A stretch of DNA of 40,000 nucleotides from assembly GCF_003072645.1 (NCBI RefSeq), contig NZ_CP028897.1:655658-695657 (forward strand), written 5' to 3'. Position numbers and translations under genes: made by a program. Positions 1 through 40,000 of this stretch are shown one piece after another. Source of the stretch: Dongshaea marina. GTDB lineage: Bacteria; Pseudomonadota; Gammaproteobacteria; Enterobacterales; Aeromonadaceae. The notes under the pieces were generated by a model. That model had not been told where the DNA came from and ran no database searches. It worked only from the letters and a program-made list of their open reading frames with translations. The first letter of the stretch is position 1; each line of letters starts with the position of its first letter.

Positions 1-1126
1 CTAGACTGGAAGCCGCTGGGACTGGATGGTCCGATCGTCGATAAACACTCCACCGGTGGGGTTGGTGATGTTGTATCACTCATGCTGGGACCAATGGTTG
101 CAGCGTGTGGGGGTATGTCCCGATGATCTCTGGCCGCGGCCTGGGTCATACGGGAGGGACTCTGGATAAGCTGGATGCGATTCCTGGTTACCAGACGGCT
201 CCGGATGAAGAGCTGTTCCGAAAGGTGGTAAAAGAAGTGGGGGTTGCCATCATCGGACAAACCGGAAATCTGGCGCCTGCTGATAAGCGGATCTATGCAA
301 CGCGGGATATAACCGCGACCGTGGATTCTATCAGCATGATCACAGGGTCCATTTTATCTAAAAAACTGGCTGCGGGACTTGATGCCCTGGCTATGGATGT
401 TAAGGTCGGTTCTGGAGCCTTTATGCCGAGCTATGATGCCTCCGAAGAGTTGGCGCGTAGTATTGTTGGTGTGGCGAACGGAGCTGGCTGTAAGACAACG
501 GCACTTCTGACCGATATGAATCAGGTGCTGGCATCCAGTGCAGGGAATGCCGTTGAGGTTCGTGAGGCAGTGCGCTATCTGACAGGGGAGTATCGTAATC
601 CTCGCCTGCATGCGATCACCATGGCTCTGGCAACAGAGATGTTGATTGCGGGCGGATTGGCGCAAGATGGTTTACAGGCACAGCAAAAACTGGAAGCGGT
701 TCTGGCCAATGGCCAGGCAGCGGAAGTTTTTGGGCGAATGGTACATGGCCTGGGGGGCCTGTCGATTTCGTTGAAAAATACGATGGCTATCTGCCAAAAG
801 CAGATCTGATCCAGCCAGTGTATGCGGATCTATCCGGTTATGTGACCGCGATGGATACCCGTGAACTGGGGATGGCTGTGGTCAGTATGGGAGGTGGCCG
901 TCGTTGTGCCTCTGATTTAATTGATTACCGCGTGGGGCTGACCGATATTATCCGTCTAGGAGCATCGGTTGATCCGCAAACACCGCTGGCATATGTGCAT
1001 GTCAATGATGAACAGACGTTTGCTGAGGCTGAGCGTGCGGTTCGGGCCGCTATCAGTATCACTGATGAGAAGCCTCAGGAAACGCCAGACGTCTACGCAT
1101 GCATCCGCGCCGATGATGTGAAGTGA
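1..1126 (+). pseudogene. deoA: thymidine phosphorylase DeoA, 5' end outside window; two 1-nt frameshifts as assembled (probably intact in vivo)
   Basis: Frame 1 from nt 1 reads [38 protein letters not shown]. It continues in frame 3 ([26 protein letters not shown]...) and then frame 2 ([17 protein letters not shown]...[18 protein letters not shown]...), all typical DeoA. The shifts sit in the G5 run 109-113 and the G6C2 run 752-759. Stop TGA 1124-1126. Confidence 0.9.
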
Positions 1127-1140
1127 CCGGAGACAATATC

Positions 1141-2358
1141 ATGAAACGCGTATTTATTTTGATGATGGATTCTTTCGGCATTGGTGCCAGTGCCGATGCA
1201 GACAAGTTCGGTGATGTCGGTGCCAACACCATGGGACATATTGCTGAGCGGTGTGCTGCCGGAAAAGCCGACGAGCAGGGCCGTCAGGGGCCACTGACAC
1301 TGCCAAATCTGAATAAGCTGGGCATGGGCCATGCTTGTGAACTGAGTTCGGGCTACTTCCCCGAAGGGCTGGATCAGGCACTGCAGCCTGTTGGTGCCTA
1401 TGGCTACGCCAAGGAGCTTTCCAGCGGTAAGGATACGCCGAGCGGTCACTGGGAGCTGGCTGGGGCACCTGTCTTGTTTGACTGGGGCTATTTCACCGAC
1501 AAACAGAACAGCTTCCCGCAGGAGCTGCTGGATGAGCTGGTTGAGCAGGGAGACCTGCCGGGATATCTTGGAAACTGCCACTCCTCCGGGACCGTGGTAC
1601 TGGATGAGCTGGGCGAGGAGCATATGAAGACGGGTAAGCCTATCTTCTACACCTCGGCAGACTCTGTATTCCAGATCGCCTGTCACGAAGAGACCTTTGG
1701 TCTGGAGCGTCTCTACGACCTGTGTAAGCTGGCGCGTAAGCTGCTGGATAAGTACAACATCGGCCGGGTGATCGCCCGTCCCTTTATCGGCACTAAGCCC
1801 GGCGAGTTCCGCCGTACCGGTAACCGTCACGACTATTCGGTACCACCTCACATGCCGACCCTGCTGGATCGCATGGTTGAAGCGGGTGGTGAAGTGGTCT
1901 CAGTGGGTAAGATTGCCGATATTTATGCTCATCGCGGCATCACCCAGAAGTACAAGGGAACCGGCCTGGAGCAGCTGTGGGATGTGACCCTTGAGCAACA
2001 GCAAAAGGCACCGGATAACAGCATCGTATTCACTAACTTTGTGGATTTCGACTCTGAATATGGCCACCGCCGCAATGTCGCGGGCTATGCAAAGGGCCTT
2101 GAGTATTTCGATGCCCGTCTTGCGGAGTTTATTGAGAATATGCAGCCGGGCGACCTGGTTGTACTAACTGCGGATCATGGTTGTGATCCAACCTGGTCCG
2201 GTACCGACCACACTCGTGAGCATGTTCCTGTTCTCTTCTATGGCAGTGAAGTAAAGGCGGGCGCGGTTGGTGAGCGTGACACTTTTGCCGATATCGGGCA
2301 AAGTATAGCGTCGTACCTGAATTTACCGGCTCTGGAATATGGAAAGAGCTTTCTTTAA
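1141..2358 (+). CDS. deoB: phosphopentomutase
   Basis: ATG 1141 preceded by GGAGA (1129-1133). [34 protein letters not shown] and a 405-aa length match DeoB. The ORF-track start 1123 overlaps the deoA stop. Confidence 0.93.
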
Positions 2359-2393
2359 CGGTTTACAAGATAGAACTGAAAGAGGAATTTTAA

Positions 2394-3113
2394 ATGGCAA
2401 CTCCACATATTAATGCCAAAGAAGGTGCATTTGCTGATGTAGTTCTGATGCCGGGTGATCCACTGCGCGCTAAGTATATCGCGGAGACTTTCCTGCAGGA
2501 TATCGAGCAGGTGAATGACGTGCGTGGCATGCTGGGCTTTACCGGTACTTACAAGGGCCGTCGCATCTCTGTTATGGGTCATGGTATGGGGATCCCATCG
2601 TGCTCTATCTATGCGAAAGAGCTGATCACCGAGTATGGCGTGAAGAAGCTGATCCGTGTGGGTAGCTGTGGCGCGGTTCGCGAAGATATCAAGGTTCGCG
2701 ACGTAGTGATCGGTATGGGTGCTTCTACCGATTCCAAGGTAAACCGTATCCGTTTCAAGGATCATGATTTCTCTGCAATTGCAGATTACGATCTGGTTCA
2801 CAACGCGGTTGAGGCTGCCAAAGCCAAGAAGATCGACGTTCGCGTGGGCAACATCTTCTCTGCGGATCTGTTCTACTCTCCGGATCCAGAGATGTTCGAC
2901 GTGATGGAGAAGTACGGCATCCTGGGTGTTGAGATGGAAGCTGCCGGCATCTATGGTGTTGCTGCAGAGTTTGGCGCGAAGGCCCTGACCATCTGTACCG
3001 TTTCTGATCATATCCGTACCGGTGAGCAGGTTTCTGCTGCAGACCGTCAGACCACCTTCAACGAGATGATCGAGATCGCGCTGGAGTCTGTACTGCTGGG
3101 TGATGCGAAGTAA
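2394..3113 (+). CDS. deoD: purine nucleoside phosphorylase
   Basis: 239 aa. [34 protein letters not shown]...[15 protein letters not shown] is DeoD-type PNP. Position after deoA-deoB. Confidence 0.95.
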
Positions 3114-3148
3114 CCTCTGAGCCGAACTCTAAGTTCACTCGATGATTG

Positions 3149-3181
3149 AAATCCGGAGCCTTAGGGCTCCGGATTTTTTTT
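3149..3181 (+). terminator. rho-independent terminator of the deo operon
   Basis: AAATCCGGAGCC-TTAG-GGCTCCGGAT followed by T7-8. Confidence 0.85.
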
Positions 3182-3346
3182 GCCTTCAGCACAGGCTTCA
3201 AGGTCCGTTCAGCTTGTTAGCCAATTGGTTTCACCTTGGTAATCGATTGTGGTGCCGGATGTTCGTAGCTGGTAGGTTTTTTATCTCAGATTGGTAAATG
3301 ATAACCATTTCCTTTGTGTGTTTATTACGAATGTTTGATAATTCAT

Positions 3347-3368
3347 TGTCAAGATGACACTTTTCCTA
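3347..3368 (+). promoter_or_regulatory. candidate FhlA-type upstream activator site before focA
   Basis: Palindrome TGTCA-AGA-TGACA (3347-3359) and ATGACACTTTTCCTA (3354-3368). The latter nearly repeats ATGACACAGTTTTCCTA upstream of hyfA (15291-15307). Lies about 70-80 bp upstream of the sigma-54-like element at 3428. Confidence 0.4.
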
Positions 3369-3427
3369 CGTGAAGCCACAGATCTAGACTGGTTTTGAAA
3401 GTTTTCCGTGGTAAAATTACGCGATTT

Positions 3428-3443
3428 TGGCAGGGGAACAGCT
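3428..3443 (+). promoter_or_regulatory. candidate sigma-54 (-24/-12) promoter of focA
   Basis: TGGCAGGGGAACAGCT. GG and GC are spaced exactly as in the hyfA promoter (TGGCAC-N5-TTGC type), but the -12 element is imperfect (CAGCT). 57 nt upstream of the ATG. Confidence 0.4.
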
Positions 3444-3499
3444 TGTTACGCTTTCGACAAGTTGCTTGCTAGCGCATATTTTTTAACTGGTTGAAGCCG

Positions 3500-4363
3500 A
3501 TGAAAACAGTAAATAACGAAAACCCCGTAGATTGCCTGAGCCCTGAGGCGATCGCCGCCCTGGCCGAGGAAACAACGATCGCTAAGGCGACGAAGCCGAT
3601 TGGTAAGTCATTTATGCTGGCGATTACCGCCGGGGTCTTTATCTCGATCGCCTTTGTGTTTTATGTCACGGTGACCACAGGTTCAGCTGGTATGCCCTGG
3701 GGAATGTCTCACTTTGTCGGTGCATTGGCGTTCTCCCTGGGACTTATTCTGGTGGTGCTTTTGGGCGCAGAGCTCTTTACCTCCTCAACTCTGACTATCC
3801 TGGCGAGAGCTTCAAACCGGATCACGACCAGACAGGTGTTGGGGAACTGGGTTCTGGTGTACCTGGGGAATTTTGTCGGTGCCATGGTGATGGTGGCGCT
3901 GATCTTCTTCTCGGCGCAGTTTATGGCGGATAAGGGGCAATGGGGATTGACGGCGCTTAAGCTTGCTCAGCATAAGATCCATCACACCTTTGTGCAGGCG
4001 GTGTGCCTTGGGATCCTGTGTAACCTGTTGGTTTGCCTGGCGGTATGGATGGCGTTTGGTGCCCGTAGTGCCACTGATAAGGTGATGGTGCTGATACTCC
4101 CCGTGGCCATGTTTGTCGCCTCTGGTTTTGAACACAGCATTGCCAATATGTTTATGATACCGACCGGCATCATCATCCATGCCTTTGCCGGGCCTGAGTT
4201 CTGGCAGGCGATCGGCCACTCACCGAGTGATTTTGCCGATCTCACTGTGCATAACTTTGTGCTGAAGAACCTGATTCCTGTGACCCTGGGGAATATCATC
4301 GGGGGTGGGGTGATGGTTGGCCTGGTTTACTGGGGGATCTTCCGTCGTAAGTACGCTCAGTGA
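3500..4363 (+). CDS. focA: formate channel FocA (formate/nitrite transporter family)
   Basis: Near-collinear with E. coli FocA as recalled: LAITAGVFISIAFVFY, FTSSTL, HKIHHTFVQAVCLGILCNLLVCLAVWM, LPVAMFVASGFEHSIANMFMIP, NLIPVTLGNIIGGG. ATG 3500 chosen; an in-frame TTG at 3491 is possible. Confidence 0.93.
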   Translation: MKTVNNENPVDCLSPEAIAALAEETTIAKATKPIGKSFMLAITAGVFISIAFVFYVTVTTGSAGMPWGMSHFVGALAFSLGLILVVLLGAELFTSSTLTILARASNRITTRQVLGNWVLVYLGNFVGAMVMVALIFFSAQFMADKGQWGLTALKLAQHKIHHTFVQAVCLGILCNLLVCLAVWMAFGARSATDKVMVLILPVAMFVASGFEHSIANMFMIPTGIIIHAFAGPEFWQAIGHSPSDFADLTVHNFVLKNLIPVTLGNIIGGGVMVGLVYWGIFRRKYAQ

Positions 4364-4389
4364 GTTAGTGCAGCGAAGCGCTATTATCT

Positions 4390-4745
4390 ATACCACTTCT
4401 CTGTGTATTATGATTTGCAGCTGCGCTGCAAGTGCCGGTGCTGACCGGCGGCAGGCAAGGCCGTTCTCAGGCATCCTGCCCTTCACGGCATTGATATATC
4501 CCTATATGGCAAAGGTGCTCCGCGCTTCTGATACACAGGGAAGTGTGAATGTCGCGTTAAACATGGATGTTGTTAGCGGCATGCATCTCCCGGGGCGCCC
4601 CGAACCTCACTTCCTCCTGGGCTCATCTAAGAGTTAAGGCATCACTTAGACATCACATCCATGTGGTGACTAAGCTCTCGCGATATCCCTATCGCTCAGC
4701 CTCAATACTTAACGGTTCGCCTCGGCGTTCGCTCACGGGGAGTTA
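4390..4745 (-). ncRNA. candidate CsrB/RsmZ-like GGA-loop hairpin-array RNA (unit A-left); alternatively a hairpin-array repeat
   Basis: No credible ORF. Minus-strand hairpins GGC-AGGAU-GCC (4470-4480), AUAU-AGGG-AUAU (4494-4507), CAC-AUGGAU-GUG (4654-4665), GCGAU-AGGGAU-AUCGC (4680-4695). Hand count on the plus strand 4441-4750: 9 TCC versus 3 GGA. Shares modules with 34490-34610. Confidence 0.4.
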
Positions 4746-4747
4746 GT

Positions 4748-4850
4748 CCCCGTCTATTTGCGCCGAAAGTTTCAAATAGGAAGCAGAGGGTGAGCGGCAT
4801 GGACACCGCGAAAGGGCAACCAGTACATGGACGTACTGTTGGCCTGATCT
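4748..4850 (+). ncRNA. short GGA-loop hairpin unit (A-right), same family
   Basis: Starts with the module CCCCGTCTATTTGCGCCGAA (19/20 with the minus strand of 13492-13511). It is followed by AGGAAG, GCGG-CAUGGACA-CCGC (4794-4809) and CAGUAC-AUGGAC-GUACUG (4821-4838). 3 GGA versus 0 TCC. Confidence 0.25.
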
Positions 4851-4856
4851 GATATG

Positions 4857-5246
4857 CTATCCCTCTTCGGTGACCTTGACTTCGTAACTGTAGGTCTGTC
4901 CATTAGCCAAAATTAGCGGGTAGATAGCGGTTTGTCCAAGTTTGAGATTTAGCGTACCAAGATCGAGGTTGAGCATAGGGGAAGGTGCCATTGCACTTGA
5001 TGTGGGTAGAGCAAGCTGGCTAGCGAGCTTAATGTGTGATATGTCCAGAGGTTTAACCAATACATCCAGCTTCAATTTATTATCGAGTAACATTTTAGCA
5101 TTTATATTTTGCTTCACGATGATCGTGGGCTGAGCGTAAGCTGCACCGTTATACAGAATACGGGCTTTAACCTGGTAGTTGGGGTGGGCCATAACTGAGG
5201 TTGTGGCTGTGATTAAGCTCAGCCCTAAAACCAATAGGCTTTTCAT
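4857..5246 (-). CDS. hypothetical secreted protein
   Basis: ATG at 5246 with AGGA 6 nt upstream. Signal-peptide-like N-terminus MKSLLVLGLSLITATTSVMA. No recognisable family. Confidence 0.55.
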   Translation of the reverse strand: MKSLLVLGLSLITATTSVMAHPNYQVKARILYNGAAYAQPTIIVKQNINAKMLLDNKLKLDVLVKPLDISHIKLASQLALPTSSAMAPSPMLNLDLGTLNLKLGQTAIYPLILANGQTYSYEVKVTEEG

Positions 5247-5559
5247 GTGCAATCCTTATTAGTTTGCTGCGATTTATTATACGTTCAATAGATCGCAGTG
5301 TGTGGCCCCTTCTCGCTGAGCCGGCCTAATTGCTTTGAACGACTGAGTTTGAGCAGTGTAGCTTTGTTGAGTGTCCACTATTTCTGGTTCAGATCACAGC
5401 TCTATTACTACTTCACAGGGAAAATGATCGATTAAACTTCCTTTATTTTCCCTTTAGAGAAGCTCAGAAAGCTCTGAGCGAGGAACCTTAAGCGTGATAC
5501 TTCTGGGCTTTCTGGGGATCCGCTTAAGTAAGGCTTTTTTCTGGCTCTGTTGCAAAAAT

Positions 5560-5946
5560 TTAGATGAGCACAACTTTATTAATTTCTTTGACATCAATTT
5601 CTACAGAATTCCAATCTTTATCAATGTCACCTTTAATTTCGACCTTATCATAAGGCGTAACCACCTGTCCTTTCCAGTGTTTGCGATCAATATCTACGTT
5701 AATGCTACCTGTACTATCTCGAAAAATATATTCATCATTACCTACTTGCTTTTCGATATGGCCCTGGAGGGTTACCCAGGTGTCATCACTTTGCTCTTTT
5801 GCTTTTTCGACTGTGGTCAGTTCGTTTTTTGAGCCGACAAAGCCACCGGATGCGGCTGCTTCTATTTTAGATGACCCGTTAAAATCAGCGAAGGCGGCAG
5901 TACTGCTTAGAGCAAGCGAAGCAGCAATGATCGTCATTTTCTTCAT
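5560..5946 (-). CDS. YgiW/YdeI-type periplasmic OB-fold (BOF) protein
   Basis: 128 aa. Signal peptide MKKMTIIAASLALSSTAAFA, then TVEKAKEQSDDTWVTLQGHIEKQVGNDEYIFRDSTGSINVDID...VEIKGDIDKDWNSVEIDV, typical of the family. Confidence 0.7.
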   Translation of the reverse strand: MKKMTIIAASLALSSTAAFADFNGSSKIEAAASGGFVGSKNELTTVEKAKEQSDDTWVTLQGHIEKQVGNDEYIFRDSTGSINVDIDRKHWKGQVVTPYDKVEIKGDIDKDWNSVEIDVKEINKVVLI

Positions 5947-6339
5947 GTGTACCCCTGATTAGATGAGATGTGCTCGAAATTGCAAGTCTATTAAATCATC
6001 AAAACCTTAAGAGATTATTAACAGGCGTTAAAAATAAAGCTATTCATCAAGCAAACTGCTCATGGATAACCGAGTAGGAGGCATGATTGCTCCTGCCGTC
6101 CTCTCACACCACCGGGCATACTGATCCGTACCACGGCGGTTCTCTCTTGGCCGACGACATTACAGGTGCGTGGATTGAAACAAGTTTCACTTTTTCGCTT
6201 GACCTCAAATGATTGAGTTATTGTTCAGCGCTCGCTGACGGGGTGGCAACCCCTCACGAGACAGGGCCAGTCATAGACTGGCCCTGTCTGTATCCGGCGG
6301 CCGGGGCAGACCCGGCCTGTGGGCAAGGATTACTCAGGG

Positions 6340-6846
6340 TTAGCCATCCACAGTATTTTTGATCACTCGCAGATCGAGCTCTTCGAGCTCAGCAACCAGG
6401 GAGTCGAGATCAATGTCGGCCGGGGTCATCAGATCAAAGTCTCCTTTAAAAACGCTTTGTCCAATCTCTGCGACGGCAAAGCGGTGACATTCTAAGTTAG
6501 TCACACTGACATCATAGCCATCAAAGATATTTGAGATATCTTTGATGAGCCCGGGTCTGTCCCTGGACTCAATGGTCAGCTGAAGCTCTTTGCTCTGTGA
6601 AGGGGCTGAATCCTCTGCCACGGGGTAGACAACCTGTAACCCCGCAACCGCCTTTAGCTCCTGCTGTAAGGCTTCAACTTGCTGTTCATCCGTTTCAATT
6701 TTTATGATCCCCGCGCACTGACCCTCGAGGTGACTGATTTTGCTTTTTAGCCAAATGCCCTGACGGGCATGGGTTTTTTCGGCAAGGATCCGCATTAATC
6801 CCGGAGTTTCTGGTCCCATGAGAGTCATTATGAATTGTTTTTTCAT
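6340..6846 (-). CDS. ACT-domain regulatory protein, GcvR-like
   Basis: 168 aa with two ACT-like halves (FIMTLMGPETPGLMRILAE...; LQLTIESRDRPGLIKDISNIF...). Confidence 0.55.
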   Translation of the reverse strand: MKKQFIMTLMGPETPGLMRILAEKTHARQGIWLKSKISHLEGQCAGIIKIETDEQQVEALQQELKAVAGLQVVYPVAEDSAPSQSKELQLTIESRDRPGLIKDISNIFDGYDVSVTNLECHRFAVAEIGQSVFKGDFDLMTPADIDLDSLVAELEELDLRVIKNTVDG

Positions 6847-6901
6847 CGTCTATATCCTGCTATCGAGCCCGGGGTGCACAAGAGACCCCGGGCTTGGTGA
6901 G

Positions 6902-8409
6902 TTAACGAAATGCAGCAACGAGTGCGGGGATCCCCGGTAGCATCCCGACCACAGCCATCGCGATAAAGCAGATACAAAAAGAAAGCCCTGGAATTACTAC
7001 TTTATCCACAAAACTGAGTGTTTTGGAGCGCTCTTTATCGCCGATTAATCCATTGTTATCCAATAGCATGGTTAATGACCAGCCAAAGACGGGATTAACT
7101 ACCGCAGAGGCAAAGATGCAGATCCCGGCGGACTGAGTGTCTTTTGCTGATTTAACCATCAGCATACCCGCTTCCAGCAAGGGTAAAAATACCCCGACCA
7201 GCAGAGCGATACTCATCACAGGCCGCCACACCGTAATATCCATGGGATAGCCTATCAGTGCAACCAGCGCACAGAGCACCCCAAGTAAGATAGCGCCTCC
7301 GGGGATAGGACGTTTGGCGATCGCCGCCGGTATCATGTAGGTTCCCCAGGATGAGGTGATGTTACCTCCTCCAAGAAAGCCCCAATAATTTGACGGACCG
7401 AGCAGGCTGTCATGGTGTCGTCCACATCCATCAAAACTTTTTTGGCTTTTTTCGGGTAGTTCAGCTCCTGGAAAACCCTGTGTCCCAGGAAGTCGGGAGA
7501 CCACATGGCGACGGCAAGAATGGCAAAAGGCAAAGATGCGATAAAGTGCTGCATCGTTGGCAAGCCTAGCTTCCAACCGGTTTCTGTGGATCCCCACCAA
7601 TACACGGGGTTCAGGTTTGGTAAGCCGGGTTCGGTTTTAAATTCAAAGGGTGCCCCAAGCCCTAAGGCGATCACTACTGCGATCACTGAGCATAAGGGGA
7701 TCGAGAGCCAGCGCTTGCCGATGCGAGCCAGGTAGGCATAAACCACAACATTGACCAGTAGCACAATGAAGGCGATATAGCTGAGATCCATTTCTCCGGC
7801 CCACTCGACCAGTGAGCCGATCTGAGAGATGGTTCCGGTGAGGCCCAGATAAGCAAGTAACCCTCCGGCAACGCCTTCACCGGTCAGTTTTACCAGCCTG
7901 GAGCCGCCCTTGGTAATACTCAGAATCAAACCAAAGACCCCGAGCATGATGGCCAGCGCCAGAGGGTGTCCCCCCGCGAGAGCTATCATGCCGATCAGTG
8001 GGATCATAGGTCCATGGGTTCCCGCCAAATTGGCCCGGGGGTTGAAAAGTCCTGAGGTCAGGATCACAAACAGTGAGGCGGATACCAGCATCTCAGCCCG
8101 GACATTCTCAATCACAAAGTCATCACTCAGGCCATAACTTGCTGCATAGGATGACATGATCGCTGAAAACATCACCGTAATACCGATAGTTCCTGCAATG
8201 GCGGGAACCAGATCCTCCCACTCAATACGAAAGTCTCTGCCGGGAAGGTTTAGCCGCCAGCGGCGGGGCTTCATTATGATGAGTTCATGATCAAGGTAAT
8301 CTGAGCGCTTGGCAAACTCACTGCTTGGACGGTGCAATTCACGATAACTCTTTTCTTGATCAAGATCCTTGTTACTCGTATCCGTTTCGTGGGAATTATT
8401 GTTTTGCAT
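6902..8409 (-). pseudogene. polytopic membrane permease of unrecognised family, one 1-nt frameshift as assembled
   Basis: ORFs 7333-8427 and 6902-7600 overlap in different frames. Protein-like sequence switches at ...MTACSVRQIIGAFL | GGGNITSSWGTYMIPAAIAKRP, near 7368-7375. Adding one G to the coding-strand GG run restores about 502 aa with many TM segments. ATG 8409 with GAGAAGG at 8419-8425. Confidence 0.7.
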
Positions 8410-8439
8410 AATTGCGTACCTTCTCAATAGCAGCTGCTA

Positions 8440-8610
8440 TCTTTGCGATTGTTAGGGTCCCGGAGTAGGGTTTCACCCAGGGCCGGCAGTTGATCTTCGG
8501 GTTCATGAGCTTCAATGGGTGGGGTGCTACCCTCAGCGGTTGCAGGCGGAACTCATCTTGTATGTGCATCCGTGCCACCGAGCTGCCAAAAGTCCCTGTT
8601 CATCGCCTCA
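8440..8610 (-). promoter_or_regulatory. structured 5' leader with B12-box-like element (possible cobalamin-type riboswitch)
   Basis: The minus strand reads AACCCGAAGA-TCAA-CTGCCGGCC (8481-8503) versus E. coli btuB AGCCCGAAGA-C-CTGCCGGCC as recalled. Also GAUGAGUUCC-GCCUGCAACCGCUGAGGG (8530-8557) and AACAGGGAC (8592-8600). The spacing is atypical. Confidence 0.3.
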
Positions 8611-8853
8611 TCTCTTGTGGATGACCAGCTCTCTTTTCTGGTTCTGTTCAGGCTTAAACAGGACTCATGAATGTCCGTGCTTTCTATTAACGTAGCTGCC
8701 GATAGGCGATTTTCAAGTGAAGGGAGGAATCGGTAGTCCATCCGGGAGTGGCTTGGATGGCAACATGGGAACGGTGGTGCTTCAGCTAAAATCGAGTCTT
8801 CTTAAGGAGCTTTAAAGGGGGGAGGTCAGGCCAGGAGGCTGGCCTTATTTGGA

Positions 8854-9651
8854 TTAGGGGGCCGGAGAGTAGACCCTTGGCTGGCTGCGCTGGGGCAGGT
8901 GAAGCAGGTTTAAGCCATGTTTACGCGCCAGCTCGACCGCCAGGGTGGTCGGGGAGGCCATGGTCACCAGACACTCCAGGCCGCTACGAATCGATTTTTG
9001 CACCAACTCGATGCTGCAGCGGCTGGTCATCAGGACCACACCGGCACGGGTGTCGATCTGTTGTTGTTGCAATTGACCGATCAGCTTATCCAGGGCGTTA
9101 TGACGGCCAACATCTTCTGAGCAGAACAAGAGCTCACCGGCACTGTCCATATAGAGGGCTGCATGCATGGCACCGCCCTGACTCTGGAAATCACGTACCC
9201 GGTCGCGAAGACCTTCGAACAGCTTGGGTTGTGGCAGGCGGGCAGGCTCCAGCTCGGGAAGATCGGGAAAGGCGGCACTCAGTGAATCTATGCCACACAG
9301 GCCGCAGCCGGTGCGTCCAGCCAGGGCGCGGCGATGAGCGCGAACCCGATAGTCTGCCCTATGGCTCAGGGTGATATCTGCGACTATGGCTCCTCCCTCC
9401 CACTGCCACTCGATATCCTGGACTTCGAGGCGGTTTTTGACGATTCCCTCGCTGATAATGAAACCCAGCAGGAAGGGCTCAATTTCGGTGGGAGAGATCA
9501 TCATCACGGCATGGTTTACCCCATTGAGGCTGATGGCGATGGGCACCTCATTGACCAGTTCAACCGGCTGAGCCTTGTCGTCCTCCAAGGATGTATAGTT
9601 CATGGCAAGGTGGTTGAGCTCACAAGGCTCGGTGCTGGAGCGACACGACAT
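8854..9651 (-). CDS. fdhD: formate dehydrogenase accessory sulfurtransferase FdhD
   Basis: 265 aa. VPIAISLNGVNHAVMMISP, RRALAGRTGCGLCGIDSL, EDVGRHNALDKLIG, MTSRCSIELVQKS match FdhD. Confidence 0.9.
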   Translation of the reverse strand: MSCRSSTEPCELNHLAMNYTSLEDDKAQPVELVNEVPIAISLNGVNHAVMMISPTEIEPFLLGFIISEGIVKNRLEVQDIEWQWEGGAIVADITLSHRADYRVRAHRRALAGRTGCGLCGIDSLSAAFPDLPELEPARLPQPKLFEGLRDRVRDFQSQGGAMHAALYMDSAGELLFCSEDVGRHNALDKLIGQLQQQQIDTRAGVVLMTSRCSIELVQKSIRSGLECLVTMASPTTLAVELARKHGLNLLHLPQRSQPRVYSPAP

Positions 9652-9792
9652 AGAGAGTCCTTTTCTTAAGCATGGATTTTAATGATGGGCAAGTGTATCA
9701 AAAGATCAGGAATTCTCATGCTACAATTGGTCTGCTCTTTGTGATTTATCCTGAGTGACTTGGGGGAGAGCCTGGGGAATTTATGTGATAAA

Positions 9793-9834
9793 ATGATTTG
9801 CATCAATAAATTTACCCTCTGTTTCCCTTAGTAT
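9793..9834 (+). promoter_or_regulatory. candidate class II FNR-dependent promoter of selC(-selAB)
   Basis: ATGAT-TTGC-ATCAA (9793-9806; 9/10 to TTGAT-N4-ATCAA), centre 9799.5. The -10-like TAGTAT at 9829-9834 puts a start near 9841. That places the box at -41.5 and the start 7 nt before the mature tRNA 5' end. Confidence 0.45.
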
Positions 9835-9847
9835 TCAGGGCGATTAT

Positions 9848-9939
9848 GGAATGAGATAGGGTCTGGTGGCCCTCTCGGTCTTCAAAACCGATGTGAGCTG
9901 TATCGGCTTAGGCAGGTTCGATTCCTGCCTCTTCCGCCA
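9848..9939 (+). tRNA. selC: tRNA-Sec (anticodon UCA)
   Basis: 92 nt. Anticodon loop CUUCAAA (UCA 9882-9884). 6-bp D-stem AGGGUC/GGCCCU with a 4-nt loop. Long variable arm. T-arm GCAGG-UUCGAUU-CCUGC. Discriminator G plus CCA. The 3' end resembles E. coli selC. The acceptor stem has an unpaired U5. Confidence 0.9.
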
Positions 9940-10017
9940 CTTCCAGGATGCTTTTTCGCCTCTTTCAGTTTAAAATTCCGCTGAAATTCTGCTCGATCTC
10001 TGAATCGTGTCATAAAG

Positions 10018-11418
10018 ATGTCTGAAATCAGTTCAAGGAATGTTGCCGTGTCCGCCAAAACAGCAGTCAATTACCGTCTTCCCCAGGTTGAGCAGCTTCT
10101 GCAGCACAACATACTAGTTCCTTATATCCGGATCCTCAGTCGACCCGTAGTGACCGAGATTATTCGCGCCCAGTTTGCCAAGATCCGTCAATCGCCGCTG
10201 TTTAAGGAGAAGGGAGTCGATGGAATTGATGTGCTGCAGCTTTTGGTGAAAGCCTGCGAGGAGCAACAACTGCGCCGTCAGACCCGGGTGATCAATGCTA
10301 CCGGCATCGCGGTTCATACCAATCTTGGACGCTCTCCTCTATGTCCTGAGCTGTGGGACAGTGTGCGTCATATCAATACCGGCTATAGCAACCTGGAGCT
10401 AGAACTGAGCAGTGGTAAGCGTGGTGGACGCAACGGGCTGCTTTCTACTCTGGTCAATGCCTGGCTGGGCGCCGAAGATTGTGTACTGGTCAATAATAAT
10501 GCCGCTTCTATGTACCTCATCCTGCATGCACTGGCTGCGGGCAAAGAGGTGATCGTTTCCCGGGGTGAGCAGATCCAGATTGGTGGCGGTTTTCGGATCC
10601 CGGATATTTTAGCTCTGTCCGGCTGTAAGCTGGTGGAGGTGGGGACGACCAATATCACCACCAGTGATGATTACATCGATGCGATCACCGAAAATACCGC
10701 CATGGTGTTGATGGTCCATCAATCCAACTTTTCGATTCAGGGGTTCACCGAATCACCCGATATCCAGGATGTGGCGCGTCGCCTGCCGGAGCATGTTCAG
10801 CTGGTGGTGGATCAGGGATCGGGACTGTCAACGGAGCAGTATGCGGACAGTGAAACCTCACTGGCGCGTTATCTGCAAATGGGGGCCGATCTGGTGTGTT
10901 TCTCCGGTGATAAGATCATCGGGGGCCCTCAGGCAGGATTTATCGCAGGGCGCAGTGAGCTCACCAAGATCCTGGCTAAAAATCCTATGATGCGCGCCTT
11001 CAGGCCGGGACGAATTGTGCTGTCACTGCTTGAGGAGCTGCTGGTTCGTAAGCTCAACCAGCTGGATTCAGGGGAGGGGGTTGCCCAGCACGCCCTGAAT
11101 CGTGCACAGCAGACCCGGGAGCTTGCCGATGAGCTGGCTGCTCGCTGGCCTGGCTACGCCCAGGCAACACCGATGCAGATGCAGGTGGGCGGCGGCTCGA
11201 TTCCCAGTGAAACCTATGACTGTTTTGGGCTCACTCTATCTTTGCCGGGTAAGGCGCAGCAGCACCTGGATGCCCTACGGGCTCTTGCGACCCCGATTAT
11301 CGGCTATCTTCAGTCAGAGCGGGTACTCCTGAACCTGGCAACCTTGCTCCCTGAGGATATGGCACTGTTCCTGTCTCAGCTTGATTCCTATTTTGAGGCC
11401 CTTGGCGCACAGGCTTAA
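10018..11418 (+). CDS. selA: L-seryl-tRNA(Sec) selenium transferase
   Basis: 466 aa. INATGIAVHTNLGRS, VSRGEQIQIGGGFRIPD and FSGDKIIGGPQAGFIAG (PLP lysine region) are SelA hallmarks. Confidence 0.92.
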   Translation: MSEISSRNVAVSAKTAVNYRLPQVEQLLQHNILVPYIRILSRPVVTEIIRAQFAKIRQSPLFKEKGVDGIDVLQLLVKACEEQQLRRQTRVINATGIAVHTNLGRSPLCPELWDSVRHINTGYSNLELELSSGKRGGRNGLLSTLVNAWLGAEDCVLVNNNAASMYLILHALAAGKEVIVSRGEQIQIGGGFRIPDILALSGCKLVEVGTTNITTSDDYIDAITENTAMVLMVHQSNFSIQGFTESPDIQDVARRLPEHVQLVVDQGSGLSTEQYADSETSLARYLQMGADLVCFSGDKIIGGPQAGFIAGRSELTKILAKNPMMRAFRPGRIVLSLLEELLVRKLNQLDSGEGVAQHALNRAQQTRELADELAARWPGYAQATPMQMQVGGGSIPSETYDCFGLTLSLPGKAQQHLDALRALATPIIGYLQSERVLLNLATLLPEDMALFLSQLDSYFEALGAQA

Positions 11419-11422
11419 TCAG

Positions 11423-13267
11423 ATGATCTATCAGAATAACTCAGAGTCGGCCTATCAGGCTGTTGTTGGTTTGGCCGGACATGTTGATCATGGTAAGACG
11501 GCGCTGATTGAGGCGCTGACCGGCATGATGACGGCTCGCCCTCATGAGCAGGCGCTGGGGATGACCCAGGATCTGGGGTTTGCCCATTTTGCGGATGATG
11601 CAGGTAATACCATAGGGGTGGTTGATGTACCGGGCCATGAGCGCTACCTGCGTAACATGGTAGCCGGAGTCTGGCATCTCAATGCGTTGATACTGGTGAT
11701 CGCCGCCGATGAGGGATGGATGCCTATGACCACCTCCCACCTGCAGGTGGCTCATGCGATGGGGATCAGCAATATCATCGTCTGTATCAACAAGAGTGAT
11801 AAGGTTTCCTCCGAAGAGCTGGCCGAGGTTGAGGAGCAGGCTCTGGAGCATGTGATGGATATGTCCGGTCTGGTGCCTGAGCTCGTGAGTGTCTCGGCAC
11901 TGAGCGGCGATAATATCCCTGAGCTTAGGGAGCTAATCATTGAGACCCTGACCCAAGATCTTTGTGTGCCTTGTGTAGATTCTGATCAGCCAAAGATAGA
12001 GGCTGAGCCTTTACTCTATGTGGATCGGGCATTTGTGGTTAATGGGATTGGGACCGTGGTTACAGGCACCCTGGCCCAGGGAATACTCTCTATTGGTGAT
12101 AAGGTGCGCTGTTACCCATCAGGCCTTTTGGGAACTGTGCGCTCACTGCAGGCCTATCACCGCCAGCTTGAAAGCGTCTCCGGAACCTGCCGGGTCGCAG
12201 TGAATATCAAGGGGCTGACCCGTAAAGAGGTTGAGCGGGGTCACCTGGTGACCGGGCGTGAGCAGAAGATAGCTCAGTGTGAACAGTGCCTGGTACGACT
12301 CAATCCCTCGGAGGATGAGCCATCGGCGAAACGACAGCGGGAGGTTGAGGTTGCGATTGGTACCTGGCATGGCTTTGCAAAGCTCTGCTATATCCCCAAC
12401 ACCAACCTGGCGCGGTTGATATTTAAAAAGCCGGTCTCGCTGCAGTTTGCCCAACGGCTGGCGATGATTCAAAAAGGCGGGAGCCGCCTGTTGCACGGTG
12501 CTCAGGTGGTATGGACCGACTTTATTCCCTCCTATCAGAAGCGCCGTATCTACACAGCTCTTAATGAATTGCCAGAGAGCCTGACGGCGGAAGCTCTGCC
12601 ACAGCTGCTGCTTAGCCTGCAAGGATATTTTGATGTCGAGCAGATCGCAGGAGATAGCGACTGTCAGGGCGTGACCCTTGGTCCTTATCTGTTTGAATCT
12701 GACTGGCTAGCCAGGGCTCAGGAAAATATTTTGCAGCGCCTTGATAAGGGGTTGTCGCTCAGTAGCGTCGAGCTCAGCGATCAGCTGGAGATCGAAGAGC
12801 CGGTGTTGAATGTCATCATGCAGGAGCTCAAGCAGCGGCAGATCGTACACCTCAGTTATGGCAAATGGCGTCATGGGGAGGGGGATAATGAGGATGAACT
12901 TCCCACAGAGGCGCTAACCCTGTTGCAGCAAACCCGCGATTGCGGCAAGGCGGGGCTTGAGCTTTCCAAGATAAAACTGGCTCCGGGCTCCAAGAAGTGG
13001 CTGCGCCAGCTATGCCACCAGAAATATATTACCGCACTGGATGAAAGCATCTATTACGACATGGGGATCTACCGGGAGATGATCCAGGCGGTGGTCGCCG
13101 ATCACCAGAGTCAGGATCGGATCTCGATGGGGGATATCAAGGATCGCACCGGGCTGAGCCGTAAGTATGCGATCCCCCTGGCCAACCGGATGGAAAAAGA
13201 TGGCTGGGTGCGGCGGGATGGGGATGAGCGAATCATCCTGAAATCCTGGGAAGAGGTTTCGTCTTAA
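11423..13267 (+). CDS. selB: selenocysteine-specific elongation factor
   Basis: ATG 11423 lies 5 nt after the selA stop. 614 aa. G-domain GHVDHGKTALIEALTG, DVPGHERY, NKSD, plus a long winged-helix C-terminal part. Confidence 0.92.
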   Translation: MIYQNNSESAYQAVVGLAGHVDHGKTALIEALTGMMTARPHEQALGMTQDLGFAHFADDAGNTIGVVDVPGHERYLRNMVAGVWHLNALILVIAADEGWMPMTTSHLQVAHAMGISNIIVCINKSDKVSSEELAEVEEQALEHVMDMSGLVPELVSVSALSGDNIPELRELIIETLTQDLCVPCVDSDQPKIEAEPLLYVDRAFVVNGIGTVVTGTLAQGILSIGDKVRCYPSGLLGTVRSLQAYHRQLESVSGTCRVAVNIKGLTRKEVERGHLVTGREQKIAQCEQCLVRLNPSEDEPSAKRQREVEVAIGTWHGFAKLCYIPNTNLARLIFKKPVSLQFAQRLAMIQKGGSRLLHGAQVVWTDFIPSYQKRRIYTALNELPESLTAEALPQLLLSLQGYFDVEQIAGDSDCQGVTLGPYLFESDWLARAQENILQRLDKGLSLSSVELSDQLEIEEPVLNVIMQELKQRQIVHLSYGKWRHGEGDNEDELPTEALTLLQQTRDCGKAGLELSKIKLAPGSKKWLRQLCHQKYITALDESIYYDMGIYREMIQAVVADHQSQDRISMGDIKDRTGLSRKYAIPLANRMEKDGWVRRDGDERIILKSWEEVSS

Positions 13268-13284
13268 CCTGCGGTTGGCTGGTT

Positions 13285-13830
13285 TGTGCCTGCGGCACAC
13301 TAATGCCGCTGCCGAGCGGCAGCGGGAAGAGGGTATTGCTTGTCCAATACCCTCTTCACTCCCAAGGACACCCCGGAATTTGCTTCATCCCCATGCTCCA
13401 TCAGATTCACTAACGGACAGACAGAACGTCCCTGTTCTGACTGTCCTTCAATCACATCCATGTGATTGATACGTTCATCAACAATGAAGCATTCGGCGCA
13501 AATAAACGGGGCCCAACATCCCAGTCAGTTAGCTCGGTGGTGATATCTAAATTTTTTCTCTGTTCTGGTTTCAGCGCTGAAACAAAAAACTCCAGGAGAA
13601 ACTGAAAGTACCTCGGATATCAAATCGAAGAGAGGAAGTTATATCCCTGATCTCGCTTACCCCTCGAAGAGCCTGAGGAAAAAAGTTCCGATCAGACAGT
13701 AATCCCTATATTGACTGCTCTCTCGAAACATCCTGTTTCTCGACTTTAAGCCTCCACGGCTCTCCTCGGAGCTTGCTCATGGGGAGCAAACTTAATATTC
13801 ACTTCGATTATTATTTTCAGTGAGGTGATT
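13285..13830 (-). ncRNA. candidate GGA-loop hairpin-array RNA or repeat (unit B)
   Basis: Minus-strand hairpins: 13-bp stem with loop AGGGAC (13415-13446), CAAUCAC-AUGGAU-GUGAUUG (13449-13468), GAAAC-AGGAU-GUUUC (13725-13739), loop CAAUAUAGGGAUU (13697-13717), and a perfect 13-bp stem with GGACAAG (13326-13357). Hand count on the plus strand: 16 TCC versus 11 GGA. Shared modules at 13492-13511 and 13619-13641. Confidence 0.35.
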
Positions 13831-14378
13831 GCTACAAAAACAATATCATCAATTCCTAGTAGGAATTAACAGTTATGATGCTCTTTAGATGGTAACTTTC
13901 GAAAATCAGTGATTATTTAATATTTATTCTGTGTATCTTTTCCTGTTTGAAAAAGACTGCGGCGACGCTTTGATTCAGTGTGGATCGGTCTGATAATGTA
14001 CTGATATGAAGAGCTATTGAAACCCTGCTTTTCCATTGCTTTCAAACAGTTTTCTTCACCTAGCTCAGCGACGACAGCCTCTAAAACTTTTATGGCATCT
14101 TTTCTCGCTGTTTGCTCAGTCCTCCATTTTCCTGTTTACACCTTCTGCTGGATTATTTCGTCTAACACTGAGGGTAAATGATTTTTACCACGGAATGACA
14201 TTGAGGGAGCTCCTTTGTTTCAAAAGGGCCATATTGCTCCTTTGAAAACTGGATTTCAATAAGACTAGCCATTGTTGGGGTATTTCGACATCTCTTGTAG
14301 CGAAGTCACTAATCCTATCTGCAGGATCGACAGGGATTCATTAAACTTACTTTTAGATCCCCTGGTGAGACCGTCCAT

Positions 14379-15149
14379 GTGATACGACTCGGGTCAGCTG
14401 GCTTCATACTACTACTCTCCATGACCTTTGTCGGAGGTTGCTACTCGGTGCGCTCGGTAGCCAGCACAGCTGAAGCGACGATGACGGTAGCTGTTTCCCA
14501 TTGGCCTCCACGAAAAATGACCACGAAAGATGGCAAGGTCTCTGGTATTGACGTCGACATTATGCGCGAGCTTGCCCGGCGCATGCAGATGCGGGTGATC
14601 TTCTATACCTGCACCTGGATCCGCTGCCAGACCATGGTTCGCTTAGGCTCTGCCGACTTTATCACCAGTGCATCCCGTACCCCGGATCGTGAGCCTTACT
14701 TTCACTTCATCGAGCCCAGCTATGCACCGAATGGGGGCTATGCCTTTTATGTTCGTGCCGACTCCGGGGTGCGGATCGAAAAATATGACGATCTTCATAA
14801 GCACATCATAGGGACCACCATGGGAGCCAAATATATGGAGGTTGGGGCTGATCCAAAGATCTACTGGGTGAGAACCACGGGAACCAGGGAGCTACTGCGT
14901 AAACTCAAGAGCAAGGAGCTGGATGTCATCATCGATTCTGCGGAGCTGATGGACTATTTTCTGAAAAATAATCCAGATGAGAAATTAGCCATTGCCAAGT
15001 CTCCCTATGTCTATATCACTCCTCAGAGGGCATATATGGCGCTTTCCAGGAGATCCGAGCTGGTTCACCTGATCCCCCGGTTTTCTACAGTGTTGCAACA
15101 GATGCTTGATGAGGGAAAAATTGAAGCGATTCTTGAAAACTACAGATAA
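14379..15149 (+). CDS. periplasmic solute-binding protein, family 3 (amino-acid ABC type), lipoprotein, orphan
   Basis: GTG start. Lipobox FVGGC. SBP_bac_3-like core (WPPRKMTTKDGKVSGIDVDIMRELARRM..., DVIIDSAELMDYF). No permease or ATPase partner nearby. Confidence 0.65.
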   Translation: MIRLGSAGFILLLSMTFVGGCYSVRSVASTAEATMTVAVSHWPPRKMTTKDGKVSGIDVDIMRELARRMQMRVIFYTCTWIRCQTMVRLGSADFITSASRTPDREPYFHFIEPSYAPNGGYAFYVRADSGVRIEKYDDLHKHIIGTTMGAKYMEVGADPKIYWVRTTGTRELLRKLKSKELDVIIDSAELMDYFLKNNPDEKLAIAKSPYVYITPQRAYMALSRRSELVHLIPRFSTVLQQMLDEGKIEAILENYR

Positions 15150-15261
15150 AGATTCACATCTGATTAATTCTTATCACTGGCTCTTATCGGTATTTACTTC
15201 AAATCTTTCATCCGCAAAACAATCAATCACTCCATCCCCTTTGTCGAGACTCATTCAGGCA

Positions 15262-15307
15262 TTCGACACTAGTGTCGAAAGATGTGATTAATGACACAGT
15301 TTTCCTA
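15262..15307 (+). promoter_or_regulatory. candidate FhlA upstream activator sites of the hyf operon
   Basis: Perfect 18-bp palindrome TTCGACACTAGTGTCGAA (15262-15279), CGAAAGATGT (15276-15285; identical 10-mer at 26771-26780) and ATGACACAGTTTTCCTA (15291-15307). 75-120 bp upstream of the sigma-54 promoter. Confidence 0.55.
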
Positions 15308-15382
15308 TGGAAAATACCTGAGCGCTGATGTCTGGTATTTGTAACTATAGGAAATATAAGCGTTAATTTGAAGTTCAATTTC

Positions 15383-15398
15383 TGGCACGGTAATTGCT
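15383..15398 (+). promoter_or_regulatory. sigma-54 promoter of hyfA
   Basis: TGGCACGGTAATTGCT is a full match to TGGCAC-N5-TTGC(A/T). 35 nt upstream of ATG 15433. Confidence 0.85.
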
Positions 15399-15432
15399 AA
15401 TAAAGCGGTTTTTGCAATTGACTAGGAATGCC

Positions 15433-16038
15433 ATGAAAAGCTTTGTAATTGCAGATCCTCAAAAGTGTATCGGTTGTACCACCTGCATGGCAGCGTGTTC
15501 AGACGTACACAAGAAGGAAGGTCTGCAAAGTCATCCCCGGCTTACGGTGGTAAGGCATAAGGATGCAACAGCACCCGTCATGTGTCGTCATTGTGAAGAT
15601 GCTCCCTGTGCCACGGTTTGCCCGGTTGCGGCCATTACCAAGCATGAGGATCGGATCTCTCTCAATGAAACTCAGTGCGTAGGTTGTACGCTCTGTTCAG
15701 TTGCCTGCCCATTCGGTGCGATCGCCTTTGATGGGAGTCGTCCGGTTGCCATGGCGAACAGCTACGACACCTATATTCCATCGACGCCTCGTTCCAGCAA
15801 CCCGTCAACCTCAAATCCTGTGGTCTTTGGCCAGGATATCCTGGCCTGGGAGCCAGGAGTGAAGAGTATCGCGGTCAAGTGTGACCTGTGTAACTTCCGG
15901 GAGCAGGGGCCCGCTTGTGTAGAGATGTGTCCTACCCAGGCGATTATGCTGGTGGATGAAGAGAAGGCCGCTCGCTCGCGCCAAAACAAGCGCGAAGACG
16001 CCGCGAGTGTCTCTCAGAATATAAGCATGGAGCAGTAG
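15433..16038 (+). CDS. hyfA: hydrogenase-4 component A, 4Fe-4S ferredoxin-type
   Basis: ATG 15433 with AGGAA at 15424-15428. MKSFVIADPQKCIGCTTCMAACSDVHK and four Cys clusters. The ORF-track TTG start 15394 lies inside the promoter. Confidence 0.9.
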   Translation: MKSFVIADPQKCIGCTTCMAACSDVHKKEGLQSHPRLTVVRHKDATAPVMCRHCEDAPCATVCPVAAITKHEDRISLNETQCVGCTLCSVACPFGAIAFDGSRPVAMANSYDTYIPSTPRSSNPSTSNPVVFGQDILAWEPGVKSIAVKCDLCNFREQGPACVEMCPTQAIMLVDEEKAARSRQNKREDAASVSQNISMEQ

Positions 16039-16042
16039 TCTA

Positions 16043-18070
16043 ATGAATCCCATTTTATTATTAGCCTTCTCCGTTGGGTGTTACCTGCTGGCCAGCCTGA
16101 TCTCCCTGTGTGGCAGCTCGTGGGAAAAGCCTGCGGTTAACCTCTCGGGCTGGATTGCAGCCATAGGCGCAGTCCTGGGGGTCATCTCTTCGGGTGCAGT
16201 GATCCTGACCGGAAAGGTGATTAGCACCTCTTTGCCGAGTCCCTTCTATTTTGCTGATTTCACCATCAACATGGATCTGCTTGCAGCCCTGATGGTACTG
16301 GTGATCTCACTGATAGTGCTGGCGGCGTCTATCTACTCTTTGCTTTATATGACAGAGTATGAAGGAAAGGGCGGCTGGGCCATCAGCTTCTTCCTGAACC
16401 TGTTTGTGGCCTCCATGGTTGCCCTGGTGGTTTCAGACAACGCTTTTTACTTCATCGTCTTCTTCGAGATGATGTCTCTGGCTTCCTACTTCCTGGTGCT
16501 GGCTGAGCAGAGTGACAAGAGTGTTCGCGCGGGGATGCAGTATTTCTTCATCGCTCACGCCGGCTCGGTGCTGATCATGATAGCGTTTTTCATGCTATAT
16601 CGTGCTTCGGGCTCCCTGAACTTCTCCTCATTCAGCCACCTGAATCTTCCCGCCTGGGAGTCTTCGGTCATCTTCCTGCTGGCATTCTTTGGCTTTGGCG
16701 CCAAGGCGGGGATGATCCTGCTGCACGGCTGGTTGCCTCAGGCTCACCCGGCGGCCCCTTCTCACGGTTCGGCACTGATGTCGGGCGTGATGGTGAAGAT
16801 TGGTATCTTCGGGATCATCAAGGTTGGCCTGGTATTCCTGGGTGCGACCCAGGCCTGGTGGGGCTACCTGGTGCTGGCATTCGGCGCCGTATCTGCAGTG
16901 CTCGGGGTTCTGTATGCCCTGGCTGAAAATGACATGAAGCGCCTGCTGGCCTACTCGACGGTAGAAAACGTTGGGATCATCCTGATGGGTGTTGGTGTTG
17001 GCATGATCGGAGTGGCGAACAACCATCCGGTACTGGCAGCCCTGGGTATGCTGGGTGCTCTGTATCACCTGCTTAACCATGCGGTCTTCAAGGGACTGGC
17101 GTTCCTTGGGGCTGGATCTGTAATTTTCCGCCTGCACACCAAGGATATGGATAAGATGGGCGGCCTGGGTAAGCGGATGCCATTCACTGCATTTGCCTTC
17201 CTGATCGCGGTTTTGTCCCTTGCAGCACTGCCTCCTCTCAACGGTTTTGTCAGTGAGTGGTTTATCTATCAGTCGCTGTTCTCCATGAGCAAACATGGTA
17301 CGACCATCACTATGATCACTGGTCCGATTGCCATGGTGATGCTAGCGATTACCGGTGCTCTGGCTTGTCTGTGTTTTGTGAAGGTTTATGGTTTGTGCTT
17401 TGGTGGTGCTCCTAAATCTGAGGCGGCGGCAAATGCCAAAGAGGTGGGCTGGCCCATGGTGGTTTCCATGCTGTTTCTGGCGGCGCTGTGTCTGGTGCTG
17501 GGAATCGGCTCTCCCTGGATTGCGCCATTCATTGCGAGCATCGCCAGCACCCTGACCCAGACGGCTTCAATCCAGGTCGCTACCGGCATGTCTCTGCATC
17601 CCGTGAGTGCTTCCCAGGCGATTTTGTCGACGCCGGTCATCACCATCAGCCTGCTGGTTCTGCTGGTTGTTCCTGCTGCTATTTTCTCGGCTTTCCGTGG
17701 ACACAAGCTGCAGCGACGTCATCAGGGCGATCCATGGGCCTGTGGTTACGCTTACGAGCAGCGTATGACAGTAAACTCTTCTGGCCTGGTACAGCCGGTT
17801 CGTCTGATGTTTGCACCTCTGTATCGTCTGCGTGAGCAGCTTGATCCAAGTGGCTGGATGAGCAAGGTTCTGGCGGGTAGCACTGCGGGAGCGGCATGGG
17901 TTGAGCCTATGTTTGACCGTTACCTGGTTCAGCCGGTCTGTCGGGCTGCACTGGGGGTTAGCCGGGGAATCAGCTGGTTACAGGCGGGGGATTTTCGGAT
18001 CTACAGCCTGTACATAGTGATCGCTCTGCTGTTTTTGCTTTTCCTTCCTTTCTTATCAGGAGTTAGCTAA
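16043..18070 (+). CDS. hyfB: hydrogenase-4 component B (NuoL/antiporter-like membrane subunit)
   Basis: 675 aa and highly hydrophobic. WLPQAHPAAPSHGSALMSGVMVK, KRLLAYSTVENVG. Operon position. Confidence 0.9.
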   Translation: MNPILLLAFSVGCYLLASLISLCGSSWEKPAVNLSGWIAAIGAVLGVISSGAVILTGKVISTSLPSPFYFADFTINMDLLAALMVLVISLIVLAASIYSLLYMTEYEGKGGWAISFFLNLFVASMVALVVSDNAFYFIVFFEMMSLASYFLVLAEQSDKSVRAGMQYFFIAHAGSVLIMIAFFMLYRASGSLNFSSFSHLNLPAWESSVIFLLAFFGFGAKAGMILLHGWLPQAHPAAPSHGSALMSGVMVKIGIFGIIKVGLVFLGATQAWWGYLVLAFGAVSAVLGVLYALAENDMKRLLAYSTVENVGIILMGVGVGMIGVANNHPVLAALGMLGALYHLLNHAVFKGLAFLGAGSVIFRLHTKDMDKMGGLGKRMPFTAFAFLIAVLSLAALPPLNGFVSEWFIYQSLFSMSKHGTTITMITGPIAMVMLAITGALACLCFVKVYGLCFGGAPKSEAAANAKEVGWPMVVSMLFLAALCLVLGIGSPWIAPFIASIASTLTQTASIQVATGMSLHPVSASQAILSTPVITISLLVLLVVPAAIFSAFRGHKLQRRHQGDPWACGYAYEQRMTVNSSGLVQPVRLMFAPLYRLREQLDPSGWMSKVLAGSTAGAAWVEPMFDRYLVQPVCRAALGVSRGISWLQAGDFRIYSLYIVIALLFLLFLPFLSGVS

Positions 18071-19023
18071 TGCACGCACTTGAAATGCCGAGCGCCGGAT
18101 GGATTGCATTAGCGATTATCCAGGCTCTGTTGATGTTACTGCTGGCGCCCCTGGCGACCGGCTTCTCGCGGGTGATCCGCGCTAAGATGCACTCCCGGAA
18201 AGGACCTGGTGTCCTGCAGGATTACCGGGACATCATCAAGCTGTTACGCCGCCAGTCGGTCGCTCCGGCAAATGCCGGGATGATCTTCTGGATCACCCCC
18301 TGGGTGCTGGTGGTGACCATGCTGCTGATCGGAATGGCACTGCCAACCATCACGCAAACCTCACCTTTCCCGATTGCCGGTGATGTGATCACCGACATCT
18401 ATCTGCTGGCGATCTTCCGCTTCTTCTTCTCGCTGTCGGGGATCGACTCCAACAGCATGTTTGGTGGAATCGGTAGTGGTCGTGAGCTGACCCTGGGTGT
18501 TCTGGTTGAGCCTATCTTCCTGCTCTCTATCTTCGTGATGGCGATTGTCGTTGGCTCGACGGATCTGGGTTACATCAGTGAAGGTATGGTGACTCACTTC
18601 TTCCAGTGGCCGGTTGTGACTCTGCTGGCGGGTATCGCCTGTGGATTCGCCGTGTTTGTCGAGATGGGCCGACTGCCTTTCGATAGCGCCGAAGCCGAGC
18701 AGGAGCTGCAGGAAGGTCCTATCACTGAGTACTCTGGTTCTGGTCTTGCGATGATGGAGCTGGGCCTGGGGCTGAAGAAACTGATTGTGGCACAGCTGTT
18801 CCTGGCGATCTTTATTCCCTGGGGTAAGGCAACTGAGCTGAGCCTGGGAAGTTTGGCTCTGGCGGCGGTGATCCTGTTTATCAAAATGGTGGTAGTGCTG
18901 CTGCTGTGCGGTTGGGTTGAAAACAGTATGGCCCGTGTGCGCTTCTTGAAAGTCCATCGCCTGACCTGGTCTGCATTTGCTTTTGCAATCCTGGCACTGG
19001 CGTTCTTTGTAATTGGCTCATAG
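18070..19023 (+). CDS. hyfC: hydrogenase-4 component C (NuoH-like)
   Basis: 317 aa. ATG overlaps the hyfB stop (TAATG). RLPFDSAEAEQELQEGPITEYSG motif. Confidence 0.9.
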   Translation: MHALEMPSAGWIALAIIQALLMLLLAPLATGFSRVIRAKMHSRKGPGVLQDYRDIIKLLRRQSVAPANAGMIFWITPWVLVVTMLLIGMALPTITQTSPFPIAGDVITDIYLLAIFRFFFSLSGIDSNSMFGGIGSGRELTLGVLVEPIFLLSIFVMAIVVGSTDLGYISEGMVTHFFQWPVVTLLAGIACGFAVFVEMGRLPFDSAEAEQELQEGPITEYSGSGLAMMELGLGLKKLIVAQLFLAIFIPWGKATELSLGSLALAAVILFIKMVVVLLLCGWVENSMARVRFLKVHRLTWSAFAFAILALAFFVIGS

Positions 19024-19035
19024 GGGCAAAAGAAT

Positions 19036-20483
19036 ATGGAAATGATTGGGTTATTTACCATATTGGTGCCTTTTATTGGTGCCCTCATCACCATTGCGGT
19101 CCCGAAACAGTCCGCGAAATGGGTTTGTCAGCTGTTTGCTGCATTGGCTACTCTGGGTACCTTTGCACTGGCCTACAGCTTCTTCCAGCAGGGTGGGGTT
19201 GCGACCTCGATTCCACTGCTGTCGATCGGTAAGGTTCTGATCTTCGGTCTGACCATAGATAAGGTCAGCACCCTGATCGCCCTGGCGGTTGTCGCCCTGG
19301 GACTTATCGTCACACTCTACTCCCTGGGCTATATGAGCATGGGGAACAAGGAGCACCCGGGAGAAGGGGCGCCACGTTATTATGCGTTCCTGCTGATCTT
19401 TATCGGTGCGATGGCGGGCCTGGTGCTCTCATCCACCATCCTGGGTCAACTGCTGTTCTTCGAGATCACTGGTGCCTGTTCCTGGTCGCTGATCAGCTAC
19501 TACCAGAAGCCGATCGCCTTCCGCTCGGCTCTGAAGGCTCTGATCGTGACGCACATCGCTTCACTGGGTCTGTTCCTGGCGGCGGCTGTGCTGTTTACCC
19601 AGACCGGAACCTTCGAACTGACCGCGATTGCCGGCCTCTCTCCTGTATTCAAGATGATCGTGATCTTCGGCATCATGTTTGCGGCCTGGGGTAAGTCGGC
19701 TCAGCTACCTATGCATATGTGGCTGCCGGATGCGATGAATGCACCGACTCCTGTCAGTGCCTACCTGCACGCGGCATCCATGGTTAAAGTGGGTGTGTAT
19801 ATCTTTGCCCGGGCCCTGCTGTCCGGTGGTCAGATCCCTGAGATCGTGGGGGTTGTCGGCATCATAGGTGCCATGGTTACCATGATCTATGGCTTCATGA
19901 TGTACCTGCCACAAAAAGATATGAAGCGTCTGCTGGCTTACTCGACCATTGCTCAGCTGGCCTATATCTTCCTGGCGCTGTCTCTGTCGGTGTTCCATAC
20001 GGATAGTTCTGATCTGGCGCTTAAGAGTGGTATCTACTACATCTTTAACCACGCCTTTGCCAAGAGCCTGTTCTTCCTGGTTGCCGGTACCCTGAGCTAT
20101 ACCTGTGGTACCCGGATGCTGCCTCAGCTCAAGGGATTATCCGCAAGTCACCTCTGCTGGGGGTTGGCTTCTGTGTGGCCGCGATGGCTATTTCAGGTGT
20201 ACCACCGTTCAACGGTTTCTTCAGTAAGTTCCCGCTGTTTGTCGCAGGTTTTGATATCTCATCTGCGCATCACTGGCTGACACCACTGCTGATCCTGGCT
20301 CTGGTTGAGTCTGTAGCCAGCTTCGCCTGGTTGCTGTACTGGTTCGGTAAGACTGTGGTGGGCGAGCCATCTGAAGAGGTACGTAACGCTTCACCGGTTC
20401 CTATGTCGATGAAGCTGGTACTGATTGTACTGATCGTGATGTCCCTGTTCTCAAGTGTCATCGCTTCTGCGTGGCTCAACTAA
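19036..20483 (+). pseudogene. hyfD: hydrogenase-4 component D (NuoM/N-like), one 1-nt frameshift as assembled
   Basis: ORFs 19036-20280 and 20175-20483 are in different frames. Adding one G to the GGG at 20133-20135 gives ...PQLKGIIRKSPLLGVGFCVAAMAISGVPPFNGFFSKF... (482 aa). Confidence 0.85.
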
Positions 20484-20495
20484 GGAAGCTGAACG

Positions 20496-21140
20496 ATGGA
20501 TTTACTGATAAACAACCTGGCAGGTTTGCTGATCGTCACCTCATTTTTTGTGATAGTGGCGCGCAAGGCGAAAACCGCAGCCTGCCTTTATTCGCTTCAG
20601 TCACTGGTGTTGATTGGAGTGTTTTGTGCCATCGCCTACCGCTATGGCGCCGAGTCTCTGTATGAGTGGTCTATTACCGCCTTTATCACCAAGGTGGTCG
20701 TATTGCCGGCGATTCTCTACTGGCAGTTTGGCAAGATGCAGGATCCTGCGGCGGAGAAGCCTCTGCTACCGGTGGCCGTGATCGCACTGATTACCGCGGT
20801 GATCGTGGTGGTATGTCTGCATGCGGTGCAGGCAGTGAAGCTGCCTATGGTTGCCGATCTTAAGCCGGTACTGGCGGTCTCGCTTGGCCACTTCTTCATG
20901 GGGCTTTTGTGCATCGTTTGCCAGCGCAACATCCTCAAGCAGGTATTTGGTTACTGCCTGATGGAGAATGGTTCTTCGCTGATGCTGGGGCTGCTGGCTC
21001 ACAAGGCGCCACACCTGATGGAGATCGGAATCACTGTGGATGCGATTTTCGCGGTGATCGTGATGATTATTTTGGCCCGTTTGATCTTCTCCAAGCTTAA
21101 CACCCTGGATGTCAAACAACTCAAAATGTTGAAAGGTTAA
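20496..21140 (+). CDS. hyfE: hydrogenase-4 component E (membrane)
   Basis: 214 aa, hydrophobic. RBS AAGGAAG. Operon position. Confidence 0.85.
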   Translation: MDLLINNLAGLLIVTSFFVIVARKAKTAACLYSLQSLVLIGVFCAIAYRYGAESLYEWSITAFITKVVVLPAILYWQFGKMQDPAAEKPLLPVAVIALITAVIVVVCLHAVQAVKLPMVADLKPVLAVSLGHFFMGLLCIVCQRNILKQVFGYCLMENGSSLMLGLLAHKAPHLMEIGITVDAIFAVIVMIILARLIFSKLNTLDVKQLKMLKG

Positions 21141-21145
21141 GAGGC

Positions 21146-22723
21146 ATGATGTCATTTAGTACGTTATATCCCTATTTGCTCGGCGTGCCTTTTGTCGCAG
21201 CATTGATTGGGTTGGCTTGTTCAGCTCAAAAAGGCAACAATGGCCATCGCTTCGCTATCACGGCTCATACCATCAGTATTGTGGTGGTGTTTGTTCTGTC
21301 GATGATGCTGGCGCTGAGTGTATTCAAGCATGGTGCTCTCTACTCCCCCGGGAAGTGGCTGATGCTCGATAGCCTGTCGGCCCTGTTTATGGCGGTACTC
21401 AGTATCGTTGCCCTGATGACGGGGATCCACTCCCTGGGCTATATCGGGCATGAGCATAAACATGGTGAGATGAGCAGCCGTCAGGTTAGCTTGTTCTATG
21501 GGCTGTTTAACCTGTTCCTGACCACCATGCTGGTATCCGTGGTGTCTAACAACCTGATCCTGATGTGGGTGGCGATCGAAGCTACCACCATCAGCTCTGT
21601 GTTCCTGGTTGGCCTCTACTGTCAGCGCTCCTCTCTGGAAGGGGCCTGGAAGTACATCATGCTGTGTAGCATCGGGGTGGCATTCGGCCTGTTCGGCACT
21701 GTGCTGACCTATGCGAATGCGGCGGCGGTATTCAACGACCCATCCCAGGCTCTGTTGTGGAGTGTGGTGCGGGATCATGCCAAGCTGCTGGATCCGGCAC
21801 TGATGCAGATCGCTTTTGTATTCATAGTGATCGGCTTTGGGACCAAGGTCGGCCTGTTCCCTATGCACACCTGGCTGCCAGATGCACACTCTGAGGCGCC
21901 AAGCCCTGTGAGTGCACTGCTGTCGGCCGGTCTTCTGAACTGTGCCCTGCTGGTGATCCTGCGCCATTTCATTATCGACTCTGAGGTGTTGGGCAGTGAG
22001 TTTACCCGCAACATCCTGCTTGGCTTCGGTCTGCTGTCGGTAGCTGTTGCTGCCTTCTTTATCCTGGTTCAGCGGGATGTGAAGCGCCTGCTGGCTTACT
22101 CCAGTGTGGAGAACATGGGTCTGATTACCTTTGCGGTTGCCCTGGGGCCACTTGGGATCTTTGCGGCGATGCTGCATGTGATCAACCACAGTCTGGGCAA
22201 GACCCTGATGTTCTGTGGTGCCGGTAACGTGATGCTCAAGTACGGGACCCGGGATATCAGCATCATCAAGGGTGTGGTTCGGGTTGCTCCCTGGACCGGG
22301 ATCATGTTCGGTGCCGGAGCCCTGGCGCTGGGTGGTGTTCCGCCGTTTAACCTGTTCATCAGTGAGTTTTTGATTGTGTGTTCAGGTATTTTCACTCATC
22401 ATCCGGTGCTGACAATTGTATTGCTGCTGGTACTGACCGTGGTATTGGCCGGTTTGGCGCGCCTGGTTGCCAGCTGTGTGCTGGGTAAGGCGCCTGAGCA
22501 TGTAGAGAAGGGTGAAGTGAACGTCCTGACCGTGGTGCCTCTGGTGGTGCTGATCCTGCTGATGCTGGTCATGGGAACTCATATCCCTGAGGTCGTGCTG
22601 CATGGTCTGGATAGTGCAGCCCAGGTGGTGACCAATAATCCGGGTCACAGTGTGCTTGAGAGCCTGAATCTGCCATGGCAGACGGCTTCAACAGCTGCAA
22701 ATATTACTCCCCTAACGCATTGA
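21146..22723 (+). CDS. hyfF: hydrogenase-4 component F (NuoN/M-like)
   Basis: 525 aa. HTWLPDAHSEAPSPVSALLS, KRLLAYSSVENMG. Confidence 0.9.
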   Translation: MMSFSTLYPYLLGVPFVAALIGLACSAQKGNNGHRFAITAHTISIVVVFVLSMMLALSVFKHGALYSPGKWLMLDSLSALFMAVLSIVALMTGIHSLGYIGHEHKHGEMSSRQVSLFYGLFNLFLTTMLVSVVSNNLILMWVAIEATTISSVFLVGLYCQRSSLEGAWKYIMLCSIGVAFGLFGTVLTYANAAAVFNDPSQALLWSVVRDHAKLLDPALMQIAFVFIVIGFGTKVGLFPMHTWLPDAHSEAPSPVSALLSAGLLNCALLVILRHFIIDSEVLGSEFTRNILLGFGLLSVAVAAFFILVQRDVKRLLAYSSVENMGLITFAVALGPLGIFAAMLHVINHSLGKTLMFCGAGNVMLKYGTRDISIIKGVVRVAPWTGIMFGAGALALGGVPPFNLFISEFLIVCSGIFTHHPVLTIVLLLVLTVVLAGLARLVASCVLGKAPEHVEKGEVNVLTVVPLVVLILLMLVMGTHIPEVVLHGLDSAAQVVTNNPGHSVLESLNLPWQTASTAANITPLTH

Positions 22724-22738
22724 TAGAGAGAATGTTGA

Positions 22739-24478
22739 ATGGAAACGTTTGAACAAAATTCCCAACAACGACCAGGTAAGAACTACGTTGAGGGGATTCG
22801 CCATTACTTCCCATCCGCCATTCTTGATGAGGAGTGGCAGGCTGATAACCAGGTGACAGTCACAGTTAAAATGACCTCCCTGATGGAGGTGATGTGCTGG
22901 TTGTATCACGACCAGGGCGGTTGGCTGACCGTCTCTTTTGCCAACGATGAGCGTAGTCTCAACGGCTATTATGGGGTGTATCACGCCCTGTCGATGGAAG
23001 GCCAGGCGCAAAAGTGCTTTGTCACCATCAAGGTGCTGGTAGATGCGAACAGCCTTGAGTTTGTCTCTGTCACGCCTAAGATCCCGGCTGCGGTCTGGGG
23101 TGAGCGTGAGATTCGCGACATGTATGGCTTGCGTCCTGTTGGCTTGCCCGATGAGCGTCGACTGGTACTGCCCGATGACTGGCCCGAAGATCTGCATCCA
23201 CTGCGTAAGGATGCGATGGATTACCGTCAGCGTCCTGCACCCACCACAGAGACCGAAACATACGAGTTTGATAACCAGCTCGGTGATGATAGCAACAGTA
23301 TTGTTCCTGTCGGCCCTCTGCATATCACCTCAGATGAGCCGGGTCACTTCCGGCTGTTTGTCGATGGTGAAGATATTGTGGATGCGGACTACCGGATGTT
23401 CTATGTCCACCGTGGCATGGAGAAGCTGGCTGAAACCCGTATGGGTTATAACGAGGTCACCTTCCTGACCGACCGTATTTGCGGCATCTGTGGCTTTACT
23501 CACAGCGTTGGCTACAGCAACAGTGTTGAGACCGCACTGCAGGTTCAGGTTCCTGAGCGTGCCAAGATGATCCGGACCATACTGCTTGAGGTTGAGCGCC
23601 TGCACAGCCACATGCTGAACATTGGCCTGTCGAGTCACTTTATCGGCTTTGACTCAGGCTTTATGCAGTTCTTCCGGGTTCGTGAAAAGACCATGGAGCT
23701 GGCAGAGATCCTGACCGGTGCCCGTAAAACTTACGGCATGAACCTCATTGGTGGGGTGCGTCGCGATATCCTTAAGGAGCAGCGACTCAAGGGGATCGCC
23801 GTGGTGCGTGAGGTTCGCCAGGCCTACAGCGAGTTGGTAGAGATGTTGCTGGCGACTCCTAACCTCGAAAGCCGTATCGCTGGTGTCGGGATCCTGGCTC
23901 AGGATGTTGCCCGTGACTATAGCCCGGTTGGTCCTGTGGTTCGCGCCAGCGGATTCCAGCGCGATGTTCGTACCAACTATGCGTCCAGCTTCGAGTCTTA
24001 TGGCGAAGTTCCGATGGAGCTGCAATATGAGAACTCAGGTGATGTGAAAGGGCGAGTGCTGGTTCGGGTTCGTGAGACCTATGATTCTCTGAACATCGTT
24101 GAGCATGGTCTGACTAATCTTCCGGAAGGTCCGATCCTTACCGAAGACTTTGAATATGTGCCGAACAAATATGCCCTGGGCTATACCGAGGCACCGCGTG
24201 GTGAAAACATGCACTGGAGCATGCTGGGAGATAACCAGAAGCTGTATCGCTGGCGTGCCCGCGCCGCGACCTATGCGAACTGGCCTCCACTGCGTTACAT
24301 GCTGCGTGGCAACCAGGTTGCCGACGCACCATTGATCATCGGCAGCCTGGATCCATGTTACTCCTGTACCGACCGGGTCACCATTGTCGATACCAAGAAG
24401 AAGCGCAGCAAAACCATCCCTTACAAGGCGATTGAGCAGTACAGTGTTAACCGCAAGAACTCACCACTGAAGCTATAA
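22739..24478 (+). CDS. hyfG: hydrogenase-4 large (NiFe) subunit, NuoC-NuoD-like fusion
   Basis: 579 aa. NiFe ligand motifs RICGICGFTHS and DPCYSCTDR, followed by a 33-aa C-terminal tail of the kind removed by HycI. Confidence 0.93.
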   Translation: METFEQNSQQRPGKNYVEGIRHYFPSAILDEEWQADNQVTVTVKMTSLMEVMCWLYHDQGGWLTVSFANDERSLNGYYGVYHALSMEGQAQKCFVTIKVLVDANSLEFVSVTPKIPAAVWGEREIRDMYGLRPVGLPDERRLVLPDDWPEDLHPLRKDAMDYRQRPAPTTETETYEFDNQLGDDSNSIVPVGPLHITSDEPGHFRLFVDGEDIVDADYRMFYVHRGMEKLAETRMGYNEVTFLTDRICGICGFTHSVGYSNSVETALQVQVPERAKMIRTILLEVERLHSHMLNIGLSSHFIGFDSGFMQFFRVREKTMELAEILTGARKTYGMNLIGGVRRDILKEQRLKGIAVVREVRQAYSELVEMLLATPNLESRIAGVGILAQDVARDYSPVGPVVRASGFQRDVRTNYASSFESYGEVPMELQYENSGDVKGRVLVRVRETYDSLNIVEHGLTNLPEGPILTEDFEYVPNKYALGYTEAPRGENMHWSMLGDNQKLYRWRARAATYANWPPLRYMLRGNQVADAPLIIGSLDPCYSCTDRVTIVDTKKKRSKTIPYKAIEQYSVNRKNSPLKL

Positions 24479-24487
24479 GGGGGATGT

Positions 24488-25036
24488 GTGTTTAAGCTTT
24501 TAAAAACCGTTATCAAAACCGGAGCCTGTACTGAAAAGTATCCTTTTGCTCCGATCGAGATCGCCCCGGACTTTCGTGGTAAGCCTGAGCTGGAAGCCTC
24601 TCAGTGTATCTCCTGTGCGGCCTGTGCCCGGGCTTGCCCGGCCAACGCACTGGTGATGGAGACCGATGCCAAGGCCGGGACTCGTCGCTGGGAGCTGTCG
24701 ACGGCGCGCTGCATCTATTGTGGTCGCTGTGAAGAGGTATGCCCAACCAAGGCGATTAAGTTGTCGCCGAACTTTGAGCTGGCCGTGACCAACAAGGCGG
24801 ACCTCTACGAGGAAGCCGTGTTTAAGCTGGCTGACTGCGTCAACTGTGGTACGCCGTTTGTTGCCCAAAAACTGCTGGATTATGTGCTGGATACCCTCAA
24901 GCATGCAGGTCTGTCAGAGGATCAGCTGGAGATGAGTCTCCAGCAGCTGCAAACCTGTCCAGCCTGCCGCAGGGCTGACAACATGCTCGACGGCGAGAAT
25001 ATCTGTCATCAGCGTCATCTTGAGGAGGATATGTGA
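24488..25036 (+). CDS. hyfH: hydrogenase-4 component H, 2x[4Fe-4S]
   Basis: GTG start. [12 protein letters not shown] and [12 protein letters not shown] motifs. 182 aa. Confidence 0.9.
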
Positions 25037-25845
25037 AAGGAATAAAACAGCTGGTAGGTTCCGATCATACCCAGACCGAACCCCTAGTCCTGGATCCTAA
25101 TAGCGCCAAGCTGAAAGGGACCCTGCTCAAGGAGATCAAGCGCTCGGCCTATGTTTACCGGGTTGACTGTGGTGGCTGTAACGCCTGTGAGATCGAGATC
25201 TTTGCGGCAACCACCCCCATTTTTGACACCGAGCGATTCGGCATCAAGGTGGTCGCTTCTCCACGCCATGCGGACATTCTGCTGTTTACCGGTGCGGTGA
25301 CCCGTGCGATGCGAGCTCCGGCGCTGCGTGCCTATGAGGCGGCGCCCGATCCTAAGATCGTGGTTTCCTATGGCGCCTGTGGTTGTGATGGCGGGATCTT
25401 CCACGACCTCTACTGCGTATGGAGTGGCACCGACAAGATTGTTCCTGTGGATGTGTATATTCCGGGTTGTCCTCCAACCCCGGCTGCTACCATTTATGGC
25501 TTTGCGGTGGCTCTGGGTCTTCTGGATCAGAAGCTCAAGGCTAAGGACCACGAGCCAGAGGCTGAGCGTGCGAGTCTCAAGCACACCGGGATCCCTCAGG
25601 ATATCAAGGTGATGATTGAGACCGAGGCTCGTTTGCTGGCTGGTTATCGTCAGGGTCAGGATATTGCGGATGAGCTGATGGAGGTCCTGGCTGACAGCAC
25701 CTCAGAGACTGTAGATCAAAAGGTGGGTGAGTATCTGAAGGCGAAGGATGATCCGCGCCTGAGCGAGATAGTTCACCTGTTGCTTGGTAAAACCATGACC
25801 GCTTTAACCGGTCAGAGTGGAGCTCCCTGTAATGGCTGCAAGTGA
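25033..25845 (+). CDS. hyfI: hydrogenase-4 small subunit (NuoB-like)
   Basis: GTG overlaps the hyfH stop. [20 protein letters not shown] and PGCPPTP cluster ligands. About 50 extra C-terminal residues. Confidence 0.9.
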
Positions 25846-26266
25846 TTCCAGACACCTTGCCGGTAAAGTCTATTTTTATAGCCTGAGCCGCAAGTTTGTT
25901 GATGAAAACTATGATGTACCCGATGAAGCCAAGCAGATCATGTATTACAGCCTGGCGATCGGTCATCACCTGGGGATTGTCGACTGTCTGAATTCTGTGC
26001 TTGAGTGTCAGGGCCAGGAGTACCTTGAGTGGATCGAGGGGCTGGATAAAGAGAGTGAGGCCTATCGTAAGATGCATGGCTTCCTGATGTTTGGTGAGAT
26101 CACCATCTATCCCGAGCATATCCATATGCTTGCCTGTGCCTTTGATGCGATCCCACAGGACTCCCAGAGTGAGATCTCCAGGCAGCTCACTAAGGGTTTT
26201 ATCGATGCGCTGGGAGCGATTCATCGTGAACCCACCATGTATCTGATGATCCGGGGTGGCAAATGA
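25832..26266 (+). CDS. hyfJ: HyfJ/HycH-type hydrogenase maturation factor
   Basis: [41 protein letters not shown] parallels E. coli HycH. ATG 25832 (alternative GTG 25817) overlaps the hyfI end. Confidence 0.85.
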
Positions 26267-26721
26267 GCAAGCAGATTGTTCTCACTGTGGGCAACAGCAT
26301 GATGGGGGATGATGGTGCTGGCCCCCTGCTGGCCAAGATGATGAAAGAGCAGCCTGTCGAAGGATGGGAAGTGATGGAGGGAGGGGCGATGCCCGAAGAC
26401 TGCCTGCATCTCATCCGGGCTGAGCAGCCACAGCGAGTGTTGGTGGTGGATGCGGCAGATATAGGTGAGAAGGCCGGAGAGATCCGGATCATCGATCCCG
26501 AGACCATTGCCGATATGTATGTGGTGTCGACCCATAGTCTGCCGCTTAACTTTCTCATTGATGAGCTCAAGACCTTCGTTCCCGAGGTGATCTTTGTCGG
26601 GATCCAGCCCGCGATCGTTGCTTTCTCTGCTCCATTGACCGAGATGGTACAGAGCGCCGTCGAGACCCTGTATAGCCGTTTACCCGGCTGGCAGGGGGGT
26701 GGAGGCTTTGAGCACTGCTAG
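26263..26721 (+). CDS. hycI: hydrogenase 3/4 maturation endopeptidase
   Basis: 152 aa. LTVGNSMMGDDGAGPLLA, GEIRIIDPE, THSLPLNFLIDEL. Confidence 0.92.
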   Translation: MSKQIVLTVGNSMMGDDGAGPLLAKMMKEQPVEGWEVMEGGAMPEDCLHLIRAEQPQRVLVVDAADIGEKAGEIRIIDPETIADMYVVSTHSLPLNFLIDELKTFVPEVIFVGIQPAIVAFSAPLTEMVQSAVETLYSRLPGWQGGGGFEHC

Positions 26722-26758
26722 TGCCAGGCTAAGTGACGACCGACGGCGCTTAGTCTGC

Positions 26759-26784
26759 CGACACTTTTGACGAAAGATGTCGAA
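26759..26784 (+). promoter_or_regulatory. candidate FhlA upstream activator site of hydN-fdhF
   Basis: CGACACTTTTGACGAAAGATGTCGAA. It holds inverted CGACA/TGTCG half-sites, GACACTTTT as before focA, and the same CGAAAGATGT 10-mer as before hyfA. About 105-130 bp upstream of the sigma-54 promoter. Confidence 0.5.
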
Positions 26785-26807
26785 GCGCGCTGTCAGGGGA
26801 ATCAACA

Positions 26808-26831
26808 GACCCGGTGAAAGCCGGGTTTTTT
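26808..26831 (+). terminator. rho-independent terminator after hycI
   Basis: (GA)CCCGG-TGAAAG-CCGGG(TT) followed by a T-run ending at 26831. Confidence 0.75.
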
Positions 26832-26887
26832 CTCATTTAGTCTTAAAATTCAATACATTGCTTTCATATATCGTCACTGGTAATAGT

Positions 26888-26903
26888 TGGCATGATATAT
26901 GCT
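26888..26903 (+). promoter_or_regulatory. sigma-54 promoter of hydN-fdhF
   Basis: TGGCATGATATATGCT, with GG/GC spacing identical to the hyfA promoter. Confidence 0.7.
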
Positions 26904-26965
26904 TGTTAATCTGTCGAAGTCGCAGTCATGGGCTTCGATGTATCGACATGAACAAGGGATACACC

Positions 26966-27514
26966 ATGAACCGGTTTGTTTTTGCAGATCCAAATTTGTG
27001 TATTGGGTGTCGAACCTGTGAAGTCACTTGTGTGATCTCACACCAGGAAGACAGCTCACTGGCTGGCTTAGATCCATCAGATTTTTCACCACGCTTGTCG
27101 CTGGTGCAAAATGCTCAGACGACAACACCTATCATGTGTCGCCAGTGTGATGATGCTCCCTGTGCTCAGGTTTGCCCTAATAACGCTATCATCCATGAGG
27201 ATAATCAGGTTAAAGTGATTCAGTCACGCTGTATTGGCTGTAAGACCTGTGTCATTGCCTGTCCTTATGGTGCGATGAATGTTGTGACTAAAATGGTTGA
27301 GGACGAGAAGGCGACAGGGCTGTTTAAGCGCCGTGTTCCTGTGTCTCAGGCATTGAAATGTGATTTGTGTAATCACCGTGCAGAGGGACCCGCTTGTATG
27401 CAGGTTTGTCCGACTAGCGCGATCAAGATCATTGAACCAGAAACCTTGAATGAAACCAGCAGACAGAAGCGAGAAGCGGCGGCACTGAGTGCTTCGCTGA
27501 TCCCATCTCTCTGA
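26966..27514 (+). CDS. hydN: electron-transfer 4Fe-4S protein HydN
   Basis: ATG 26966 with AAGGGA upstream. MNRFVFADPNLCIGCRTCEVTCV...CRQCDDAPCAQVCP...CIGCKTCVIACPYGAM...KCDLCNHRAEGPACMQVCP parallels E. coli HydN. The ORF-track start 26777 spans the terminator and promoter. Confidence 0.9.
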   Translation: MNRFVFADPNLCIGCRTCEVTCVISHQEDSSLAGLDPSDFSPRLSLVQNAQTTTPIMCRQCDDAPCAQVCPNNAIIHEDNQVKVIQSRCIGCKTCVIACPYGAMNVVTKMVEDEKATGLFKRRVPVSQALKCDLCNHRAEGPACMQVCPTSAIKIIEPETLNETSRQKREAAALSASLIPSL

Positions 27515-27539
27515 TTTAACAACTATTCGACAGATTGCT

Positions 27540-29684
27540 ATGAAAAAAATCACAACTGTTTGCCCCTATTGTGGAACGGGGTGCAAACTGAAGTTGGTTG
27601 TCGAGAATGACAAGGTGGTGGCTGCGGAGCCTGCGAATGGCCGCACCAATGAAAGCCAGCTTTGTCTTAAAGGCTATTATGGCTGGGACTTTCTCAACGA
27701 TACCAACTTACTGACTCCACGCCTAAAACAGCCGATGATTCGTCGCACCAAGGATTCCGCTCTTGAAGCTGTCTCCTGGGATGAAGCATTGGACTTCACC
27801 GCGAATAAACTGAAGGCGATCAAAGATAAGCATGGTCCGGACGCCATTATCACCACAGGCTCTGCCCGTGGACCCGGTAATGAAGCCAACTATGTGATGC
27901 AAAAACTCACGAGGGCGGTCTTCGGGACCAATAACGTCGATCACTGCGCTAGGGTGTGACACGCTCCCTCAGTCTCCGGTCTGGAGACAACAGTAGGTAA
28001 TGGTGCCATGAGTAACGCCATTCCCGAAATTCAAGATACGAAATGCTTACTCATATTCGGTTACAACGCGGCTGACTCTCACCCGGTTGTAGCAAGACAC
28101 ATTCTGAAAGCACGCGCTAAGGGTGCCAAAGTTATTGTTTGTGACCCACGTAAGATTGAAACTGCGCGGGTTGCGGATCAGTGGCTGGCCCTGAAAAACG
28201 GCTCTAACATGGCCGTGGTTAATGCGCTGGCGAATGTCCTGATCGAAGAGAACCTCTACGACAAGGCGTATGTACAACAAAATGTGGAAGGCTTTGAAGA
28301 GTTCCGCAAGGTTGTAGAAAAGTATACTCCTGAGTCGGTTGAGGAGATCACCGGACTGAAGGCCGATGAGATCCGTCAGGCTGCCCGTACCTATGCCGAG
28401 GCATCTGAAGCGATGATCCTGTGGGGCATGGGTGTGACCCAGTATGGTCAGGCGGTTGACGTGGTGCGTGGCTTGGCGGGTCTTGCCCTGCTGACCGGTA
28501 ACTTTGGCCGTCGTGGCGTGGGTTGTGGTCCGGTTCGTGGCCAGAACAACGTTCAGGGTACCTGTGACATGGGTATGCTGCCTAATGTCTATCCTGGCTA
28601 CCAGTCGGTTGAGGATGATGCGGTTCGCGAGAAGTTTGAAAAAGCCTGGGGCGTTAAACTTTCTGCGAAGCCGGGCTACAAGCTGACCGAGATCACTCAC
28701 AAGGTGGAAGAGGGTAAGTGTAAGGCCTTCTACATCTTTGGTGAGGATCCGGCTCAGACAGAAGCCGATCTGAACGAGCTGCGTGAAACCCTGCGTAAGA
28801 TGGAGCTGGTAATTGTTCAGGATATCTTCATGACTCAGACTGCTGAGTTTGCGGATGTAATCTTCCCGGCGACCAGCTGGGGTGAACATGAAGGCGTTTA
28901 CAGCTCTGCGGACCGTGGTTTCCAGCGCTTTAGCAAGGCGGTGACTCCACCACCGAATGTGAAGCCTGACTGGGAGATCTTCTGCCTGCTGGCTCAGAAA
29001 CTGGGTTACCAGATGTCCTACAACAACACCCAGGAGATCTGGGATGAGTTGCGGGGTCTGTGTCCTAAGTATGCAGGTGCGTCCTACGAGAAGATGGAAG
29101 GCTTGAAATCGGTTCAGTGGCCATGCCCAACCGACGATCATCCGGGAACCTCCTTCCTGTTTGAAGGAAACAAGTTCACCACTCCATCGGGTAAGGGACA
29201 GCTGATCGCCGCCGACTGGCGTCCACCGCATGAGCAGCCGGATGAGGAGTATCCTCTGGTGCTGTCTACCGTGCGTGAAGTGGGTCACTACTCCTGCCGC
29301 TCGATGACGGGTAACTGTGCCGCGCTACAGACTCTGGCCGATGAGCCGGGTTATGTGCAGATCCATCCTGATGATGGTAAGGCTCTGGGTGTTGAGGATC
29401 AGCAGTTGGTCTGGATCTCCTCGCGCCGCGGTAAGGTTATCACGCGTGCGAACTTTAATGACCGGGTGAACAAGGGTGTGGTTTACATGACCTATCAATG
29501 GTGGATCGGTGCTTGTAACGAGCTGACCATTGAGCATGTGGATCCTATCTCTAAGACCCCTGAGTATAAGTTCTGTGCGGTGAAAATCGAGCAGATTGAA
29601 GATCAGGCTTCGGCTGAAAATTACGTACAGACAGAGTACAGTGATATGAAACGTCGCCTGAAGAATCATGTAGCGAACGCATAA
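27540..29684 (+). CDS. fdhF: formate dehydrogenase H, selenocysteine-containing (UGA at codon 140 read as Sec)
   Basis: ORFs 27540-27959 and 28008-29684 are in the same frame, separated only by TGA 27957-27959. The context VDHCARV-U-HAPSVSGLETTVGNGAMSNAI equals the FdhH Sec140 site. N-terminal CPYCGTGC 4Fe-4S motif. 714 codons. Confidence 0.95.
27960..27992 (+). promoter_or_regulatory. bacterial SECIS element of fdhF
   Basis: 11 nt after UGA comes the hairpin GUCUCC-GGUCU-GGAGAC (27972-27988). Spacing and the GGUCU apical loop match the E. coli fdhF SECIS as recalled. Confidence 0.85.
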
Positions 29685-29689
29685 CATTT

Positions 29690-29724
29690 AAGGCTTCCCC
29701 TGCTCAGGGGAAGCCTTCTTTCCT
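29690..29724 (+). terminator. rho-independent terminator of fdhF
   Basis: AAGGCTTCCCCTG-CT-CAGGGGAAGCCTT followed by CTTTCCTT. Confidence 0.85.
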
Positions 29725-30355
29725 TCCTGTAGCTTCCTATGTCCCACTCTTTCCCAAAGAGTTTTTCACACTGATACTGAATCCACCACCTGCAAACCCG
29801 ATTTATTTCTCGCTGTTTCTTGTTATGTTTTTGCATTTATCTATGCATCATAGATGTTCGACCGGATAAAGCTCAGAGTTATCTGTGTTCTTATATCCAA
29901 CGGCGAGCAATATCAATACATCATGCTACCCTAAGGTCATTTAATTGACAGGTGATTTATAAATTTATTGCTTAGTCATTAATATATGCATTTGTTTTAT
30001 ATTAACTTTATCTTTAAAGTTAATTAACCTGCGTAAGGATAATTACTTTATATTCTTCATGTTTATGATGAAGTATTTCGATTTTTAATCCAGTATGACT
30101 AAATATTTTATATGTTACATCGGTAACAATTAATATTTTGTTTCTGTGTTGATTCATTTTAAATGTCTGTGTTATAAATCTGCCCCGTTGAATTATTAGT
30201 AATAATGCGCCGGCGTTGTCTTTTCATATGTCAGTTCATGTTTTAGAAAGTAAGTTTATCGCTATTGAATTGTAATAAAACTATCGAAACAGCGCGTGGG
30301 ATAAACTTATCTTAGCTAATTTATATATTTTTATTAATCTATAGGGGAACATCAA

Positions 30356-31621
30356 GTGAAAAACAGGTGGCTTTTAGCCTTTTGCGCAGTGGGTATTCAT
30401 ATTTCAATTGGCTCTATCTATGCCTGGAGCCAAATTGCAGTTGCGATAAAAAATCAACCTCAGTGCAACTGGGGATTAGGGGATATAACTGTAACCTTCT
30501 CCATTGCGATCTGCTGCCTTGGATTAGCTGCGGCATTCATGGGACGGATCGTTGAGAGCAGGGGACCAAAGTTCACGGGTCTGTTATCTGCAATCTTGTT
30601 CGGAATCGGTCTGATAGGTGCCGGGTTTGCACTCAGATCTCATAATCTGTGGGCTCTGTACCTGACCTATGGGGTGATTGGTGGAGCGGGGATCGGTCTG
30701 GGATATATCACCCCGGTTTCGACCCTGCTGAAGTGGTTTCCGGACAAGCGCGGGCTGGCAATGGGCCTGACGGTGATGGGTTTTGGATTCGGTGCCGTCA
30801 TTGAGATTTTTGTATTGCGCAGCGTCCTGCCTGCCTTCGGGATCACCGATATCGCCAGCCAGCTGATGTGGCTTGGGGTCATCTATTTTGTGCTGATCTT
30901 TATCTCTTCGCGCTTTTTAGCGGCTCCACCGAAAGAGTGGACTGTGCCATGCAAGGCCGGTGGTAAATCAAAATCGATCAAGCCAGATCTGGAAAATATC
31001 AAGGCGATCGATGCGCTCAGACGTCCGCGTTTTTACTACCTGTGGCTGATGCTGTTCATCAATGTTTGTTGTGGGATTGCCTTGATCTCGGTTGCTAAGT
31101 TTATGGGGCGGGATGTCATAGGGCTCTCCATGGGGGCCGCCGCCGCCATGGTAATGATCATGAGCATCTTCAACGGGGTAGGGCGTTTCTTCTGGGCATC
31201 TGTCTCTGACTATCTGAGCAGACCATGGGTCTATTCACTGTTTTTTGTGATCCAGCTGGTCTGTTTCTATACCCTGACCAAGACCCATAATCCCTGGGTG
31301 TTCCAGCTTGCGGTATTTATTGTTCTGTCCTGCTATGGTGGTGGATTCTCGCTGGTTCCGGCCTATATAGGTGATATTTTCGGTACCCGCCAGGCGGGGG
31401 TGATTCATGGTTATATCCTGACCGCCTGGGCCGCGGCTGGTCTGGTGGGGCCTATTCTGATCGCCTATACCCGCCAGTTCACCGGAAGCTACTATGATGC
31501 ACTCTATGCCTTCATGGGGCTGCTGGTTATCGCGTTCCTGATCTCGCTGCGGATGCGCCACAGCATGAAAAAGTCCCGTGCCAGTCTTGCGGGAAGCAGC
31601 TCCCGGTTGACCCAAAGCTAG
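30356..31621 (+). CDS. MFS transporter, oxalate/formate antiporter (OFA, YhjX-like) family
   Basis: GTG start with a GGGGAA RBS. 421 aa and about 12 TMs. GIHISIGSIYAWS, GYITPVSTLLKWFPDKRGLAMGL typical of the OFA family. Confidence 0.8.
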   Translation: MKNRWLLAFCAVGIHISIGSIYAWSQIAVAIKNQPQCNWGLGDITVTFSIAICCLGLAAAFMGRIVESRGPKFTGLLSAILFGIGLIGAGFALRSHNLWALYLTYGVIGGAGIGLGYITPVSTLLKWFPDKRGLAMGLTVMGFGFGAVIEIFVLRSVLPAFGITDIASQLMWLGVIYFVLIFISSRFLAAPPKEWTVPCKAGGKSKSIKPDLENIKAIDALRRPRFYYLWLMLFINVCCGIALISVAKFMGRDVIGLSMGAAAAMVMIMSIFNGVGRFFWASVSDYLSRPWVYSLFFVIQLVCFYTLTKTHNPWVFQLAVFIVLSCYGGGFSLVPAYIGDIFGTRQAGVIHGYILTAWAAAGLVGPILIAYTRQFTGSYYDALYAFMGLLVIAFLISLRMRHSMKKSRASLAGSSSRLTQS

Positions 31622-31835
31622 TGGAGCGCCAGCGCTAGCGAGTCTGATTTTTCCGTAGCGATCGAACCGATCGTTACGGAACTTCCCATTTATGACGGAA
31701 GTTACACCCCCTGGTGATCCGGGTTGAGCCTTTGGATTTGCCCTGTTATCAATTTTTGATTCAACTTGTGTCGGCCCCACCCCCTGGGGTAACATGTTGC
31801 GCCTTAGGCTAAAGTTTGAGCTGCACAGGCCTGTT

Positions 31836-31857
31836 CTGTGTGAGATTGTTCACAGAT
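31836..31857 (+). promoter_or_regulatory. CRP binding site upstream of fhlA
   Basis: TGTGA-GATTGT-TCACA (31839-31854), both consensus half-sites perfect. Centre about 74 bp before the fhlA ATG. Confidence 0.6.
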
Positions 31858-31920
31858 ATTAAACGAGCCTATCGTTTTTTGTTGTTTTTTTGTATTTAAC
31901 TCCGAAGAGATGCCTCGACT

Positions 31921-34005
31921 ATGGAACGCTTTGAAAGTGATTTGATGAGTTTTTCAAAAGCACTGCTATCGATTAATGATATCTCTGGTCTGATGACTTT
32001 TCTAAATGATGATAACCTCTCTTTTATTCAGGTAGATAGAGTTAACATTATTTTGAAAAGTGATCTCAACACTTTTCCAACCCTCTATCATTTGGATGAA
32101 AATAAACAACTACAGCGTTATGAATATAATGCCGATGGAATGCCTCTGCATAGTGTTGCGAATGATGATTACACCCATAAAATAGAGGGTGAGGCTCTCT
32201 ACCTGAGTTACCCTCAATTAATAAATCATCCTGCTTATATCGATGTGAACAGTTATTATAAGGTTCCATTGACGACCGCAAATCAACAACTCGGCGCCAT
32301 AGAATTCATCAATATTCAACAGAGTAGTGAGGGGATTCAGGAGAAAAAACTTAAGCTATTCAATAACATGATAGCAACCATGGTGGAGCATATCATTGAG
32401 CATGAGCTGGCTTCAAATGCAGCCCAGCAATTGAATAATGAGCGTAAGAATTTTCAGGTGTTGGTTGATGTTACTAATGCAGTGATCAGTAAAAGTACCA
32501 AGAAAGATCTGATTACATCTTTGTTGAAATTTATCTATCAGCACTTTGGGATGAGAGACCTGTCCATCATTCAGGTTCATGAAGGACATTATAATCAGCA
32601 CTCCTGTAGTTATAGCGGTGGTAATATCGATTATCACAGTCACTTTTTTACCAATGCTCAATCGATCAAGCAGGTGATTGAAAATAAAAAGCCGCTGTTT
32701 TTGGATGAAGACTCAATTCGTGGGTTAAGCTTTGAAACCAACGCTCCCTTCTTTCCTTCTGAGGTAAAGAGTGCCTGTGTTGTGCCTATGGTTTTTCGTA
32801 GTGGAACCGTCGGCTATATCTGTTATATGCAGCGCCAGGAGCGCACATTTTTGCCCGATGATGTGGTGCTGTTCGGCCAGATTGCTGCCAGGGTCGCGCT
32901 GGCGATGCATAGCCTCAAGGTGCATGAAGCCAGATCTAAAACCAGAGCGGGTGGTAAGTATATCAGTATTGAAGATAGCTATATGGAGCATGCTATTTTT
33001 GATGACATCATCAGCCAGAGTGAGGCGATGAACCAGGTTCTGGATCAGGTGACTATGGTCGCTGACTGTGACAGCACAGTGCTGATCCTCGGTGAGTCGG
33101 GTACGGGTAAGGAGCTGATTGCCCAGGCGATTCACAAGATGAGTCGGCGCAGTGGTACCCGGATGGTCAAGATGAACTGTGCAGCGGTTCCAGCGGGACT
33201 CTTTGAAAGTGAGCTGTTTGGCCATGAGCGCGGTGCTTTTACCGGAGCGATCAGTAAGCGGGTGGGGCGCTTTGAAGAGGCCCATAAGGGGACTTTGTTT
33301 CTCGATGAGATTGGCGATATGCCCCTTGAGCTGCAGCCTAAGCTGCTCAGGGCTTTGCAGGAAAATGAGATTGAGCGGGTGGGTAAGAATCAGCAGATCT
33401 CGGTTGATGTACGGATCGTGGTGGCAACCAATGCTGATTTGGACTCTATGGTTGAGTCCAAAGCTTTTCGCAGCGATCTCTATTACCGCTTAAATGTGTT
33501 CCCTATCCTGATCCCCCCCCTGCGGGAGCGCCCCGAGGATATCCCTCTGCTGGTGAAGCATTTTACCCGGGTGATCTCCAAAAAGATGGGGAAGAATATT
33601 ACCGATATCACGGTTGAGGCGATGGATGTGCTGAGCCGCTGTGCCTGGCCGGGGAATGTCCGTCAGCTGCGTAACTTCATCGAGCGTTCAGTGATCCTGA
33701 CCCGGGGTCAGGTGCTCAATGTTCCTGTCGCTGAACTTCAGGGCCAGGGGACGCGGCCAACCCGCCAGACGGCTGAGCCGATATTTGAGGTCGAGCCTGC
33801 TCCCAAGCCGGTGGCGACCGATAACGGCTTTGATCGTGACGCTATTATCGATGCGCTGCGCCGCAGTAACGGGATCATCTCGGGACCGCGGGGCGCCGCA
33901 ACCAAGCTCGGGCTCAAGCGTACCACTCTTTTATCCCGGATGCAGAAGATGGGGATCAAGAGCCAGGACTACCTTGAGGAGGCCGACGAAGAGAACTTCG
34001 CCTGA
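31921..34005 (+). CDS. fhlA: formate hydrogenlyase transcriptional activator (sigma-54-dependent, GAF-AAA+-HTH)
   Basis: 694 aa. [19 protein letters not shown] (compare E. coli CRERDNFRILVAITNAVLS), [35 protein letters not shown]-terminal [22 protein letters not shown]. Confidence 0.92.
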
Positions 34006-34011
34006 TTTTCC

Positions 34012-34044
34012 GCCGGAGGCTCACTAAGCCTCCGGCTTTCCTTT
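34012..34044 (+). terminator. rho-independent terminator of fhlA
   Basis: GCCGGAGGCT-CACTA-AGCCTCCGGC followed by TTTCCTTT. Confidence 0.85.
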
Positions 34045-34049
34045 ACCAG

Positions 34050-34440
34050 TAGCTGACTTTTCATTGTGCTTCGCACGGCTAAATTGCAGCTGCGCAGCAT
34101 GATTGTCGGGGTGCCGGCAGCACATTACTTTTGTACCGCCAAAAGTAATCAAAAGCTCCCTTCGCGCTGCGAGTCCCTCCGCAGCTCGATGATGACCATC
34201 CTTGGTCATCTATCCCAGTTCAGCTTCCTGCTTCTCGTTCCATTACCCTTGGGGTAATTTCACCCTATCTCACGTTACGTTGCTCTGGGAGCAACTTCCC
34301 CCCTCCGAAGAGCTGAGGGGTGTACTCGCAGCATCCATGCTGCTCCACTTCAAATCACTTTATGATTTTTCGGCACGAATCAAAGGGGGCTCTAAAACTA
34401 CCTCTTCGATTTAGTTTTGGTGACTTTTTCGAGCAAAGCA
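34050..34440 (-). ncRNA. candidate GGA-loop hairpin-array RNA (unit C-left)
   Basis: Hand count on the plus strand: 11 TCC versus 1 GGA. Minus-strand hairpins GAUGACCA-AGGA-UGGUCAUC (34191-34210), GCAGC-AUGGAU-GCUGC (34328-34343), GCUGCGGAGGGACUCGCAGC (34166-34185). Further GGA in AAUGGAAC, GCAGGAAGC, CUGGGAU, AAGGGAG. Confidence 0.4.
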
Positions 34441-34790
34441 GGAAGCTTCAAGCTGTAATACCGAATCAAATCGAAGAGAGGAAGTTAACCCCCGTGAGCG
34501 AGCGCCGAGGCGAGCCGTAGAAGATTCAGGTCGAATCACATGGATGTGATGAGAGCTTAGCCGCTACAGGGATGTTGCGTCTAAGCGGTGCCTTAATGCT
34601 CAGGTGAGCCGAGGGTTAAGCGAGATCCGGGGCGCGAGGGGATTGCAAAGGGGAAAGGCGTTTGCCCCTTTGCTCGCTGTCGGGCGATCCCGACAATTAC
34701 TGCAAATCTGCCATCCGCAGGATAAAGATCGACGTAGTTTGACCTGCGGTCAGCTGATTTGTGCCACAGGCACAAAACAGCTGGCTTTTA
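34441..34790 (+). ncRNA. candidate GGA-loop hairpin-array RNA (unit C-right) with terminator
   Basis: 7 GGA versus 3 TCC. Hairpins AUCAC-AUGGAU-GUGAU (34535-34550) and GCUUAGCCGC-UACAGGGAUGUU-GCGUCUAAGC (34555-34586; the loop matches the CsrA SELEX motif ACARGGAUGU), plus GCAAAGGGG...CCCCUUUGC (34645-34673). Ends in a 15-bp stem with a U-rich tail. Confidence 0.45.
34751..34790 (+). terminator. terminator-like hairpin closing unit C-right
   Basis: CAGCTGATTTGTGCC-ACA-GGCACAAAACAGCTG (one mismatch) followed by GCTTTTAGTCGCAATTTTT. Confidence 0.55.
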
Positions 34791-34878
34791 GTCGCAATTT
34801 TTGAGCAATGCTGTTGACTCCCGGGCTATTTTTCGCTGGAAATAGATCATCTGAAAGATAGACTGGAGTCATACGGGC

Positions 34879-35046
34879 ATGGGGAAAATTGTATCGATTG
34901 AATTGAGTGAGATTCACCAGGCATTAATTCAGCGAGCGGCAGAGTTAGCGGGAATGGAGCTTGAAGAGTATGTCCATTATGTCAGTGTTGAGGCTTCCAA
35001 AAAAGTGTTGGGACTGTGTGGTGGTGAACCCGAAGAGCTCGGTTGA
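34879..35046 (+). CDS. short DUF1778/TacA-like (ribbon-helix-helix) antitoxin-like ORF, apparently truncated and orphan
   Basis: 55-aa ORF, below the track cutoff: MGKIVSIELSEIHQALIQRAAELAGMELEEYVHYVSVEASKKVLGLCGGEPEELG. It resembles the N-terminal half of TacA-type antitoxins. No intact GNAT toxin ORF follows. Confidence 0.4.
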   Translation: MGKIVSIELSEIHQALIQRAAELAGMELEEYVHYVSVEASKKVLGLCGGEPEELG

Positions 35047-35427
35047 GGCAATTTGAGAGCGATAACAAGACAAAGGTGCTTTTTAAAAAGTGCGAGCTGG
35101 CAGGGATCCTTTCCCGTTCCTTGTTCTGTGAGACCTGACTAAACAACCAGCTGCCGACCCATACTAAGCGAGAGATGGGCTCACACAAAATGATTTTCCG
35201 CCTGTGCTTCATTTGTAGGGGGATCCCCTTGGCCACTCTTGAGATCACCATTAGGTTGGCAGGGAGCAGCTTCGCTCCTGCCTGAAATGGCTGCTTTTCA
35301 CCCTCTGGGTGTATTCACTGGCATTTACTTCTCTGGGGGATAACACTCATGATGAATAATGCTATGCGGCCTGTCACATACAAACCGGTACTTTTTATTT
35401 CACCATTTATTTGTGTATGTATTGAAA

Positions 35428-35997
35428 ATGGTATCTATGATGAGCATTAAATTATCCAGGTTGGCATCTTTTCCTATTTTGTTTGCGATAGCAGTTTTGG
35501 CAGCGCCGGTTCAGGGGGAGCATCCTGGAAAATATCCGGGTAATCAATTATCCGCTACCTCTGCAGGATTAAATTTCTTAACCTATGTAGATGATGCAAG
35601 ATACTCTCTTTTTGATGGAGATAAGCATGCTGCTAAGTCCTATATAGATGCGGCGATGGAGATTATCAATGATGATAGTATCAGCTGGCATTATATGAGT
35701 GATGGACAACTAAATGGTTATGTTGTGATAGAGAGAACTCATGAGTCCGTGGATGACTTTAAGGTTAAAGAAAAGAAGCCGCCATATAGGAGTGAGGGTG
35801 AGCAGATAAAAGAGACCGGCCATGAGCAGATCAATGACACTGTCTTACTTCCTCTGTCAAAGGTGAAGAGGCTGATTGCTAAGTCTAAAGGGACATTTGA
35901 GCGTCGGGATTACTATAAAACAATGATGCTGCTTAAGGAGATAGAGGGGAGCGTTATCTCAAAAATTACAAAACACGGGAATAGCAAAGATGCATGA
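35428..35997 (+). CDS. secreted protein, YfdX-like
   Basis: Signal peptide SIKLSRLASFPILFAIAVLAAPVQG. DDARYSLFDGDKHAAKSYIDAAMEII resembles the YfdX repeat motif. Start uncertain (35428, 35437 or 35440). Confidence 0.4.
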   Translation: MVSMMSIKLSRLASFPILFAIAVLAAPVQGEHPGKYPGNQLSATSAGLNFLTYVDDARYSLFDGDKHAAKSYIDAAMEIINDDSISWHYMSDGQLNGYVVIERTHESVDDFKVKEKKPPYRSEGEQIKETGHEQINDTVLLPLSKVKRLIAKSKGTFERRDYYKTMMLLKEIEGSVISKITKHGNSKDA

Positions 35998-36186
35998 TTC
36001 TATGAGAGCTGCACCTTGTTAGTGGCCTTGGTTATATTTCAAACCACTGCTGTTCTTTGCTTCGATATGGAAATAGTAATCGAATGGTATCACTCTTGAG
36101 CTCCACCACTGGACTTTCTTTGCTGAAAAACATAGCTCAGTGATGCTAAGGTGGTGACTTGGTTAGTAAATCATCAAGGAGACAAG

Positions 36187-36963
36187 ATGAAAAAAACACT
36201 GGGGTTATTGATCTCATTATTAATGCTATCTGGCGTCAGCTTTGTTAGTTGGGCCGGGACTGGCATTGAGTATCAGTATGGGACCATCTCTGAGTTACTG
36301 GCTGGAAACTATAGCCAGAAAGTTGATGTGAAACAGGTGATTAAAGATGGAAACTCGATTGGTGTTGGAGCCGGGGTTGGTCTTGGTGAGGTGATTGTTC
36401 TCAACAAAAAGGCTTATCTTGCCGATCCAGAGGGCAGGGTGAAGCAGCTTGGTGCAAGTGATGGACTATCTTACCTGACGGCAGCAGCTTTCAATGCCGA
36501 TCCTTCACTCAGGATCCAGATTAATCAGCCGATGCAACTAAGCAAACTACAGGCTGTTATTTTAGATAAGGTAAAAAATAATCAGCAGGGCTATGCGATT
36601 AAGATCTCGGGTGAATTTAGCAGGCTGCTTGCGCGTAGTGAAAAGTTTACCACAGCTCATGGTGTCCCTCTGGTACAGTGGATGAAGAACAATGAAAATC
36701 GCTACACCCTGACCGATATTCGTGGAACCCTGATCTCTTTTTATTCACCGCCCTATGTCAAAGGATTTGGGGTGCCCGGGTTCCATAGTCACTTTATCAG
36801 CAGCGATCATAAGGTCGCTGGGCATGTTTTGAGTGGTTCGGTGAAGCGGGTGGTTATCGAGGTTGAGCCTTTGTTGGGTTTTAATCTCAGGCCCGGCAAC
36901 ACTTTCAACCGGGATAAGGAGGTGTCGCTGGCGGGGTTACATAAGCTCGAAAATGCCCATTAG
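36187..36963 (+). CDS. alpha-acetolactate decarboxylase family protein with signal peptide
   Basis: ATG 36187 after AAGGAGA. MKKTLGLLISLLMLSGVSFVSWA. YQYGTISELLAGNY and GVPGFHSHFISSDHKVAGHVL (His triad) are ALDC hallmarks. Confidence 0.7.
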   Translation: MKKTLGLLISLLMLSGVSFVSWAGTGIEYQYGTISELLAGNYSQKVDVKQVIKDGNSIGVGAGVGLGEVIVLNKKAYLADPEGRVKQLGASDGLSYLTAAAFNADPSLRIQINQPMQLSKLQAVILDKVKNNQQGYAIKISGEFSRLLARSEKFTTAHGVPLVQWMKNNENRYTLTDIRGTLISFYSPPYVKGFGVPGFHSHFISSDHKVAGHVLSGSVKRVVIEVEPLLGFNLRPGNTFNRDKEVSLAGLHKLENAH

Positions 36964-37123
36964 CCTTCTTCTGTTTTGCCCAGGTAATAGGATTCAGGGG
37001 CGTTTTAATTGTATAAAAATTCGGTCATTACCCCAGGCTTTCACTATGGTATGTGCATAGGCAGGAGCGAGTCGTTGTCTCACTTGCTTCGGTAAATGGA
37101 TTTATTTCTGTCTGGAGACTGTC

Positions 37124-37951
37124 ATGGTTATCTTTCCTCTGGTATTAGCAGCTGCTGGTTTTGTTGTCACCTTTGGCTCCGTGATCCTTTATTTTCGGAC
37201 CATTCCCAGGGGGAAGGTTCCTGAAAAGGTAGGTGGCTTTGCTTTTTCACTCATCCTGGGAATGCTTCTGGCATTTATCGCGATAGCGATCGCCTTGCGG
37301 GATCAGATCTTTGGTGAGCCGCTTATCTATATCCTGGGTGTGTTAACGCTTTTTTTCGGCGGCTTTATCCTTTGGGTTCTGAGTCAGCGAAAAATTCAGA
37401 TGGACGATCTCAAGGTCAGGGTGGGTGAGCCTCTATTGCCCTTTACTGCACTAACCTCTGAGGGAGATGCTTTTGACAGTGATTCTCTTGCCGGGAAAAG
37501 AGTACTCTTTAAATTTTTCCGTGGGGGCTGGTGTCCCTACTGTTCGGCCGAGTTGGTGAGTTTTAACAGATTAGGGGAGCAGCTTAAAGCCCATGGGGTT
37601 GAGGTGATGGCTCTCAGTAAAGACACAATCGAGAATGCCTCAATTCACAAGGCCCGGGATGAGCTGGACTTTACCCTGCTTTGCGATCCTGAGCTCAGGG
37701 TGATCAGACAGTATGGTGTTGAGCACCGCAAAGCATTAGGACAGAGTGAGGGCAGCAAGACCACCAAGAGCCTGGTGGGCGGGATCCCGCTGGGGATGAC
37801 TCCATTTAGTTTTCAGGCGATGGCGATCCCGACAACCTTGCTCATTGATGAGCAGGGGGTGATCCAATGGATCGATCAGACCGATGACTACCGGCTACGC
37901 AGCAACGAAAAACGGGTGATGGATGCGGTAAAATCAGCCTTTGAGAACTAA
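37124..37951 (+). CDS. membrane-anchored AhpC/TSA-type redoxin (peroxiredoxin-like)
   Basis: Three N-terminal TM segments, then a thioredoxin-fold domain with FKFFRGGWCPYCSAEL. Confidence 0.7.
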   Translation: MVIFPLVLAAAGFVVTFGSVILYFRTIPRGKVPEKVGGFAFSLILGMLLAFIAIAIALRDQIFGEPLIYILGVLTLFFGGFILWVLSQRKIQMDDLKVRVGEPLLPFTALTSEGDAFDSDSLAGKRVLFKFFRGGWCPYCSAELVSFNRLGEQLKAHGVEVMALSKDTIENASIHKARDELDFTLLCDPELRVIRQYGVEHRKALGQSEGSKTTKSLVGGIPLGMTPFSFQAMAIPTTLLIDEQGVIQWIDQTDDYRLRSNEKRVMDAVKSAFEN

Positions 37952-38001
37952 CCGGGCTTCTGGCGGCTAATTTAAGGCGTTACCGGATATGAAACTGGAG
38001 A

Positions 38002-38078
38002 TGGTGGCCCCTGCTGGACTTGAACCAGCGACCAATCGATTATGAGTCGACTGCTCTAACCAACTGAGCTAAGGGGCC
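38002..38078 (-). tRNA. ileX: tRNA with CAU anticodon, ileX-type tRNA-Ile2 (lysidine-dependent) rather than tRNA-Met
   Basis: The reverse complement GGCCCCTTAGCTCAGTTGGTTAGAGCAGTCGACTCATAATCGATTGGTCGCTGGTTCAAGTCCAGCAGGGGCCACCA is almost identical to E. coli ileX as recalled. Clean cloverleaf. Confidence 0.85.
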
Positions 38079-38348
38079 GTGACTGCAATTCTTACACTCC
38101 TTGCGCCGATCGCAAAGCGAAATTTGCATAATTAAGGTTTTCACCCGAGAAAGGCGATCTTTTACTCAAAAATATACTTTTTTATCTTTTTGCTTTGTGA
38201 GAGGTTCGCGCTGGCTTATCGTGATGGCGTGCGTCTGGTCTGTTAGTGTCTGAAAAGGTTACAGGGAACGGACAGGGACCCGTGCCAGTACGCACTCCTT
38301 ATTTTATGATTCAGCCTTCTCAAGCCCTTTGTTGCAGGCTGGTGATGC

Positions 38349-38537
38349 TCAGCTCGGTTCTAAATGAGCTGAATGCTGAAGGTAGATGTTACGGCATTCA
38401 CTTTTCAGAAATACGGCCTGAGGGCCACAACGGATGCACCAGGCAGCGCCAAGCAGGTGGCCTTTCTCGTCAGTGTTTCCGGATGTTCTGAAGACGTATC
38501 CACATTCGGGACAGGCGACTTTAATCGATTTTTGCAT
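38349..38537 (-). CDS. small zinc-ribbon protein (CPECG...CIRCG)
   Basis: 62-aa ORF immediately downstream of the HTH ORF. The CxxC-N22-CxxC arrangement is reminiscent of phage Ogr/Delta-type zinc fingers. The C-terminal part is of doubtful coding quality. Confidence 0.35.
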   Translation of the reverse strand: MQKSIKVACPECGYVFRTSGNTDEKGHLLGAAWCIRCGPQAVFLKSECRNIYLQHSAHLEPS

Positions 38538-38555
38538 AAGACCTCCAAAAATGGA

Positions 38556-38741
38556 TCAGGATGAGTGCTCAAGAACCGACATGATTCTTTGGAGTTCCGG
38601 ATAGGGCGGCAGGCGGTTGTGGGTCAGATATCCCCTGAGTCGAGCCGGGTCACAGTGACTATCTTTCGCAAGCTGCTCCAGGGTCAGATTTTTTTGCCGC
38701 ATCTGCTGTTTGATGGCATCTGTGTATAGCATAACTGGCAC
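38556..38741 (-). CDS. small helix-turn-helix protein
   Basis: 61 aa. LTLEQLAKDSHCDPARLRGYL looks like an HTH. Confidence 0.4.
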   Translation of the reverse strand: MPVMLYTDAIKQQMRQKNLTLEQLAKDSHCDPARLRGYLTHNRLPPYPELQRIMSVLEHSS

Positions 38742-38968
38742 TCTCCCATAACAAGATGAACTACCTTATCCCTGAACCGGGACTCTTCTGTTCGGAGTTA
38801 CTCTTTCAACCGATGAGATGATTATTGGCGAAGTGGTTGAGCCTGACTATAAGGGATTGACCCTAGATAGAGGTGAGGGAGATCGCAATCAGCTGTTTCA
38901 GAGCAAAGGTATACCGCTCCAACCCGTGGGTGGGTTCCGGGGTTGATGAGAGCGGTGTGGAGGAAGCC

Positions 38969-39283
38969 TTAGCGGTTTTGGCTTGCATTCCCTGATGACT
39001 GAGGCGAAGATCGGGCACTTGAGCGAGAGAGCTCAGAAAAATGCTCGATCATGTCATGCAGGATGTCAGGGTTTACACCATCGATCTTTGTGGTATCGAT
39101 GCCGAGTTGATCGAGCTTTTTTAGCAGTTCATCGTAGCTCGGCCGGTTGATAACGTAGCCCATGGCACACTCCATGTGTTCATGTGAAGCTCTAATAAGA
39201 ACAATAATCTGATCGAAAATCAATGAGTTCAAAGGGGCAATTGTGGGATCTATGTTGGAGATTTGTAGAAAAAAATCTAACAT
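38969..39283 (-). CDS. hypothetical protein (real start probably an internal Met)
   Basis: ORF only. The plausible core is MGYVINRPSYDELLKKLDQLGIDTTKIDGVNPDILHDMIEHF. Confidence 0.3.
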   Translation of the reverse strand: MLDFFLQISNIDPTIAPLNSLIFDQIIVLIRASHEHMECAMGYVINRPSYDELLKKLDQLGIDTTKIDGVNPDILHDMIEHFSELSRSSARSSPQSSGNASQNR

Positions 39284-39366
39284 TGTTAACCCGATACCAT
39301 ATCATGGCCAGTAATGTTCTGATTGTTTTAAGCGGCGCAGATCGCGATTTTACCCAAGGATGATCG

Positions 39367-39609
39367 ATGAAAGTACATGTGAAGAAGATACATGCTCCAC
39401 AGGAAACCACTGAGTGTTTTGGGGATGATTGGGTGGAGATCGTGGTGAATGCTTCAGCGCTTCTGCCTCTGACAACCAACCTGACCTCCTGGCTGAAGAG
39501 TAATGACTCGAGAAAAGTGGAGTTTACCCATAAGGGATTGACGATTAAGGTCGATGAGTCAGAGCAGATTCCGGGGATTTTTGATCAGATCAAACGCTTA
39601 GATGAATAG
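39367..39609 (+). CDS. hypothetical protein
   Basis: 80-aa ORF divergent from 38969-39283. No recognisable family. Confidence 0.3.
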   Translation: MKVHVKKIHAPQETTECFGDDWVEIVVNASALLPLTTNLTSWLKSNDSRKVEFTHKGLTIKVDESEQIPGIFDQIKRLDE

Positions 39610-40000
39610 GGCTGAGTCGGGAATCTCTCTCGGGAAGCTACTGAGGAGCGTAAGATTGTCGCTGTAAGATGGCTTTTGCGGGTCATACCAAAGATTTTTC
39701 TACCTTCAGCACTATAAAAGCATAAATTCAGATCTGCTCAGAGGCGCAGCACCTGGGCTGGAAGTGGTCTTGCTTGTTAAATTGACCACTTATTCAGTGT
39801 GGGAACCTTTTGTCCGTGATAAAATGCCGCTCCGAGGCCACCCCTGTTATTACTGTATCCGGATGCGTCCCCTTTCATTAAGGCTCATCATTGTACTGCG
39901 GTTATCACTCTTTTTATCCCTGGTGGTCTCATGACTCTCAATTGATGAGCATCACTGGCCGCGTACTCGAATGCCTCTGTTGCTGAGGCTACATCGAATG

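Follow-up and report, generated by a model that had tools for sequence, protein, structure and literature searches.

TwoAYGGAY-like dispersed repeat units downstream of focA in Dongshaea marina

The intergenic region downstream of focA in Dongshaea marina (Aeromonadaceae) probably consists of at least two copies, and probably one or two further degenerate copies, of a lineage-specific dispersed repeat resembling the TwoAYGGAY motif, rather than of a gene of the CsrB/RsmZ type, and the repeat may serve to dock or titrate CsrA. This region, here called tract A (4364-4856), lies between the gene of a FocA-family protein (3500-4363), which stands downstream of deoA-deoB-deoD and whose product has 100% identity to the NCBI protein of D. 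marina, and a convergent 131-aa ORF (4857-5252), which is an ORFan. It was analysed as part of a 40-kb stretch of DNA (the window), and all copy counts given below refer to these 40 kb of a single genome. Genes of formate and selenocysteine metabolism characterise the wider window, which contains fdhD, tRNA-Sec, selA, selB and the gene of an FhlA-like sigma-54 activator. The nearest relatives of the FocA protein (at most 75% identity) are encoded in non-syntenic focA-pflB loci, which do not carry the repeat.

Hairpins of tract A and copies of the repeat unit

A preliminary description of tract A, based on reading its sequence, had listed an array of eight hairpins with diverse stems and conserved GGA loops, and had proposed from them a candidate sponge RNA. 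All eight hairpins are present where they had been placed, four on the minus strand (4470-4480, 4494-4507, 4654-4665 and 4680-4695) and four on the plus strand (4534-4547, 4560-4571, 4794-4809 and 4821-4838). The hand counts of trinucleotides that accompanied them were exact (9 TCC versus 3 GGA in 4441-4750, and 0 TCC versus 3 GGA in 4751-4856), and, in line with the statement that the tract has no credible ORF, the mechanical ORFs within it (4317-4637, 4567-4746 and 4772-4903) are without Pfam support. The description of the loops stood in part: the GGA loops are real, and three loops deviate from the A-N-GGA-Y form assigned to all of them, namely GGGAAG (4534-4547), AGGG (4494-4507) and AGGAU (4470-4480), the last of which is without the N.

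When a GGA hairpin was defined by at least four Watson-Crick pairs and a GGA inside a loop of 4-8 nt, tract A contained seven. Dinucleotide-shuffled versions of the tract contained 0.91 on average and 5 at most, and the observed seven was reached in none of 1000 shuffles. The density of such hairpins is 14.2 per kb in tract A compared with 2.1 per kb elsewhere in the window when all three tracts described below are left out. In addition, the folding of 4364-4856 beats that of shuffled sequences on both strands, with z = -4.9 on each.

The hairpins of tract A are paired parts of a larger repeated structure and not independent units. What had been taken for an array of eight hairpins is really two clear Y-shaped units, perhaps three or four, in each of which a long closing stem bears two GGA hairpins. 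Five clear copies of this unit and one or two weak ones occur in three intergenic regions, tracts A, B and C, each beginning immediately behind a plus-strand gene's stop codon (that of focA, selB and the fhlA-like gene, respectively). The copies, defined by alignment, nhmmer and a covariance model of our own (R1) searched without filters, are listed in Table 1 together with scores of a second covariance model (R2) introduced below. No match beyond A1, A2, B1, B2, C1 and C0 was found by these three methods anywhere in the 40 kb. Both orientations are represented, with two copies on the plus strand and four on the minus strand when five to six are counted, and pairwise identity among the copies is 58-74%. 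Blastn within the window likewise aligned 4588-4745 with 34642-34486 (73% identity), 4717-4839 with 13543-13421 (64%) and 13645-13809 with 34631-34469 (69%), and matched 4650-4839 to its own reverse complement. A degenerate 24-nt motif taken from the unit has three matches in the window where none is expected, and two copies are flanked by an identical 23-mer.

The arrangement of the copies differs among the tracts: A1 and A2, as well as C0 and C1, stand head to head, while B2 and B1 are in tandem. The preliminary description had correctly placed a minus-strand part and a plus-strand part of tract A back to back around a palindrome, which is confirmed in sequence and position (Table 1). The last two plus-strand hairpins listed above are hairpins 1 and 2 of A2, a copy that is also supported by the inverted repeats I7 and I9 and whose 3' arm reaches into the convergent ORF, covering its final codons and the stop. 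The first two plus-strand hairpins fall within the possible degenerate third core, and the segment 4561-4570 in this core is a perfect 10-nt complement of 4655-4664. In tract B, the outer stem of B1, formed by AAUCGAAG and CUUCGAUU, extends the fold into a single rod of about 35 bp topped by the two hairpins.

Table 1. Repeat units and associated features in tracts A, B and C (hp, hairpin; R1 and R2, covariance models)
Feature	Position	Strand	Parts and scores
Domain A0, multi-hairpin	4394-4545		17-bp closing stem 4394-4410/4529-4545
Possible degenerate third core	4514-4600	+	weak; R2 13.2 bits, E=0.36; R1 E=0.39
A1, full unit	4579-4751	-	R1 173 bits; nhmmer E=1.4e-47; R2 23.9 bits, E=3e-4 at 4630-4703
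A1 core	4598-4740	-	closing stem 5' arm 4699-4740; hp1 4677-4698; hp2 4644-4675; 3' arm 4598-4640
A1 hp1	4677-4698	-	GCGAU-AGGGAU-AUCGC; includes hairpin 4680-4695
A1 hp2	4644-4675	-	two-part stem (GCUUAG/CUAAGU outer, CAC/GUG apical), AUGGAU loop; includes hairpin 4654-4665
Palindrome ACGGGGA-GTTAG-TCCCCGT	4735-4753		5' ends of A1 and A2 (CCCCGU) abut and overlap
A2, short closing stem	4735-4880	+	nhmmer E=2e-28; R1 32.6 bits on two-hairpin core; R2 16.3 bits, E=0.046
A2 parts		+	5' leader hairpin 4755-4779; basal stem 4785-4795/4856-4866; hp1 4794-4809; hp2 4815-4844
B2, full unit, downstream of selB	13352-13522	-	R1 151 bits; Rfam TwoAYGGAY 38.9 bits, E=1e-4; R2 25.1 bits, E=1.3e-4
B1, full unit	13612-13822	-	extended outer closing stem (AAUCGAAG...CUUCGAUU); R1 148.6 bits at 13636-13795
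C0, one or more degenerate copies facing C1 head to head	34140-34401	-	nhmmer E=5e-4 at 34325-34391; R1 12.9 bits at 34226-34401; R2 13.9 bits, E=0.23 at 34140-34220
C1, full unit, downstream of FhlA-like sigma-54 activator gene	34479-34650	+	R1 176 bits; Rfam TwoAYGGAY 31.4 bits, E=0.008; R2 18.8 bits, E=0.009

Unit architecture, covariation and relation to TwoAYGGAY

The unit has a core of about 145 nt and reaches about 190 nt with the outer stem. It is Y-shaped, with a long imperfect closing stem (5' CCCCG...CGGGG 3') enclosing two adjacent apical hairpins. RNAalifold analysis of the four full copies, which are paralogous and on which all covariation was counted, gave a consensus of 45 pairs with compensatory changes in 21, which bears out the earlier claim that the stems covary. 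On this structure, 93.2% of the cells are paired, compared with 29-40% after the partners were slid by 1-3 columns, and 21 pairs are changed on both sides versus 2-6 in the slid controls; the observed values were reached by none of 500 shuffles. The two hairpins are closed by 26 pairs in consensus helices 1-4, where 83-97% of the cells are paired and compensatory changes also occur. Tandem GA/GA mismatches are found in the closing stem of most copies, as counted in the D. marina units themselves: C1 has two GA/GA sites, A1 has one and GA/CA as the second, B1 has one and AA/GA at the other, and in B2 Watson-Crick pairs stand in for one G·A site and GA/GG for the other.

GGA is invariant in the apical loops, being present in all ten loops of the five units. 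By type, five loops are AYGGAY, four are AGGGAY and one is AGGAU, and eight have the hexaloop form A-N-GGA-Y with C-G as the closing pair. The distance from the GGA of hairpin 1 to that of hairpin 2 is 28 nt in all five units, A1 included. The consensus binding site of CsrA/RsmE is (A/U)CANGGANG(U/A), and eight of the ten loops fit it including the closing C-G pair. A spacing of 28 nt is within the range that one CsrA dimer can bridge in dual-site binding.

A search of the whole window against Rfam at the gathering threshold reported tRNA and tRNA-Sec only, and a search of tract A at E<=10 gave nothing relevant. Permissive scans of tracts B and C, in contrast to the gathering-threshold search, matched B2 and C1 to TwoAYGGAY (RF01731), on the GGA strand and over exactly the two-hairpin core, with both scores below the gathering score of 43 bits; A1, A2 and B1 were not reported by this model at E<=10 or E<=5. 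For an independent check, we made the covariance model R2 from five published Psychromonas ingrahamii cores only and ran it with filters off over both strands of the whole window. Its top four matches in the 40 kb were B2, A1, C1 and A2, in this order, and ranks 5 and 6 fell in C0 (34140-34220) and in the possible third core of tract A. In the reverse direction, an nhmmer profile of the D. marina copies recovered four of the five published Psychromonas sequences, with up to 24 bits. The near-threshold Rfam matches, the ranking by R2 and the reverse matches together indicate a clustering of TwoAYGGAY-like units in tract A. Judged by these sequence and model comparisons, the D. marina unit is a divergent relative of TwoAYGGAY and would be a new member of that functionally uncharacterised family, whose copies in D. 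marina are missed by standard Rfam annotation.

TwoAYGGAY was described with two terminal AYGGAY loops and a closing stem P1 that is often very large, for example 24 base pairs, and may also be short; it was reported from some Clostridia, gamma-proteobacteria and human gut metagenomes, and its alignment includes P. ingrahamii with several scattered copies that lie amid other repeats (Weinberg et al. 2010, PMC2864571). A later study noted that the motif has two tandem G·A mismatches (Gardner & Eldai 2015, PMC4333381, citing Cruz & Westhof 2011). The D. marina unit shares with this family the two adjacent AYGGAY-type terminal hairpins, of which hairpin 1 is the shorter and hairpin 2 is longer and in two parts, the often very long closing stem, in which tandem G·A mismatches may also be common to both, the gamma-proteobacterial host with several dispersed copies per genome and the modelled strand, which is the GGA strand in both; the short stem of A2 is also within the original description. 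It differs in that every D. marina score lies under the Rfam gathering threshold, the sequence of the closing stem bears no relation to that in the Psychromonas copies, and the GGA spacing is 28 nt, whereas it is 31 nt in four of the five Psychromonas copies read, the most similar ones. The AGGGAY form of four D. marina loops is a further departure, although this variant is also present in published Psychromonas copies. Moreover, the density in D. marina is high, with five to six copies in 40 kb and head-to-head pairs with a common palindrome.

The link to the Csr system that had been suggested for tract A is upheld in so far as the nearest known family shares the Rfam clan of CsrB (CL00106, as a scan of E. 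coli csrB confirmed) and is the subject of a published prediction that it sequesters CsrA (Gardner & Eldai 2015, PMC4333381). CsrA binding is the sole function proposed for TwoAYGGAY, and no experimental test of it was found in the literature; the motif was still called "relatively unexplored" in 2025 (bioRxiv 10.1101/2024.12.11.627843).

Strand and transcription

All Rfam and R2 matches to the clear units lie on the GGA strand, and the full Y shape is the RNA minimum-energy fold on this strand for all four full units, A1 among them. The pairs of the units include 9 G·U versus 4 A·C. With DNA parameters, the long stem was not predicted for A1 or C1, and the z-scores of A1, C1 and B1 were weak, at -1.3 to -2.2. 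The GGA strand also folds 6-11 kcal/mol lower in all five units, but this advantage is largely a matter of composition, because the z-scores of the two strands against shuffles are alike, and it was down-weighted as evidence on the strand. Strand, model, G·U and fold evidence favour the reading that the units would act as RNA read from the GGA strand. Transcription in the sense direction cannot be taken for granted, because four of the six copies lie antisense to the gene upstream of them, and for B1 and B2 this holds with respect to the neighbours on either side.

The units, which probably have no promoters of their own, would be transcribed by read-through from neighbouring genes. Once the GGA strand is transcribed, each unit would offer two consensus CsrA/RsmE sites 28 nt apart, and one CsrA dimer could bridge both sites of one unit, which would clamp it. 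The unit may in this way be a modular element for docking or titrating CsrA, and its copies have probably spread as a dispersed, possibly mobile, repeat.

Alternative explanations and significance

The sponge RNA of the preliminary description would comprise dedicated genes of the CsrB/RsmZ type, with a minus-strand RNA of about 355 nt and a plus-strand RNA of about 100 nt, both strings of GGA hairpins and each transcribed independently under the control of GacA/UvrY. Such genes would be consistent with the enrichment of GGA-loop hairpins, which is 7-fold or more, with the fit of the loops to the CsrA consensus and with the clan of the nearest Rfam family. However, a search with the Rfam models of CsrB and CsrC and of RsmX, RsmY and RsmZ, by which the preliminary description had wished the idea to be judged, gave no match at the gathering threshold or at E<=10, while E. 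coli csrB as a positive control scored 380 bits. The D. marina units match none of these models in sequence or structure, and each carries only two loop GGAs, held on a long rod. The earlier observation that tract A has no GacA/UvrY box and no clean terminator is sustained: GacA-box matches number 13 where 11.7 are expected, and the single terminator-like site near the tract (4366-4383, directly after the focA stop) is at chance expectation and flanks no unit. No promoter-like site occurs in 4250-5400, none of the few promoter and terminator consensus sites of tracts B and C lies beside a unit, and the 5' ends of A1 and A2 overlap, therefore leaving no room for upstream promoters. These features, together with the antisense position of B1 and B2, argue against the units as independent genes. 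In addition, tracts B and C carry further copies of this unit, and both orientations occur within the 40 kb; such multi-copy, dispersed occurrence is what the preliminary description had named as a sign of a REP-like family rather than of an sRNA gene. We consider dedicated sponge RNA genes highly improbable. The stability of the folds on both strands and the position of all three tracts directly after stop codons, with tract A between convergent genes, might instead suggest 3'-end elements of the REP/BIME kind, whose hairpins would guard upstream mRNAs from 3' exonucleases or stop read-through independently of CsrA. This explanation, which we regard as very unlikely, leaves unexplained the invariant GGA loops, the fixed 28-nt spacing and the Y architecture common to TwoAYGGAY in distant taxa; moreover, U-tails are absent, and a separate canonical terminator (34012-34036) already stands after the fhlA-like gene and before the repeats.

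The main rival is a selfish repeat acting at the DNA level, of the MITE, REPIN or ERIC type, in which the closing stem would be a terminal inverted repeat, the hairpins would be kept for a transposase or recombinase that recognises single-stranded DNA in its folded form, and the CsrA-like loops would be coincidental. Many intergenic copies in both orientations, their tandem and head-to-head clusters, the long TIR-like closing stems (about 35 bp in B1), the identical 23-mer beside two copies and the lack of promoters are all in keeping with it, as is the patchy distribution of the published family over Clostridiales of the gut and a small number of gamma-proteobacteria, P. ingrahamii with its several scattered copies among them. 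The likeness to ERIC/IRU, REP/BIME, REPIN and Correia-type MITEs extends to the gene-end location, the mosaic clusters and the long imperfect palindromes. In contrast to these elements, the centre of the D. marina unit is non-palindromic, with two distinct hairpins and a conserved strand-specific loop motif, and its divergent copies show strong compensatory evolution. Indeed, copies old enough to have diverged to 58-74% identity still hold 93% of their pairs through compensatory changes, which disfavours a dead mobile element because random decay would not give such retention. The weak stems under DNA parameters, the tandem G·A and G·U pairs, which are typical of RNA helices, and the match of eight of the ten loops to the CsrA/RsmE consensus including the closing C-G also speak against it. 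Searches for the repeat in genomes of E. coli, in plasmids and in phages found no match, among them a blastn search (distant mode; 5,426 complete genomes of E. coli) for similarity to ERIC and REP, and pattern scans of genome, metagenome and viral collections gave none or single chance matches (a Marinilabiliaceae genome; a high-GC coding region). Identity with integron attC sites, REP/RAYT or ERIC was rejected, as the GTTRRRY and GTAG signatures were not seen on reading the unit sequences by eye and no ERIC similarity was found. A selfish DNA-level repeat is thus weakened by the compensatory evolution of old copies and the RNA-type features of the stem, and we hold it possible though rather unlikely; it can coexist with an RNA role.

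A bolder extension of the favoured reading, a dispersed TwoAYGGAY-like repeat with a CsrA-docking role, is that units of this type are a mobile MITE-like cassette bearing a clamp for one CsrA dimer, with many copies in D. marina untranslated regions that would form a distributed CsrA sponge or bring new transcripts into the Csr regulon. This extension is speculative and we think it distinctly unlikely. If true, it would give a function to TwoAYGGAY, an orphan motif since 2010, and would reveal a new way to build a post-transcriptional regulon. D. marina, a cultured marine gamma-proteobacterium with a dense set of divergent copies, yields natural covariation for the whole structure, its long closing stem among the parts covered, and is a tractable system for testing CsrA binding. 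The copies also illustrate that an array of GGA-loop hairpins can be the paired pieces of a dispersed repeat and not a sponge-RNA gene.

Domain A0, a separate domain in the 5' part of tract A that contains the remaining two minus-strand hairpins (4470-4480 and 4494-4507), was not assigned to the unit family, its only common part with tract C being a module of about 40 nt (4414-4455 and 34083-34123). A0 folds better on the plus strand, at -71.1 versus -62.6 kcal/mol.

Sequence features inside and beside the repeat units

An identical 23-mer, ATCAAATCGAAGAGAGGAAGTTA, was found at 13619-13641 and 34465-34487, where it flanks B1 and C1, the TwoAYGGAY-like Y-shaped repeat units located downstream of selB and the fhlA-like gene, respectively. 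In B1, the outer stem is extended, with the 23-mer as its 3' half and 13790-13812 as the pairing partner; the C1 copy, located on the 5' side, lacks such a partner. Positions 34403-34417 carry a related copy. The 23-mer may mark the true ends of the element.

Beside A1, the minus-strand unit downstream of focA, the stretch 4561-4570 is a perfect 10-nt complement of 4655-4664 (ACATGGATGT / ACATCCATGT). Through this match, the stretch, which is located downstream of the unit, could base-pair with hairpin 2 of A1 and mask its GGA. Equally, the match may be what is left of an inverted partial unit. Both A1 and C1 also contain the motif TCTAAG-N6-CTTAA at the same position within the unit (4633-4650 and 34580-34597, respectively), with 3 mismatches to the core of the GacA/UvrY box, the regulator site sought as a sign of a CsrB-type sRNA gene; the count of such box-like matches in the window is at chance level.

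Domain A0 and possible short repeats

A0 (4394-4545), a separate multi-hairpin domain not assigned to the unit family, is composed of a 17-bp closing stem around three or four hairpins and matched no Rfam family. Its fold is better on the plus strand than on the minus strand (-71.1 vs -62.6 kcal/mol), opposite to the units. A module of ~40 nt, TTGCAGCTGCGC.GCA...GCCGG...GGCA, is shared in the same orientation by 4414-4455 and 34083-34123, in each case shortly past a stop codon (that of focA and that of the fhlA-like gene, respectively). The local alignment score is 38 (null maximum, 29), and the module appears to be a second family of small repeats. Similar GTGCC-N-GGCAC hairpins (TTTGTGCC...GGCACA) at 13278-13299 in tract B and 34751-34783 in tract C may represent a third short intergenic repeat.

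Genes adjoining the repeats and elsewhere in the window

The genes preceding all three repeat tracts share one functional theme (see the table), which may merely reflect the content of the window.

Coordinates of genes preceding the tracts and of the DUF3360 reading frames
Feature	Position	Strand	Remark
focA, formate channel	3500-4363		precedes tract A
selB, adjoining tRNA-Sec/selA/fdhD	8854-13267		precedes tract B
FhlA-like sigma-54 activator gene	31921-34005		precedes tract C
ORF	7333-8427	-	DUF3360 profile positions 6-351
ORF	6902-7600	-	DUF3360 profile positions 350-503

The 3' arm of the basal stem of A2, the plus-strand unit of tract A, occupies 4856-4866 and overlaps the stop and last codons of the minus-strand ORF 4857-5252, an ORFan present in D. 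marina only, whose 3' end may have been supplied by the unit. With no obvious toxin partner, a 55-aa ORF (34879-35046, plus strand) showed a weak match to TacA-like antitoxins (E=7e-4), below the Pfam cutoff. A DUF3360 gene (6902-8427, minus strand) is broken up into two reading frames that overlap, and the profile segments that these match point to a frameshift, which would reflect pseudogenization, an error in sequencing or recoding.

Follow-up and report, generated by a model that had tools for sequence, protein, structure and literature searches.

Five copies of a probable divergent TwoAYGGAY RNA element in intergenic tracts of Dongshaea marina

The window analyzed here is a 40,000-nt stretch of DNA from the marine bacterium Dongshaea marina (NZ_CP028897.1, positions 655,658 to 695,657), all of it a formate-metabolism island. 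In three intergenic tracts of this 40-kb window, a single structured element of ~140-165 nt occurs as five diverged copies. Tract T1, between focA and orf131, contains units A_T1 and B_T1; T2, between selB and the gene for an ABC-binding protein, contains A_T2 and B_T2; and T3, between fhlA and the next gene, contains A_T3.

The units share an architecture in which a long, imperfect outer helix with the ends CCCCGU...CGGGG leads, through a short closing stem, to two hairpins that lie side by side. The loop of each hairpin has the form A(U/G)GGA(U/C), and the two GGA motifs are 28 nt apart, always on the same strand, which is that of the CCCCGU arm. All ten loops contain GGA; five are strictly AYGGAY, four are AGGGAY, and one is CAGGAU. 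The closing stem is AAAGU/ACUUU in A_T2 versus GAGGC/GCCUU in the other A units. Four units have ~28 pairs of outer helix outside the hairpins, while B_T1, as read from its letters, apparently has the short closing stem only. We propose that this stem is AGAGGG/CCCUCU, which would reach the stop codon of a minus-strand ORF at 4857-5252.

A covariance model built from three Dongshaea units only (R1) recovered all five units, and nothing else in the window scored above 14 bits. The four full-length units, folded independently, gave the same minimum free energy (MFE) structure, a rod with two GGA hairpins; the MFE fold of A_T1, for example, consists of the outer helix and both hairpins, and that of B_T2 has a z-score of -4.9. 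Hairpin 1 of B_T1 was absent from the MFE fold of that unit. The units and the features near them are listed in Table 1.

Table 1. Units and neighboring features in tracts T1, T2, and T3 (positions are those of the window)
Feature	Position	Strand	Sequence or parts	Remarks
GGA hairpins downstream of A_T1	4460..4507	-	AUAUAGGGAUAUAU (4494-4507), GCCGUGAAGGGCAGGAUGCCUGAGAACGGC (4460-4489)	Two hairpins, from the fold of 4400-4780(-)
A_T1	4588..4752	-	5′ arm CCCCGUGAGCGAACGCCGAGGCGAACCGU; hairpin 1 GCGAUAGGGAUAUCGC; hairpin 2 CACCACAUGGAUGUGAUG; 3′ arm end GGUUCGGGG	Full-length; R1 177.5 bits, model positions 1-165
Palindrome	4737..4751		GGGGAGTTAGTCCCC	Common to the 5′ ends of the divergent A_T1(-) and B_T1(+); from sequence, hairpin in fold
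B_T1	4748..4870	+	Leader CCCCGUCUAUUUGCGCCGAA; hairpins GCGGCAUGGACACCGC, CCAGUACAUGGACGUACUGG	Short-P1 member, head-to-head with A_T1; R1 matches core only (4790-4849, 27.2 bits, E 3e-6)
B_T2	13361..13523	-	5′ arm CCCCGUUUAUUUGCGCCGAAUGCUUCAU, paired with AUGAAGC...CCGGGG; hairpins AAUCACAUGGAUGUGAUU, GUCAGAACAGGGACGUUCUGUC	Full-length, diverged; R1 65.4 bits, positions 1-165, E 6e-17
23-mer in T2	13619..13641	+	ATCAAATCGAAGAGAGGAAGTTA	Reverse complement is the pyrimidine/U-rich tail directly 3′ of A_T2(-)
A_T2	13634..13796	-	Hairpins GAAACAGGAUGUUUC, CAGUCAAUAUAGGGAUUACUG	Full-length; R1 152.5 bits, positions 1-165
GGA hairpin cluster left of A_T3	34160..34345	-	GCAGCAUGGAUGCUGC, GAUGACCAAGGAUGGUCAUC, GCUGCGGAGGGACUCGCAGC, and others	Fold z = -4.2
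23-mer in T3	34465..34487	+	Same 23-mer	Directly 5′ of A_T3(+)
A_T3	34478..34642	+	Hairpins AAUCACAUGGAUGUGAU, CCGCUACAGGGAUGUUGCG	Full-length; R1 182.6 bits
Terminator-like hairpin	34752..34792	+	CAGCUGAUUUGUGCCACAGGCACAAAACAGCUG, then GCUUUU	

The stems of the units differ extensively in sequence yet remain paired. RNAalifold, applied to an unbiased MAFFT alignment of three units, predicted 47 pairs, 14 of them with compensatory changes. When all five units were aligned by fitting them to the model, 91.6% of the pair cells were paired and both sides had changed in 25 of the 47 pairs. Slid controls gave 30-38% paired cells and 2-5 double-changed pairs, and none of 500 shuffles reached the observed values. 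That the copies are only 47-73% identical to each other and nonetheless retain this pairing through 25 double changes implies that selection has acted on the structure over the long term at each locus. Loop columns are 86% identical, compared to 55% for stem columns. The compensated stems and frozen loops are evidence of selection on a fold that presents the loops, and they support the proposal, made in an earlier sequence-only reading of this DNA, that selection acts on loops and pairing rather than on primary sequence. Wobble pairs, used as a strand test, were nearly balanced (nine G-U versus seven A-C) and pointed neither to a particular strand nor to RNA rather than DNA; the folds are about equally stable on both strands, and the strand of each unit was assigned from the GGA loops alone.

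The sequence-only reading had noted six short matches among the tracts and had taken them to mean that the tracts are mosaics, formed by shuffling independent short modules and exchanging hairpins between conserved ones. Most of the matches were reproduced exactly: 27/29 between 4712-4740(-) and 34490-34518(+), 10/10 between 4670-4679(-) and 34551-34560(+), 23/23 between 13619-13641 and 34465-34487, and 19/20 between 4748-4767(+), the leader of B_T1, and 13492-13511(-). The match between 4620-4651(-) and 34579-34610(+) also exists, with an identity of 26/32 rather than the 25/32 given. The sixth, 12/12 between 4415-4426 and 34084-34095, is present but weak, as at least two matches with at most one mismatch occurred in six of 100 shuffles; moreover, the regions around it, the left parts of T1 and T3, have no collinear homology.

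The three matches between A_T1 and A_T3, read as shuffled modules, proved to lie in the same order and register within one collinear homology of ~150-165 nt between 4588-4752(-) and 34478-34642(+). A repeat search returned 4588-4755 and 34475-34642 as an ungapped 168-nt inverted pair with 71% identity. The blastn comparison of the tracts that the sequence-only reading had suggested likewise recovered collinear units: A_T1 and A_T3 are 74% identical over 151 nt (E 1.6e-21), and a third collinear copy, T2 13645-13784(-), is 70% identical to A_T3 over 142 nt (E 2e-11). The match at the B_T1 leader extends to 44 nt at 82% identity (blastn) and belongs to another collinear pair, 4725-4870(+) and 13385-13535(-), which is more diverged and whose 5′ arm it forms. 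The tracts are thus paralogous, as had been claimed, with collinear homologous units across all three. The different hairpins that both display GGAUG, said to have replaced one another, are real; they are the homologous hairpin 2 of A_T1 and A_T3, related by compensatory point changes rather than by replacement.

Some observations do favor a mosaic origin. Relative orientation differs among the occurrences of the 23-mer and of its 11-mer core, the motif GAAGAG(A)GG occurs six times in the window with five of these in the tracts, the left part of T3 contains fragments resembling single hairpins or arm pieces, and the AUGGAU and AGGGAU loops have exchanged places between A_T1 and A_T3. However, the shared segments all lie collinearly within one ~165-nt unit that occurs five times, and only the orientation of the unit and the 23-mer, the sole non-collinear feature, are rearranged. 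The collinear alignments largely refute the mosaic reading, which we regard as very improbable.

The 23-mer lies on the plus strand in both T2 and T3 and adjoins the unit to within 2-3 nt; the unit, however, is inverted relative to it. Its perfect identity is far beyond chance, as shuffles gave no expected occurrence even when three mismatches were allowed. The flanks upstream of it do not align between the tracts, and an 11-mer within it, AAATCGAAGAG, recurs in inverted form at 34402-34412.

Additional GGA hairpins accompany the units on the minus strand. The pair downstream of A_T1 matched neither R1 nor Rfam and was not recognized as a unit. The cluster left of A_T3 coincides with the highest minus-strand GGA count of the window (12 in the 300-nt bin 34005-34304, compared to a window mean of 4.3, sd 2.1); R1 matched only single hairpins in it (13 and 6.8 bits), and it contains no recognizable unit. 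On the other side of A_T3, the terminator-like hairpin may form the 3′ end of a ~330-nt plus-strand transcript carrying this unit. A terminator scan reported a site nearby, at 34739-34753, and a related module lies at the selB stop codon (13264-13299; 81% identity to 34739-34774 by blastn).

We conclude that, in family identity and fold, the units are very probably new and unannotated members of TwoAYGGAY (Rfam RF01731; Csr/Rsm clan CL00106), in which they form a divergent branch. At gathering thresholds, Rfam reported only two tRNAs in the window. Below threshold, the TwoAYGGAY model matched core positions only of B_T2 (13411-13471, 38.9 bits, E 2.4e-4) and of A_T3 (34532-34588, 31.4 bits); all five units fall below the gathering cut-off of 43 bits. 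Three of the five were undetected by this model, and the T1 units were not reported even at E ≤ 10. In the reverse direction, R1 hit 13 elements from metagenomes at E ≤ 1e-4, and 12 of these hits spanned the model from position 1 to 165 (24-36 bits, E 6e-5 to 3e-8); Rfam's own TwoAYGGAY model gives the elements so matched 52-76 bits. In a joint alignment with the metagenomic elements, again fitted to the model, covariation is present at 40 of the 47 pairs, with 91.2% of cells paired. R1 did not match E. coli csrB (maximum 2.9 bits). The CsrB model (RF00018), which scores E. coli csrB at 380 bits as a positive control, and the other Csr/Rsm models of Rfam had no match at E ≤ 10 in any tract.

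The units also resemble accepted members of the family in structure and beyond the loops. According to Weinberg et al. (2010, PMC2864571), the P1 stem of TwoAYGGAY RNAs is "often very large", ~24 bp, and sometimes short, and the genome of Psychromonas ingrahamii carries multiple copies. As in these RNAs, each Dongshaea unit has two adjacent terminal hairpins with A(Y/R)GGAY loops that are closed by a P1 stem, a helix backed here by covariation. The AGGGAY loops are also found in hairpin 2 of bona fide metagenomic members. Sequence is shared at the P1 ends (CCCCGU...CGGGG), in the hairpin-2 core (CAG.CAG.ACAGGGACGU..UGUCUG), and in the leader of the B units (CCCCGUCUAUUUGCGCCGAA, compared to CCCCGUCCAUUUUUAUUGAA in bona fide TwoAYGGAY RNAs). 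Moreover, several copies per genome, often two per intergenic tract, are found both in P. ingrahamii, a gammaproteobacterium, and on metagenome contigs. The Dongshaea units differ in having GC-rich P1 arms, compared to the A/U-rich arms of Psychromonas-like copies, to which they are unrelated except at the ends and, in the B units, over the first ~20 nt. The GGA motifs are separated by 28 nt rather than 30 nt, a U-rich tail follows P1 in A_T2 only, and the copies are 47-73% identical to each other, whereas metagenomic TwoAYGGAY copies are nearly identical. When the cores were aligned with P. ingrahamii sequences in MAFFT, hairpin 1 was misplaced, and this alignment was set aside.

Searches for the Dongshaea form itself were negative. 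Neither a set of 185,579 species genomes nor the JGI metagenomes contained an exact match to the pattern of the conserved 5′ arm. Neither blastn nor R1 detected the element in 74 selB loci (1.5 Mb) from Photobacterium, Aeromonas, Vibrio, Endozoicomonadaceae, and others, and a plasmid collection also contained no match. As FocA of the next relative is only 75% identical, no orthologous tracts were available for comparison; synteny with the window is lacking on the focA contigs of its nearest relatives, and the two of these loci that were scanned had no R1 match at E ≤ 1.

What the units do is suggested by their loops. The SELEX consensus for CsrA is RUACARGGAUGU (cited in PMC4347634), and TwoAYGGAY RNAs have been proposed to bind CsrA (PMC4333381). 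Eight of the ten loops score at least 9/12 against this consensus, compared to 40 of the 1210 GGA sites in the whole window. The loops are a far better match than other GGA sites of the window, and the units present multiple loop GGA motifs resembling CsrA sites. Rfam places TwoAYGGAY and CsrB in the same clan. Given these loops and this clan membership, the earlier suggestion of protein-titrating RNAs is a reasonable one. The units most likely serve as CsrA-binding decoy RNAs, although we put the chance that they bind CsrA at about even. The strand carrying GGA would be transcribed, either into small RNAs or within longer transcripts of the intergenic tracts; one CsrA dimer would bind each unit through its two loops; and the set of units would be a multi-copy decoy, titrating CsrA away from mRNAs much as CsrB/RsmZ-type RNAs do. 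Taken as a whole, the combination of a divergent TwoAYGGAY family, a transcribed GGA strand, and a set of CsrA decoys is the best explanation we can offer, and we hold it to be somewhat more probable than its negation. The csrA gene lies outside the window.

Comparison with known decoys shows both likenesses and differences. Like CsrB and CsrC and the RsmX, RsmY, and RsmZ sRNAs, the units present GGA in hairpin loops that match the CsrA consensus, and like CsrA-sequestering sRNAs, they occur as several paralogous copies per genome; multi-copy "sibling" sets are exemplified by the csrB duplications in vibrios (PMC6262261). The units have no sequence or model similarity to CsrB, and, unlike in CsrB-type sRNAs, a long closed helix carries their sites at its tip. 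Each has only two high-quality sites, compared to the ~18-22 CsrA sites of E. coli CsrB. GGA density in the tracts is about twice background, far below that of CsrB, and the tracts are not strong outliers. Matches to the GacA/UvrY box, which often lies upstream of CsrA-sequestering sRNAs, occur at chance level (13 found, 11.7 expected), and no convincing box is tied to the units. A promoter scan detected no promoter-like site above background and no convincing sigma-70 promoter tied to the units. No convincing intrinsic terminator was tied to them either; a plausible downstream one exists for A_T3 only. In addition, searches of the literature found no experimental demonstration of CsrA binding by any TwoAYGGAY RNA. 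Five copies in 40 kb, in both orientations, are more typical of a dispersed repeat than of sRNA genes, which counts against a decoy function.

The same distribution raises the question of whether the units are selfish DNA, MITE- or REPIN-like repeats copied by a transposase or by recombination, in which the structure that moves is the long palindrome, with the GGA loops either incidental or serving as a transposase recognition site. Like REP/BIME elements, REPINs, ERIC/IRU elements, and MITEs, the units are intergenic, imperfect long palindromes in both orientations, with clustered copies and multicopy relatives in related organisms. The five copies occupy three of ~12 intergenic gaps, A_T1 and B_T1 are head-to-head and share a palindrome, a whole unit is inverted relative to the adjoining, perfectly conserved 23-mer, and the wobble pairs have no strand asymmetry. 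Bona fide relatives are multicopy in metagenome Ga0075011, where they occur on 12 contigs, many of which end within the element; four of these contigs have two copies, and the neighbors are unrelated housekeeping genes. P. ingrahamii has at least five copies with repeated flanks. However, the maintained pairing of such diverged copies indicates selection rather than neutral decay after a burst, and unlike in REP, ERIC, and MITE elements, the stems are compensated, the tip branches into two hairpins, and the conserved loops are strand-specific, GGA always being on the CCCCGU-arm strand. Inspection of the alignments revealed no target-site duplications or end direct repeats in the flanks of the four full-length units, and no transposase-like gene was noticed among the 20 ORFs of the window that were annotated. 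E. coli genomes carry ERIC and REP elements; T1 had no blastn match in 5,426 of them. An RNA function is also compatible with spread by duplication. We consider a selfish repeat unlikely. An intermediate scheme, in which TwoAYGGAY elements are self-propagating CsrA-decoy modules that spread like repeats while each copy is selected for its fold and loops, is more doubtful still; here the Dongshaea subfamilies would be linked by the 23-mer, sense in T3(+) and antisense in T2(-), such that the decoy RNAs could pair.

The units could instead act in cis within neighboring mRNAs, as 3′-UTR stabilizers or terminators or as CsrA-responsive UTR elements of the formate and hydrogen genes (focA, selAB, hyf, and fhlA). 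All three tracts flank genes related to formate hydrogenlyase, but since the whole window is a formate-metabolism island, such neighbors are expected by chance, and relatives elsewhere flank unrelated genes (icd, parC, rraB, and a pseudouridine synthase gene). Each T1 unit is co-oriented with one of two convergent genes; however, it is the distal unit for that gene, and the antisense of the other unit would come first. At A_T2 and in metagenomic copies, the long helix with its GC ends has a pyrimidine-rich tail on its 3′ side (CGGGGCAGCCUUUCUUUU in the metagenomic copies), but each of the T2 units lies antisense to selB as well as to the gene downstream, and therefore they are not parts of the flanking mRNAs. 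As for T3, a strong fhlA terminator (34012-34036) precedes A_T3 by ~440 nt. A role in cis thus seems improbable, and a divergent TwoAYGGAY branch acting as a decoy set remains our preferred reading.

TwoAYGGAY has been a catalogued motif with a putative function, known mostly from gut metagenomes, and its proposed role as a CsrA sponge has stood as a prediction since 2015. Because the Rfam model misses the GC-rich branch described here, current annotation probably understates how widely the family occurs in Aeromonadales and related orders. Dongshaea marina is a cultivable facultative anaerobe with at least five diverged copies within 40 kb, and thus offers a tractable system for studying CsrA binding, transcription of the copies, and the repeat-like spread of the family.

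T1, T2, and T3, three intergenic tracts of the window, hold five copies of a two-hairpin unit, named by type and tract. R1, a covariance model built from the three A units only, matched both B_T2 and B_T1, indicating that the B units are diverged members of the A-unit family. No sixth match above 14 bits was found in the window. Extra minus-strand GGA hairpins lie in the left parts of T1 and T3, but no model recognizes any of them as a unit.

Tracts, units, and other features of the window
Feature	Position	Strand	Description
T1	4364-4856		gap; focA convergent with a 131-aa ORF
T2	13268-14378		gap from selB to an ABC binding-protein gene, both +
T3	34006-35358		gap after fhlA
A_T3	34478-34642	+	R1 182.6 bits, model positions 1-165
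A_T1	4588-4752	-	R1 177.5 bits, model positions 1-165
A_T2	13634-13796	-	R1 152.5 bits, model positions 1-165
B_T2	13361-13523	-	R1 65.4 bits, E 6e-17, model positions 1-165
B_T1	4790-4849	+	R1 27.2 bits, core only
23-mer	13619-13641, 34465-34487	+	ATCAAATCGAAGAGAGGAAGTTA
11-mer core	34402-34412	-	AAATCGAAGAG
GAAGAG(A)GG	4861-4868, 13350-13357	-
GAAGAG(A)GG	13326-13333, 13627-13635, 34473-34481, 28707	+
tRNA-Sec	9848-9935
fdhF	27540-29684	+	in-frame TGA at 27957-27959
Ferredoxin-type genes	15431-15623, 26964-27177		4Fe-4S, HydN/HyfA-like
Small ORF	13917-14045	-	42 aa from TTG, MKAMEKQGFNSSSYQYIIRPIHTESKRRRSLFQTGKDTQNKY
Hairpin modules	13264-13299, 34739-34785		ACCTGCGGT..GCTG.TTTGTGCC...GGCACA
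TAATAC	34454-34459		28 nt upstream of the A_T3 CCCCGU

The outer helix of the unit runs from CCCCGU to CGGGG, interrupted by internal loops; at the tip, a short closing stem is followed by two adjacent hairpins with the loops A(U/G)GGA(U/C). The GGA-to-GGA spacing is 28 nt in all units. B_T1 seems to be closed by a short predicted stem alone (AGAGGG/CCCUCU), which overlaps the stop codon of the neighboring ORF.

The window forms an island of formate/hydrogen metabolism, with deoB, deoD, focA, fdhD, tRNA-Sec, selA, selB, a hyf-type hydrogenase-4 operon, a selenocysteine fdhF, a lactate/formate-type transporter gene, and fhlA. The best match to FocA outside Dongshaea marina is 75% identical. The fdhF gene reads as two ORFs divided by a TGA whose context, HCARV*HAPSVSGL, is the selenocysteine site of formate dehydrogenase H. 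The two ferredoxin-type genes, with 73-84% DNA identity over ~55-nt stretches, are paralogous electron-transfer subunits, one at each hyf operon end. The right half of T2 is non-coding apart from the small ORF, which is open to upstream extension and may be a gene remnant.

The sequence-only reading had described six short matches among the tracts as shuffled modules with stem replacement. All six are present in the sequence, one at 26 of 32 positions rather than the 25 reported, but the modules are not shuffled. Three are parts of a single unit A: match 1 is the 5′ arm, match 2 (the recounted one) covers hairpin 2 on its 3′ side plus the beginning of the 3′ arm, and match 3 is the linker preceding hairpin 2. 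A repeat search joined T1 and T3 in an ungapped 168-nt inverted pair (4588-4755 and 34475-34642, 71%), which blastn aligned at 74% over 151 nt (E 1.6e-21), and blastn found a third A copy at 13645-13784(-) (70% over 142 nt). Match 5, lengthened by blastn to 44 nt, is the start of another collinear pair, B (4725-4870(+) with 13385-13535(-)). Match 6, a 12-mer, is present but marginal at best, and its neighboring sequence fails to align. The difference between the hairpin 2 stems of T1 and T3 is real, but it consists of point compensatory changes (12/19 positions are identical) rather than replacement; hairpin 1 is altered more thoroughly. The original observation is real, wrongly described, and half right in its interpretation.

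For the three A units, aligned simply with MAFFT, RNAalifold predicted 47 pairs, 14 with compensatory changes. In the five-member alignment, whose fitting to R1 biases it towards the structure, 91.6% of cells pair and both sides changed in 25 of the 47 pairs. These values were matched by 0 of 500 shuffles, and slid controls gave 30-38% pairing with 2-5 double-changed pairs. Folded independently, the four full-length units have MFE structures with the same rod and two GGA hairpins (z -1.1 to -4.9). Pairwise identity among units is only 47-73%. The compensated stems, together with a column identity of 86% in loops versus 55% in hairpin stems, support the central point of the sequence-only reading, that conservation lies in the loops and the pairing and not in primary sequence. 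Pairing alone shows neither RNA function nor strand, since a wobble test found no G-U excess (9 G-U versus 7 A-C cells) and the two strands fold about equally well. The GGA loops lie without exception on the CCCCGU-arm strand and, solely from these loops, we infer that the GGA strand is the active one.

The 23-mer (match 4) is real and far above chance: its two copies are 100% conserved next to units that are 71% alike. In T2 and T3 it adjoins a unit within 2-3 nt, but the unit in its entirety, with its arms, has the inverse orientation with respect to the 23-mer. An inverted copy of the 11-mer core is present in T3, 55 nt upstream. Were both GGA strands transcribed through the 23-mer, the transcripts from T2(-) and T3(+) would have a 23-nt stretch of complementarity. 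Of the six GAAGAG(A)GG purine motifs in the window, five lie in T1-T3; two of these five make up the arms of a perfect 13-bp palindrome (13326-13357) immediately 3′ of B_T2.

At curated thresholds, Rfam gave no match in T1, T2, or T3. With E-value reporting, TwoAYGGAY (RF01731), which shares clan CL00106 with CsrB, matched the two-hairpin cores of B_T2 (38.9 bits, E 2.4e-4) and A_T3 (31.4 bits); the Rfam cut-off is 43 bits. TwoAYGGAY consists of two AYGGAY loops closed by a P1 stem that is frequently very long (24 bp, for example), and the published alignment includes several Psychromonas ingrahamii copies with repeated flanks (Weinberg et al., PMC2864571). Scanning metagenomes with the hairpin-2 pattern common to B_T2 and P. 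ingrahamii yielded 17 contigs, 12 from one sample, in which Rfam identified 17 TwoAYGGAY RNAs (52-76 bits). R1, trained on Dongshaea sequence only, matched these elements too, at 24-36 bits (E 6e-5 to 3e-8) and in most cases across the full 165 model positions. As E. coli csrB scored at most 2.9 bits, these matches are not a generic GGA-hairpin effect. A joint Dongshaea and metagenome alignment shows covariation in 40/47 pairs, with 91.2% of cells paired. Both groups have common P1 ends and a common B leader (CCCCGUCUAUUUGCGCCGAA versus CCCCGUCCAUUUUUAUUGAA). On the basis of the Rfam core matches, the R1 matches, and the shared P1 ends and leader, the five units are divergent TwoAYGGAY members that score under the formal Rfam threshold.

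When compared with the CsrA SELEX consensus RUACARGGAUGU, eight of the ten unit loops reach a score of 9/12 or higher; window-wide, 40 of 1210 GGA sites do. Two GGA sites 28 nt apart in adjacent hairpins have the geometry expected for bidentate binding of one CsrA dimer. Most likely, the units are a set of putative sibling decoy RNAs; one CsrA dimer would bind, putatively in bidentate fashion, the two GGA hairpin loops of a unit. The same reasoning underlies a published proposal that TwoAYGGAY is a CsrA-binding sRNA (PMC4333381).

Scans for promoters, GacA boxes, and terminators found none that could be tied to the units. A plausible terminator lies ~110 nt downstream of A_T3, and a pyrimidine/U-rich tail follows A_T2, as it does the metagenomic copies. 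Being antisense to both neighboring genes, the T2 units would have their own transcription, if expressed at all. The two hairpin modules (~80% identity) both look like terminators: one overlaps the selB stop codon, and the other lies ~100 nt past A_T3 and is followed by GCUUUU. On metagenome contig L090 (4400-4460(-) and 4775-4840(-)), a conserved leader, AAACCAAUKCGGCUAC, upstream of the TwoAYGGAY copies is preceded by a -10-like TAATAC/TAAAAC, in one copy also with TTGAAG 17 nt further upstream.

The units could instead be a DNA-level repeat: they are found in either orientation, the head-to-head pair A_T1 and B_T1 lies on a common palindrome, and relatives of the units are multicopy, break assemblies, come in twos within a tract, and have unrelated housekeeping genes as neighbors. 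However, stems are compensated despite deep divergence, the loops are conserved and strand-specific, and no target-site duplications were seen at the ends of the four full-length units. The units are unlikely to be cis-regulatory elements of the formate genes, as the T2 units are antisense and the gene neighbors elsewhere are unrelated.

Many contig ends in sample Ga0075011 (L081, L083, L087, L088, L094, L095, and L096) fall in or within a few tens of bases of a TwoAYGGAY element, and L080, L083, L090, and L096 each carry two copies 370-1200 nt apart, indicating a high-copy, assembly-breaking repeat in the Ga0075011 organism. Group II intron segments lie within ~1.5 kb of TwoAYGGAY on L095 (1632-1795(-)), L096 (875-944(-), between two inverted copies), and L089 (2073-2178(-)), where a t44 RNA is also nearby.

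As divergent TwoAYGGAY elements, the Dongshaea units add new members to a known family that is functionally uncharacterized.

Follow-up and report, generated by a model that had tools for sequence, protein, structure and literature searches.

Tandem TwoAYGGAY-type modules downstream of selB in Dongshaea marina as candidate CsrA decoy RNAs

The TwoAYGGAY motif, found in gamma-proteobacteria among others, places two AYGGAY loops above a closing P1 stem that is often very large (Weinberg et al. 2010, PMC2864571). [quoted passage not shown] Our literature search found no experimental test of that role and no paper identifying the Csr decoy RNAs of Aeromonadales, though UvrY is known to matter there and is documented in Aeromonas. 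CsrA itself is, to our knowledge, near-universal in gamma-proteobacteria. Its SELEX consensus is reportedly RUACARGGAUGU, shown in a hairpin loop.

The window analyzed here is a stretch of 40,000 nucleotides from D. marina, the only species of its genus; the SelB encoded in it is 100% identical to that of this species. Tract B is the intergenic spacer between selB (end 13267) and a gene for a solute-binding protein (start 14379 or later). No ORF longer than 69 aa was found at 13268-14378, and neither the longest frames nor those of the AT-rich half of the spacer had a Pfam match. A 53-aa ORF on the minus strand (13300-13461) was dropped; its start falls within the loop of hairpin 1, and the paralogues have no equivalent.

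Rather than a loose array of hairpins, the minus strand of tract B was found to hold two tandem copies of one 146-nt module, B1 and B2 (Table 1), in keeping with the second option of a sequence-only reading that had proposed one CsrB-like minus-strand RNA or two shorter units. Both are currently unannotated and are relatives of the TwoAYGGAY motif. In each, a long closing stem is topped by two GGA-loop hairpins, with 28 nt from GGA to GGA (13733 and 13705 in B1, 13459 and 13431 in B2). B1 aligned over its full length with unit A1 of tract A and unit C1 of tract C at 70-74% identity (70% over 142 nt with 34490-34631 of the plus strand). A covariance model, R1, was built from A1, B1, and C1, and B1, as one of these three sequences, scored 144.9 bits against it. 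B2 was not in the build and nonetheless matched R1 over the full length (model 1-148) with 62.3 bits and an E-value of 1e-12; nhmmer also recovered it (E 5e-6). The 5' arm of B2, CCCCGUUUAUUUGCGCCGAAUG, is common to the plus-strand copy in tract A and is 82% identical to 4774-4732.

Table 1. Features of tract B and sibling units (window coordinates; +/-, strand;., no strand).
Feature	Position	Strand	Sequence or remark
Unit B1, full 146-nt module	13641-13786	-	Paralogue alignment and covariance model R1
B1 closing stem P1	5' arm 13784-13743, 3' arm 13686-13644	-	Long, imperfect
B1 hairpin 1	13742-13722	-	Loop ACAGGAUG
Hairpin	13739-13725	-	GAAAC-AGGAU-GUUUC
B1 hairpin 2	13720-13690	-	Loop AUAGGGAUU
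Hairpin	13717-13697	-	CAGUCAAU-AUAGGGAUU-ACUG
Unit B2, second full module	13368-13513	-	R1 match, nhmmer, Rfam
B2 hairpin 1	13469-13448	-	CAAUCACA-UGGA-UGUGAUUG, 9 bp
B2 hairpin 2	13446-13415	-	GGACAGUCAGAAC-AGGGAC-GUUCUGUCUGUCC, 13-bp stem, one U.U mismatch
Hairpin directly 3' of B2	13357-13326	-	Perfect 13-bp stem, GGACAAG at tip
GC-rich hairpins adjoining selB stop	13286-13300 (small) and 13306-13325		Region 13268-13325
B2-B1 spacer	13514-13640	.	Holds the vestige, 16-nt palindrome, and 23-mer
Vestige of divergent type-1 unit start	~13517-13528	+	Within B2-B1 spacer
16-nt perfect palindrome	13568-13583	.	GTTTCAGCGCTGAAAC; T and A runs on its flanks; in B2-B1 spacer
23-mer	13619-13641	+	ATCAAATCGAAGAGAGGAAGTTA; identical to 34465-34487
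Hairpin	13773-13789	+	Coordinates borne out
Weak sigma-70-like match	13820-13792	-	CTGAAA, 17 nt, TATTAA; 8/12, below scan criteria, found by hand
17-bp palindrome	13851-13867	.	AATTCCTA-G-TAGGAATT; centre ~73 nt upstream of B1; unique in window
Unit A1	4742-4595	-	Tract A, same module
Partial copy A2	4790-4849	+	Tract A, found by R1
Unit C1	34488-34635	+	Tract C, same module

The hairpins and the palindrome of the sequence-only reading all lay where it had placed them, and its hand count of the plus strand in 13285-13870 (16 TCC, 11 GGA) was exact. For the hairpin at 13415-13446, the 13-bp stem with one mismatch stood, but the 5' arm as it had been written was idealised. The predicted structure of the minus strand has five GGA-loop hairpins, four of them perfect. 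When stems of 6 bp or longer were required, the minus strand of 13285-13800 had four perfect GGA-loop hairpins versus 0.21 expected, a number reached in none of 1000 dinucleotide shuffles, and the plus strand had none by the same criterion. The minus strand, with all of the GGA-loop hairpins, is the informative strand, as had been proposed. By density alone, GGA exceeds background by a factor of only about 1.8 (27/kb versus ~15/kb), so the signal lies in the placement of GGA and not in its number. Perfect inverted repeats of 7 bp or more numbered 12 in the spacer against 0.49 expected (0 of 500 shuffles), with a small set of palindromes counted here in several nested registers. The ratio of G.U pairs to A.C mismatches, 12:7, weakly favors the minus strand. 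Minimum free energy was dropped as a strand test because the z-scores of the two strands are alike (-5.8 for minus, -5.4 for plus). In the hairpin that follows B2, the loop is GACAAG and the first G of GGA is the last base of the stem; it could serve as an extra GGA site, as a stabiliser of a 3' end, or as both, and a U tract follows it on neither strand.

At least six full or partial copies of the module are present in three intergenic regions of the window and in both orientations, and at least four intact modules lie within 30 kb. RNAalifold applied to the three paralogues returned 47 pairs, 14 of them compensatory. With five copies, 24 of the 47 pairs had changes on both sides, and 0 of 500 shuffles reached the observed values; 90.7% of cells pair, as compared to 32-38% when partners are slid. 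The structure of the module is under selection. All four full copies keep the closing rod of ~28 predicted pairs, with helices 1-3 showing compensatory changes. GGA-to-GGA spacing is 28 nt in all five copies, and in each of the ten apical loops GGA lies on the strand of the asymmetric arms. The type-2 units (A2, B2, and C3) have the 5' arm and hairpin 1 in common; when they were aligned, the P1 stem of A2 and C3 was not definable. Homology among copies does not extend past the closing stem on either side, so that no common promoter or regulator site is visible.

Kinship with the Csr/Rsm clan, as suspected from the sequence, was borne out in that the closest known RNA family is TwoAYGGAY (RF01731, clan CL00106, Csr/Rsm), the sole Rfam match obtained. 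B2 scored 38.9 bits (13471-13411, E 2e-4), C1 31.4, and A2 17.6, with B1 and A1 unreported by the search; all copies thus fall below the Rfam gathering cut-off of 43 bits, and the matches are local (model positions 47-111 of 168). Each module presents two loops of the AYGGAY kind, AUGGAU and AGGGAC in B2, CAGGAU and AGGGAU in B1, and AGGGAC also occurs in a Psychromonas seed sequence. Hairpin 2 of B2, CAGAACAGGGACGUUCUGUCUG, is identical at 19 of 22 positions to CAGUACAGGGACGUAAUGUCUG of a Psychromonas ingrahamii seed. The same seed also has GGUGC(C/G)UUAA, which follows hairpin 2 in C1 and A1, and the P1 ends of the Shewanella amazonensis seed, CCCC... and ...GGGGCGCC, resemble the type-1 units. 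The seed alignment includes several P. ingrahamii copies from both strands, some of them no more than 2-9 kb from one another. We take B1 and B2 to be further members of this known orphan family. The Rfam cut-off misses such relatives, and the family is therefore probably under-annotated in marine gamma-proteobacteria.

In the family sense the proposal of a CsrB-like RNA failed, with no Rfam match to CsrB, CsrC, or RsmX/Y/Z. We compared tract B with CsrB-type RNAs by the criteria of Kulkarni et al. 2006 (PMC1488887). It is intergenic, and GGA recurs in predicted loops. AGGA/ARGGA motifs number 7 in 516 nt of its minus strand versus 21 in the 416-420 nt of Vibrio fischeri CsrB1/2, and their density in tract B is not the maximum of the window. 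A rho-independent terminator was not found at the 3' end of the minus-strand unit. We searched for UvrY/GacA/VarA boxes, allowing 3 mismatches at most, with the published consensus TGTRAG-N6-CTYACA and, for Vibrio, TGTGMGAGATCTCTYACA. The specific VarA pattern gave a single match, in a coding region. The generic pattern gave 30 matches where 41 were expected, and its match upstream of B1 (13819-13836, 3 mismatches) is at chance level; upstream of tracts A and C, nothing matched even with up to 6 mismatches. The 17-bp palindrome, proposed earlier as an activator or promoter site, is unlike the UvrY/VarA consensus and has no counterpart upstream of the paralogous copies. Its own support is weak, since 500 shuffles of the AT-rich subregion included 37 with as many palindromes.

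Our scan for sigma-70 promoters returned none on the minus strand. The weak match picked out by hand would put a transcription start at ~13786, the first base of B1, and is too weak to count. No U-tailed terminator was found on the minus strand of tract B. On the plus strand, no U tract follows any stem, and the scan bore out the earlier remark that the GC-rich hairpins of 13285-13357 lack U tails. An intrinsic selB terminator was not detected; the only terminator-like site in the scan was the hairpin at 13773-13789, 500 nt downstream of selB, and none came directly after the selB stop. The GC-rich hairpins had been put forward as a possible bidirectional stop, which gained no support; part of their region, 13268-13299, is a truncated, plus-oriented copy (81% over 32 nt) of the terminator hairpin at 34743-34774, downstream of the tract-C unit, without its 3' arm and U run.

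We consider it most likely, with moderate confidence, that the two tandem TwoAYGGAY-type modules on the minus strand of tract B are CsrA decoys. Minus-strand transcription would yield either a single RNA of ~0.5 kb or two that are shorter. Among the loops, CACAUGGAUGUG and ACAGGGACGU are examples that fit the CsrA consensus, and by presenting this close match as A(N)GGA(Y) 28 nt apart, the two loops of each module could capture one CsrA (RsmA) dimer. Jointly with the modules of tracts A and C, such a decoy RNA would lower free CsrA. Against this reading count an AGGA/ARGGA density that is low for a Csr decoy, the negative scans for a minus-strand promoter, a U-tailed terminator, and a UvrY/GacA/VarA box, and the presence of copies in both orientations.

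Genuine TwoAYGGAY-type RNAs could instead serve a partner other than CsrA, whether another dimeric RNA-binding protein, base-pairing through the loops, or action in cis on neighboring transcripts. The family has no known function and bears the Cis-reg label. A spacing fixed at 28 nt and a long P1 rod are foreign to CsrB and Rsm RNAs, no canonical BarA/UvrY control site is present, and in tracts A and C GGA-loop and UCC-loop hairpins occur on one and the same strand. We nevertheless regard this as unlikely, given that the loops closely match the CsrA consensus and that 28 nt is said to fall within the range of spacings bridged by a CsrA dimer. Independent motif analysis agrees as to the loops (Gardner and Eldai 2015).

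The modules could also belong to a REP-, REPIN-, or MITE-like family of intergenic palindromes whose copies spread and rearrange as DNA, any RNA being incidental and tract B a graveyard of scrambled copies. Full and partial copies in three intergenic regions and both orientations would suit such an element, as would homology that stops at the closing stem, the vestigial arm at 13517-13528, and the failure to find a promoter, a terminator, or a regulator box. In tract A, A1 and A2 lie back to back as inverted copies and share GGGGAGUUAGUCCCC, and the identical 23-mer of tracts B and C adjoins units of opposite orientation. B1 is inverted relative to that 23-mer, which suggests rearrangement and possibly decay. 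Inversion of B1 in situ was considered and set aside; the 23-mer supports some rearrangement, but similarity extends on one side of the unit only. Repeat families, in contrast, keep their stem sequences, whereas the stems here differ at ~30% of positions with pairing kept by compensatory changes, a pattern atypical of repeats for copies 70-74% identical within a 40-kb window. It is the loops that are most conserved, with fixed polarity and 28-nt spacing, and a DNA palindrome would not constrain loops. Nor is TwoAYGGAY marked as repetitive by Weinberg et al., and our searches of other collections, given below, returned no copies. A repeat origin thus seems to us rather improbable.

It is very unlikely that the hairpins belong to the plus-strand selB mRNA as a 3'UTR, terminator, or stabiliser, with no minus-strand RNA. 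In favor of this reading, the first hairpin lies 18 nt past the selB stop codon, the plus strand folds nearly as well (z = -5.4), and 13268-13299 has a relative in the plus-strand terminator hairpin of tract C. Against it, no plus-strand stem runs into a U tract, a terminator would need far less than 500 nt of conserved modules, the minus strand is favored by the conservation and polarity of the loops, and the module occurs elsewhere without selB.

Opposite unit orientations beside the identical 23-mer were observed in tracts B and C. In tract A, and more loosely in tract C, divergent units place GGA loops on opposite strands, A2 opposing A1 and the hairpins upstream of C opposing C1. As a long shot, the 146-nt module might be a strand-switchable element. 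If both strands were transcribed, or if units inverted by way of the inverted repeats of the closing stem, GGA decoys and complementary UCC-loop antisense RNAs would both be made, and the antisense RNAs could neutralise the decoys as an anti-sponge or invertible on/off layer above CsrA titration.

Copies were sought in 74 selB loci with 10-kb flanks (1.49 Mb) from 74 other gammaproteobacterial species, including Photobacterium, Vibrio, Aeromonas, and Endozoicomonadaceae. These are not close relatives, the best SelB identity among them being 69%, and blastn, nhmmer, and R1 gave zero matches. That no orthologues were found is attributable to the monotypic genus and to a next-best SelB only 69% identical. 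In a metagenome collection the exact type-1 pattern had 0 matches and the exact type-2 pattern one chance match, inside a high-GC coding region; viral contigs had 0 matches to either pattern, and BLAST against plasmid records gave nothing relevant.

The finding is incremental and not surprising. Its value would lie in a cultured Aeromonadaceae species that offers a compact set of natural variants, in which stems differ while the loops and 28-nt spacing stay the same, allowing a direct test of one module binding one CsrA dimer.

Compared to CsrB, CsrC, and the Rsm RNAs, the units of tract B are alike in being intergenic, in carrying GGA in hairpin loops with CsrA-consensus flanks, and in the clan of their best-matching family; Vibrio CsrB likewise has sibling copies that arose by duplication (PMC6262261). 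They differ in an AGGA/ARGGA density about three times lower, in lacking an upstream UvrY/VarA/GacA box, a rho-independent terminator, and a covariance-model match, and in having a rod with two hairpins at fixed spacing instead of a string of many short hairpins. With REP, BIME, and REPIN elements they share an intergenic, hairpin-forming, multi-copy character, alternating orientations, and a proneness to local rearrangement, but their unit is longer (146 nt) and conserved in its loops and spacing, not in its stem sequences. From TwoAYGGAY they depart in that alignment to the Rfam model takes in the two hairpins and leaves out the P1 arms, and in the tandem arrangement of two units with clustering within 30 kb. 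They resemble that family in a pair of neighboring hairpins, tipped by A(Y/R)GGAY loops and closed by a large P1 stem, in a GGA-to-GGA spacing of 28 nt as against 29-30 nt in the seeds counted and the consensus, in linker and post-hairpin residues (GA/AG, GGUGC.UUAA) that nearly match the P. ingrahamii seed, and in being gamma-proteobacterial and multi-copy within a genome, where copies lie on both strands and some are separated by a few kb.

Examination of tract B, the spacer 3' of selB in Dongshaea marina (Aeromonadaceae; next-best SelB relatives 69% identical), placed it in the 1.1 kb between this gene and one encoding a family-3 solute-binding protein, with selC and selA upstream and a formate-hydrogenlyase-type operon downstream. 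GC content falls from 55% to 37-45% within the spacer, and a convincing ORF is absent, as the sequence-only reading had stated: no frame exceeds 69 aa, and the longest frames have no Pfam match. The AT-rich half of the spacer (13917-14260, minus strand), where minus-strand AGGA/ARGGA density is the highest in the window, carries two mini-ORFs (15 and 21 aa), both with a strong Shine-Dalgarno site, AAGGAG, and, 3' of these, a frame of some 70 aa that has no start codon, ends at 13917 and lacks a Pfam match; it may represent small-peptide genes or the remains of a decayed gene. Some 130 nt 5' of the solute-binding-protein gene, a 30-nt imperfect palindrome (14218-14247; TTTCAAAAGG...CCTTTGAAA), together with directly repeated GCTCCTTTG, could be an operator. 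On the plus strand, ORFs 27540-27959 and 28008-29684 look like one fdhF-type gene, a selenoprotein candidate (27540-29684) with an in-frame TGA at 27957-27959, HAPSVSGLETTVGNGAMSN after it, and an Rfam SECIS_3 match below threshold at 27954-28012 (24.4 bits); such a gene fits with the selC-selA-selB cluster of the same window.

Features of tract B and of the sibling units in tracts A and C, two other intergenic regions of the window
Feature	Position	Strand	Remark
A1, tract A	4595-4742	-	full module, 161.8 bits with R1
A2, tract A	4745-4892	+	second unit, back to back with A1
selB	11381-13267	+	
B1, tract B	13786-13641	-	followed by 127-nt spacer
B2, tract B	13513-13368	-	after the spacer
GGACAAG hairpin	13357-13326	-	13 bp, 3' of B2
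Two GC hairpins		-	3' of GGACAAG hairpin, abutting selB stop codon
Solute-binding-protein gene	14379-15149	+	family 3
Hairpin upstream of C1	34343-34328	-	among four
Hairpin pair upstream of C1	34210-34166	-	among four
C1, tract C	34488-34635	+	
U-tailed terminator hairpin	34752-34792	+	follows C1

Each hairpin listed in the sequence-only reading was recovered at its position, and its hand count for the plus strand of 13285-13870 (11 GGA, 16 TCC) was exact. Palindromes are far more frequent in tract B than expected by chance: a search for perfect inverted repeats of 7 bp or more gave 12 hits, some of them nested within one palindrome, where 0.49 would be expected. On the minus strand, 13285-13800 contains four perfect GGA-loop hairpins, compared to 0.21 expected from dinucleotide shuffles (0/1000); on the plus strand there are none. 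What tells the strands apart is the loops; raw GGA density is about 1.8x background, and folding energy cannot pick a strand because the z-scores are alike (-5.8 and -5.4). Between B1 and B2, a perfect 16-nt palindrome, GTTTCAGCGCTGAAAC (13568-13583), is flanked by a T run and, opposite it, an A run; on neither strand is it a canonical terminator.

The hairpin array described earlier proved to be two tandem copies of a single module and no loose array. A repeat search related 13645-13784 (minus) and tract A 4595-4745 (minus) to tract C 34490-34631 (plus), with 70-74% identity across these pairs. RNAalifold of the three copies gave a long imperfect closing stem capped by two hairpins, with 14 of 47 pairs compensatory. 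R1, a covariance model built from these copies, was then run without filters over the whole window and returned B2 as a fourth full-length copy (62.3 bits, E 1e-12), a partial copy at 4790-4849 (plus, 26.4 bits) and a single-hairpin match at 34345-34326 (minus). GGA is kept in all 10 apical loops, and every copy has its two GGAs exactly 28 nt apart, though the stems differ. On the GGA strand there are 12 G.U pairs versus 7 A.C mismatches, an excess that weakly supports this strand. Upstream of C1, the minus strand of 34041-34350, the window's most GGA-rich minus-strand part, has four perfect GGA-loop hairpins (0/1000 shuffles).

We lean slightly toward a reading in which each module presents two CsrA sites and tract B is a CsrA decoy. 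If transcribed from the minus strand, each tract-B module would offer two high-affinity sites for CsrA (RsmA), the regulator protein that binds GGA loops, and a single dimer could span the fixed distance between them; tract B would then take up two dimers or more and serve as a decoy together with the modules of tracts A and C. The build of the modules, its conservation and their family kinship are shown, and minus-strand transcription, binding of CsrA and the effect on regulation are inferred. The same RNA might serve a partner other than CsrA, which we regard as unlikely. CsrA sequestration by the GGA-loop RNA motif TwoAYGGAY was proposed from motif matches (Gardner and Eldai), and no experimental test of it was found in the literature.

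Next in order, and also improbable, is a DNA-level repeat, to be set beside the pairing kept among the copies. In a five-copy alignment fitted to R1, with B2 left out of model building, 90.7% of cells pair versus 32-38% with partners slid, and 24 of 47 pairs have changes on both sides, values reached by no shuffle. The collections searched yielded no orthologue, and all of this covariation is therefore among paralogues from one window. The repeat-element reading stays alive because local duplication and inversion clearly shaped the module loci. The two tract-A units stand back to back around GGGGAGUUAGUCCCC, and the 5' arm of B2 matches the A2 arm at 82% identity; after it comes a vestige, 12 nt long, of a divergent type-1 unit, the kind represented by A1, B1 and C1. 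An exact 23-mer, ATCAAATCGAAGAGAGGAAGTTA (plus), occurs in the same DNA orientation at 13619-13641 and 34465-34487, although B1 and C1, the units beside it, point in opposite directions and share only about 70% identity. In tract C, ATCAAATCGAAGAGAGGAAGTTA pairs with 34399-34411. A2 overlaps the stop-codon region of a secreted-looking 131-aa ORF (4857-5252, minus). At 13268-13299 lies a shortened version of the U-tailed terminator hairpin that follows C1. We give very little credence to the hairpins being selB 3' untranslated region or terminator structure.

The decoy reading invites comparison with CsrB-type genes. Tract B had been read as a minus-strand CsrB-like RNA or two shorter units; the two modules and their GGA loops stand, and most of the CsrB-type hallmarks do not. 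Among the five features of such genes given by Kulkarni et al. (PMC1488887), tract B shares two, its intergenic location and GGA in loops, and departs in three. It has 7 AGGA/ARGGA per 516 nt versus 21 per about 416 nt in Vibrio fischeri CsrB1/2, a terminator scan found no rho-independent terminator, and neither published consensus, the Vibrio one being from PMC6262261, revealed a conserved upstream UvrY/GacA/VarA site. The 13851-13867 palindrome, once suggested as a promoter or activator site, occurs nowhere else in the window, is missing from the paralogous loci and is only marginally unusual (as many in 37 of 500 shuffles). No promoter for a tract-B module passed the scan; a by-eye match, CTGAAA-17-TATTAA, which would put the transcription start at the first base of B1, is weak and was not counted as evidence. 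The duplication and inversion history of the loci resembles that of the csrB siblings in Vibrio (PMC6262261).

At gathering thresholds, Rfam returned only two tRNAs in the whole window. Opposite the tRNA at 38005-38078 (minus), a plus-strand match to Plastid-ycf2 5'UTR (38004-38078; 40.7 bits, below its cut-off) is a spurious antisense-tRNA artefact. In a permissive scan, the CsrB, CsrC and Rsm models gave no match, and the sole relevant match in tract B was TwoAYGGAY (RF01731, clan CL00106, Csr/Rsm) at 13471-13411 (minus; 38.9 bits versus a cut-off of 43, E 2e-4), with C1 scoring 31.4 bits and A2 17.6. Weinberg et al. (PMC2864571) describe two AYGGAY loops and a closing P1 stem that is often very large, in human-gut sequences, Clostridiales and gamma-proteobacteria; their alignment includes one copy from Shewanella amazonensis and several from Psychromonas ingrahamii, which occur on both strands and in some cases lie 2-9 kb apart. 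Hairpin 2 of B2 is identical to a Psychromonas seed copy at 19 of 22 positions, the GGUGC.UUAA after hairpin 2 of C1 and A1 recurs in the same seed, and the P1 ends of the Shewanella seed resemble those of Dongshaea. From the sub-threshold match, the published description and the seed likeness, we therefore file the modules as divergent, sub-threshold members of TwoAYGGAY; they add new members to an orphan family already known.

Follow-up and report, generated by a model that had tools for sequence, protein, structure and literature searches.

Inverted copies of a probable TwoAYGGAY-like repeat, with GGA-loop hairpins, lie downstream of fhlA in Dongshaea marina

The 740-base non-coding stretch that lies 3' of fhlA in Dongshaea marina (Aeromonadales), here called tract C, is a variant of an already described motif, TwoAYGGAY (RF01731), and not a new class of element. 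Within the window (the whole stretch of 40 kb that was analysed), at least four full units, together with further cores and fragments, occupy three long intergenic tracts, 3' of focA (tract A), selB (tract B) and fhlA (tract C), and these elements very probably form a TwoAYGGAY-like structured repeat family. An earlier note on this DNA had described the GGA-loop hairpins and called three such loci, each next to a formate operon, an arrangement it did not know as described. The hairpins are real, conserved and covarying, and they match the CsrA/RsmE consensus; the core motif had already been published as TwoAYGGAY, RF01731 (PMC2864571).

Tract C follows fhlA (31921-34005), whose product matches D. 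marina P0001 at 100% identity, and is made of two divergent arms (Table 1). The right arm carries the canonical unit, unit C, in which a long bulged closing helix (P1) surrounds two hairpins with the loops ACAUGGAUGU and ACAGGGAUGU; hairpin 1 spans 34535-34550 and has the loop AUGGAU, and hairpin 2, with ACAGGGAUGU, spans 34555-34586. The GGA of both loops is predicted to be unpaired (P >= 0.98), and these are the only two GGA sites that the arm exposes. Read as the sense strand, the unit is more stable by 9 kcal/mol than as the antisense, a hint of strand, and the folding energy of the unit is not better than that of shuffled sequences (z about -1). Two accessory hairpins lie further 3', and CCCGACAAU of this accessory region returns in the left element, close to its 3' end. 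Where the earlier note placed a terminator, at the end of the arm, there is a very stable terminator-like hairpin (34748-34786, -25.8 kcal/mol, z = -5.3); its U tail amounts to UUUU only and, with just four U, it was not accepted by the terminator scan.

The left arm contains, on the minus strand, a unit that aligns with unit C in the 5' motif, in hairpin 1 and in P1, there over the 5' arm and the 3' end. Starting at the 5' AAATCGAAGAG motif, the alignment takes in the CCCCC with which the closing helix opens and the CAUGGAUG hairpin, and it resumes where the helix has its 3' end; about 100 nt of additional hairpins lie inside the left unit. Here the 5' motif is CUAAAUCGAAGAGGUAGUU (34398-34416), while the closing helix is formed by AGCCCCCUU (34383-34391) and AAGGGAGCU (34154-34162). 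The homologue of hairpin 1 competes, in the global fold, with a long-range pairing to 34166-34185. As for the two further GGA hairpins of the unit, the one at 34191-34210(-), GAUGACCA-AGGA-UGGUCAUC, has 8 bp, is part of the minimum-energy fold and leaves its GGA unpaired (P = 1.00), and the one at 34166-34185(-) reads GCUGCG-GAGGGACU-CGCAGC. The arm as a whole folds at -141.7 kcal/mol (z = -4.2), has 11 GGA on the minus strand, 6 of them predicted to be unpaired, and ends without a U-tailed terminator; its CCGGCAC...GCUGCGCAGCUGCAA module recurs in tract A (4405-4440; blastn pairs 4415-4430 with 34084-34099). By this alignment the left arm is an expanded, degenerate minus-strand copy of the right-arm element, so tract C is an old head-to-head duplication.

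Everything that the earlier note had counted or quoted from the letters was reproduced. On the plus strand, 34050-34440 has 11 TCC and 1 GGA, and 34441-34790 has 7 GGA and 3 TCC. The asymmetry of the left arm falls in the top ~0.6% of the window's 390-nt bins, some coding bins also differing by at least 9, and the seven GGA of the right arm are at background (window mean 6.1 +/- 2.65 per 390 nt). The hairpins quoted at 34191-34210, 34328-34343 and 34166-34185 (all minus) and at 34535-34550 and 34555-34586 (plus) read exactly as given, the AAATCGAAGAG modules are present at 34401-34414(-) and 34465-34487(+), and the view that the two arms start with inverted copies of one module agrees with the alignment of both as one ancestral element.

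Table 1 Features of tract C and related copies elsewhere in the window (R1, covariance model built from window copies)
Feature	Position	Strand	Basis
fhlA intrinsic terminator hairpin (left boundary of tract C)	34012..34036	+	Terminator scan: 10-bp stem, 8 GC pairs, tail TTTCCTTT
Left-element 3' modules	34040..34153	-	CCGGCAC...GCUGCGCAGCUGCAA and diverged GUGC-GAA-GCAC...CAGCU terminal hairpin; blastn and multiple alignment; assigned by visual comparison, weaker than the unit assignment
Left-arm unit, expanded and degenerate, TwoAYGGAY-like	34154..34416	-	Aligned with right-arm unit
Two further left-unit GGA hairpins	34166..34210	-	Sequences verified
Left-unit homologue of hairpin 1, GAGCAGC-AUGGAU-GCUGCGA	34326..34345	-	R1 positions 50-69, 13 bits, E = 0.012
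Central inverted repeat of the two 5' motifs	34386..34494	.	GGGGG..CUCUUCGAUUU / AAAUCGAAGAG..CCCCC; ~48-bp spacer 34417-34464
23-mer ATCAAATCGAAGAGAGGAAGTTA, right-element 5' motif	34465..34487	+	Identical copy at 13619-13641(+); blastn 100% over 23 nt
Canonical TwoAYGGAY-like unit C	34484..34650	+	167 nt; R1 185 bits; consensus fold; covariation
Two right-element accessory hairpins	34641..34695	+	GCAAAGGGG..CCCCUUUGC; UGUCGGG-CGAU-CCCGACA; minimum-energy and centroid folds
Terminator-like hairpin, right-element 3' end	34748..34790	+	Related module 13268-13299, 3' of the selB stop codon; blastn 81-91% identity
Family member A, full unit, tract 3' of focA	4580..4746	-	R1 181 bits; 74% identical to unit C
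Family member A', two-hairpin core only, head-to-head with A	4790..4849	+	R1 27.2 bits, E = 5e-7, model positions 48-107
Family member B1, full unit, tract 3' of selB	13352..13517	-	R1 64.6 bits, E = 2e-18; left out of model building
Family member B2 (unit 13626-13790)	13619..13811	-	R1 150 bits

The same element recurs in the other two tracts. By self-blast and repeat finding, 34486-34635 is related to 4595-4745 and to 13645-13784, and R1, which was built from three window copies, recovered a fourth, independent full copy (B1) as well as a core-only copy. The unit copies are 70-74% identical and are found in both orientations inside one tract. All three tracts are mosaics of common modules with one layout, in which a minus-strand element adjoins the upstream gene at its 3' end and an element or core on the plus strand points away from it, the head-to-head pairing with its 48-bp spacer being repeated each time. 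In tract C the central inverted repeat folds at -38.4 kcal/mol (z = -3.07). The string AATCGAAGNG occurs 4 times in the window against 0.42 expected, every time at the end of a unit, and the units next to the two copies of the 23-mer are only ~70% identical. Imperfect inverted AATCGAAG...AAGTT motifs flank B2, whose 3' flank is the exact 23-mer on the plus strand; the right arm of tract C has the 5' flanking motif only and no 3' partner.

The copies are homologous, and their structure has been kept by compensatory changes despite about 30% divergence. The structural case rests on covariation: in a sample of only five paralogous copies, with the alignment fitted to the model itself, paired cells make up 91.2%, compared with about 35% in slid controls, none of 500 shuffles reaches the observed values, and 25 of the 47 pairs have changed on both sides in a compensatory way. 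In P1, helices 1-4 supply about 28 closing pairs, with bulges, which are 85-100% paired and include compensatory changes, and hairpins 5 and 6 have 6 pairs each that changed on both sides. All ten loops of these copies (AUGGAU, AGGGAU, A-GGAU, AGGGAC or AUGGAC) keep the GGA unchanged, position 2 being R in about half. Such old copies (70-74%), with compensated helices and an invariant GGA, argue that a folded single strand and its specific loops are under selection and are not decaying; the counts of G-U and A-C in the helices (9 vs 7) do not identify the strand. The loop motifs are the strong signal in the letters, with an enrichment of at least 5-fold. The motif AYANGGAYRT occurs 12 times in the window against 2.2 expected, a number that none of 100 shuffles reaches, and 9 of the 12 lie inside the three tracts, as do 8 of the 10 matches to the CsrA/RsmE consensus WCANGGANGW, although the tracts make up only about 6% of the window. 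A coding role was rejected: every unit has stops in all six frames, no open frame being conserved across units, and the ORFs of the tracts have no Pfam match.

To our knowledge, no function has been demonstrated for TwoAYGGAY, an Rfam entry since 2010, and CsrA binding is the sole proposal made for it. The motif has AYGGAY terminal loops and a P1 that is 'often very large', and it is multi-copy in Psychromonas ingrahamii (Weinberg 2010, PMC2864571); CsrA binding was predicted by Gardner and Eldai, in a proposal directed at Clostridia (PMC4333381), and Rfam places RF01731 in the Csr/Rsm clan, CL00106. Against the RF01731 model, the core of unit C (34532-34588) scores 31.4 bits (E = 0.011) and that of B1 (13411-13471) 38.9 bits (E = 1.2e-4), with a cutoff of 43; both matches are local, cover the two-hairpin core and lie on the GGA strand, and units A and B2 are unreported at E <= 10. 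The features that make up the family, namely two GGA-loop hairpins, a closing P1 and covariation, are present in elements that stay below its 43-bit gathering cutoff. When hairpin 2 is aligned with the P. ingrahamii copies, 9 of 12 pairs are compensatory.

The D. marina units share with TwoAYGGAY the two adjacent AYGGAY-type hairpins, the long P1, the covariation and a non-coding, multi-copy character, and P. ingrahamii, another gammaproteobacterium, also has several copies. They differ from it in that several loops have R for Y (AGGGAU), the G+C-rich P1 has an unrelated sequence, and the units have a conserved 5' AAATCGAAGAG motif and common 3' hairpin modules. Their head-to-head pairs, with a left-arm copy larger by about 100 nt, are a further difference. 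Aeromonadales is a new order among the hosts; the genome accessions looked for from Aeromonas and Tolumonas are absent from Weinberg's stored alignment. For annotation, this means that the Rfam RF01731 model misses the D. marina branch of the family.

It is conceivable, though in our judgement unlikely, that the tracts hold a dispersed repeat acting at the level of DNA (MITE, REP or foldback), with hairpins that are seen by a transposase or recombinase encoded elsewhere or that serve as mere terminators or stabilisers of mRNA 3' ends, the resemblance to CsrA sites being incidental. Like REP/BIME, ERIC, Correia/NEMIS and MITE-like repeats, the units are dispersed in either orientation at operon 3' ends, with long hairpins and module mosaics. 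Their multiplicity and confinement to intergenic 3' ends speak for such a repeat, as do the TIR-like flanks of B2, the 100% identity of the 23-mer in two tracts 21 kb apart, promoter scans without a site and helix counts without an RNA-strand signal. In sequence, however, they are unlike any family in Rfam, and the copies are old, with covarying stems and loops that bear an RNA-binding-protein motif; retention of GGA in 10 of 10 loops and of helices by compensatory change speaks against this reading. The window has no transposase or recombinase gene, and inspection by eye showed no clear target-site duplication.

A plasmid or phage origin was rejected, as blastn in distant mode gave no match in the plasmid and phage collections, and the 24-nt unit pattern found nothing in viral contigs. 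In its degenerate form, which fits three window copies, this pattern had 3 chance matches in genome contigs (a collection without D. marina), and a 19-mer taken from the 23-mer had 5 chance matches in metagenome contigs, none with a unit. In the closest relatives by FhlA (72% and 68% identity) fdhD follows fhlA after 77-89 bp and the gap has no unit, which is in keeping with a DNA-level repeat, but synteny differs.

The earlier note had proposed either a divergent pair of CsrB-like genes or one large inverted-repeat element. The inverted copies and the placement of the family in the Csr/Rsm clan uphold part of this; the first option, taken as two dedicated genes for sponge sRNAs, each about 350-400 nt long, that share a central promoter region, at three loci tied to the formate regulon, appears distinctly improbable. 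It would account for the head-to-head arrangement around a 48-bp spacer in all three tracts, the strong terminator-like hairpin that ends the right arm and the 11 GGA of the left arm with 6 predicted to be unpaired. Yet models of CsrB and CsrC and of RsmX, RsmY and RsmZ had no match, TwoAYGGAY being the sole CL00106 match over 33900-35000 at E <= 10. The GacA/UvrY/VarA box TGTAAG-N6-CTTACA has 13 matches at <=3 mismatches where 11.7 are expected, none of them upstream of either arm. The sigma-70 scan gave no site for either arm, its one match (35349-35377, minus strand) lying outside the tract, and the spacer 34417-34464 has no promoter consensus, only weak -10-like hexamers being visible by eye. 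The sigma-54 scan likewise gave no match in any tract. Control of the arms by FhlA and sigma-54 was considered and rejected, because the window's only perfect sigma-54 site precedes hyf and the GTCGAAA-type palindrome upstream of hyf, with its putative FhlA sites, is unlike AAATCGAAGAG. Proximity to formate genes carries little information here: since formate genes make up most of the window's operons, an intergenic repeat anywhere in it would adjoin one.

The architecture also departs from that of the known sponges. CsrB/Rsm sRNAs have roughly 7-22 GGA motifs, mostly in loops or single-stranded. The D. marina units resemble CsrB and CsrC, as well as RsmX, RsmY and RsmZ, in their clan, in GGA loops that fit the CsrA/RsmE consensus and in the proposed mode, CsrA titration, but they have no sequence or model similarity to them, no GacA/UvrY box and no recognisable promoter, and they are repeated in both orientations in intergenic tracts instead of standing as single orphan genes. 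With two exposed sites in the canonical unit, against 7-22, and a GGA density at background, the right arm would offer one dimer site and not a multi-site sponge; the left arm is without a U-tailed terminator. Units that run both ways inside a tract are more easily understood as a repeat family than as two dedicated genes.

An invertible DNA switch, suggested by the 23-mer that adjoins the 3' end of a minus-strand unit in tract B (13619-13641, plus) and precedes a plus-strand unit in tract C (34465-34487, plus), as though the unit had turned over between inverted repeats, is hardly credible, since these are two different loci and not two states of one, the inverted partner of B2 is poorly conserved and the right arm of tract C has no 3' partner, a unit that is itself a hairpin has similar ends in both orientations, and no recombinase gene lies nearby.

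A TwoAYGGAY-like repeat family that also has a CsrA function is, as a combined reading, somewhat probable; that the elements work through CsrA is, taken separately, a tentative proposal that we would not yet call probable. In the combined reading tract C arose by an old inverted duplication, and the duplicated element is modular, non-coding and some 300-380 nt long. Its core is a TwoAYGGAY-class unit with a long, bulged closing helix around hairpins with A(Y/R)GGAY loops; the right arm consists of the canonical unit, followed by the accessory hairpins and the terminator-like hairpin. The GGA-bearing strand may be transcribed from an unrecognised promoter or within longer transcripts, and the two loop sites of each unit, spaced by about 28 nt and secured by the closing helix, could bridge one CsrA dimer. 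Mercante and colleagues are said to have reported in 2009 a spacing range for dual-site CsrA binding that includes 28 nt. CsrA is near universal in gammaproteobacteria. From the predicted bridging it would follow that each unit is a small CsrA decoy or a local CsrA-recruiting module.

One could go further and picture a self-propagating family of CsrA decoys that seeds protected dual sites at operon 3' ends, has been amplified as divergent pairs beside the formate/hydrogen-lyase and selenocysteine genes and, when transcribed locally or by read-through in fermentation, shifts free CsrA. This extension is a long shot; if the spread of decoys were true, TwoAYGGAY would gain a function and Csr control would be linked to formate metabolism. 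The divergent version of TwoAYGGAY occurs at least 4 times in 40 kb of a gammaproteobacterium isolated in culture, and its loops fit the CsrA/RsmE consensus almost perfectly; this makes one ask if modules that bind CsrA can multiply in the manner of repeats, and it makes the CsrA-decoy hypothesis directly testable.

The structured element in tract C, the non-coding stretch downstream of fhlA, is real. Two TwoAYGGAY-like modules of a local repeat family, lying head to head, offer the best explanation for it; the motif is already known, and this is a variant of it rather than a novel type of system. All counts and hairpins listed in an earlier note were reproduced. The strand bias of the left arm (34050-34440, GGA on the minus strand) is unusual, although not unique in the window; the right arm (34441-34790, plus strand) has no more GGA than background. 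It is the loop motif that gives the robust signal: AYANGGAYRT is found 12 times in the window against 2.2 expected, with 9 of the 12 inside three tracts (A, B and C), which also hold 8 of the 10 matches to the CsrA/RsmE consensus (A/U)CANGGANG(U/A).

Repeat finding and blastn showed that 34486-34635(+) in the right arm is homologous to 4595-4745(-) in tract A (74% identity) and to 13645-13784(-) in tract B (70% identity), and RNAalifold assigned the three copies one shared fold, in which a long bulged closing helix encloses two GGA-loop hairpins. A covariance model built from these copies (R1), run across the whole window with filters off, recovered an independent fourth full copy, a core-only copy and a lone hairpin-1 match in the left arm. 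With the five copies aligned, 91% of cells form pairs, compared with ~35% when the partners are slid, and 25 of 47 pairs have changed on both sides (none of 500 shuffles reaches the observed values). Since the copies are only ~70-74% identical, the helices have been kept through compensatory substitution, with GGA invariant in all ten loops. In the nearest relatives, whose fhlA locus is arranged differently, the unit is absent after fhlA, where the gap to the next gene is only 77-89 bp. Each unit has stop codons in all six frames, so that no open frame spans it, and the tract ORFs lack a Pfam match. A single unit does not stand out in folding energy, and wobble-pair counts do not identify the strand. 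Tract A also carries extra weak GGA-loop hairpins on both strands at 4480-4581, which suggests that this stretch harbours more decayed units.

Coordinates of genes, tracts, repeat copies and weak hairpins
Feature	Position	Strand	Remarks
focA	3491-4363		Pfam
selA + selB	10018-13267		Pfam
fhlA	31921-34005		upstream of tract C
Tract A	~4364-4856		long non-coding, 3' of focA
Tract B	13268-14378		long non-coding, 3' of selB
Tract C	34006-34878		long non-coding, 3' of fhlA
Fourth full copy (B1)	13352-13517	-	R1, 64.6 bits, E = 2e-18
Core-only copy	4790-4849	+	R1, E = 5e-7
Lone hairpin-1 match	34326-34345	-	R1, E = 0.012; tract C left arm
Weak GGA-loop hairpin ATAGGGATAT	4496-4505	-	tract A
Weak GGA-loop hairpin ACAGGGAAGT	4535-4544	+	tract A
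Weak GGA-loop hairpin ACATGGATGT	4561-4570	+	tract A
R1 core match	4529-4581	+	8 bits; tract A

At its gathering thresholds Rfam reports only two tRNAs in the window and leaves the tracts without a match. With E-value reporting, the sole relevant family is TwoAYGGAY (RF01731, clan CL00106), which matches the GGA strand of the two-hairpin cores of the right-arm unit (31.4 bits) and of B1 (38.9 bits, E = 1.2e-4), both below the 43-bit cutoff; the full units of tract A and of 13626-13790(-) in tract B (B2) are undetected by this model. TwoAYGGAY has two AYGGAY terminal loops and a closing helix, P1, that is "often very large", and is known from human gut, Clostridia and gamma-proteobacteria (Weinberg et al. 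2010, PMC2864571). The authors' alignment includes about seven Psychromonas ingrahamii copies, which lie within other repeated sequence (PMC2864571), and four of them align with the D. marina units at hairpin 2, where 9 of 12 pairs are compensatory. The D. marina units share the architecture but fall short of the formal Rfam threshold; we file them as a divergent variant, in a host order that is new for TwoAYGGAY. CsrA binding has been predicted for TwoAYGGAY by Gardner and Eldai (PMC4333381); the modules described here, when transcribed, would plausibly serve as CsrA dual-site decoys. The locus is of value mainly because it allows the CsrA hypothesis for TwoAYGGAY to be put to the test in a gammaproteobacterium that grows in culture.

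The earlier note had proposed either one large inverted-repeat element or a divergent pair of CsrB-like genes. An inverted relation between the arms is supported: on the minus strand, the left arm can be aligned to the right arm at the 5' motif AAAUCGAAGAG..GUU, at the CCCCC with which the closing helix opens, at GCCGA, at the CAUGGAUG hairpin and the GAG that follows it, and where the helix ends on its 3' side (GCGCGAAGGGAG vs GCGCGAGGGGAU), so that tract C is an old inverted duplication, and its 5' motifs pair as a central inverted repeat (z = -3.1). Hairpin 2 has been lost from the left arm, which instead holds ~100 nt of other hairpins, some GGA-looped, and shares short modules of its 3' part with that of the tract A element. 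Tracts A and B show the same head-to-head layout.

Mobility would fit the presence of units in both orientations and the imperfect inverted motifs flanking B2; plasmid and phage collections contain no match, and the 24-nt unit pattern has none in viral contigs. A 23-mer at 13619-13641 is exactly that at 34465-34487, in tracts B and C, 21 kb apart, joined to oppositely oriented units that are themselves only ~70% identical. Its stricter conservation could reflect a promoter/start-site element, a recombination site or gene conversion.

We reject tract C as a CsrB homologue. None of the CsrB, CsrC or Rsm models gives a match, GacA/UvrY boxes occur at chance level in the search with none upstream of either arm, and the promoter scan gave no sigma-70 site for either arm, weak -10-like hexamers being visible by eye only, just 5' of AATCGAAG. 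The right arm exposes only two GGA sites, 28 nt apart, which would suit one CsrA dimer rather than a multi-site sponge. The hairpin of its proposed terminator is very stable (34748-34786, z = -5.3), but the tail is short, with four U only. A hairpin module, GUGCC-nnn-GGCACAAA-CAGC, is common to 13268-13299, just after the selB stop, and to 34743-34783, the 3' end of the right arm, and may act as a (bidirectional) terminator of the elements.

Pfam confirmed the assumed gene context, with a hyf-type hydrogenase operon, fdhF and fhlA following selB. Because most operons in the window are formate-related, the association of the tracts with formate genes is uninformative within it. The single perfect sigma-54 -24/-12 match in the window, TGGCACGGTAATTGCT, is found directly in front of the hyf-type operon (15263-15398, +), and ~105 bp further upstream is a GTCGAAA-type palindrome, TTCGACACTAGTGTCGAA, likely an FhlA binding site; the GTCGAAA-type palindromes there do not resemble the tract motif. 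The FhlA sequence equals the Dongshaea marina protein (100% identity), and the next closest relatives reach only 72% and 68%. In relative L002 fhlA is followed by fdhD; the locus is rearranged in D. marina, which has fdhD at 8854-9651(-). At this synteny break, where relatives have fdhD, a 55-aa ORF (34879-35046(+)) directly 3' of tract C shows weak similarity to the N-terminal half of the TacA antitoxin (E = 7e-4, under the Pfam cutoff) and may be a toxin-antitoxin cassette remnant.

Elsewhere, fdhF (27540-29684(+)) consists of two ORFs with an in-frame stop between them and a weak SECIS_3 match (27954-28012, 24.4 bits), which points to a selenocysteine formate dehydrogenase; selAB and tRNA-Sec (9848-9938) are consistent with this. 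A DUF3360 gene (6902-8427(-)) is split into overlapping ORFs (6902-7600 and 7333-8427) that jointly span the Pfam model end to end, which means either a frameshift or pseudogene, or else an error in sequencing. Finally, a minus-strand tRNA-Met (CAT) is followed by ~1.9 kb of short ORFs only (38002-40000), among them a Cro/C1-type HTH gene (38556-38741(-)), and this stretch may be a small integrated island.
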